64,000 bases of DNA, from positions 10,478,001 to 10,542,000 of the forward strand of contig CM022674.1 in NCBI GenBank assembly GCA_012295275.1, given 5' to 3'. The stretch is from Chrysomallon squamiferum. Its lineage: Eukaryota > Animalia > Mollusca. Position numbers and translations under genes: made by a program. The notes under the pieces were generated by a model. It was not told the DNA's origin and searched no databases. It saw nothing but the letters and a program-made list of their open reading frames with translations. Shown one piece after another: positions 1 through 64,000 of this stretch. Each line of letters starts with the position of its first letter. Within the stretch, counting starts at the first letter, position 1.

Positions 1-7973
<7,973 letters not shown>

Positions 7974-8002
7974 TTTTCCATTTAGAAATATCTGTATTAA
8001 AG

Positions 8003-8232
8003 CAGTAAAATGTAATGGATACAAGGATATTAAGATGACAGTAATATAACAGTAAAATGCAATCGATACAAGGATATTAAGATGAGAGCAGTATAACAGT
8101 AAAATGCAATGGATACAAAGATATTAAGATGAGAGTAGTATAACAGTAAAATGCAATGGATACAAGGATATTAAGATGAGAGCAGTAAAACAATAAAATG
8201 CAATGGATACAAGGATATGAAGATGAGGTTAG
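8003..8232 (+). repeat. 47-bp minisatellite, ~5 copies
   Basis: Unit cagtaaaatgcaatggatacaaggatattaagatgagagcagtataa at 8003, 8050, 8097, 8144 and 8191. Confidence 0.95.
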
Positions 8233-8588
8233 TACAACTGTGAATTGAATCGGAGTACACCAAAAGACGCCCAGAGCTTACGTAAATTCACAAACACGAA
8301 GAGATATAATTTGATAGAAATGCACAGCTCGTATCCACGTTACAGGTTTAAAACATGAGTTCACTAACACTGATAACAACATGTTAACAAAAAATCATAG
8401 GCTAGAGTCCATTTCAATTTCCACGTTAATAAATATTAAACTGTAGATATGTATGTTATAATTATTAACGAAGAAATCTTATGCATTTTCATTAAGCATT
8501 ATTATGAGCAGTGAACTATGAATATCATCGTAAACATATATACTTATGTTTTTCTTAAATAAATTCCGTTTACCAGGAATCAGGTAGG

Positions 8589-8641
<53 letters not shown>

Positions 8642-9685
8642 TGTGTGTGTTATGATTATTAGCAAAGAAATTATAATTTATAAATATAAACTTTAGTTAC
8701 CTATACATGAAAGACTATTTCGACAAACAATGAAACTGATACATTACAAACAAAGATACATTTACTGCAGTTTCCAGTTCGTTAAATACAGAAACTGAAA
8801 TCGGTATAAAACACCCATAAAACATTCACTTCTGGTCCATATAAATCCAAATAATGTCAGATTTTTATAAAGACATGTCACTTTATAATCCAGTAGTGTT
8901 TAAATATTAAATATGAACAATACATTTAGATACTCTTTAATTTATAAACTGATAATATTTATATATATATATATATATATTAATGAAAAACATGATATTA
9001 TATTCACTTTTGAGGCAGATATAAATCACGTACTTTTTGATAAAAACAGGCAATCTTATATCCATATTAGTTTTCATAATATTCATAAAAAAAGTATTTT
9101 TCTTAAAGTCAAGTTACGTTAAAGGTAAACAAAAAATACCCCCCCAAAAAAAAAAAAGAAACCACACACATTATTGACGAAAATGAACAGTCCCGTCTCA
9201 GCTTATATAAATCCAAATATAGAAATAATATTCTCGCCTGTTACTGACACACAGCAGGTCAATTTCAGTCTGACATCAGCACAAAACGAAGAAAAACAAC
9301 TATACAACTTTTAGTTCATGTTCGTCTGCACTTCGGTCGAGCTCCGAATCAAACAAGGAGGCAGTTTAGTGTAAAAAATCTGTTTTACTTGTTGTCACGT
9401 TAAACCTGGTAGAATTTACAAACTGGAGGAACGAGAATCACTTTAAAAATATCACTTAAAGCGGAAAGCTAGTATCTTGTGACATAGTAGTGTAGAAATG
9501 TGGGTAATACTACTTTCAGTGTTCGTAATGAATGATTGACAAGTTGGGGGCGGGGCGTGAATGGAGCGATACATAACAGGGGTAAAGAAGGGAAGCTTCT
9601 GATAAAGCCACATAAAAACAAATATAAAAGTGTTTAGTGTCCACCCAGATTAATTCTTCCATGTAGAGAGGGAGGTTTTCATTTT

Positions 9686-9717
<32 letters not shown>

Positions 9718-9729
9718 TTGTTTGTTGAT

Positions 9730-9770
<41 letters not shown>

Positions 9771-9878
9771 TCGGTTTTGTTTTTATTATTATTATTTTTT
9801 TTTTTTTTTTGTATTTTTCGGGGTTTTTTTTCGAGTTGTCTTTTGATTTCTTTGGTTACCTTTTTTTTTTCTCTTTGT

Positions 9879-9924
<46 letters not shown>

Positions 9925-10885
9925 TAGAATGACAGTGTATTATTCATGGACAGACGATATGACAGGAAGATACTGAATATCAGAAAGAATTCTAGCTACA
10001 AACAACACCAGAAAATATAGAAATTACAATGAAACCTTTTTTCGAATGATATTAAAAATGTGTAAACCCTGAGTGAAGCCCAACAACATATTAGTTCCAG
10101 AAGCGAGATATCTAAGTGAAGCGTGCATACAACCCATTCTTAAACTGACACCCTGCAGTCTACATTAACTGCGCAAATACAATTTTCTGTCTATTTATAG
10201 ATGACACAAAGGATGTTTTGGCCTTCTGTTCCTTTCATACATTTAATAATCGACAATGAAGTAAACCAAACACGTTTATTTAAATAAGTTATGTTACTGA
10301 AACAATGACATTTATTATATTAATGTTGGTATTTCCCTGTCTATAAATAGCAAGAACCGTAATTCTGGATGAACTTATCTGCAACGGTTCAGTGTGTAAA
10401 CCAGTGTATTTGATACATTGAATTTGTAGAGAGACAGAATGTTTTCCCTAGCGAGATCCTCTGCTTAAGTATGTTGTACTTGTGTCTGTTTTTATATGTT
10501 TATACCTAGTGTGTCTGCATAATTAATGTGTATATAATATTGTTGTAATGTTTGAATGTATCTGCGTGTCTTTGTATATGCATTTGTATGTGTATCTTGT
10601 GTGTGTGTCCGTGTGTGTGTGTGTGTTTCACGTCGGTTTTTAAATGACTCAAAAGACAGAAACGTAAAAGGCAATTTTACTAAACAAGAGACAACTAACA
10701 AAACATTTTTTTTTAAAATTCCTAATCAACGACAGTTCACAAGAATATATGCAACATAACAATACATGACTTGTCAACCCTCACAGTCTCTTAAATAGCG
10801 TTATGAGCGTAGGTGTGTATACATGTATGTACGTATATGTATGTGTATGTGATTTTTGTGTGGGTCGGTGTGTGTGTGGTAAACC

Positions 10886-10920
<35 letters not shown>

Positions 10921-11114
10921 TACAGCCAATATGTGAAAGAAGTCATCTAGTCTAATGCCTGAAATGTTTAGGTTTAGCCTAACTCCCAAGACTGTCAGAC
11001 ATTTGGCCTAATGTCTAAGATTTTCAATAATTAGGCCAAACTACTGAAATAGACCTCAAGTCATTAGGCAAAATGACTGAATGAAAAAGAATGACTTACA
11101 GTTTGATGAAGAGA

Positions 11115-11740
11115 TTTATTTCGTAACTCATCTAGTAGAGTTCTGTTTATTACAGCAGTTCAAACGTTTGTTTTCGAAACATACACGTTTTGTTTGACAG
11201 CTCGTTTTTCCTCTATAGTTGCATTTCACAAACCCTTGTCCTCCTGCGTAACTCCTTTGACACTGCTGCTCTAAAAGCATTTTGACACATCATACAACAA
11301 AAGCAGTCTCTGGGAACACACATCAAACTGGTTCCTGGAATATTTACCTTTCATCCGCTCGTCTTGCTGAAACTGTTCATCTTCGGCGAACTTATGCTTG
11401 TCGCTGACGTCGTCACAGGAACTCTACTTTTGGCGTCAACTGGTCATCCTCGGAGTGGAACCGCAGCTGGTCAGACCTGGCGTCTTCATCTGTTTGGCGT
11501 TTCTTGTCCATTTTCTGCACGTCTGCGCACTGAAGAATTTCAAACGTGGACATGAGGTAGTAAGTACTCGTGGTGGGTTTTTCCCGTGGTCGGTTTTTCC
11601 CGTGGTCAGCAGAGATCTTCTCTAGCTGGTCCATAATCAAGAAGTGCTCATCCTTTGTTATGTACACTCGCCTTCATAACTCATACTTCGTAAACAATCT
11701 CTCTTAAAGCGGACTTCCAAAAGAACCACAATGGTGGACA
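11115..11740 (-). mobile_element. Internally deleted KRBA2/SCAND3-like (Ginger2-type) integrase transposon relic
   Basis: N-terminal motif YYLMSTFEILQCADVQKMDKKR lies close to C-terminal motifs KGKYSRNQFDVCSQRLL and GGQGFVKCN..CQTKR (frameshifted). The DDE integrase core is absent. Family recognised from remembered motifs, not a search. Confidence 0.65.
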
Positions 11741-11794
11741 AATAAGTGATCTGAATGCGATCAGGAACTACTGTATTTTATACCACCTATTACC

Positions 11795-11849
<55 letters not shown>

Positions 11850-12387
11850 TGTCTGTCTATAAATGTACATATATATATATATATACACACACACACAAAC
11901 GCACGCAGGCATATGCATACATACATACTTACAATATATACACATATAGTTATATGTATTATTTTTAATCACCGTTACAAATATCCTAAGGGATTAAGTA
12001 AAATATCTTTGTTTTGTTTTCAAAGATAAAACGTTATTTAAAATATTATCATAGTGGGGAAAAACGCCTCGCTTGGACATGCCATAACCAAATTAAAATA
12101 AAATATATTTAACTATAGAAACCAAAGTTATAAAGACAAAGTCGTCAAATTACAATCCATCCAATCTAACAACAGACATATGATTAATTAAAACACCTAA
12201 GTACATTAATACATAATGATATGAGCCGCCTCCAATTAATGGGTATGCGCCGATTAATGACCGCTGTAGACAAAATATGTCTTATCCCGAGTAAATTGAT
12301 TACGGCAATAATCTTGAAAACAACTAAAATACCTAAATACATTAATACGTAACGATATGAGCCGAGTGCTATAAAATAACGCACAGA

Positions 12388-12541
12388 CCAGTGTCCAGTT
12401 ACAACGCACTTGGCTGTCCAGCACTAAACACTTCGGAACTCGGCTCATCTCACTTTCATTTTTATATTTAGACTGGACCCCATTGCTCCCAGACTGCATT
12501 CCCCAAAGTAGTTATATAGCAAAATACCCACGGTTAAAATC
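12388..12541 (+). repeat. Left copy of 154-bp direct repeat flanking the LINE (putative target-site duplication)
   Basis: Matches 19568-19721 with 5 substitutions and no indels. Confidence 0.95.
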
Positions 12542-13275
12542 ACCAAAGACAAAAATAAACACGGTTATAATATTCATGTGTTTTTGCATAAACTAGATTT
12601 TGTGTTTATAATCAACCTTTTATATATGTGTGTGTGTTTGTATTTATGATTATTATTAGTAGTAGTAGTAGTAGTAGTTGCCGTAGTAGTCGTAGTCGTA
12701 GTCGTAGTATTAGTAGTAGTAGTAATTTTATTATTATTTGATTGTTTGTTTTATTTTTATTTATTTAAAATCATGTTAACGCATACATATATATACTGAA
12801 ATAAATAAATGAATAAATAAATAAAACAGGCACAAATTTAAATAAATAATTCAACAAATAATCAAATAACCACACAAACAAACAAACCGAAAGACGGGGG
12901 ATTCTTCTCACAACACACGCTTGATCATCGTCACGGTCGGTCCCGACATGGTGTAAGCTGTGAAGATCACTCACGGGTGGATTGTGCTTTGTGCTGACTG
13001 AGCGGAATTCAGAAACGAAAAAGATACTGTACCTTTTTTCTTTATTTATTTAGATTTAAATTCTTATTTATATTATTTGTAGGCTTTTGTATTATTGTTA
13101 CTTTTATTACTCTTCTTTTTATTTTCTGCTGTTTGCTATTCTTTTACTTTCCGGTATCTCAAATAACCGATATATCTTTTATCTTTATCTCGATCTGAAA
13201 GTGAGTTGCGTTCAGCTTTAGTGTTTTAGTGTTTTTTGAATTAATATAGAATTGTCTATATATTTAAAAAAAAAA

Positions 13276-13316
<41 letters not shown>

Positions 13317-13395
13317 GCAATTTAAATATATTATTGAAACCGATATACTTTTTTTAAAAACACACAAAACAACAACAACCCATACATACACAAAC

Positions 13396-14863
13396 ATGGC
13401 AACAAAAAACATTTACAGCTCGGGAATCGATACCTCGGAGATGGAAACTAGGGTTCCAAAACGACCCAGGGACAGGAGCCCTAGCTCCGTCGAAAAAACA
13501 AAAAACAGGAAACAAAAGAAAATAATCGATATCACAGTCGAACACACACATTCCGAAACTGAAACTGAAGAACAAAAAATTATTAATAGAAATCTCAACA
13601 TTTTGGCAAGGCTAAGAGAATCGGATAGCGAAGACGAAAGCGAGCCAAACGCGTGGAAAATAATTAAAAGAAAAAAAACAAAACACACCCACAGCCGAAC
13701 CACCATCGCAGTTCACAAAAAAAAACTACACAAACATCGACAAACAGTTGCGCTATCTAATAGAAGCGCAAATTCACATCATGGACAAAACGACAAAAGT
13801 CAACAAAAATAATAACGGAAAAGAAATCTACTTCGAAGTAGATACAAAAACACTTAAAACAATTGGTCCCAACATCACAATCTGGGACGAAACATTTGTT
13901 ATCAGGGTTTTAGCCAAACTAATCCCCGATACCAAACAACCACAGAAAACACCCACACCACAACCCAGAAAAACACTACTGGCAACACCGCAGACAAAAC
14001 AAACGCCTACTACCAAACAGCAACAACAACAACCTAAACACACAACAAAATCAAAAGAAACAACATACAAATATATCTCCAAAGATTTGGGTTTTTATTA
14101 CCCACACGCTAACAAACTAGATTTTTTTGAAATATTCAACAAAGAGCTGGTAGAACAAACAAAATCAACTCTAGTCGGTGTGGAAATGTGGAGAAAACCA
14201 AACTACTGGACCACACTGACATTCAACAACAAACTTACAAACACAACCATCACCATCGATGGGTACAAGTACACACTGGCAGAAATGAGGCCGCAGTTGC
14301 CCAAGTGCGGCCACTGTCAGAAATGGGGGCACATCACAAACCAGTGCTCCCACAGAAACAACCAGAAACATTTAACATGCAGTTTCTGTGGTGGAAATCA
14401 CCACAGAAACTCAGGCCAATGCCGGTCTCTGGCAAAATGCGCAAATTGCCAGGGACCACACGAATCGCACTACAAGATGTGCCCAGCAAAGATGCAAGCA
14501 AACAACAAATTCGAACACAACAGAAGAGACAACAAAATTATACAAAACGTCAACAAGAAATGCCAGAAAATAGAAGAAAAAACCAAAACCATCATAGAAA
14601 CAAAAATTAAACAACAGAACGACAAACCAAAAGACAATCTCGACAAGGAGGTCAGGATTGCAGAAATACACAAAATCATTGTCTGCCTCCTGATTGAGCT
14701 TCAGAACATCAGGACCAACAAAGGAAACACGAATGATGAAGCCAATTTGGAGCAGACAGTAGCCCACATAATTGAAGACAGCTTGGGCTTCAAAATCGAC
14801 ACGCAGGACAAAAGACTAAAATTACACACAGACAGGAGAAATCCTACAAGCACAAAACAGTGA
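13396..14863 (+). pseudogene. LINE ORF1 gag-like nucleic-acid chaperone (one frameshift)
   Basis: ATG at 13396; likely frameshift in the A-run near 13717-13725; knuckles CGHCQKWGHITNQC, CSFCGGNH..QC, CANCQGPHESHYKMC. Confidence 0.88.
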
Positions 14864-17800
14864 ACAAAAACAAAACAAAAACAAACAGTAACAACCATTT
14901 ACAAACTCTTCACGACAAGCACGCCAAGAACACAGGTCTCTCCGTCCTTCAATGGAACGCCAAAGGCCTTCACTCAACAGGCCACGGAGACGAACTACTA
15001 CACTTCCTGGCCTCCACTACAAACACACCGGACATAATATGCATTCAAGAAACATGGCTGGGACATCACAACAAAAACAACAAAACAACAAAAACCTTTA
15101 CGATCCCCGGGTACCAAAGTCATTACGTCAACAGATACAACAGCACCCGGGGAGGCATCATGACTCTCGTCAAACAAGACGTTCCACACACCAAGCTGAA
15201 CGAAGCCAAAGTTCACGCCAACATCGAAATACTCAGCATCACAATACACAACAACAATCAAAACATCGACATCATTAACATATACAGCCCACCCACTCCC
15301 GCACTACACACCATTCAAACCCAAGATTTAAATAAAATAATCACAACAAACAACAAGGTCATTATAGTGGGCGATTTCAACTGTCACAACACCCTATGGG
15401 GTGGCTCGACAGACGACAGCCCTGGAATCGTCCTCGAAGATTTCCTGGAACAAAACCAGCTGGTCTGTTTGAACGACGGAACATTCACATACACTAGCGA
15501 CATCAATGGTGGCCAAACCGCCATTGATGTAACATTCACAAGCAAGGACATCGCAGCACTCTCCGAATGGCAAGTGCTCGATGAGCTAAACAGCGACCAC
15601 CACCCGATACGCACCAACTACAACAGCAAGAACACCTTCTCGGACAGATCCATCTTCACACCGAAATGGAACTTCAACAAAGCAGACTGGGAAGGCTTCT
15701 ACACAGCATGCAGAAACATCAAATCGCAGAACTCCAACGACATCGACGCCTACTGCGCATCACTCACCAACACGATACACGCCACTGCAATCAGATACAT
15801 ACCCAAAACCAGAAAATGCACCGGCAAAATATCCACTCCCTGGTGGACGGAACGCATAGAAAACAAATGCAAGGAGAGAAACAAATACAGAAGACAATAT
15901 AAAAAAGACAGAAATCATTCTACGCACGAAAAATACACAATATCAAAAAAAGAAGTTTCCAACCTAATACTCACAGCGAAACAAGAACACTGGGAACTTT
16001 TTTGCAACAACATCAACCACAAAACATCAGTCAAAGACATGTGGGCCAAAGTAAAAAACATTCAAGGAAAAAAAACCCACAGAATTAACACTCTCGGCAA
16101 AAGCAACATCGCATTCACTGACAAGCAAAAAGCGGACCTACTCAGCCAAACCTTCGCCAAGTCCAGCAGCAATTCGAACTTCCCACTGAAGTTCGCAAAG
16201 AAACAACTGGACAACCAAGCAATCGGCGAACAGTCCGCAGACACAGAAAACAGAACATATAATCAACTATTTAACATCAGTGAATTAAAATATGCACTCA
16301 AAAACAAGAAAAGTACAGCCACGGGGCCAGATAAAATAAGTTAAACAATATTACAACATCTACCAGACGAAACCCTACTGGTTATACTCGAACTTTACAA
16401 CACAATATGGACAACCGGCAAGATTCCAACAAACTGGAAACACGCCGAATGTTTCAGCTTGCCCAAACCACACAAAGATCACTCACTACCCAACAGCTAC
16501 AGGCCGATCACGCTGACGTCACATATGTGTAAAACTTTCGAAACAATGATTAACACACGCCTAAACCAGCATTTAAACGACAACAATTTAATCAGCAAAT
16601 TTCAAAGCGGCTTCAGGAAGAAACACAGCACTAACGACCAGATCACACGCCTGCATACATCAATTAATCAATCTTTTCGAAAATCAAAAAAAGTTATAGC
16701 AGTATTTTTAGACATAGAAAAAGCATTCGACATGGTATGGAGGGAAGGACTGTTAATTAAATTAATAAATAACAACATTAAAGGCAACATGTTCAACTTC
16801 ATCAAAGACTTTATCAACAACAGATCCATAGCAGTCAAAGTAAACGGTCACACCTCAGAGAAAACGACAATCGAAAACGGCATCCCCCACACTCGCCCAC
16901 ACTCTTCAACATCTACATCAACGACATCGTCACAGCACTCGACCGACAAGACAACGACAGAAATCCGCCAAAGGAGCCGATAAACACAGCACTCTTTGCA
17001 GACGACTGCGCCTTTTGGCGGGCAGGAAGATCGACCGCAGCAATACAGAAACAAATACAAAAAGACTTAAACAACATAAACGATTGGGCGTTGAAATGGG
17101 GCATAAAGATTTCTCTCTCGAAAACGACGTGCCTCCTTTTCAACAAGAAATCAGACAACAGTAAGATCACTCTCAACATCGACAACAACTTCATAACACA
17201 AACAAAGACATTCAAATTTCTAGGTGTGACATTCGACAGTCAACTCAACTTCCGATGCCACATATATAACATAATTGCCTCCTGCAAAAAAACAATCAAT
17301 CTTCTCAAGTTAATTTCTGGAACCAGTTGGGGAGCAAACGAGTCAACGCTGATTTTGATACACAAAGCATGTATTCTCTCCAAGCTCGACTACGGAGCCA
17401 CGGCTTACTCGAATGCTCCCAAACTTTATTTTTAAAAAACTAGATATAATCCAATCAAGTGCCCTCAGGGTGATCGGCCACCTGCCAAACTCAACACCAT
17501 CCGACAGCCTCCTGTCGGAATACAGCATCCAACCATTAAAATACAGAAGAAAACTGCAGCTACTAAAATACAACCTGAAAATACACACACTCAACACAGA
17601 CCACCCGGTCAAGGATCTGGTCCCCGACGAACAAAGGATAGGACAACTCTTCAAATCGCATAGTCTACTACTATCGAATTTCCCGACAACAGCTAGCGAA
17701 ATCGAAAGGGAAACAGGAATAGGTGAAATGCCACTGCCGGCATACCACAAAGAAAGAAAACCAACAATCAACACACCTTTCCTGATCAAAAGAGAAACTG

Positions 17801-18745
17801 ACAAAACAGAGATCCAACCATTCAAAAAAATCATTTTTTTTGGCAGCAGCAAACGACCACTACAAACAACACACGCACATCTACACTGACGGATCCAAAA
17901 ACCCAGACAACGGGAGAGTAGGATTCGCCTTCATAGCTCAAAATCACACAAACAAACCCACATGCATACAATTCGGCCGTATCAGAAATCACCTTTCGGT
18001 ATACACGGCCGAGTTGGTAGCCATCATCAGAGCCATGCTGTGGGTAAAACGCAACAACAACAAACACACAGTCATTTTCTCGGACAGTCTAAGTTCCGTG
18101 ATCTCAATACAATCCGGAAGTTCAAGCAGACCAGACCTGCTCAGCAAAATACAACAACTACACGAAGAAATACAACACAACAATAAAGAAGTAACCATCG
18201 AGTGGCTCCCAGCACACGTCGGCATCCTCGGCAACGAACTTGCCGACCATTACGCCAAAGAGTCACTCACCATTAAAGACGAAGACATCTGCACAGACAT
18301 ACATTACGGAATAAACGAAATAGTCTCCATCGCTGCCAAACATTACGACAAACAATGGCAGAACGAATGGAACAACACGAAAAACAAATGGCACTTAAAC
18401 ATCAAACCACTCGCCAAAACACCCAAAATCACACTCGCCAACAAACTACACAACAACAACCTCACCAAAGTCAGAATTGGTTACTCAAACAACTTAAACG
18501 CAATTCTATACAAACATAATATCATCACATCACCCAACTGCAGTTGCGGACTCTCAGAAACCATGAAACACTACTTGTTTCACTGTCCAAACTTTGCCAA
18601 GGAAAGACAAGCACTACGCAATACATTGGAGGAACTAAAAATCGAGTTCACGCTCCAACACATCCTGGCACCAAACGTGAAAGACAGAGAGTTAGTCCTC
18701 GCTGCAGTAACAAATTACATTCTCAAAACAAAACACAAACTATAA
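14860..18745 (+). pseudogene. LINE ORF2: apurinic-like endonuclease, reverse transcriptase, RNase H, C-terminal Zn knuckle
   Basis: EN motifs QWNAKG, IQETW, GDFNCH, SDHHP. RT motifs YRPITLTS, QSGFR, FLDIEKAFD, LFADD (near 16992-17006), KFLGV. RNase H motifs IYTDGS, AEL, FSDS, WLPAHVGILGNELAD. Knuckle CSCG..ETMKHYLFHC. Lesions: TAA 16342-16344, deletion removing the QGS motif near 16890, frameshifts near 17430 and 17840. Confidence 0.95.
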
Positions 18746-18969
18746 CCTTTTTTTTTTTTTTTTTTTTTTTTTCACACGAAAACCAACAACAATTATATAA
18801 ATGTATTGACCTGCGGATTGATTGGTTGAACAGCTGATGGATCTACGGATGGATCGGCTGATTGACGGATCAATTTAAATGGCCAATTAAATTAATAATT
18901 AAAAAAATGATAAACATACTACACGAACCCACTTTCAGACATTACTAACCCGGTTATGGTGTCTTATTT

Positions 18970-19003
<34 letters not shown>

Positions 19004-19567
19004 CCATATTCTTTGTCCTAGCTTCACATCTTTTAAATTAAAATAAAATGTAAATATGTTAACTACATTTATGTTCTTATTTGTTTTTTAGTTGCAGGTT
19101 TTTTTAAAATAATATCTTTTAAAAACAATAAAAAGACCATTGGCAAAAAAAAAAAAAAAAAAAACAGGTTTGGACCACGTGGACCATAAGGAAGCAGCCA
19201 AAAAGGAACAACAACAGCAGCCAAAAAGAAACAACATCAGAAGCCAATAAGAAACAACGACAGCAGCCAAGAGCAGAACAACCAGGACAGCAAACAACAC
19301 AGACCCGGTGATGGCTGAGAGATTGTGCCGGATATCACGGGGGCGAATTGCGGCTGCGATACATCCGTACCGACTCGTTACGATCCGATATGCTGGACAC
19401 TCCCTTGTGTCCTGCAATCGTGGCGAGAATCCATTCTTTTCCCTACCCAAAACTCTTTTCTGCGACGGACGCGCCCGCTGACCTGTCAGAAGGCGTGCCC
19501 GTCGCAGACGTGCTTCACAACAGCTTGCTCTGATTAGCACGTTAATTTTTTTCCATTCCATTCCATT

Positions 19568-19721
19568 CCAGTGTCCAGTTACAACGCATTTGGCTGTCCA
19601 GCACTAAACACTTCGGAACTCGGCTGATCTCACTTTCATTTTTATATTTAGACTGGACCCCATTACTCCCAGACTGCATTCCCCAAAGTATTTATATAGC
19701 AAAATGCCCACGGTTAAAATC
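19568..19721 (+). repeat. Right copy of 154-bp direct repeat, starting at the (TTCCA)n tail
   Basis: Matches 12388-12541; the first three bases CCA are shared with the tail. Confidence 0.95.
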
Positions 19722-20204
19722 TCGATAAAGCTGGGATCGATCCTTATAATCTACCGCTATCAGGAGAAAGTTTCAAGTACCAGTAATAGTTCTCGTTTTT
19801 ATATTATCATAAATTTATCTTTATCCAGAAAACGAATTAAAATAAAATAATTCAGCAACATTTGCTTACATAAATTTAAATTTAACAACTCTTTCCAAAG
19901 ATAACAATTATATAACTAAATTTAACAAGGGTTATAAATTTACATTTAGCAATTGTTTCAAAATTAGTAGTTTATAAATCTATATGAAATAAATGCTAAA
20001 AGAAATAAACAGTTCAGATATTTTCTTTCTATTTTTTTTTTTTTTTTTTTAATGAAATTGTCTTAAGTATTTTGATTAAACAAAATATTCCTGTAAATTG
20101 GAATAGTGTTTCGTTTTTTATTTTTATTTCATTTCTCAAGTTAATAATTTAGGCTAGCACTATTGTATCGTTTCAACTAATAACCATGTTTTAATTTAAA
20201 AAAG

Positions 20205-20950
20205 ACGACTGTAGACTTTTCATTACAGTTTTAGTTCAAAACAGAAGTTGTTGGAATTTTCATGACAGTTTTAATTCAAATCCGAAGATACTCTAATTTT
20301 CTTTACAGTTTTATTTCAAAACAGAAGATACTCGAATTTTCGACACAGCTTTAGGTCAAAACAGCATATGGTGGAATTTTCCTTACAGTTTTAGTTCTAA
20401 CGTGAAGATGAACGAATGTCCATTATAATTTTAGTTCAGAAAAGGATATGGTGGAATTTTCAGTAGTTTGAATTCAAAACAGAAATAGGTCGAATTGTCA
20501 TAACAGTTTTCGTTCAAAATTGAAGGTGGTCGAATTTTCTTTAGAGATTTAGTCCGAAACAGGAGATTGTGAAATTTTCATTACATTTTTAGTTCAAAAC
20601 AGAAGACGGTCATTTTTGTAATTACAGATATAGCTTTAGTCAGAAGACAGACAAATGTTCCTAAACTATTTGTTCAAAACACAAGATGGTTGAATTTGTA
20701 TTACTGTTTCAATTTATAACAGAAGATGTTCAAATTCTCAATCATGTTTTAGTTCAAAACCGATGATGGTCGAATTGTCATTACCGTTTCAATTTATGAC
20801 AGAAGATGTTCAAATTCTCAATCCTGTTTTAGTTCAAAACCGATGATGGTCGAATTGTCATTACAGTTTCAATTTATAACAGAAGATGTTCAAATTCTCA
20901 ATCCTGATTTAGTTCAAAACAGAAGATGGACGAATTTTCATTACAGTTTT
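20205..20950 (+). repeat. ~40-bp minisatellite (~18 copies) with an 80-bp higher-order block
   Basis: Unit approx ttagttcaaaacagaagatggtcgaattttcattacagtt; 80-bp dimers at 20672, 20752, 20832; the last unit is the coding end of the FReD exon. Confidence 0.92.
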
Positions 20951-21634
20951 CTTCAGTGAATAGTAATAGCCTCTCCATGGCGACCAGTTGATTCCAACAC
21001 CAAATAAATGATTGGTTCCATTGAGGTACAGACCGTTCAGATTGGCCGAATGACAGCTATTGTACCACCAACCTCCCTCATTATTGTCCTTTGTAGAGAA
21101 TCTCATACCATTGTGACGAATGTTATCTGCTACAGTGTTGATCAGGGCATCGCCTACAAGTAAACATTCTATAGAATCACATTCGTGTCAGTCAGTTTTT
21201 CAACATATAACAGCAGCAACAACGACTACGACTTTTCTCTAAACGTAATTCTTAATACCAGCTTAATGTTTCTGTGAGTAAACCGGATTTGTAATAAATA
21301 TTCCTAAATAAGTATATTGTTGTATTTGCATATATAAGTATAGATACATACTTACATATATCTATCTATCTATCTATATATATATATATATATTGTTTTA
21401 TATATCTTTATAAATATTTTATTTTATTTTATCTGTAATAATGTTTTATCTACCTATAATAATATATTGTTCTGTCTATCTGTCTATATGTCCTCCCTCC
21501 CTCCCTCCCTGTGTTTATATGTGTGTTTACCTATGTCTATATTTGCATATTTTCCTGTCTGTCTCTTAATCTATCTTTCAATCTAACTACCTATCTGTAT
21601 ACAGAGAAGGCGAGAGAGAGAGACACACACACAC

Positions 21635-21705
<71 letters not shown>

Positions 21706-22322
21706 AATAATATTATTATTACAGATAGTACTTCATTCCTTATATTGCTATAAAACTGCTACTGCAACTCTACTATAATACTGTTTCAACTATCACAATC
21801 ACTTCTACTAGTGCTGCTACTTCTACTACATTTAATGTTACATCGTTCTTATAGATATAATCAAGATAAAGTACATAATATCGACGTTAGTAATGAAATA
21901 TTAACAGAATATATATATACTTACTGGTATGTAGACAGACAGACAAACAGACAGATAGATATTTACCCTGCTGTATGTAGTAACTAGAAATGCTACTCAG
22001 TACTGGCGCATTGCAGCCTCAAGTGACAACTTCTTTGTAAAGAAAACATTTGGCAGATGACTTTTCAAACCTAAACGTTTTGCATCTGGGTTCAAGGTCA
22101 CACTGCGCGGCACACACCAATTTATTCCTAGCTTTGTTGTCAGATACCAAATACCTTTCAGAAAGTAGGATTCCCGTTAGATTGGCATTTGTTGTCGTGT
22201 TTTAACTCACGGAATCACTGTTTACGGAAACTGAAGCGTCTGTTATGATGTTGTCAAGTATTGATGTTGTTATCAGTAGAAATAAGGAAAAAAAACGATG
22301 CAGATATTTTGAACACCGTCAT
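20909..22322 (-). pseudogene. PAN/apple + fibrinogen-related domain pseudogene (middle exons missing)
   Basis: Exon 22322-21967: signal peptide (frameshift in a T8 run) and PAN pattern LVCAAQCDLEPRCKTFRF..KCFLY with two in-frame stops. Exon 21153-20909: GDAL..HNGMRFSTKD..GGWWYNSCHSANLNG..GINWSPWRG..SLKKTVMKIRP. Confidence 0.88.
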
Positions 22323-22971
22323 CTTGTCTCTCGTGACAAAGGTTCCCTTGTTACATTTAAAACTTCTTTTTTTCTAATATATGTATCTGGCGTACTTCTT
22401 CAGATAGCAGAAATAAAATATTGGAAATACAGATTAAAAATGTAACTGATTTTCTTATCAGTTTATTTAATTAATTGTTACGGTCCGTTTCAAAGGGTGA
22501 TCGATTGTTTTAGAACTGGGTGCTTTGCTAAAGTAGAAAATGCTGGGCAATATTTCATAAGCAAATAAACAAAGATAGATTCTGAGTATCGCCCATTCTG
22601 AATTACATTTGGTTGAACAAAACCAGGTTGTGTGTAGCAGACTATATCTATCAGCTAACATAAACTAGTATGCTCAGCTCCTCAATACCTGACATACTTT
22701 TCCTATCTGCTGGTTGTCAGTTTCGACTTCCCCGTCCATCATACTTGTTTTATGTCCACATCGATTCCAGGAATTACAGAAATACACAATTCATGCTTGA
22801 CCTGCTACAGTTCTTTATGAATTCTTTGTCGATCAGAGCGGTTGAGAGAACATAATATATTGTTTACTCGTATGAAATAATATCATAATTTAAAAAAAAA
22901 AATCAATTTTTAGTTCTATCTAAAACGTTAAAACTGGATTTGGTAAAGGACGTCATTGTTTGCACCGTGAT

Positions 22972-23445
22972 ATAGGGTTAGGGTTAGAATTTGAGTTAGG
23001 ATTGTTTAAATTTTATTATAAATATTATGATAAACTGCAAAATAATTTGAGTGTCACGATTGGAAGTAGCGTTAGGGTAAGATTTAAAGTTGGGAACCTC
23101 GGTAGGATTAGGTTCAGAAGTTGAGCTAGGGATGGGGTTAGGTTTAATGTTAGGTTTAGGGTTAGGGTGTGGATTAGTGTTAGTGTTAGGGTTAGTGTTA
23201 GGGTAAGGGTTTGGATTAGTGTTAGGGATAGGTTTGGGTTAGGGTTAGGTTTGGGTTAGGGTTAGGGTTAGCGTTAAAGCTAGGGTTATTTAAATTTTAT
23301 TGTGAGTGTTATGATAAAGTGCAATGTAATTTGAGGTTACGATTGTAAGTGACGTTAGAATAAGAATTAACATGGCGGACTTGGGTAGGATTAGGTTTAG
23401 AAGTTTATCTAGGGTTAGGCTTAGGGTTATTTAAATTTTGTTATG
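22972..23445 (+). repeat. Degenerate (TTAGGG)-rich interspersed repeat with two ~130-bp related spacer units
   Basis: Runs of ggttag/ttaggg (densest 23135-23285) alternate with a duplicated unit tttaaattttatt..tatgataaa..ggtaggattagg at about 23005 and 23289. Confidence 0.8.
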
Positions 23446-23689
23446 AGAAAGAAAAAGTAAGCTATATCTGAAAGAAAGAGATAATTGAGCTACAAAGATG
23501 TTGTTTCAGTATTTTGAACTGATCTATTTAATATACTTTTCTGACATAATTAACGTGCCATGTGTATTTTTGAACTGTTCACTCATTTCCTATATGGTAT
23601 CATCTCGAAACAACCAAACAAACAAACACAGAAACAAATAGATAAATAATTAAATAAATCTAACAAATGATGTACAATTATTTCATCTT

Positions 23690-23886
23690 CGTGTGCAAGC
23701 GCAAATGCCATGACCGGAAGTTAGGACTCGTTTGCCATGATTTGGAACCTTACCCTCCGGAAGAATGCGTTGCAATAACAGATAATAGTCGTCAAGAACA
23801 AAACAAAGCAGAAACTTGTAACAGATCAGGTGAACTGTTCTTCTGATTTATTATGCTGACTGATCTCACCAGACGATAAAATCACG
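23690..23886 (+). promoter_or_regulatory. Putative promoter / non-coding first exon of the PARP gene
   Basis: Locally CpG-rich; ETS-type CCGGAAGT near 23714; splice donor ACG|GTAAGA at 23886. Confidence 0.4.
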
Positions 23887-23952
23887 GTAAGAAAAATCTG
23901 CCCTGTTACACGCATATCTTATTATTATTATTATTTTTATTATTATTATTAT

Positions 23953-23988
<36 letters not shown>

Positions 23989-24004
23989 GTAGTAGTAGTA
24001 GTAA

Positions 24005-24063
<59 letters not shown>

Positions 24064-24228
24064 TTCTTCTTCTTCTTCTTCTTCTTATTATTATTATTAT
24101 TATTATTATGCACTGGCGTGGAAGAAATCGCTCAACATTTAAGGGAAACTAACAGTGAATATATCATTAAATGTATTATTCATTATATATAAAATGTGTG
24201 TGTGTGCATGTATGTATGTATGTATATG

Positions 24229-24340
<112 letters not shown>

Positions 24341-25544
24341 CTTAAGAAAGAATGGGCAAAAAAAAAAAAAACGAACACCACAAACTCCTTAGCTATCAGT
24401 ATCGCTACGGTATATCGCTACAGTATATCGCTATAGTATATTGCTAAAGGAGATATAAATACTCTCGTGTTAGGTTGATATGGGAGAATAGGTTTTAAGT
24501 CCATGTAACGATAAACAATATAATCGTGACATATTCAGTTTTCTGCAACGTTTAATAAGTAAGACTACAATTCTATGCTTATGGTAAGTACCCGTATGTA
24601 CTTCTGTATTTAATCTCTGAACTACGTCAGATGTTCTCTGTCCTTACAAATATCACTAGCAGCAGAAGAACAAATCGTAAAAAATATTTAGATATCCAGT
24701 AAAATGTCTACTAATATGGCCATGATCGAAATTGCAACATTACATAAATTTACAACATAGCTTTCGTTGGTTAATATTTACTTACTTACTTATTTAATTA
24801 TTTAATTATTTGTTAGTTTCTAACTTTGTTTCTTTGTTTGTTTATTACATTATTGTTATTGTTCTTATCTTTTTTCCTTTCTCCTTTTTTTGACCAAGTG
24901 GCAAAATTATTTTATACTTATTATTTTTTAAATACCGATTATCTATTTCATATTTATAATACTATTTTCATGGATTTAAACATGTACAAGAAAGAGGTAG
25001 AATGCTTGGCAGCTAGAATTTTACAAATAGTACACAAACTTACCAAAGTTTTGATAATTCAGTATTAAATGTATTTTAAAAAATAGAAAAACTGTGAATG
25101 TTATATTTAATGATGAAAATACCACAGCTGGTGAAGATTTAAGAGAAATCACTGATTCACTGTTATATTTTATTTCAGAAGTATATCTCACTTTGATAAA
25201 TTTGATGATAATGACGTCTTCGAAACGAGTGGGTGGTATTACCAAGATGATCTTCCAGAACAGGAACAATTTGACAGGAAAATCACAGCAGATACAATAC
25301 AAGATTTAGAAGAGAAACCACTTAATTTGAAAGTTAAACTAGATCTAAAACAGGTAGCAAGGTAAAAACAACTTGATGTCAAAATGAAAAGAGTTCCGTC
25401 TCAAAAACAGCAGAAACAGCTTGATGGGAAGAGGAAAGCTTATCCAGTACAAGATGCACAGAAGAAAAAACTTGGCGTGAAAATTACAGCAGATCGAGCA
25501 CGAATTTCACAATCTGTTATTCACAAGAACAATTACATGTAAAA

Positions 25545-25850
25545 GTGAAAGCAAATCCACATCTTATTTCACAGCAGAAACAACTTGACGTCCAAGTCAA
25601 AGCAGATACAGTACAAGTTTCACAGCAGAAACAACTTGATGTAAAAGTGAAAGCAGATCCAGTACAAGTTTCACAGCAGAAACAACTTGATGTCAAAGTG
25701 AAAGCAGACCCAGTACAAGTTTCACAGCAGAATCAACTTGACGTCAAAGTGAAAGCAGACCCAGTACAAGTTTCACAGCAGAATCAACTTGACGTCAAAG
25801 TGAAAGCAGATACAGTACAAGTTTCACAGAAGAAACAACTTGATGTGAAT
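25545..25850 (+). repeat. 51-bp coding repeat (17 aa, QVSQQKQLDVKVKADPV), ~6 copies plus degenerate copies upstream
   Basis: acagcagaaacaacttga-like unit at 25571, 25622, 25673, 25724, 25775 and 25826. Confidence 0.95.
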
Positions 25851-27544
25851 GACAGCCTTGAAATAGTGAATTACAGCAATGAAATAGAATGTGTGCTCTG
25901 TGAGAAATGTGTATGGACTCAGTGTGTAATACATTCAAATACACACAAACAAAGATATCTACCTTACCAGTGGCAGGTGAAAATTTGTGACAAATGGGTG
26001 AACTTTGACATAGTGGAGAATGAGATGATCGAGCAGTGTTTTTGTAGTCTGAAGTCAGATACAGGAAATATAGAGGTTAGTTAAAAACAACCAGAAGCGA
26101 TAAATGAAATTTCATTTATATGGAATAAAGTATAAGTTTTAATAACACTGACATATGTGAATGCAGTTTTACTTTTGTTTCAGAGTACATCCTTGAGAAG
26201 GTATTGGCCACAAGTTCAGTCCTCCTTGGATCCTGATCTAACCAATGTCCTAAGCTTTTCTCTTTTTGAAAACGTATGTATTAAAAATAATTTGAAGCAT
26301 AATAGTTTATTATGCCATCTGAGAAGATTTCCTCTCTTGTTTTAAGTATACTCTTTTACTATTTTTATTACTTACTACAACGCAACAATATGTAAACATG
26401 TTAGATGTTAATGGTATTGCAATTCTACTATTACTTTTCTGTGCCACTAATTGAAATTTGCTATATCTATATCTATAATCTATACTCATATATATAGACA
26501 GACATACACTCGTTGTTTTTTCAGTTTTCAAAGAATTTCACTATTGCATTTGCCAGTAACTTCATTCCAATTGTTGTTGATTTTCACTTAATGAGAGTTT
26601 TAGTTTGTTTGGAACTGGGAGTGGTTGATGTCAAAGTTCAGGGTCTCTCAACAGCATCGTATGTCACTGGACAAGAAGACAACTTCACACAGCTCACACA
26701 GTGGTGTTGGTATTTTGAGTCAGACTCTGGAAATTGGCTGCCTTATGAGCCAGTGAATATTCAATTTATTTTATTGTTGAACTGCTTTCTTCTTAAACAT
26801 CTTATTTATTTTATTTTACTTTTTTATTTGTTCTATTTATTTGCTTATTTATTTCCTTACTTTCAAAATTTTTTTTTCAAAAACCAACATTATACGTAAC
26901 AAAGATATATAATATTAAAAGAAATGAAAATTTATAAAACCACAATTTAAAAAAAGTAAGAAGAAAGAAAGAAAGAGATGATTAAAATGTTCATGTTAAT
27001 ACCTATAACATTGTTATTCTAATATATTAATAGTTATCAAATAAAATAATCACATATCTCATTCATACATAGTCAAATAACTACACATCATGACACACAC
27101 CTGAAATTACATTACCTATAATATATATCATATGATATATCACATTACACGTTCTATATTATATAAAACAGCATATTGTGTTTATTTTAGGAAAGTCTGC
27201 AATATACTCTTGAACTGAAGTACTTGACTGTGCAACCATTTTACAACTTTGAAACAGACAAATGTCAGTATGAAATAAATTTTAGCCAGATGACCCAAAC
27301 ACATCTGGAAACATTAAAACAAAGACGACTGCTGAGGAGACCTGCTTTTGTTTCCAGTGATGATGTACAGAGACAAAAAAAAGTGTAAACAGAAAAATAT
27401 TGTACAAGAACGATAACTTTCGATTAAGATATTTTGTACCTCATTTTCACTTATTTTAAATGTTTTTCTCTCTTAACGTTTTAAACCCTTGTCTCTCGTT
27501 ATCGTATATCTTAATATCCTACTTCATTTTTGTTTTAACTTTTT

Positions 27545-27639
<95 letters not shown>

Positions 27640-28087
27640 TTACTTATTTTGATTACATAATAAAATTAAGAGTTCATCGATGTCTTTCGTCGAAGAAGTT
27701 TCCACGTTCACCAACTCTCCCAGACAACTGGTGGCCTCTAGACTGTTACCAGCCAGTAGAACTGGTGAAACTAAAACTTGATGACTTGACCGAAGACGAG
27801 GAGGTGAAAACTGTGATGAAATAATTTTTCTCTACCATGAACAAATCGGAAGTAAAATTGAAATTTTTGTTTCGCATTCAGAATCTACCCATGTGGGAAC
27901 GGTATTGTAGGTAAGAGTCCACAATTTATGACACTCTTTACATACAATTAAATTGCCTAAATACATTATGTATACTTCAAAATATGTTTTATTTATTTAT
28001 TTATCATCATCATTATCATCATATTTTGTTTTGTCCAATCTTAGTTCATAAATAATTTATTATATATGATTTGTACTGCCTCAGATA

Positions 28088-28320
28088 CAGGTGTTTAATC
28101 AGTATGTCATCCTTAAATAATAAATCAGTGATATATATTTAATCAGTATGTACTCATTAAATAAATAATCAATGATATACCTTAATCAGCAAGTTTTCAT
28201 TAAATAATAAATCAGTGATAGATATTTAATCTGTAGGTACTGATTAAATAAATAATTAGTGATCGATGTTTAATCAGTATGTTCTCATTAAATAAATAAT
28301 CAATTATCGATAGTTGATTA
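28088..28320 (+). repeat. ~45-bp intronic minisatellite, ~5 copies
   Basis: Unit tttaatcagtatgt..cattaaataa(a)taatcagtgata repeated. Confidence 0.85.
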
Positions 28321-28954
28321 ATATTTTCTAACAGCCATCTGTAGTTTTATGAAAGAAATAGTTGATCTCCAAATAGTTGAGAAGTAATCTATAATATTTG
28401 TAAATATTATGAATCTTTCGAGACCAAATGTATTTTTCTCTTTTGCAGTAAGACAAATGCAATGTCGATGAACAGGGATGATGAAGGAGATATTAACGAA
28501 AGATTTCTCTTTCATGGAACCAGTGATGACGTCAGTGTCATACGTGGAATCTGCCACAACAACATCGATTTCAGACTGAACGGCAAACATGGAACATCGT
28601 ACGGAAAGGGAGCTTATTTTGCGCGGGATGCCAAATACAGCCACTGCTACGCCACAGGATCACATTGCTTCATGTTCATTTCAAAGGTTCTTATAGGACA
28701 GTATGCTAAAGGTAAAAGTTCATATCGTCGGCCTCCTTCTAGGAAAGGACATTTTCTTTATGATTCCTGTGTCGATGATGCAAATAATCCATCAATTTTT
28801 GTAATCTTTGACACTTCTCAGAGTTACCCACTGTTTCTACTTCAATACTCTGTGGAGACCAGATCAGAATTGCCTTCATCAAGCTCCTCAGTACCTGTTT
28901 CACAGTCGATTACTCCTACCATAAATTCTCAAATGCAGACTTCAGTTAGCAGCA

Positions 28955-29400
28955 CAACCAATAATTCCAACACAACACCAAAAATTCACACTTCTACTTC
29001 TACAGTAAATACTTTGAAGACAACACCAATATTTCACAGTTCTACTTCTACAGCCAATACTTCCAACACAACACCAAAAATTCACAGTTCTACTTCTACA
29101 GCCAATACTTCAAACACAAAACCAATATTTCACAGTTCTACTTCTACAACCAATACTTCCAACACAACACCAATATTTCACAGTTCTACTTCTACAGCCA
29201 ATACTTCCAACACAACACCAAAATTTGACAGTTCTACTTCTGCAGTAAAACTTCCAACACAACACCAAGATTTCACAGTTCTACTTCTACAGCCAATACT
29301 TCCAACATTACAACAAGATTTCACAGTTCTACTTCTGCAGTTAAACTTCCAACACAACACCAAATTCAAATTCTACAGTAAATACTTCCAACACTTCACC
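28955..29400 (+). repeat. 48-bp coding repeat (16 aa, NTSNTTPKFHSSTSTA), ~9 copies
   Basis: Visible in ORF 28462..29418 and in the DNA (cacagttctacttctacagccaatacttccaacacaacacc). Confidence 0.95.
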
Positions 29401-30148
29401 AAGTTCAACTTCCACTGATACTGCTAACGCATCATACCTATGTGCGATTCTGTGACATTTTGAAGCACATTTATACCTCTTGAAATTATAATTTTTATTT
29501 ATTTCTTGTTTTTGTTTTTTACTTTAATTTTCTCTTAAATAATCTCGTTGTATTTGTTTTTCTGTATGCAGTGTAGATTTTTATCAATACTTTGTTAGCG
29601 GTTTTGTTATTTAGGGCAAGGACATCTTAACACACATGAACCCTGGAAACTTGCCCAGGGGTCACATTAGTATGTTGTGACTTACAGTCAATAAATAGCT
29701 ATACTATACCACTCTCTACTATACTATACTATACTATAATATAATATATAATAATATAATATAATATACTTTTATATAACGTAATAAAACATATTATGCT
29801 GTGAAGATTTGTTATTGGAAATGGCATATTTAGCCTATGTTTCACTAAAGATAATAAACATTATTAAAGTTATGTTTGATGATAAGAAGTGGACACTGTG
29901 TAGGTATGCGGCCCAATGAACAGTTTTTTTCCACAGGGCTATAATGCATTTAAGATGACCTTGTTTATTTTGTTAATTACTGGGAAGAATTTGTTTTGTT
30001 TCGTGCAACCAAAATTGAGAAAAACAACAAAGTTCTTTTTCTATTTCATATTTCATGTGCACATTTCAATGTATCTGTTCTCAAACTGATCAGTTGTTGA
30101 ATACCACTTCTGCTAACTCCACAAGTGCAGGATGTGTAGTTTCAAGCC

Positions 30149-30955
30149 ATGGATAACGGACCTGATGTTCCACAGGCTGAGCTATTCAATGAGTATGTGG
30201 TTTCTACATGGATACACGATGATGCCAGATTTCCTTTGATTTGGTGGAATCATCATCTGCCCACTGGCCCCAGAACAAAATCTGATGTGGAGATTTTTCA
30301 TTCCAGAATCAGCTTGACCATCCAAATAAACAGATTTGTAGAACTGATAAAAGGGATAGAAACATCAGAACCTGCTAAACTGAGGCAGATAAACTTTGGA
30401 TCTGCCCCACCATCAAGGGAGTTTATAAACAGACAGAACATAGATTAGTGAGACTGAAAGCACAGCTAATCCTTGGCCGGGAGGTTATGGTCTGTTCCAC
30501 TCAACACGGTTATACGATGCAGTAAAAATCACATTGTAATTTCTTGATCTAATCTTAACTTTTGATCGCAACTAAAATGAAAGCTGTTCAAATTAACAGT
30601 TGTACCATGATAGCACATACACATTCATGTGTATGTGAGTGAGTAATGTTAAACAAAAGTGTATATATACACACACACACAAATATACATGCACACAACT
30701 GCTCTGCTGGCAGTACCAATTTTTGTAGGATGGCAAACGCATAGATCAACTTGAAATTCATTCCAAATTCATGTGGCAAGCGTACATTAGTGCATCAGGG
30801 ACATAGATTTAGGATCAAGAGTAATAAAAGAGATACTGTTCATTGGAAATGTTGCAAAGTCGGTTGTCCATCTACTATTAATACCTCGAGAGATTTAATT
30901 ACGAGCTACCGAAATCTTCACAACCATGAACGCGACAGATGTGATAAAGTGAATA
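30149..30955 (+). mobile_element. Mutator-like (MULE) transposase fragments: C-terminal piece and FLYWCH zinc finger
   Basis: 30149-30448 TWIHDDARFP..WNH..GPRT..VEIFHSRI resembles the MULE WN..RTNNxxEGxH region. 30751-30950 LVHQGHRFR..HWKCCKVGCP..HNH is FLYWCH-like. Confidence 0.75.
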
Positions 30956-31334
30956 AATGTTATGAATAACTATAATTTTATCTATGTGAATGTTATGAAT
31001 GTCCAATTATTTATAGATGTAATAAAGTGAACAAATGTTATGAATCACTATAGTTTTAACTATGCAGTAAAATAAACGATGAAGTAATTTAACGATTTGT
31101 TCAGGTTATTTATTGATACAGACTATTCCATAATCGCTTATTGTACTTGAGGTTAGCGCGTATCAGTGATTTCTATATAAGAACAATAGAGTTCTGTATA
31201 AGAACAATAATACGGAGACATCCCGTGTTATTCAAGGTAAACGGCACGTTATTAGTAATGCGCTCAACCTTGTCTTGTATTGTTTAATGCGTCTGCGTTA
31301 TGGGATCTCAGTCTTTTGGGAGGGCACCCACAGA

Positions 31335-31540
31335 TTCACGAGTCAGTATGACACAAAGAATTACATTACACAGGTGTGTGCGTCAGTAGTATATACAAAG
31401 AATTATATTACATGGGTGTTTGGGTCAGTAGGCTATATAAGTGAATACATTACAGGGTACAAAGGTCAGTACGATTTACAATGGATTATATTACAGTGGT
31501 ATATGGGTCTGTAGGGTTGACAAATATTTATATTACAGCG
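31335..31540 (+). repeat. Degenerate ~40-bp tandem repeat, ~5 copies
   Basis: gtcagta....a.a..gaatta.attaca recurs. Confidence 0.6.
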
Positions 31541-32990
31541 TTGAACATCTGAGCATATTTCTCAAAAACAATATTACAATCAGGCAAAATACATTAAAGG
31601 AACAAGTTACATGAGACTGTGTTACAGATGCGTATGACTATTTTTTTCATTACATACTGAAGTTCATTGTTACATAGTGATTAGTATTATAAGGGCAATG
31701 TATAATTAATTATATTCCTGACGTTAAATGGATTATATGTGTACGCACACACACACACACACACACACACATACAAACAATTATTGATAACTGAAAACTT
31801 CTTTTTTCTTGTTTGGTACAATTATTATGTAGGGAACAGGATTGTTGGTAAATTTAGACTCACTGACTATTCAGTTATTTTATATATTTAAATGTCAGTC
31901 ACTATCTTGCTTATCATATAAATGATTACTGCTTGACAGTCACATAATAAACAAAAGTTAGTTGGGCATAATTGCATGCAAGCTATATATGAAAATGAAT
32001 ATTACTCGTAGTCATGCAAAAAGAGTTATGTGAAAGATATCCATGCTTAAGAAAAGAAAAACAATGTTTTTATTTATATTTAATATTTCTCTTATTGCTA
32101 TTGATTTATGTCTATGATCTTTTACCACTGTATTAAATAAATTCTTATTATAATTTTTATGATATAAAAAAGACATGTAACTTTACTGATCTAAAGGTTG
32201 ATATATATCGATAAACAAACCGATTAGAAAGAAATATACATAGATACGGACAGACAGACAGACAGATCAGTGGTTGAAATGCTTTGCTGTTATTATTTTT
32301 ATTAGTGTTATTTTATTAGTACTAGTAATAAACAAGTCAATTAAATAGTATCTTTTATGCATTCATATTAACATATTGTATTATCTTTATTACTCATAAA
32401 CAATAAATAAACTTTACCGAATTGTTATATATATCTTATTTTATAACAATAGTTAATTACAGCACAATTTAACTATTTCATGAAGTTCAATGTTTATGTC
32501 TTGTGTAATTTCCACACACAACAAATACTAACTCTAAGATATATAAATAGTTAACTACAAACTGCTTATTTCCTGTTCTAGATATCTCATACGAAAATTG
32601 ATTAATAAATACTTTTTCATCTAAGCAATTTATTTCTTTAAAAGAAGCATAAACAACCAGAAACAGTAACTGGAAAAGTGTAATGACCGAGTTCAAAGAA
32701 ATTACATAAAGAGATGTTCAGAGAGAAAGAAAACAAAACTAAATCGCACACACTTTACAGCTTTAGTTTAGTTATTTCAGAAATGCAAAAATAACAACGT
32801 TTGAAGCTGTACACATTTCATAGTTTAAATGTGATCTATGGCTACAGTATCAGGGACAGTTTCAAGTCACATCATACATTTATGAAAATTGCTAAATAAT
32901 TTAGGATCTGAAATCTACATTATTTTTTGTTATTATAATGATTTTGTTTTTATTATTATTATTATTATTATTACCGGATATCAGTATTTA

Positions 32991-33481
32991 TTACAAAAGA
33001 GTCCCAAAAATATAGTCTACACTTTGCGTACATTTTGCATCACTCTCACCTAACGACTGAGTTCTGATCCTCATGTTATCAATATCGAGAGATTTGAACA
33101 CCTGGTGGTCATACGATTTGGGATCGGAGACCATCTTCAAAAACAGATTTCTCCGCAGCCGTGCTCTTTGTAGATTGCATCTCTGATTGTCGAATATCAT
33201 CTCATTATCGAACTCGGGGAAAACCTCGTCTTCAGAATCACTCAAACTCTCTTCAAGAACTTCCTTCTCAGCTTGTCGGTTGCTGTCGCGACGGTGTAAC
33301 AATAGTTCTGACGTCATCTCTACTATGACGTCCCAAGCATAGGTGATATACGAGACCCATGGTAACTTCTCCGAGTATTTCAAACCGATCATCTTTTTCT
33401 ACCAGACTTTCAAACAGCTTCGCTAGACGAACATGCTGAATAATGTTAATATATATATCTGATTACGAGAGAGATTGTTTT

Positions 33482-33518
<37 letters not shown>

Positions 33519-35667
33519 TCAAAAATCAATACTGCCTCATTTACATTTAATTTTGTTTAGGGGTCGGGGGACCTAGCCTGTCAGCCAGACCCGGAGCTTT
33601 TCACGATTACTATTGATATTATGAAGATAGTCAATGTATTTTTAACACAGAGTATTAATATTTTAAATAAGGCTTCAGAAAAATAATAATAATACAGATA
33701 AAAATACAGATAAATAAATGGAAATAACTGAAACTACTTTATATTACTTGTCAGTACTTAATATACACAACATTCACTTGTACATATTTAAATATAAATC
33801 ATATGTGTTCGGTCAGAATTAATTAATTACATATTTTATTGAAATGGAGCCTACATGTCCCATTTGATGTAGTACTACATAATTTAAAACACCAAATAAC
33901 GAACAATAAACTTATGAATAATATAAAAAGGAAAAACCATCCAAGTTGTGAATTATTTTTCCTAAACTCAGTTTTGATATTATTAAAGATTTAAAGACAA
34001 ATATAATATTAATTCACCCGATTTATAAGTTAATTTGTTTCATTAATCATAATTTTTTTATGTTATTATTTTTGGATCATCATTACTATTTGATAATGTT
34101 CATGTTACTAACGCGATTCGTTTCATCAAGAACGAGGACTCTGCTATGTCACCAAATATGACTGTGAGACTTACCTCCCTTATACGATGCTGAAGCCCTT
34201 CGACGTCGTAGGTTCGTAAAACGAACCAAAGTTTCAGAGATCGAAACCGCCTGCTTAAAGGTATTCCCCAGTGCTGATAAATAAACAAATTATCAATCAA
34301 TTAATTGTCTGATGACTATATTGAACTTACGACCCTAAGTAAACATCAGGTATAGATATATAGATATGTGGATTCTTTTCCGACTGGCTTTAATGGAAAA
34401 CAACCCAGGTAGTGAAATGATCATACGATTTCGTTAAACTCTCTCAGCATAAATAACGATGAAAAATCAATATAGATTAATTAATTAATATTCACTTACT
34501 CTGAAGTCAATTGCTTGGTCTCCATGTTTATGTTGTAGATAGAGTGGATCAACAGTTAGAGCTCCCGATAATGTGTCCTGTTCTCTCACCCTGCAATAAA
34601 TATATACATAGACAAAAAAAACACAGATACGAACAGATAGACTGACATAATGATTTAGACTGACAGATACATATATACTTATACATACACAGAGATAGAC
34701 AAATATATACATATATCCATATATATATAGAGAGATAGATGAATGAATAAATTAACAAACACATTGATAAATTAATGAATAAATGAATAAATAAATAGAC
34801 AAAGAGACCGACGCACAGATAAACCAGATCAACAGATAGATAGATAGATATATAAATATACAAACTGTAGAATGAATTAATAAACAAATAAATAAATAAA
34901 CGAACACAAATGTAAATATTTGAGTAAACAGTCAAATAAGTAAGTAAATAAGTAAGTTAGTAAGTAAATAAATAAGAAAAAGTGTAAATATCTCAATAAG
35001 CTAACAAACAAACAAACAAAAAGTAAAAAGTAAATAATAAAAACCTGCAAAAATCATGTAACCAGATACATAAATTAATTCATCATAAACTAACTTACCA
35101 CATTAATGAACAGTCAAAATTTATTTGTAACCATTTATTGGTGTTGAAATTCAGAGAGTTGGCATTCTACAAAGTAAAACAAAAATCTGAATGAACACAT
35201 TAGTAAAAGTAACTGTTTAAAATGTCGACCTTTGACCTACATGGGTGTAAAGAAGCTAATAAACTTGAAATTAATGTCTCTCCTTAATCACGTTGTTATT
35301 TTTATATGTGAGATTGCTTGTAGTTTATATAAAAAAATATATATATATTTTTCTTAATTAATATTAGTAGTAGTAGTAGTAGTAGTAGCAGTAGTAGTAT
35401 TGTTGTTGTTTTTGTCATTGTTTATATATAAATATATTCTATTTGGTTTAGAATATGCAACAGTGCTTAATGGATTGGGGTATTTAGATTTACAAATTGT
35501 ATTGTATGAATAGGTTACTCTAATGTGTTTCTTTCTTTTTCTTTCTTTCCTTCTTTCTTTCCCTCTTTCTTTCTTTCTTTCTTTCTTTATTTATTTATTT
35601 ATTACTTCTACTACTACTGCTACTATTACAGTACTAGTACTATTATTATTACTGCTATTATTATTGC

Positions 35668-35698
<31 letters not shown>

Positions 35699-36286
35699 TA
35701 ATCTCAAATACCTCAACCCCTTTTAAAAGATGTTGAAATTCAGGACAGATGAAGGCGTTGCCGGCGTATGCAGCGTCGACGTGAAGCCAGACGTCCTCTT
35801 TGGCGCACACCTCACCAATTTCCTCCAGGTTGTCGAATGAACAGCAAGCCGTCGTCCCCAACGTAGCACACACCTACAAAACAAAAGTCAGAGGATAATA
35901 ATAAACATAACGTAAACAAGTACAAAACATGCAAACAAGCAAATACACAAAAACGCAAACACAAACAAACAAACAAAAAAAAGCCCATAGAAACAAACAA
36001 ATGAATAAATAAACAAATAAGTAAATATATAAATAAATAAGTAAACAAATACATAAATGTATTACACTAAAGGCGTTATAATTATATATATATATATATA
36101 TATATAATACTAACTGCACGGCAAAATAAATAATTAAAATTTAGAAAACAAACAAACGTAAAACCAAAACGATAATAAACAAGATCAGAGACATGCATAT
36201 ACGGGCATCTTTAAATATGCAAAAACACGCAAACGCACACCAAAAATACTTACGTAGAAAGGTATCAGTCCCAGTCCACGATCTTC
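32991..36286 (-). pseudogene. Tdc: Tyrosine decarboxylase (group II PLP decarboxylase), 5' exons absent and internal deletion
   Basis: Exons 36286-36254 (EDRGLGLIPFY), 35873-35712 ([25 protein letters not shown]), 35166-35099 (NFNTNKWLQINFDCSLMW, PLP lysine), 34590-34500 (LTVDPLYLQH..IDFR), 34273-34175 ([20 protein letters not shown]), 33435-32991 (HVRLAKLFE..GEVTMGLV fused out of frame to ITYAWDVI..KMVSDPK). NKW, HWGIPLS and MVSDPK favour TDC over DDC (PHKW) or HDC (PSKW). Confidence 0.9.
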
Positions 36287-36577
36287 CTTTAAAAACAAGT
36301 AGATAAAAATATTTAATATTAAACATAAAAAAATAACTTATTTCTGTTATGATAATACTTTTAAAAATCGTTAAAACTATTTAACATTAATAATACAAAC
36401 GTAATTTACACTAATGTTACAACAGTGTCTGTATTTAAAACGTGACAAATTATTTATTTATGTTTTATTTTTATTTTTTACTATTATATTTTTTGTGCAA
36501 TATTTAACTAATGTTATAAAATAAAAATATTTTACATTGAAATTTTAATACTTATTATATTTTAAAATACAAAAATG

Positions 36578-36691
<114 letters not shown>

Positions 36692-37264
36692 CGTAAGTCT
36701 CAGTCGAACGTTTAATTATATTTAGATTAGCGTGGTTAACAGTGAATATTTGACAGTTCGCGCTGTTTGAAACACTCACAGTTTACGTTAATGATCCATT
36801 TTACTTATGAATTCTACAGCAAACACTACAGAAATACATATTTAAAATCCAAAATCTACAGTAAACATTAACACAAAATTAATATTTAATATCCAGGGAT
36901 CAGCTAGCGAGTGTGTGCTGGTAGCCTCTGCCTATCTCCACGTACAACTGTCTGTCTGTGCACACTATATATTTGTACATATATATTATTTCATTACGTT
37001 ATTGTCTCTTTCTCTTTCTGTATGTATATACTCAATGTACTTGTAACTATAGCTATGTATATACAAATGCATTGGTGTATTATTATTTGTATGACGCATA
37101 CGTAATACAGTTTCTCTCTTTCTCTCTCTACATATTTATCACAAAGGTGTATGTTAAAATACTAATTTATTCTGATTATTTTGTTATTTCTAAGTGTTCA
37201 GTTACTTGTATTTGACAATAAACTAAATATGTTCAGTAAACACACTCCACTGCTCATCTACATA

Positions 37265-37335
37265 ACGACAGCTGCGCGTACGCGTGGCTGGGTACTGAGA
37301 TACCGCAGATATCTTACAATGACGTCACGACATAG
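37265..37335. promoter_or_regulatory. CpG-rich patch with a perfect CRE palindrome
   Basis: TGACGTCA at 37320-37327; palindrome CGCGTACGCG at 37275-37284. Confidence 0.35.
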
Positions 37336-37703
37336 AAAGTAGTCATAACACGAAAAAGTGAAATATTTATATGTAATTACTGTAGGCTTTTAACATATAG
37401 TGTTGTCGTCGTCGTCGTTGTTGTTGTTTGTATTATTATTTGTATTATTATTATTATTATTAGTAGTAGTAGTAGTAGTAGTATTATTATTGATGTTGTT
37501 GTTGTTGTTGTCTACTTTTAGCTCGATGATATTACCGATGACGATGGTGATGATGATAATGATAACAATAAACTAATATAATATTCACCATCAACATACA
37601 CATAATATGTATAACCATTCATTTAGAAAGAGATGCAAAGATATCCATCCATCCATACATACATGCATGGAAACATGCATACATACTGGGATACGTGAAC
37701 AAT

Positions 37704-37734
<31 letters not shown>

Positions 37735-38609
37735 CGTTGTTGTTTTCTCGACAGCGGAACGGTAACATCATGCGCCTTCCGAGTACGGGCGAATGGGTGT
37801 CATACGTTCAAGTTTCCTCAGCGGCATCTGACGGAGTTTGTGAGGTCGTGACCGGACTTTGTTTCCTGAGCCAGTGCGTAACCGAATATTATCTATGTGC
37901 AGAGTCTAATCAAATGTACATAAGACGGAAAATATTCAAATCATAAAATACATACTTGCATATATACAGTCACAAACATAAATAATGTGTAAATACATGG
38001 ACATATTTATAAATATAATTTATTTTCTAATTTAACACAGATGTTAACATTTCAAAGCTGCAATTATTGAAGACAAAATTTAAATAGAATAATAACAACT
38101 ACTTACAATGTACGGAAGATGGTTGCTGCAAGCACAGATGGTGAACACACACATTAACAATCGACAACGATCTTAAGAAAACGTTAGTTCGTTGTATTTC
38201 GAATGTGCTGTCTGATTCACTCCGTTGTTTGTCACCGACGACGTCGACGGCAACAGCTTGGTATCCAGGGTGCATATGAAACAGATACACAGAGCGAAAA
38301 ACGTGAGAATAACAAAAAAAAAAATGCAAACCGGTCACCAATACGGAAGGAATCTGCAATGGTCCACGCTTGCAAGGCTGTCGTTGATGGCTTCTATACA
38401 TGGTAAGATCCCCTCTAGAATTGCCAGAAACCAAATCCCTGACAATACGAACTTGACAACTTAGGTGGTCTAAATTGACTCTTAACAAGATCCAGACAAA
38501 ACTTTATTGGCAAAGCACTAGATCCAACTTTGAAAAACTGTTTTTGTAGAAACAGAAACTGTTTCTTTTGAATTTTAAAATACAGTATAAACAATTACCT
38601 GTTTCACTT

Positions 38610-38770
38610 AAAAGCGACCATGCTTTGTGGATGCGAGGAAAAGCTATCGATCGTTGTTTCTCAGGGGCTCGCTGCGCATGCCTAGTAGCTATCAAAATAT
38701 GTTACCCTGACGTTGATCGCAAGAATTGTATTGGTCGTTTGCTTCGTTTATATTCATCGAAATCTTAATT
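38610..38770. promoter_or_regulatory. Putative promoter
   Basis: CpG-rich; NRF1-like TGCGCATGC near 38673; ATTGG (CCAAT box) near 38730; a candidate + strand exon follows at 39173-39246. Confidence 0.3.
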
Positions 38771-38881
38771 TGGCCTACTTTATGCCACTATGTAAAAAAA
38801 AAAAAAAAATAAAATAAATAATATAAATACTGTCATAAAGGTATTTAGGTAACTAAAGATAATATTGTATAATAATACTGT

Positions 38882-38932
<51 letters not shown>

Positions 38933-39536
38933 GGGACAACAACAATAAATTATAATACCAGGAACGAAAACAAAGGCGATAATTGTTATTAATACCCACT
39001 GCAATAACTGTTATTTGGTTGGTTTATAAGTAGACAACATAAATATATGTATATTAACCATATCAAATAATTATTTCACATTTCATCTAGTTTGTTAGCT
39101 AACGTTGTTATGTACAGTGTTTAAGTATATTCATTTGTTCGTAAAGATTATATCATAATATATTATCCGCAGGAATATCTTGAAATATCCAGTCTGGTGA
39201 TCGTCCAGACAACATAGATTTTCCCTCTGTCATAGCCGAAACTCAGGTATTAAATTCCCCTAATGATCTCCACATTAATGAGAATCAGTTTTGTAAACAT
39301 TTAGTTCTGATCCTGTCACTGAGACAATACGTGCCCTCTCACTTGAATGTAACAGCTGATGCAGTATCAGACATCATCAAGGACAGGATGTGGTCAGTAT
39401 AGTAATTCTCATATCCTACCAGCCTCTCTGTTCTTTTTCTCTGACTTCGTTCAAACTCGGGTTCTTTTGGCTCAGATACTACTGAGGGATCTCAGTAACA
39501 GAGGCAATTCAGTACTGAGATCAGTAATGTGTTCTA

Positions 39537-39664
<128 letters not shown>

Positions 39665-41164
39665 ACAATGTATTCTATAGTTTAAATTATTATTAAATGA
39701 TTTTGCATTGCGAATAATGGGAAACATTTTAAGGCGGGAAAGGTGTAAAATAGAAAAATAATAAGAATTGTTTCCTATTCTGTGCAGGTCAGTATTTATT
39801 TTTTTAAATGGAGTAATCAGTGGAGCAAGTGCTGGCAGAATAAGTTATGATCAGTCTCCTGTAGGGCTTTCTTATCTTTGGGATAAACAAACAAATTAGT
39901 GAGTTTCTCACTTAATTCATTATTAAATATGACATCTATAATATTAAACTCGTTATTATTTAACTGATAGTTTAGTTCATGCACTGTATTAATATAAATA
40001 TTATTACAGAAATCATCTTGTTTTACTATTGTCCCACTTTTTGGTTTCTCAAAAATTTGTAAATCAATATATTTTTCAATAACAATTTTTACGTTCTGTG
40101 TAGATTTTACAGTAATCCACAAAACTAGAGTTTTTACAGGTATATTTACCTAAATGTCTCTATTCTCCAACATGCCTGTTTAAAATATGTAAACTAGTAA
40201 ATTTAAACAAATTGCAAAGTGTATTGCCAAACTTATCTTCTTTTTCTTGGTGTCCATACTTTTTCTTTTAAGAGAAATATTATGTAGTTCTAAAGTGTAG
40301 GAGCCATCAAATTGTTCAATACTTCCATTTTCTGTGTTATGAATTACACAGTGATCGTCAGAAACGTGGTATTAAAACCAACCGGTTAATCAAATGATTT
40401 CATAGTTAGCTGTCATAATTAGAAGTTAATTCAGACATTATAACTTTTACATATATTGCAAGATTACTTTTTATAAAAAGAGCAGTACTGCACCTATTTG
40501 AGATAGATATCCTATTTTGTGTATACAGCATCTGAAATTCTGGTACTTCTGTTTGGTCACAATCATGTTGTTGCCAGCCAGGGCCTATGAGGGTGGGGTC
40601 CAGCCGATACTTTGGTCTGGGGCCCAAGAGCTAAGCTAGGCCTCAAGGCAACCATGCATATGCTTGTTTCATTATGTTATTTCTGATTCTCATCATTGAG
40701 AAAACAATCATTGCCTGTCTCGGGGCCCAAAAGGGGTCTTTGTATAGCGTTTCAAAATTTCTCTTGGAGACCCTGCTGTCAACCATCTCTATAATTTCAA
40801 ACTCTGGCAGATGAAAGAATGGGTAAGCTAAGGTAATGTCATTTGAAAGTATAAAACAACAAAATAGTTTAACATATAATTTCAATAATTATATTTGTCC
40901 ATTAAATTCTGGCAATTTTATTTTTCTTTTTTTTATTTTCTTAACGTTTTTGTTCTGCTTTATATCATCCAACAATAAGAAAGACTTTTACGTTCAATTG
41001 TTTTGGAATTTCTTTAAATTTATGTATAGAGAGATTTCAACATACCAGAAAAACCCAACTTTTAAATTAAATCTGATATAGGAATTCTAGGATTATTATT
41101 GTTATTATTATTGTTATTGATGTTGTTATTATAGATATTAATCTTATTGTTATTACTATTATTA

Positions 41165-41238
<74 letters not shown>

Positions 41239-42599
41239 GATTACGGAAGAAAAAGCATGTTTGTGAGCCACCTCTGTTACCCGTTCTGACCACCATTGAT
41301 GTTTTCTCAGTTAAAATGTGGAGTAGTAAAAAAGTAAAAACCTGGTTACTGAAAAACAATACTACAAAGTAATCTTCTTAGAAGCAGGAACTGGATATTA
41401 GGTTTTCAAATTTATTTTTTTGATGATAACAACAAAGTACATGAATATGCTTAATGTAACTTCGAGATATTGTTTCAATTTGTTAACAGAAACCACACTT
41501 TGCTAACAATAAATATTTTAAGCTGGTATTATACTGTTGTAAAAATATAGTTTAAGCACGTTTTGTGTGGAACCAAATGATTATTTAATTAAAAAAATGA
41601 AATCACTAACCTTTGTTAATAATAAATTATGATATCAGAAATATAATTATGTTCTTTACGAATATTATCGCCTTTATTGTGATGTCGTGCACTGACTGTG
41701 CAAAGAAAAAAACGCTTTCTAGACTAAAGATATGGCCACCTTTTAATGATTTATTCAGTCTGTTATTTTTTATTTAGATATTTAAAAAAAACCTGTAAGT
41801 ATGTTAGAAGATTGATTAAACAGACAGTGTAGTAATTTTACATTTCTATCTTTAATTCTGAATAAAAGTTGATGCAGAGGTTTGTTCTAAGAACCTGCTA
41901 GATGAAGTATGTGGATTAATTGTTATAGTACTGTTGAAATGTTAATTTTGTTGTGTGTTTGCGTGTGTGTGCATGTATGCGTGTGTGTGCGTTTCTTGTG
42001 GGCATACGCATGTGTGTGTTTTCTTTCTTTCAATATTTTGATCATATTTCATTATTTTTTTCTGGGGTTTTTATACATTTTATTTTAGTGAAAGTCTTCA
42101 CACTTTGTCAGGAAAGGAAGTGATCTTTTTGAAATAAGTAAAACGGCAGCTAAACACACTGAACCTTTTTTCAATAATTTAATATTAGTACAGTGAAAAG
42201 ACATTTTTAGCTTCATCCTTGCAGAATGGTTCATGGTTGATTGTAGTAAGGAAATTTAACAAAATATACAGTGTCTCAGGAAAAAGAAAGAATGTTTTTT
42301 TTTCTACTTGTTTTTCTTATTCTCTGACTACCTGTTTTAGTAATTTTATTTTGAAATTGAAATATTATCTTTATTTCAGACAGCTGAGTTTTACTTCCAG
42401 ACTTTGAAAACAGAACTAAAACTGAAGTCGATAAACAGCATCATGGAACTCACTAATCTTCTCAAAACTATTCAACAGCCAAGATGATTTTTCTGTCTCT
42501 CTTTTTGTATAAAGTATCTCTCTCTAACCTTATTTGAATTTATTTTCTGTCTTACTCTTGGCTTACTGTTTCTTTGTGGCTAGCAAGGTTTTTCCTGGG

Positions 42600-42641
<42 letters not shown>

Positions 42642-42964
42642 GCTGCTGTTGTTGTTGTTGTTATTTCATATAATTACTGTTATTAATGTTATTACTATTA
42701 TTGTTACTGTTATCATTTTTATTACTATTGTTATTATGGTTGATGTTTTGTTATTTTATTTTATTTTGGTTTATTACTGTATAGTCTCTATGATAAAATA
42801 CATTTAAAAAATCAAAAAACAAAAAAACAAAAAACAAAAAACATACAGAAATGTAATGCATGTTACCATGAAATGTCAGGCTTTAATCTGATTCATGTGA
42901 TGATAAATCTTTAAATTCTGCAACGAACTTTTTTTTCTTTTTTCTTTCTTTTTTCTTTTTTTTT

Positions 42965-44628
42965 TCGTGAAGAAAATTAAGTATTTTTTTAACAGTTTCT
43001 TCTCTGTATAAAAATAAGTTTGGATATTTAGGAATACACTTATTAGTTAAAATAGCTTTTACTATAGCACAAACATATACCCCACAGTTACTTCTATCAA
43101 TCTGTCTGGCATTTCAGAGTAATTAACAAAAGTCCGTCTGGTTGATCTCTGTCACCATTCACTAAAATCTTCCGACCAAACCAACCACAATCTACTATAT
43201 GAATATGTTGATTTCTCAGGTGTTTTTTTTTAGAACAGACATGAATACATTGATGTGGCTGCCATTCAGGCAGCTATCATGTAGAAGAATGTGGTTTATG
43301 ACAGTTAAACAGTCAATGTGAGTGCTAACAACATATACCAATGTTTGCATCGCTATTGGTTTGTAATCATTGAAGTGTTCTCTTTGTATCTCACTCAATT
43401 GTTTCATACTAAAACGAAATATCTTTAATGATACACTGTTTATTATACTCTTGTCGTCAAATGATAACAATGATCTGCATGTGTGTAAATCTGTTACATT
43501 TATGTCATTTACAGGTTTCATTTCACAATTCTTAATTTCCAAACTATGAACTTCACAAAAACAAGAATCCATTTTCCAGTCTTTTCTGCCACATATGAAT
43601 TAAGCCTGTATGATGGTCCATCAAGTTCTGGCAGTCTTCACGTCATGTAATGTTATTTGGTTCGTTTCTTTGTTGTCTAACACTTCTACAGTCTGATACT
43701 ACTAAGACTTCGGTCAAACCAGGTTCTGTTCACTGTTGTTACTTGCCTTCATGATATGTTTAGTGATTAAACTTAAACCCAGGTACTGTTCACTGTTGTT
43801 ACTTGCCTTCATGATATGTTTGCTGACTTCACTCAAACCCAGGTACTGTTCACTGTTGTTACTTGCCTTCATGATATGTTTGCTGATTTCACTTAAACCC
43901 AGGTACTGTTCACTGTTGTTACTGGCCTTCATGATATGTTTAGAGACTTCCTGATTAGAAAATGCATTGACCTGAACAATGAAAAAATGTCAGAACATAC
44001 ATAATTTTCATTACATCCCTTGCCTGAATAATACTTTAAATGTAGTGTTTTATAGTTCTCAGCTATTGTAAGTGTAGCAAAAATACTCGTCTTAAATATA
44101 TGGTTTAAATTCAAATATAAACGTTCACATGACCTGTAACATTGAAATTCTTTCACGTTTTTGTATTTTGTGCCAAATATATAATTTGATGTCATTTTCT
44201 GTTTCCTAGTTCAAAATATCCTGGAACTAGAAAAAAATGTTCTTACAGAGTTGAATGTCACGTTTTATACCTTTGAAACCACTGCTGAGGCACCAAACAT
44301 TAATAATAATGGCAGTTGTAAATAATGGCAGTTGTTTGTCTACTCTATGACAGAATAACATGTAACATGTATGTACGATTAAAGTTGTCAGTTGAAAAAG
44401 ACAGATAATTATCATTACATGAAACAAACTGACCACAATGTTCAATAAGTGTGGTATTGTGACCTTGGTGACAGGAATCTCTTTGGTTTCAAACAAATTC
44501 TTCAGCTGATATATACTTTGTGCTTGTTCTATATTTTTACTCTGATCATTATTTTTCATGAACAAATTGTGAGGAACTTGAACATAATTTGAATTTGTTC
44601 TCATGTATTCACTCATCAAATAAAAATC
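42965..44628 (-). pseudogene. Decayed large exon of an unidentified protein
   Basis: Acceptor-like ttcacag near 44629; chain of same-strand ORF pieces (44227-44619, 43929-44195, 43714-43932, 43216-43572) in non-low-complexity sequence; no recognisable motif. Confidence 0.4.
43714..43942 (-). repeat. 60-bp tandem repeat, ~4 copies (KHIMKASNNSEQYLGLSEIS)
   Basis: Lines starting 43741, 43801 and 43861 are near-identical. Confidence 0.95.
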
Positions 44629-47600
44629 TGTGAATTGTGAAAATAAGAGTTGAAGGGAAAGAAACTAAAAGTTCATTAATAAACATTTATTATGTGACCA
44701 TATACAGATCTTTTCTACTGTCTTTGATTTAAGAAAATTATCAAATAACTGTTGTCCTGAAAAGTACCTTGTTTCTTAAAATGATCAGGTTTCTGTTTTG
44801 ATTTGGCCCACATTTCTGATATTGTTATATTTATTTTTTTACCAATTTGCTTCTTTATCTTCCTTTAATATTCTTTCACTTTCATACAATCTACCGCTGC
44901 CAATTGTTGCACCCCAACAGTTTGGTTTTCCATTTTTCTGCAACATCATCCAGTCTTTGTTGGCTTCTGCCTTGCAGTCCAATATATTTCAGAATTCTAA
45001 ACGTCCAAAACTTTACCTTGAACACTGTCAACACTTCGGTGGACGACCGCGATATTTTCTGTGCATGCGACCCGTAATTAACACAGTCGTAACGTAACCA
45101 AATTAGAACCCCGTAACAGCCGTAACACTGCTCCCCCAAATTACCACTAACTATACATACAAACCTCCCTGTATCAGGTAGATAGCTACCCGCTTTGGCT
45201 CGGCAGTGACGGTATTCAGGGAACAAGGGCAGATATGAATTTATATTTAGCCAATTTTAAATCACTAGAAACAACAACACAATTTTGGATTGAAAGAATG
45301 TATGTATTATATGATTTAATAATAGTTATTTACCCAGAAGTTTACAATGCTTACACAGCCGATTACAGTTTCGTGCCATAAAATTACTTTCACCACATAA
45401 ATGGACATACGGGGGATATCAAATATGTTTATCCCTCAAGGAAAAATACCAAACCCTAAGATGTATTTGAATATGCAAGTATATGAAAATAACCTACTAC
45501 TTAGCAGCATGATCAGATGTCCCACTATTCTACCCGCTGTTTAAGAGATAATAATTACAATTTACTTTGACTGGTCTGATTACATATTATCAGCCATTCT
45601 CCAACTAATGGTTATATTACTTCAAGCTATATGTAGTTAAATGATATTTGTTAGAAAACCACATCGAACTGCCTTTCAGTTGCTGAAACAGAGCCTTAAA
45701 AACGTATAGTTATCTAAGTCAGCTTGATCTATGTAACTGTCCATCTGAGGGTTAGCCACACGTCTGTTCTGTACGGTGTAAAAACTGATTGCCCCGAACA
45801 AAACACGATCTCTGCTTTTATTACCTAGGAAAGACCACATAGCGGCTCTTTTAAGATAGATGTCCCAGATGGAGTCGCGACTGGTTGGAACTTTTGCAGA
45901 CACAGGTGCCAAGGTTCCCCAAGACAACACCTAGAAAAATCTAACATCTATTACATATTAAACAGGAGACTGCTTTCTCCGTCACACTTAGCTTATATAA
46001 ATCTTAAGGTTACATATTAAAGAGCAGACTGCTGCCTCCCTTACAAACACTATGTCACTAGTGGATGTCAGAGGAGTCACAAGAACTCGTACAATGCATT
46101 ATTCCATTGTAGTGTTTTTTTTCTTGAATACAGGAACTATAGCTCATCTAATAAAGAAGAAAAAAGTCATTACATTTTATAAAACATATTTATTATGTTA
46201 ATTATTAACAACATTACAATGCATTCCGTATTAATAATTACCATTATAATGAAATGATACAAAAACCTAAAACAAATTAGTGAAACATTAAACTCTAAAT
46301 TAATATATTTCAACCCCATTCAAATTTAGTATTTAATCATTTAGCTAAGTTATATCGGTCACACACACATTAATTATAATTATTATATTTCTCATTTAGT
46401 ATTCAAAATAATAGAATCAAGGTTTACTTGTATGGATACTCTCACTTTTGTTACACATCCATTACACAAAGAAAGGTCATGGTCGAATTAACTGGTAATC
46501 AGATGTCCTGTATCTGGTATACAATAATGGATTCATCTTACCAGCTGTTCCGGAATCAGCTTAGGAAATAATTAAGCAATTAATCCCTATTACGATTTAC
46601 CAGAAGTCAAAAAAAAAATAATAATAAAACCAGGAAAGTTTAAACAAAACAGTTTAATTACTGGTAATACTGGAACGTTAGTTAATTTCCCGTTCCGCTA
46701 CTCCCAATAAAAACAACAGCCAAATAAAACCGCACTATCACGTGACATGCACAACCAATCTGACCAAGTATTTTGTTAATCTGATTTCCTGTTCCTGAAA
46801 GTCAAAACAAAAGCAATGAAATGAAATGAAAGTCGTCTCTCCTATCTCTCTGTGAAAATATATAATATTTATTAGTATTAAAGGGATTTTGTCCACTTTA
46901 TCAGTGTAAATTATTTCTAAAGATACGTGAGTATGCAGAATGAAATGAGAAAAGGTAAAAACAGAAAACAAAATAAGAATAAAAATATAAGTGGAGAAAG
47001 TGAACAGAAAATAAAGGTAAGCAGTAGCCAAGCTGGTCAAGAAGACATCATACTGAGGATGTCAAATACACAAGCAGTGAGCTTAAATGTTCATCTGCAC
47101 CATTTTATCAGTCAACAACAATGTTAATAAATGTACCCCTGGTTTTATGATCTATGATGATCTATATATATAATCTTTGTATTTCTATAAAAGTAAAAAT
47201 GATAACCTTTTCAAGGAACCTAATTTGCAAAACCCAAAACAAGATTTCCTAACAACTATATTATTTTTGCATGTTATTATTCTTCTTGGAACAACTTTGC
47301 AAAAGGTATTTTAGATGATTCTGGTTTAACATATCACAACTTTGATAATGTCAAATGATTACGTGAAACAATATCCAAAATATTACATGATCAACATCAA
47401 CAATTATGAAAAAATCATATTATAACGTCTTCAAAGGATATTAATTACAACATTTTTAAGAATGAACTGAAATTAGAAAACTATCTTACTTTGCTGTCTC
47501 AAAAAAAAAAATACTAATATCTTATGTAAATTTGGAACCGTGAATGCTAAACTTCCTATTGAAACCGGATGATGGTCTCATATTCTAATTAAAACCAGAA

Positions 47601-48428
47601 AATGTCATATTTGTAATCTTAACAAAATTGGAGATGACTATCACTATATAAAAATTAGGATCTTTATTTTTGTGTACTAGAAGATATTTTCCTAAGCTTT
47701 TTTCTTTCTTTCTTTCTACTATTATTATTACTGTAAATAAAGTTTTTATTTTTTTTATTAATAAAATTAAAAGTACTGTAACGATTACACTAATATTATT
47801 GGAATTGACTTAATTACACTTCAGCTGTAACTACTAGGTATGTAACAAATGGTATGTGTAACAAGTGATAGACAAACACCATTTGTTCATTTTCATCCAT
47901 TAATTAAAGAAACAGTTAATTGATAAAAAATGTAAGTTGTAGATTGAACTAAAGTTAGTTGATACACAAAATAAAGATAGTAAAAACATTCTATCATGCA
48001 AATTAAATAAGTAAAAAAGAATCAGTGTAATTAAAACCATATACAAGTATTTGCTATTCAGATTGTATCAGCATATTCTAATGATTAAATACATTGAAGT
48101 AAAAATAAATAAATATATTCCCAATTAATAGTAATGATAATAATATAAATAAACAAATAAATATATATTTAAAAAAAGTGTATGAAGATAAAATAAATGT
48201 ATGAAAAATATTAATTGAATACAATAGCCAAGTATTATAAACAATATATATATCCAAAAAAATTTGTATCAGTGTCTTAAAAACAATACATGAACTGACA
48301 CATTTCTTGTTTCATACAGTTTATGTAACAGTGGCATAACCAGCAAAGGTTAGCACATTAGACAATACTTTCTGTTTTCCATCACTGAAAAACAAACAAG
48401 TAAATTAAAAGTAAATCATTATAAAGCT

Positions 48429-48476
<48 letters not shown>

Positions 48477-48560
48477 GTAATAATGGCAACAAACACAATA
48501 CAAATAAATCATTATTAATAGAAAATAATTTCTCTAAGCAAACAATCACCAAGACAGGCA

Positions 48561-48750
48561 AAATAAATACAAGATATTTATACAAAACAATCACTCAGTG
48601 TAAGTCCAATACATTCCTCAAAAGTGTTTTTAATAAAAATAACTAATCACCAAATAAATAAATACAAGATATTTATACAAGACAATTACTCAGTGTAACT
48701 CCAACACATTCCTCAAAATTGTTTTTAATAAAAATAACTAATCACCAAAC
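48561..48750 (+). repeat. ~95-bp tandem duplication
   Basis: aaataaatacaagatatttatacaa..cagtgtaa..cattcctcaaaa..ctaatcaccaaa occurs twice. Confidence 0.9.
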
Positions 48751-50597
48751 AAAAAATAATAATAATAAATAAATTAATAAAAAAAAAAAAAAATATCTTG
48801 TTCGATACAACTTATTGACAAATAAAATAAAGATAGTATTAACATTTTATCTCATATTAAATCAGTTTAAATCCAAACTTACAGTTCAGTGTCAAAGAGA
48901 TAAATGTAAACATTAGCCAAAAATGTTTCTAATTTAAAATCACATTTATTTTATTAATTATTCACTATTTCTAAATTATTAAATAAATATTACTACTTAA
49001 AACTTACATTTACTTTATTATCCACTATTTTGTAATTATTAAAGCTATATGTAAAAACTATCAGATGAATGAAGATTTACATTTGCTTTATAAATTTTGT
49101 TAGTATTTTCTAATGATAATTTAGTGAAATGCAAACATTATATGAACGTGTCTTCTAATTGACAGAGAAATATGCTCATATTTTCTTTTGTATGACAATA
49201 ACAGTAAAAAATAGACTATATTACATTATATATCTAAAATTATAAACATAATAAAACTTTAGTACCACAGAACAATTTATTAAAAAAATAATCTATCTCT
49301 AACATACATGTGTATGTGTGTTTGTGTATTTTACATATATATATATATATATATGTATTTAAAATTATATTTTATTTTACCGTATAAATTTATATATTAA
49401 AAGCATGAATAGAAACATTTTGTAAAACAAAAATGTATATAAACTCCAAATGAAAATCCAAATTTACTTAGTACAAACATATTCAAATTTGATTTAGTAT
49501 TGCAGAACTATTGTGTAAAGAAGAAAATAAAAAACAAAAACACTTTTACACTACATTACTATAGTACTTTTCTTAATATAAATATAGTAAAATATTTAGT
49601 AATGCAAAACAATTTTGTCAAATAAAAAATATACATTAAATATTCTGCACTCTATTTTAAAACACAACTTTAATTATAACATCCTATTTAGCAGATATTT
49701 TCACAAATAAACAGTCTAATAGCAACACAAGTAATAATCAAATCATCATGAATAATATAACAAATCTGATTTAAAAACTGCCAGACTTTTCACTTTCTGA
49801 ATAACCTGATAAAAATTAACATCAGTATAACTGTTATTTTATTATTGCTGGGCAACCAAACATTTCTTAACATCTTTTTATATGAAATTGTGCAATAAAC
49901 ACCTCAAACTCTTTCACTGAAATTAAAAATGAAGTGAAATTTTCATAAAGCAACAGGTATTATATTTGTTATGTTCAAACACAATAGAGAATAAAAAATG
50001 TTGAAAGATTCATCAGCTATAAAATATGGTAACAATATTTGTATAGAAACTCAAACTGTACAATATATGAATACAATATTTGAACAGAAACAGCAGAGTG
50101 CACAGTACAGTAATGGACTATCTGAATAGAAACAATTTACAGTATCTAGATATACACCAGACTACACAGCAATATAGTTACACAAATTTACACTGTATTT
50201 AATTCTTCATCACAATCAATTAGTTCACAGATCTTATGTTGAAAATGTGATCTGGCTCATGTATCAATAATTAAACTTTTGAACTGAAAGATTGAAACTG
50301 TACACAGTATTTAACACAATTAAATACACTGACACGATATTACACCAAAAATGTAGCAGCTCAAACTGAAACTACAATAGAAATCACTGTATTTCAGGAT
50401 GAAGTATAACATTAAGATCAACTTTGTACCATAGAAATTACAAACAAAATTCAGGTTATTGTGTTTATTATGAACATCAGTTTCATACAAAAATAGTATT
50501 TCTGAACAACTTCAAAATGTTCTCACGAGCTGATCTTCCACTTAAAGTGATAGTCTGTGTACATAATGTACTAAATTGAAAAGTTCAGAGTTTTATA

Positions 50598-53500
50598 TCA
50601 AAATGTATTTATGTTACTATATTTAGCACCATGCTCCAGTAAATAGGAAACAATTTCCCTTCTGTAACTCTTAGCTTTGTCAAGAGGAGTTTCACCTAGA
50701 CCATTTTTAACATTTACATCAACACCTTTTTTCAATCAGTGCTGTCACAATTTCTAGATTTCCATGTTCAACTGCTAAGTGCAAAACAGAATTCTTATCA
50801 TTGTCTGTTAAATTAGTGTCAGCTCCATGATTTAGTAAAGCCAAAGCTACTTTTTTCTTATCAGAGGAAATAGCTGGGTCTTCAAAAAAATCAAATTTGT
50901 TGGGTGTGTATTTCAGAAATGTAATAAGAGGAGTTTCACTTTGCATGTCCTTACAATTTACATCAGCACCTTTTTCTATCAGTGCTGTCACAATTTCTAC
51001 ATTTCCACCTTTAGCTGCTAAGTGTAAAAGAGAATTGTTATCACTGTCTGTTAAATGAGGATCACCTCCTTGGTTTAGTAAATATAAAGCTATGTCTGGT
51101 CTGTGACAGATCAAGGATACATGAAGAGGAGTTTTCTGTTCAGTGTTAATTGCATTTATTATTTTTTTTCTTACTTCTTTCACAACATCTATATCAATTT
51201 CAGAAGCTATGTGCAATGCTGAATTCTCGTGGTCATCTTTTATATTGATATCAGCACCATTTTCCAGTAACAACAAAGCTATTTCCTTTCTGTGTGTCAC
51301 TGCGTTTACAGCTTCATGAAGTGGAGTTTTTCCCTTACTGTTTACTGCATTGACATCAGCATTTCTCTTTATTAGTGATTTTATCATATCTAAGTCACCA
51401 CGCAGAACTGAGATGTGGAGGGGTGTGTCTGAAGGCAACAATTTGAAACTAATTTTGACACTTAACTGTTTGAGTTCAATTTCTTCTTCAAACAACTGAA
51501 TCAATTTCTGATTAACAGCTATATTCACATTAGGATCAGCTCCTTTATCAAGAAGACTCTGAACAACACCTGCACTGTTACACATCACTGCTGCTTTCAG
51601 TACTTTACTTTTCTTCCAGTTGTCATCTCTATCATTACACCTCTGCTCAATGAGAAAATTCACTGTATCACTGGCTCCCCATACTGCTGCTGCTAAAAGT
51701 ACTTTATCTCTGTTCTCATCGATTTAAACAATCAGGTTTCAGTTTTACTATTTCTTTTATAACACCAGAATTATTCTGACTAGCAGCAATAATAGCAATG
51801 TCTTTCATTTTGTTTATTATATCAATGGTAACCAGTTTCTTGAATGGATGGCTTACATCAACAACTTCAAAAGTCTTTGACTTCCCAAAATACCAGTTTC
51901 TTGATTCACGTCTCAGTTGTCTATGGAACCTAACCAATAACAGTTTAATGGCTTTTTCCTTGATTACATTGTTGTGTTTCTCATGTTCTATCTTTTCAGC
52001 TAACAGACATGCAATCTTCATATTACCTGAAAAAATAGAAGCAAGTAAGAGATGTGAACACTCATTCAAACTAATATTTCTTTTGCACTGTAACAGTTCT
52101 TTGAGTATGGCAGCACTGTCTGTTTTTGAAGAAATAGCTGCACGCAATGTATCAATTGTTGGAATAACACCTGATTTTAGCAACATTCTCACAACATCTT
52201 CATCACCAAACAAACAAGAAATATTCAAAAGTTCTTTTTTCAGATTTGTTAATTTCATTTTACACAGATTTTCAGTGAAAAATCTTGACAATATTCTTAA
52301 TCCCTTCACAATACACTCACTTTGAACAGATGATGAAATTTCAAAATATTTTTCAGTATCCAAATACATGTAACTAGAACACTCTGAATAACTGTCAAGA
52401 AGACATGAAATATTTAGCAATATTTCATCAAGATTGACTACTTTTACAGATGATATACACAAATATTTACTTTCATGTTTATGTAGTTGTCGATGCAGTA
52501 TTTCAGACAATTTATCATTAAAGTATTTTGTCTCTATGAGATACTTCACAAACTCTTCATCTTTCAATGATGGATGAGAAATAATGTCTTTGGCATTGCT
52601 TGATGCCAACAGTTCACTAAATCTCCGAGCAAGAGCATCAAAGCAGTTAGGTTTCACAGTCATTGTAATGTGACTTTTGTTAGACACTCCAGGTGTCACA
52701 ACATATTCTAACAACATGTAGACAGGACACATTTCTAACAATTCTGCTGCTTTCTTTGGAAACTGATGAAAACACCAGAAACAATGAGTCAAACACTGAC
52801 TGGTGAATAAATGTGTATTCATTGTCAGAACACTTCAAATAGGTACCACACATTTCATCAGCTGTTTTCTTTACATCTGTGAGACAAGTGTTTTTCAGAC
52901 TCAGACAGACTCCCTCTAGCAGTCTTATTAATGTCATTATGTCACTGTCAGAGTCATTTTTAAATGGGTCCAGTAAATCAATCCTGAGACTGTCTTGCTG
53001 GAACAATATCAGCAGTAGAACCAGGTAATTGATCTGTGAAGATTAATCATTTTTCAAATTTTCCAGTTGTTTTGTGAGATATTCTACAGGTTTCTCAAAA
53101 AACTTAACTCCTCTTTTTTGTGCATCACTTGAATTAACATAATACACACACACCTGAGGAAATCCTAACTCTGTACAAGAAGAGGAAATGACACTGTCTT
53201 TATCATCTTCATCCATTGTAACATTCTTTTGTTCGAGATACTTGTTTAGAATTTCTAACTTCTCATAAGAATCCAGAGAACATACATTGCTCTGTAGGTC
53301 AAGGACATGGTTTTCATTGAACAGATCAAATTCCTTCAGATTGGCTTTAATTTCTGTAAATATTTGTTTTCTTAAAGTAATAATACATCTCACACTCCCA
53401 TCTTTAACAAGACTCCACACCTCTGGAAATAGCTGTTCCCAACATGACATAAAATCGAATACAAGATTAGTTTTACCAAATATATCATCAATGAGAACAA

Positions 53501-54284
53501 TACATGGTTTAACTTTAGACACAGGAATGTATTTGAAATCAGAGTGATGAGTCATGAGGTAAGAGTCTATTTTTTCTTCTTTCTCTATTTGTTTAATCAT
53601 GTTCAGACCTAGAGTTGTCTTTCCTGAACCTGGACTTCCTACTACAATCACAACACCATTCTTTTTCAAAAGTGTTAGTCCTCTTTCTTCTGCTCTTGTT
53701 TCAACATAGACTCTCCTCTCAATTAAGTTTAACAGTGACCTGGTATACTCTGTATCACAACATTAAAACAAATAATATTTATTATTAACTTATTTTAAAT
53801 ATATTTTATTATTTAAATATAGATACTATAATTTTTAACCAGTTATCATATGTGAAGTTTGTAAAATAAAGCAAAGTTTTTTTGTCATAATTTTAGTTCA
53901 TCAGAATTTAATGACAATACTATGATATAACAGTTTTAAATGATGTAAAAATAACAGTGATTATCTTCTTGTAAATTAACATTTTTCAGAAATAAAAAAC
54001 AAGAACAATAAAAAAAAAAAAAAATACCTTTCATACTGGACAGTCATGCATCAGTCTTTGCTGAAATGATATAAGAATAAAACAAGTAAATTTATATTAT
54101 TGATGATGAGCAAAAGAGAATTATTAAAGTGAAATGTACAGTTACTCAGTAGTTCATTCATGGAACAGTCAACATATAACATTATTATTATCTTTCTGAT
54201 TTATTTTAGTAGAATTATTACTACTAGTATTAAAACTACTGCTGTTGTTATTTCTCACTATTGTTACTTAGTTATTGTTATTGT

Positions 54285-54323
<39 letters not shown>

Positions 54324-54433
54324 TTTTTTACTTTTTTCAGTAGTTGCAAGTGAAAATAATGACATATATTGGCTTGATTAATGTATACTGAATTCTCTTA
54401 AAAAGAAAATCTAGATAAGATTGATGGCACTTA

Positions 54434-54478
<45 letters not shown>

Positions 54479-55780
54479 TGTGCGTTTGTATGTGTGTGTG
54501 TGTTTCAGTGGGACGTCATAAGCACATAACACAAAAGTGCACCAACAAAACTGCGCTGTTATTATTATTGTTATTTTAATTATTATTTTACAAAGATTAA
54601 CTAATCATAAACTTCAAACATTTAGTTCCAAATTATAAACACTCCTAGGTAATCCATGACTTCAGTTTCTTCAAATTGTCCAGTGCGAGTTAGGAGGCCT
54701 GCTTTGGATATCACAGATGTGGGAAATTTTTAAATTACTGATTGGCCAGCATTAACATGTGTTATGACTTTTTCCATAAGGAACTGTTCTTATTTGATTG
54801 ATGCAGGATTATATTGTTCAATTTCACAACTCACAATAATTACTTCTCAGATCCATATGCAGATCTTCCACTGCACACAATATGAATAAAATCTGTGATG
54901 TGTTAGTATTATTGAATAAAACAATATGTTTTAAAAAATGTGTAAAATTAAAATTATTTGTATTAAATGTCTGCATCTATGTGTTTGTTAGTTTGTATGG
55001 GTTTTTTATTGTGTATATATACATGTATGTATGTATTGTCTATGTTTGTCTGGATGTTGTTCAGGTCACAGATTCTGATAGAAAAATACTAATGAGTATT
55101 TTGATGCATATTCTAATAAACAGGCAGGCAAAAGAAAAGCTTCCATTTTCGACTTACTAATTAAACATTTTTTGTCTCCTAATAGAACAGAAGAAAAAAA
55201 AAAACGATTTAAACTCACAGCCTACAAGTGTTATTTCTAAAACTGTTTGTAGCTATATGAAGGGCATACAGTATAAAAAGTGTGTGTTTGTGTGTGTGTG
55301 TGTGAGTGTGAGTGTGTGTGTGTTTGCTTTTGTATATATCATCAGCTATTGCTAAAACATGCATATTAACATAAGATAATGAAAATGACAAGTTTAGAAG
55401 CAGTTTCTAAAAACAAAGGTGAGCAATGTCTAACTGCAGAGAATAGCAGATCAGAGACCCGTTCGATAGTGTACTGGTTACTGGTTGAGATAGGTCAAAT
55501 ATGACAAGTGGGCTTTGTATTCTGGGCAACATTAATGGGTTCAAGAAATTTAGTCAGTGTTTCATTTAATGAAAAATAAGTAATTTTGATATGGTAAAAT
55601 GTAGCTATGTAGTTGCTAGAGGTCAGCACTGCAGTAAAATGACTTTTAAACAATTAATGAGTAAGCTATGTTATGCAGCTTGTCTGTTAATCAATCTAAT
55701 TGTGTAGTTTTACTTGTGTAGTTCACTGCTGTTTTATTTTACATCCAGTAAGATCATATGCATACATACATACATAGATG

Positions 55781-55827
<47 letters not shown>

Positions 55828-57951
55828 ACAAACATTACCATCTCAGAGTGCATTTATTTCTTAATTCTATGATACAAAATTCCTGAATGTTTCGGCAAAT
55901 TATTGATTAGGTATTCTTTTGTAATGCTACTTATGAATGTTTACAGTTTTTCTTAGCAAATGCGTTTCTTGTAATGACATGGTGACATCAATATTAAAAA
56001 CTGCTTCAACATCAAAATAGATGCATGATATATTGGAAAGGATATTGTATGTGAATGCCAAATATATTCATATCTCATAAGAAAAAAAAAAACTTGTCTC
56101 CTTCAGTATAAGTGGTCACATGTGTGGATGTTGTTCATTTAACAGCGTCTGAGAGAAAAGCACTAATGTCTATTCTCTTATTAAACATGTACAGAAAAAG
56201 AAAACTTTCACTTTTCAACTTACTAGTTAAATTGTTTCTGGCTCCTATTAGAACATTTCCAAAGTGATGTATGTTTACTGTTGGATTTACAAGTTGTATT
56301 GTTTGAGTATCTGTGAAAGAGAGTAAATACATTTTAAGGACAGCATACAGTATTAATACACTGAATTAAAAGTATTATTGCATATAACAATATCTCATTC
56401 AAAAATGTTGTTAACTGATTATGTGCAGGTGCTATGAAATAAGTATTACTTTAAAGTATTAAAGTGTTTAACAGTAGATACAAGATTGATTATAATGGTC
56501 ATGATGAAGCAAATAAACAGTAACTAGATTGTATTTTGCTTTACTTTTTTAATCTGTGAAACAAAAACACGGTAACAACTTTAAACTTAATTCATTGTCA
56601 GCATAACTTTTAAAATGTCAATTTTCTAATGCCTAAGATGTAACTAAACAATACATTGAAACAGTGTGTTGATAGAAATGTATATAGTACTTTTAGAATT
56701 TACCAGCAGTAAAGTAAACAATATATTGAAATATTCTATTACGACAAATATAAAAATAATGTTGACTCTTTACAATTTCCTATTAAAAAAGTAAACAGTA
56801 CATTGAAATAATGTGTGTATTACCAGAACTGCTTGACACAGGTAGTTGTAAATGATGCTCTGTATGTGTGATGTCAAAGGAAGACTGAGATGTGATGCCA
56901 GAGAGAGATACACTTTTCATATTGTCTAAGAGAGACACAGCTGTCACAGTCTCTGCCGAAGAAACAGCTGTCACAGTCTCTTCAGAAGAAACAGCTGTCA
57001 CAGTCTCTGCCGAAGAAACAGCTGTCACAGTCTCTTCAGAAGAAACAGCTGTCACAGTCTCTGCAGAAGAAACAGCTGTCAGTCTCTGCAGAAGAAACAG
57101 CTGTTACAGTCTCTTCAGAAGAAACAGCTGCCACAGTCTCTGCAGAAGAAACAGCTGTTACAGTCTCTTCAGAAGAAACAGCTGTCACAGTCTCTGCAGA
57201 AGAAACAGCTGTTGTGTTAGAAGAATCTTCTGAACTCTCATTTTTGTCATCTATATTCCCTGAGCTGTAAAAAATAATATAATGATTTTTTATATAGAAA
57301 TGAAGAAATGAACTGTTTTATTTACTTATTTTAGTTACTTTTATATGGGTCAGACATAAGATTTGGGAACAGTCAGATAACAACAAAAAAAAGAAACCGA
57401 CTGCAGTCACTTCACTCTCTACTCTGTCTTATTAACAACAAGTGATGTTTCATTTATACCTACCCACAAACAGTACAAACTATTTCATACATCAGCTGTT
57501 AAGCACTGCTAAAATGAAAACAGCTCATGATTACATCAGCAGGCATTGATCCAAATATCTACTACATCTTGCACACTTTAATAGAGATCTACATCTAGTA
57601 CCTTGTATTAATACTAGCATTGACTCATAGACTGTATTCTCAATTTGGTTCTATAAATAAATGCCTGGAACATTTTTTTAAAGTAATCAAATAAAAAAGG
57701 CTTAAAATAAATATACTCATTTTTTAAAAAGAGGTGTTTGATCATGTTATTTAGAAATACTCAGGAAAACACAATTTCACAAACCTAAAAACATAGTTCT
57801 AATTAATTAGTCTTACCTCATTTTGGATTTGTTCTTTTCCATCTGTTTAGAGGGGTTGGTGATGGGCTGACTGGGGCAGGTTCTGGCTCTGGGTTCCTGT
57901 GTTCCTCAGCTGTTCTGCTGCTCTGATTTACTAGTGTTATTCCACATTTTT
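50598..57951 (-). pseudogene. NLR-like STAND NTPase (nSTAND3-like) with C-terminal ankyrin repeats and an N-terminal low-complexity + RHIM-like region, disabled
   Basis: Exons 57951-57817, 57264-56824, 56310-56224, 54060-54028, 53749-50598 chain in phase once a 2-nt deletion near 57080 is restored. Motifs YVETRA, Walker A GSPGSGKT, Walker B VLIDDIFG, ITLR, LGFPQ, YTFIHQSVFD; ankyrin repeats (TPLH..GADVN). Lesions: TGA in two small exons, TAA 53043-53045, frameshifts near 52770, 51725 and 50728. Confidence 0.88.
56935..57212 (-). repeat. 27-bp coding repeat (TAVSS[A/E]ETV), ~10 copies, alternating variants
   Basis: gaagaaacagctgtcacagtctct unit; one copy near 57080 lacks 2 nt. Confidence 0.95.
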
Positions 57952-60379
57952 CTAAACATTACAAACATACATGTTCAGATAGTTCTGGATTCAGCTTCAT
58001 GTGAAGCATCATATTGATAATATTATAATCAATTCCTATCTTAGTTTTGTCAGACCTATTACTAAATTATATAAACAATACAAATATAACTATACCATGA
58101 ACATTTTTTTGAAGTAATATTCTTAGTCTTGTCAACTGTACTAAATTATTTTATATAAACAATACAAATTAAAATATCACAAATATACACCTGAACATAA
58201 TGAGTGAAAATGTGACAAGAAATTACAAAGTTGTGATGACTGACAACAGAATGATGTTCTATGTTTCTGAATGACAGTTACAGCTGATTTCACTGTGAGA
58301 GGCTAGTGTGTGAGGTTTCTTTGTTTTTCTTAACTGCAGCATGCTCACATATCACATTTTGAACTCCATTGTTTAGCACATCTCTCATTCAGTGTCAACT
58401 TGGCACAATGGTGAACATCATAAACACAAAGATGACACAAAATAAGAATGGATTCAACAGTTATGCCTCAAACCTACATGACATCAGCTTGACAACAATT
58501 ACAGTCATCAGTCCATTAGTGAGCTCAACACTCTACATCCAACCTAATGTTGTAACTCTTCAAGCCTTGGCCAATCATGAGTCCAGCACATTTGTGTCAT
58601 CAGTGAGCATTTTATGCACAGAGTGGAAGTGGAATCAGCCTAGAACTGGGAATTAGTTTAGTTGACAATTTGACAAATCCAACTTTTAACTGAAGAGATG
58701 AGCTGGATCCTACAGGCTGAATGTTTACTTGTCACTGAATCCTTTAACAACAGATGTAATCTAGAGACATTAAGCAACATTTTCTCTCAGAAACAGATTT
58801 CTTAAACTATTTTATTAACTCTTCAGCTCCACAGTTTGGAATGATGATTTTGGTGTTAAATAGTACTTGGTAATTATGTGACAAAACAGTTATTTTAAAA
58901 ATCCTGTGTTTGAAATAAATTCACAACTATTGTGAATAAATATTTTTATTTTACACTAGTTTCACTTTCTTTCCATTGGTTATTAATAAACACAATGACA
59001 ATAGATTCAAAAGTTAAAAAGTTTTTTTATTCACAAAAATCATGATTATTAACTGATTTACAACAGATTTATTTTAAAAATGGTTAACAAACAAATCGAA
59101 GATATTTTACAAATTATTAAAAGGATAATGAGCAAACAGTTAGGAATGATTTTTCGTTCTCAATGTTCAATCATGCCTGTACTGGGCACCCTATTCGAGT
59201 AAATTTAGAAGTTAATTTCACTGATAATTAATTGCAAACATTTCAATTAAAATTAATAATCATTAAACATAATTATTATTAATAAGCAAATATGAAATAC
59301 TATTTATTATAAAAACAAATTTAATTTAAAATGTAGAATAATTATTACCTATATGAAAATGAAAAATTATATTAATAATAACAAATTACATTTAATTTAA
59401 AATACATGTATGTAAAATAATTGTTAAATCATAATTATTTTCAGTACGAAAATGTAAAATAATAATTATAACAAATTAGGAATAAGCTGAACACTCACAA
59501 TGACTGTTTTATGGCTAAACACAAAGCCTGGATTTCATCTAGTTTTATCACAGTTCAGTTTTTTCCCTTTCATGGTTTAATAATGTGTTATGAATCTGCT
59601 AATGTAACAATATTATAACAGTAATCTGTCGTGAATAGGGAAGTAAAAGCAATTGTTATTCTAAAATATTATGAATGTGCAAATTAAAGTATTATGCTAA
59701 TATATTATGAATATACAAATTAAAGTAACTTTTGTAACAATTAGGAATGCGGAAAAGCAAAATATTTATTACGTATTTTTTTTTTTTTTCTGAATATTCA
59801 AATGTAAAATATAACAAATTATGAATGATCAAATGTTAACTGAAAAAAAGACAAATAAAAATGTATTACAACTTTCTTCATTTCAGAACATTTTAATAAC
59901 AGCAGTATGTAAGTGCATGTATGTATGTATGTATGTATGTATGTATGTATGTATGTATGTATGTTTGTATGTTTGTAGTCCATATACTTGTATGTGTATG
60001 TGTTTATGAGCATATACAGAAAAGATGAACACAATACAAGTCATTAAAACAATTTAAGTGGGATTTTGTATATATACTGCAAATGTAAAGAAATGAGAAA
60101 GAGTTGTGTTAACATATTCAAAAACAGGTTTAATAACAGGTGTAAAGTTATTCTTCAAAAATAAATTATGTATATATATATATATGGTGGTTTTTTGGAA
60201 TATATTATATTGATAGGTATCTGGAATCATGGATACAAGGTATTTGTGAAGGCAAACATACATAGATATGCACAAGTATTGACACACGTATACTTACAAA
60301 CATATATATATAGGCACTAAAGGACACATATACACACATATACAGACACACACACACACACATACATACACATACATAC

Positions 60380-60412
<33 letters not shown>

Positions 60413-60426
60413 CACATCAAAGCACA

Positions 60427-60466
<40 letters not shown>

Positions 60467-62254
60467 GGCCTGTACACAAAATGTGGATTCACATGATGTA
60501 ATTTTCTAAAGAACATTTTCAATGTAACTCCATTCACTGATTACACTGATTTCTTTCAATGAATTCTTGCAGAACACTGCAACAAATGACAGCAAAATAA
60601 TCTTATTTCCAGTACACTCAAAATTATCACACGTAATTATAAACATCTTTGGTAATATAAATCTTGCGTGTGACAGAAAACTTTTATTTTAAGAATAATG
60701 TGGTTTTTAGGTTGTTTGTTTAAAATGGTATAAATACATACAGATATTATAACACAGCCACTGATAAAGTAATATAATATATTATAATATACATGTTAAT
60801 AATTATTTGTACAAATGCATAATACAGTGATCATAATTAATTGTATAATGACAATATTAAACAAATCATATCTAATTAAATATACATCTGAGCAAAGGAA
60901 TTTATATAAAGATTTTACCAGCTGGTGCAAAACATTTGATACATATAATTACAAATGAACAGTCAAAAAATATATTAGTTTGCACATAAAAACAGACATA
61001 AAGTATATATATTCATACATGAATACACTGAAACATACATTCTGTATATTTATTAAAATTATTGTTTTGGTTGGTCTATCCCTGCATCTAACAAAGTATG
61101 ACAATAAAATAATATGAAATAATGTTAGAAATGAATATGTATTTCAAACCAATTATAACACCCTGTGTTATGTTGTTATACTTAATTATTAATTAAGAGT
61201 GGACAGCAAAAAATATGAAATAAATAAAATAGAATTTGGAAATATGCAGACTATTTCTTTGTATCACCAAAAATAAATATAATAAAAGCTTTTAGACTAC
61301 TTTTCTGAAGAAATAGTTAAATGCACTTAGCAAATTAATGTAGAATAAAATAATTTAAAAAAAAAAGTGTATTATTGTTTCTGTAATAAAAGAAGAAGAA
61401 AAACAAACGTTCTGATTCAGCAACTTTTATAAAAATCATTTCAAAACAGTAAGAAAACAACCATGTAAGTTAAACTAACAATATTAAACCTGTAGTTTCT
61501 TAGTCAGCAATTTCGTCCAAAGTGTTTACAATCAGTTCCACATGTTGTTAAAATGTAGAACAATAACTTCAGCTTGGCCTAACCATTAAAGTTAATTATT
61601 TGTTTGTCTTCATGTTTCAATTTTTCTGTCAATTATTTTCTGAAATGATCCAGACTGATTTTGTACATTCTTCAAGGTCTGAACAACCTGTAAATAAAAA
61701 GGGAAGAAATAATAGCAGGTTATTTTGTGTATGACATATATGTAGATATTTAAGTATATTATAACTGTTAGTTACTGGCAAATGATTGCAGTGTGATATC
61801 GCCCATCATTTGTACAGTAGATAACAACTTGTATTTATTAATGTATTATTTTTTAATTCTAGTTTCTTTGTTTTGTTTCATTTTTATTTTTGTCTTTATA
61901 TGTTTTTCTAATTGATTTATTCATTTAATTAATTAGAGAGGGAGAAAGATACACAGAGAGGTATAGATATATATAGCTTTGTTTTTTTCTGTTTTGTTTT
62001 TGTTTGTTTAAGTTTTTTTGATGGAGGAATTATTTTTATCACAAAATTTACTTGTCTTTGCTTAATATCCAATTTAAAAAAAATAAAAGAAATAATAATA
62101 ATAATAAAGAAATAAATAATTATGGAGAGAAAGCCAACAATCAAAATTAATTATAAATAATATCTATCTGTCTGTCTATCTATCTACCTATATATATAGT
62201 ATAATTCCTATAATTTATTTTAACTAATTATTAATATTGTTTTATTAACAGTTC

Positions 62255-62400
62255 TTGAGCTTTTCCTTATCTGCTAGAACTGGTTTTGAGATATCGATGC
62301 GCCATAGCAAACATTTACGCCAACGAAAAATCTAAACCAAAGCAGGTGCGCATGATGTCATTTCCTATCAACCATGTAAACAGTGGACTGTACTTATTTG
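62255..62400. promoter_or_regulatory. Putative (possibly bidirectional) promoter between the STAND-ANK and LRR genes
   Basis: CpG-containing patch next to CpG-poor DNA; TATCGAT and TGCGCATG motifs; divergent genes on either side; candidate minus-strand UTR exon 61687-61490. Confidence 0.35.
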
Positions 62401-62665
62401 TGTAAAGATAAAAATTATAATAATAATAATAAATCATTTTAACCTGAATGATAGCAGAACAATAAGAAATAAATGGTAATTTTATTCGTTTCCGATTTCT
62501 TCTGGAACTATCATTGGGTTTTTTAATACTTATAATTTTGTTTTCAGGCAATAGTTTTATCCAAAACATATACACAACATTTTGCTATTATAATTTCTAC
62601 CATTTTCAGCAGAGGCACTACACTTTTAAAAGGTTGACGAAAATATTATAATATATTGAGCAATC

Positions 62666-63124
62666 ATGTCTTCAAAAAAAAAGGGGAAGTCTATGCCTGC
62701 TAAACTGATGAAAAAGAAATTTTTGTTCGAAGAGGCTAAAGTAAATGTCGAAGAACTGAAGGATAATTATGAAGTTCAACAGCAAAGTGCGCCTGATAAT
62801 GTGATCCAATTCGAGGACCCTGTTCCAAATGATTTTACATTTACCAAAGGAATTGAATATTTGGATGATGATGACTTTGAAGAGGAAAAAATGAAGTCCA
62901 AAAGGAAGAATATAAAAACGTACTCTTCAAAGACCTCTGTTGTGAAAACTCAACAAGGAATGTTGAATCGTCACCCATCTCAGAGAGTTAAACAGCTTTC
63001 CGTCAGTCTTAAAACTGAGTATTTGGGCCGTAACGACCTTTTTGCATCTTCCAACAACAACGATTATTATCCCTTGAACAAACTGCAGGTAAGATCCATC
63101 CTATTTAATGAATTAGAATGAACT

Positions 63125-63185
<61 letters not shown>

Positions 63186-63350
63186 GCTGATTTCAGTTAT
63201 ACATCACAGTTGTTCAAGTATTCAGTGTTCTATTTTATGTTTTAATTCAATAATTAATAATTATATTTATTTGTCCACATATATATATATATATATATAT
63301 AGAAATAACTAATTTTTACACTTTATCAGCAGATTTTTCCTTCTAAAATG

Positions 63351-63383
<33 letters not shown>

Positions 63384-63619
63384 TGGAATTATTTATTTAT
63401 TTTTATTTGCAGGATGTGGTTAATAAGCTGAAAAGTAAATATAATTTTGAGCTGAATTTCTCTGGCATAAACCAGCTGACAGATGCAGTGTTTGCAACAC
63501 TGCTAAAGCTACATGATGGAGGTTTTGACAATGTGATGAAGATAAATCTGACAGGATGTTACCACATCTCAGACAGAGGGGTGTTCTGGCTTACAGTTTG
63601 TTTTAAAAATCTTCACTCA
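62666..63619 (+). CDS. 5' part of a protein with cysteine-containing (F-box/AMN1-type) leucine-rich repeats; continues off window
   Basis: Exon 62666-63088 (CAG|GTAAGA) joins exon 63413-63619 (TCA|GTAAGT) in phase 0; LNFSGINQLTD and INLTGCYHISDRGV match the LRR_CC pattern. Confidence 0.7.
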
Positions 63620-63785
63620 GTAAGTGAAACAGTTCATCACAGAGAAATTGTAGCTAGTGTTTTTAAAAAATTAAGCAATTCTATTAGGATACATGACACA
63701 CAGCTTTGTTACTTACCCTTTTTTTTAAATGTGTTAACATGGTATAGAAGTTGATATTTTTCAAATGTGGTGTAATTTATGTTAC

Positions 63786-63868
<83 letters not shown>

Positions 63869-64000
63869 CACCCACCCACACATACATCATGGGAGTTAAA
63901 AAATTAACTGTTGTGTACTTTTATATCATATGATTTGAATAAAAATTAATGTTTACTTTGTAGACAAAATATATTTGTTTCTAACTGTCAAATGTCATCT

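Follow-up and report, generated by a model that had tools for sequence, protein, structure and literature searches.

The window, that is, the whole 64-kb stretch of snail DNA that was analysed, contains on its minus strand a broken member of a multi-copy gene family, in which a linker, a RHIM-like motif, an nSTAND3 NTPase and ankyrin repeats follow one another. A head-to-head reading frame that starts near 62666 on the plus strand sets the upstream bound of this receptor gene. The window DNA has a GC content of 30%. The first exon of the gene considered here (57817..57951, minus strand, as are all features below; 135 nt, phase 2/2) is predicted from splice sites and phase alone; its join was not seen in RNA. 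It is followed by a 441-nt exon (56824..57264) made of about ten copies of a 27-nt unit, whose translation consists to 80% of Ser, Thr, Val, Ala and Glu and may well form a disordered linker. Next come the exon with the RHIM-like motif (56224..56310; 87 nt, phase 1/1), a 33-nt exon of the same phase (54028..54060) and the large terminal exon (50598..53749), which encodes the NTPase, a helical region and the ankyrin repeats. The nSTAND3 domain covers 53232..53708. The ankyrin repeat region (50598..52231) has Ank and Ank_2 matches in two frames and is likely the sensor; ankyrin models score E 2e-45 on the terminal exon.

Death-fold families were sought in 19 chosen minus-strand frames of at least 35 aa between 57.8 and 62.6 kb, and none matched, in agreement with an earlier reading of this DNA made from sequence only (the sequence-only reading), which had recognised no death-fold domain upstream; short exons could escape such a scan. 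At 58191..58267 there is weak indication of an exon that would encode a hydrophobic helix at the N-terminus (donor site, hydropathy 2.5, two stops). Two proteins of the vent snail Gigantopelta, P0001 and P0002, start with a hydrophobic helix. The similarity of 58267-58191, as a candidate transmembrane anchor, to the N-termini of P0001 and P0002 is not above that of shuffled sequences (equalled by 686 and 590 of 2000), and the hydrophobic frame is outscored by other AT-rich stretches.

The copy had been described as disabled, and at least seven lesions were found in it. Three of them are stop codons: TGA 57908-57906 in the predicted upstream exon, TGA 54046-54044 in the 33-nt exon and TAA 53045-53043 in the terminal exon. 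In addition, 2 nt are missing near 57080, and the frame of the terminal exon changes at three places, near 52765, 51721 and 50727. Assembly error is an unlikely source of the three stops. At 51721, a small share of the sequence run denoted X5 below (33 of 2549 depth) has the extra base, which is absent from three RNA runs. The window copy would be a silent or non-functional remnant.

The NTPase matches PF20720 (nSTAND3) with 92 bits (E 3.9e-26) against a cut-off of 27.2, and both Walker A and Walker B are intact. The protein is not an NLR in the strict sense: NACHT (17.5 bits, E 0.004) and NB-ARC (15.5 bits) score below the cut-off, and the repeats are ankyrins, not LRR. A structural model of 235 residues (pLDDT 96) matches AAA+ and STAND ATPases broadly. 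The best STAND-class match is the bacterial Avs5 (9jap; Z 12.6, rmsd 3.7, 205 residues aligned), tied with Dark and the plant resistosome (Z 11.8–12.6 for the three), with DnaA and ClpA slightly higher (13.1–13.6). Avs5 (AVAST type 5) carries nSTAND3, as stated in the available part of 10.1101/2025.07.08.663546, and is activated by filament formation according to that of PMC11897194. Like the window gene, it has nSTAND3 between an effector and a repeat sensor; unlike it, Avs5 has a Sir2 enzyme as the effector and TPR/PPR repeats, instead of a peptide motif and ankyrins. Filaments are formed by Avs5; for the snail proteins they are a possibility by analogy.

The motif exon has an acceptor with a pyrimidine tract and AG and a GTAAGT donor, and its length, phase and translation are as claimed before. 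One X5 contig is identical to 56196-56326 (0 differences in 131 letters). Exon residues 12–28 (56228..56278) form the RHIM-like core. Its spacing was taken from two sources. In the available part of 10.64898/2026.02.19.706818, deep mutagenesis of RIPK1 and RIPK3 locates the aliphatic residues that drive nucleation: counted from the core, they stand at −8, −6, 0 and +2, and in RIPK1 another stands at +8, in a second interface; PMC4262963 describes Asn-x-apolar as a downstream feature of RHIMs. In the window copy, V12, I14, V20 and I22 make up the aliphatic tetrad, so that all four positions essential in RIPK1/RIPK3 are aliphatic; G23 follows, and N26-N27-L28 provides Asn-x-apolar, with the likewise aliphatic L28 at the second-interface position of RIPK1. 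V-Q-I-G is the canonical RHIM tetrad according to the available part of PMC12119088. Residue 21 is Leu in the window copy (V-L-I-G) and Gln in most paralog contigs: the canonical form (V/I)-Q-(V/I/L/C)-G is absent from the former and present in 9 of the 13 paralog RNA contigs that cover it.

The full pattern was defined as aliphatic residues at −8, −6, 0 and +2, Gly at +3 and then Asn-x-apolar. In all six frames of the window it is found a single time, in the motif exon. Forty shuffled windows gave a mean of 0.3 and a maximum of 2 occurrences, hence the match is not significant window-wide; within a single 29-codon exon frame, its probability is about 4e-5. Neither a second copy of the pattern nor a motif-bearing effector was recognised within the window.

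Pfam contains a RHIM model. The proposed scoring with it did not bear out the RHIM assignment: the window exon yielded no family at E up to 10 with HMMER filters, which drop weak short matches, and 20 homolog N-terminal segments yielded no RHIM match. The peptide scanned was that of the V-L-I-G copy, not that of a Gln-bearing paralog. A PDB sequence search with the exon gave no matches; gyrase A, the sole PDB match to a profile of seven motif sequences (E 1.1–1.5), was regarded as chance. The exon and P0051 residues 85–122 found no usable match in the ESM Atlas, and metagenome scans with the NTPase and with the exon found none.

The sequence runs came from one organism and included four RNA runs from one study and X5, whose kind is unrecorded. 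Contigs of X5 continue through introns, as DNA would. Contigs of X1, X2 and X4 (RNA) and of X5 were aligned to 56130-56400, with loss of contigs less than 80% alike, and their loose ends were compared by hand with the window sequence (21 of 34 listed). Contigs at least 99% alike on the exon region were 0 of 6 in X1, 1 of 11 in X2 and 0 of 5 in X4, and no listed RNA piece was identical to the window copy. The transcripts therefore derive from sister genes.

In at least eight of these contigs (two from X1, three from X2 and three from X4) the 3' end of the Ser/Thr-rich exon is joined to the motif exon exactly at the acceptor; on the Ser/Thr side of the join, 26 of 30 letters match in X1. Informative 3' ends were present in eight contigs among those listed. 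Three proceed to a counterpart of the 33-nt exon (11/12, 20/27 and 18/22 letters matching), one goes directly to the NTPase exon in the correct phase (10/11 letters), and four proceed to other small exons, all in-frame and not located in the window. Of the remaining listed ends, one goes no further than the border of the exon and another shows no splicing. Both contigs that reach the position of the stop codon in the 33-nt exon have CGA there. The join between the 33-nt exon and the NTPase exon was not seen among the listed loose ends, and the wider read alignment had no splice joints among the 15 of 189 rows listed.

The sequence-only reading had the motif exon spliced into the STAND transcript through the 33-nt exon. 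Splicing on both sides of the motif exon is confirmed for paralog transcripts, and the window copy's own is not among them. The route through the 33-nt exon is followed in at least three paralog contigs and is not obligatory, since one contig skips this exon and four use other small exons. The tripartite order of an N-terminal signalling part, a STAND NTPase and a repeat sensor is thus present on the DNA, and in RNA the motif exon is joined to the NTPase exon in at least one contig, the NTPase and the ankyrins being encoded by one exon.

Variation of the motif was assessed using 22 exon variants mapped to codons from the 40 of 78 variant rows listed. Leu21 is replaced by Gln in 3 of the 4 covering contigs of X1, 4 of 5 in X2 and 2 of 4 in X4, as well as in six X5 contigs; as far as their contig sequences indicate, most expressed paralogs read V-Q-I-G. 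Phe17 is mostly Cys in paralog contigs. In one expressed subfamily the Gln21 variant is absent and Asn stands one place earlier, residue 21 being outside the listed rows; the contig that splices straight to the NTPase belongs to the subfamily without the Gln variant. The tetrad is aliphatic throughout the RNA-run rows listed. Among residues 12–25 in these rows, non-conservative changes affect 0 of 5 fold-critical positions versus 7 of 9 others (Fisher p 0.01; p 0.06 with X5 counted). Indels inside the exon form four X5 haplotypes, grouped by equal depth from the 12 of 19 indel rows listed. They measure 6, 6, 6 and 3 nt, and all precede the core; that all four are multiples of 3 has a probability of 1/81 by chance. 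Indels of 1–2 nt are found in the X5 introns flanking the exon. Synonymous substitutions account for 3 of the 22 variants listed versus 24% expected (p 0.18), hence purifying selection on the motif exon is not evident at the level of codons. The expected conservation of the motif among paralogs holds in the RNA contigs, which keep the core, mostly as the canonical V-Q-I-G.

A search with the NTPase yielded 254 representative proteins at E ≤1e-10. The nearest relatives belong to Gigantopelta aegis (41–46% identity), followed by abalone and bivalves. A tree built from 45 selected NTPase domains unites the window protein with nine Gigantopelta proteins (support 100/100), which suggests that it comes from a gastropod. 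The set of relatives used for the motif comparison contained 152 proteins; the NTPase start was located in 150, and 83 had at least 35 residues before the NTPase. The tetrad and Gly spacing precedes nSTAND3 in 6 of these 83, compared to 0.96 in shuffles (1/1000), and the strict core in 3, compared to 0.67 (31 of 1000 shuffles reach 3). None of the 83 has the full pattern. One of the six spacing matches, P0071, appears by eye to lie inside a death-effector-like (DED-like) domain and is probably a false match, and another three belong to a single clade. Three separate lineages with the spacing are left: the scallop group, P0051 from a freshwater mussel and P0011 from Gigantopelta. When the exon was scored without gaps against the relatives, 9 of 83 reached p ≤0.05, a weak signal; P0001 and P0002, which have long N-termini, contain a loose look-alike of the motif by eye only. 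Patterns written after viewing the sequences (13/83 versus 3.9; 8 versus 1.2; 9 versus 1.2; 4 versus 0.75) were not counted as tests. Judged by their sequences, the relatives that have the motif are a minority.

In relatives, the slot before nSTAND3 houses HEPN_DZIP3 (in 4 of the 31 relatives scanned, among the top five families listed) or else DUF4559, SAM, a caspase or a Death domain. This varied effector slot agrees with the remark in PMC4262963 that invertebrate RHIMs occupy the usual place of death-fold domains. The scallop relatives P0061, P0155 and P0156 have a DED-like domain and a motif in one N-terminus. In general, the motifs differ widely among relatives, and beta-prone Asn/Ile/Val/Gly segments of many forms precede nSTAND3. 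The partner kinases or pore-forming proteins anticipated earlier did not appear: a search with the motif profile, in which 7986 candidates were scored, gave 13 matches, namely twelve nSTAND3 proteins and P0156, which is short and DED-like.

When they bind a ligand, STAND proteins oligomerise. The reading that we prefer, and hold with moderate confidence, is that the intact members of the family are NLR-like sensors that signal by nucleating RHIM-type amyloid. A ligand would bind the ankyrin repeats, and the NTPase would then switch and oligomerise, as in other STAND proteins. Oligomerisation would crowd the motifs, which are situated approximately 30–40 residues before the NTPase in a low-complexity region; by analogy, Avs5-like filament formation is a plausible way of doing so. 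The crowded motifs could stack into a cross-beta seed, and the seed would recruit a partner that has a RHIM of its own. The most plausible partner is a RIPK1-like kinase of molluscs, and the outcome would be NF-kB activation or cell death.

Several lines of evidence favour this reading: the spliced exon, the V-Q-I-G core, the aliphatic spacing, the spared core positions and the frame-keeping indels, together with the effector or adaptor slot in relatives and two precedents from other systems. The first precedent is the zebra-mussel RIPK1, which, in the available part of PMC12119088, has a conserved RHIM needed by its C-terminal part for maximal NF-kB activation; a functional RHIM in this protein means that the molluscan partner class exists. 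The RIPK1 list of the same source (supplementary file 4), in its available part, has Dreissena and Lingula and is without Gigantopelta, Haliotis, Patella and Mytilus. The second is the fungal NWD2, whose N-terminal motif is proven to template amyloid on its effector (PMC4344463, available part). Counted against RHIM amyloid were the lack of a Pfam RHIM, PDB or Atlas match and of a partner, the window-wide non-significance, the numbers for the full pattern (0/83) and the strict core (3/83) in relatives, and the lack of codon-level purifying selection. Also counted were the origin of all RNA evidence in contigs from one study and the position of the directly spliced contig outside the Gln set. 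Of the RHIM-amyloid STAND-ankyrin sensor proposed originally, the splicing and the conservation of the motif in paralogs stand, while neither the Pfam RHIM nor the partner was found.

A more specific version is put forward tentatively, as a possibility that we consider somewhat doubtful. Expanded and polymorphic mollusc nSTAND3 (Avs5-type) ankyrin receptors might be wired directly to a RIPK1-like kinase via RHIM amyloid, with the symmetric cassette exon swapped for HEPN, caspase or death-fold modules and with loop residues that differ between paralogs tuning the choice of partner.

Alternatively, the motif could beta-stack only between receptors and stabilise the oligomer or filament, with no RHIM partner and with the output elsewhere. 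This would fit the outcome of the partner search among the scored candidates and the wide differences between motifs in relatives, as well as the scallop proteins P0061, P0155 and P0156, where the DED paired with the motif could signal. We consider it rather unlikely: no other effector domain was recognised in the window gene among the frames scanned, so that the motif is the only candidate output, and most paralogs have a canonical core, as would suit a motif compatible with RIPK1-type RHIMs. It is unlikely, too, that the segment is a conserved non-amyloid element, e.g. an auto-inhibitory beta-hairpin docking onto the NTPase or a short linear binding motif, with a convergent likeness to RHIMs. 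The exact spacing at −8, −6, 0, +2 and +3, Gln in most paralogs and the downstream Asn and apolar residue argue against it, and a required docking role is disfavoured since many relatives lack such a segment; the missing RHIM profile match, the many forms of beta-prone segments before nSTAND3 and the interchangeability of two small spacer exons speak for it. Finally, a chance likeness produced by AT-rich codons in a loosely constrained linker exon is improbable, even though the DNA has 30% GC, 0.3 matches are expected per shuffled window and the paralog differences are mostly non-synonymous, given the location immediately ahead of the NTPase (about 4e-5 per exon), the paralog Gln that improves the RHIM match beyond the window copy, the spared core positions and the frame-preserving indels.

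RHIM-type amyloid signalling from a STAND receptor, our preferred reading, has relatives in several groups. The layout of a motif and a STAND NTPase had been taken as mainly fungal and bacterial; it is not confined to these groups, as the Branchiostoma floridae protein BF82280 was already described in 2014 as a predicted RHIM-NACHT-repeat protein (PMC4262963, Kajava et al. 2014). With the available part of 10.64898/2026.06.13.731801, where RHIM and P-loop NTPase domains are mentioned for annelid connexin-like proteins, this makes the layout already known in kind. BF82280 and the window gene are both animal, with a RHIM or RHIM-like motif in the adaptor slot before a STAND NTPase, C-terminal repeats and a predicted function. 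They differ in that the former has NACHT and comes from amphioxus, whereas the latter is an nSTAND3 gene from a protostome, multi-copy, with the motif on an exon of its own of phase 1/1.

The fungal NWD2/HET-S and PNT1/HELLP systems (the latter with the RHIM-related PP motif) also place a motif of the amyloid type ahead of a STAND NTPase and a repeat sensor, and ankyrin sensors are found in fungal NLRs (PMC12881547, available part). In the fungal systems the motif is at the extreme N-terminus and the effector gene is adjacent, whereas in the window gene a long Ser/Thr-rich linker precedes the motif. The RHIMs of RIPK1, RIPK3, ZBP1, TRIF and zebra-mussel RIPK1 share with the snail family the V/I-Q-V/I-G core (in most paralogs here), the tetrad spacing, the Asn and apolar residue and low-complexity flanks; none of these proteins is a STAND NTPase, and the window copy differs from them in having Leu for Gln and in not being called by Pfam. 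In the literature searched, with few subscription journals covered, no RHIM-bearing mollusc nSTAND3-ankyrin protein was found; the papers listed for "nSTAND3" deal with bacteria, fungi or a mosquito virus. What the analysis adds is RNA evidence that paralogs splice the exon in and that their core has Gln; the protostome host, nSTAND3 and the cassette exon are new as features of the variant.

Fungi offer proof of amyloid signalling from NLR-type receptors; in bacteria it has been inferred, and in amphioxus it is no more than a prediction for a single protein. A 2021 review asks how far amyloid signalling reaches in animals (PMC7889193, available part). The expressed multi-copy snail family offers concrete peptides and a candidate partner, mollusc RIPK1, for the question of a link from STAND proteins to RHIMs. 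If the preferred reading is true, it would provide an animal NLR-to-RHIM amyloid pathway, experimentally shown so far in fungi only. It would also supply invertebrate RHIMs with an input from upstream and might show the ancestral setting of necroptosis signalling. The analysis also draws attention to a large and apparently unstudied mollusc family of nSTAND3-ankyrin receptors: proteins from Gigantopelta, Haliotis, scallops, freshwater mussels and Solemya, annotated as uncharacterised, have the NTPase and ankyrin core in common with the window protein and differ in the variable N-terminal slot, which holds HEPN, caspase, SAM, Death or DED-like domains or short motifs.

In the window copy, the spacer between the motif exon, which carries the RHIM-like motif (87 nt, 56224-56310, minus strand), and the NTPase exon would be the 33-nt exon (54028-54060, minus strand). 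In RNA contigs derived from paralogs, other small in-frame spacer exons follow the motif exon on the side of the NTPase (records 8, 10 and 11 of run X2 and record 16 of run X4), and hence the spacer length differs across the family.

Among the mollusc relatives, the 3380-aa protein P0011 is one gene model holding two motif-NTPase units. A segment with the core V-Q-F-G, a tetrad variant that PMC12119088 reports as functional in RIPK3, stands before each unit. Two nSTAND3-ankyrin proteins from Gigantopelta aegis, P0001 and P0002, open with a helix that is strongly hydrophobic, after which come basic residues. This feature is clear in these two of 152 proteins and suggests that they are membrane-anchored receptors. 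The scallop proteins P0156, P0061 and P0155 carry a motif with the RHIM-like spacing after a DED-like domain, whose score in P0156 (E 5.7e-5) is below the cut-off. P0156, a 247-aa isoform without the NTPase, is a possible DED-motif adaptor or decoy.

The head-to-head neighbour of the receptor gene (62660-63754, plus strand) has a first exon rich in Lys and Glu, which near-identical RNA contigs cover. Its second frame looks leucine-rich-repeat-like by eye, and the Pfam scan gave no match for this neighbour. The same scan identified exons of a PARP gene at 25425-29418 (plus strand; catalytic domain, E 1.8e-16) that include a WWE-like piece (WWE_4, E 8e-4) and a Ser/Thr-rich repeat tail and resemble antiviral WWE-PARPs, and a fibrinogen C-terminal domain fragment (5627-6211, plus strand; E 2.4e-7) of the kind present in FREP/ficolin-type lectins. 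No family was matched at 2059-2568 and 3837-4304 or at 2-607 (all minus strand), where two near-duplicate exons encode a Cys-containing domain and a hydrophobic, membrane-like segment comes after it. A non-LTR retrotransposon at 13240-18745 (plus strand) is disrupted by a stop and frame changes. Its endonuclease, reverse transcriptase and RNase H domains are spread over several frames, and a gag-like Cys/His-rich frame lies ahead of them.
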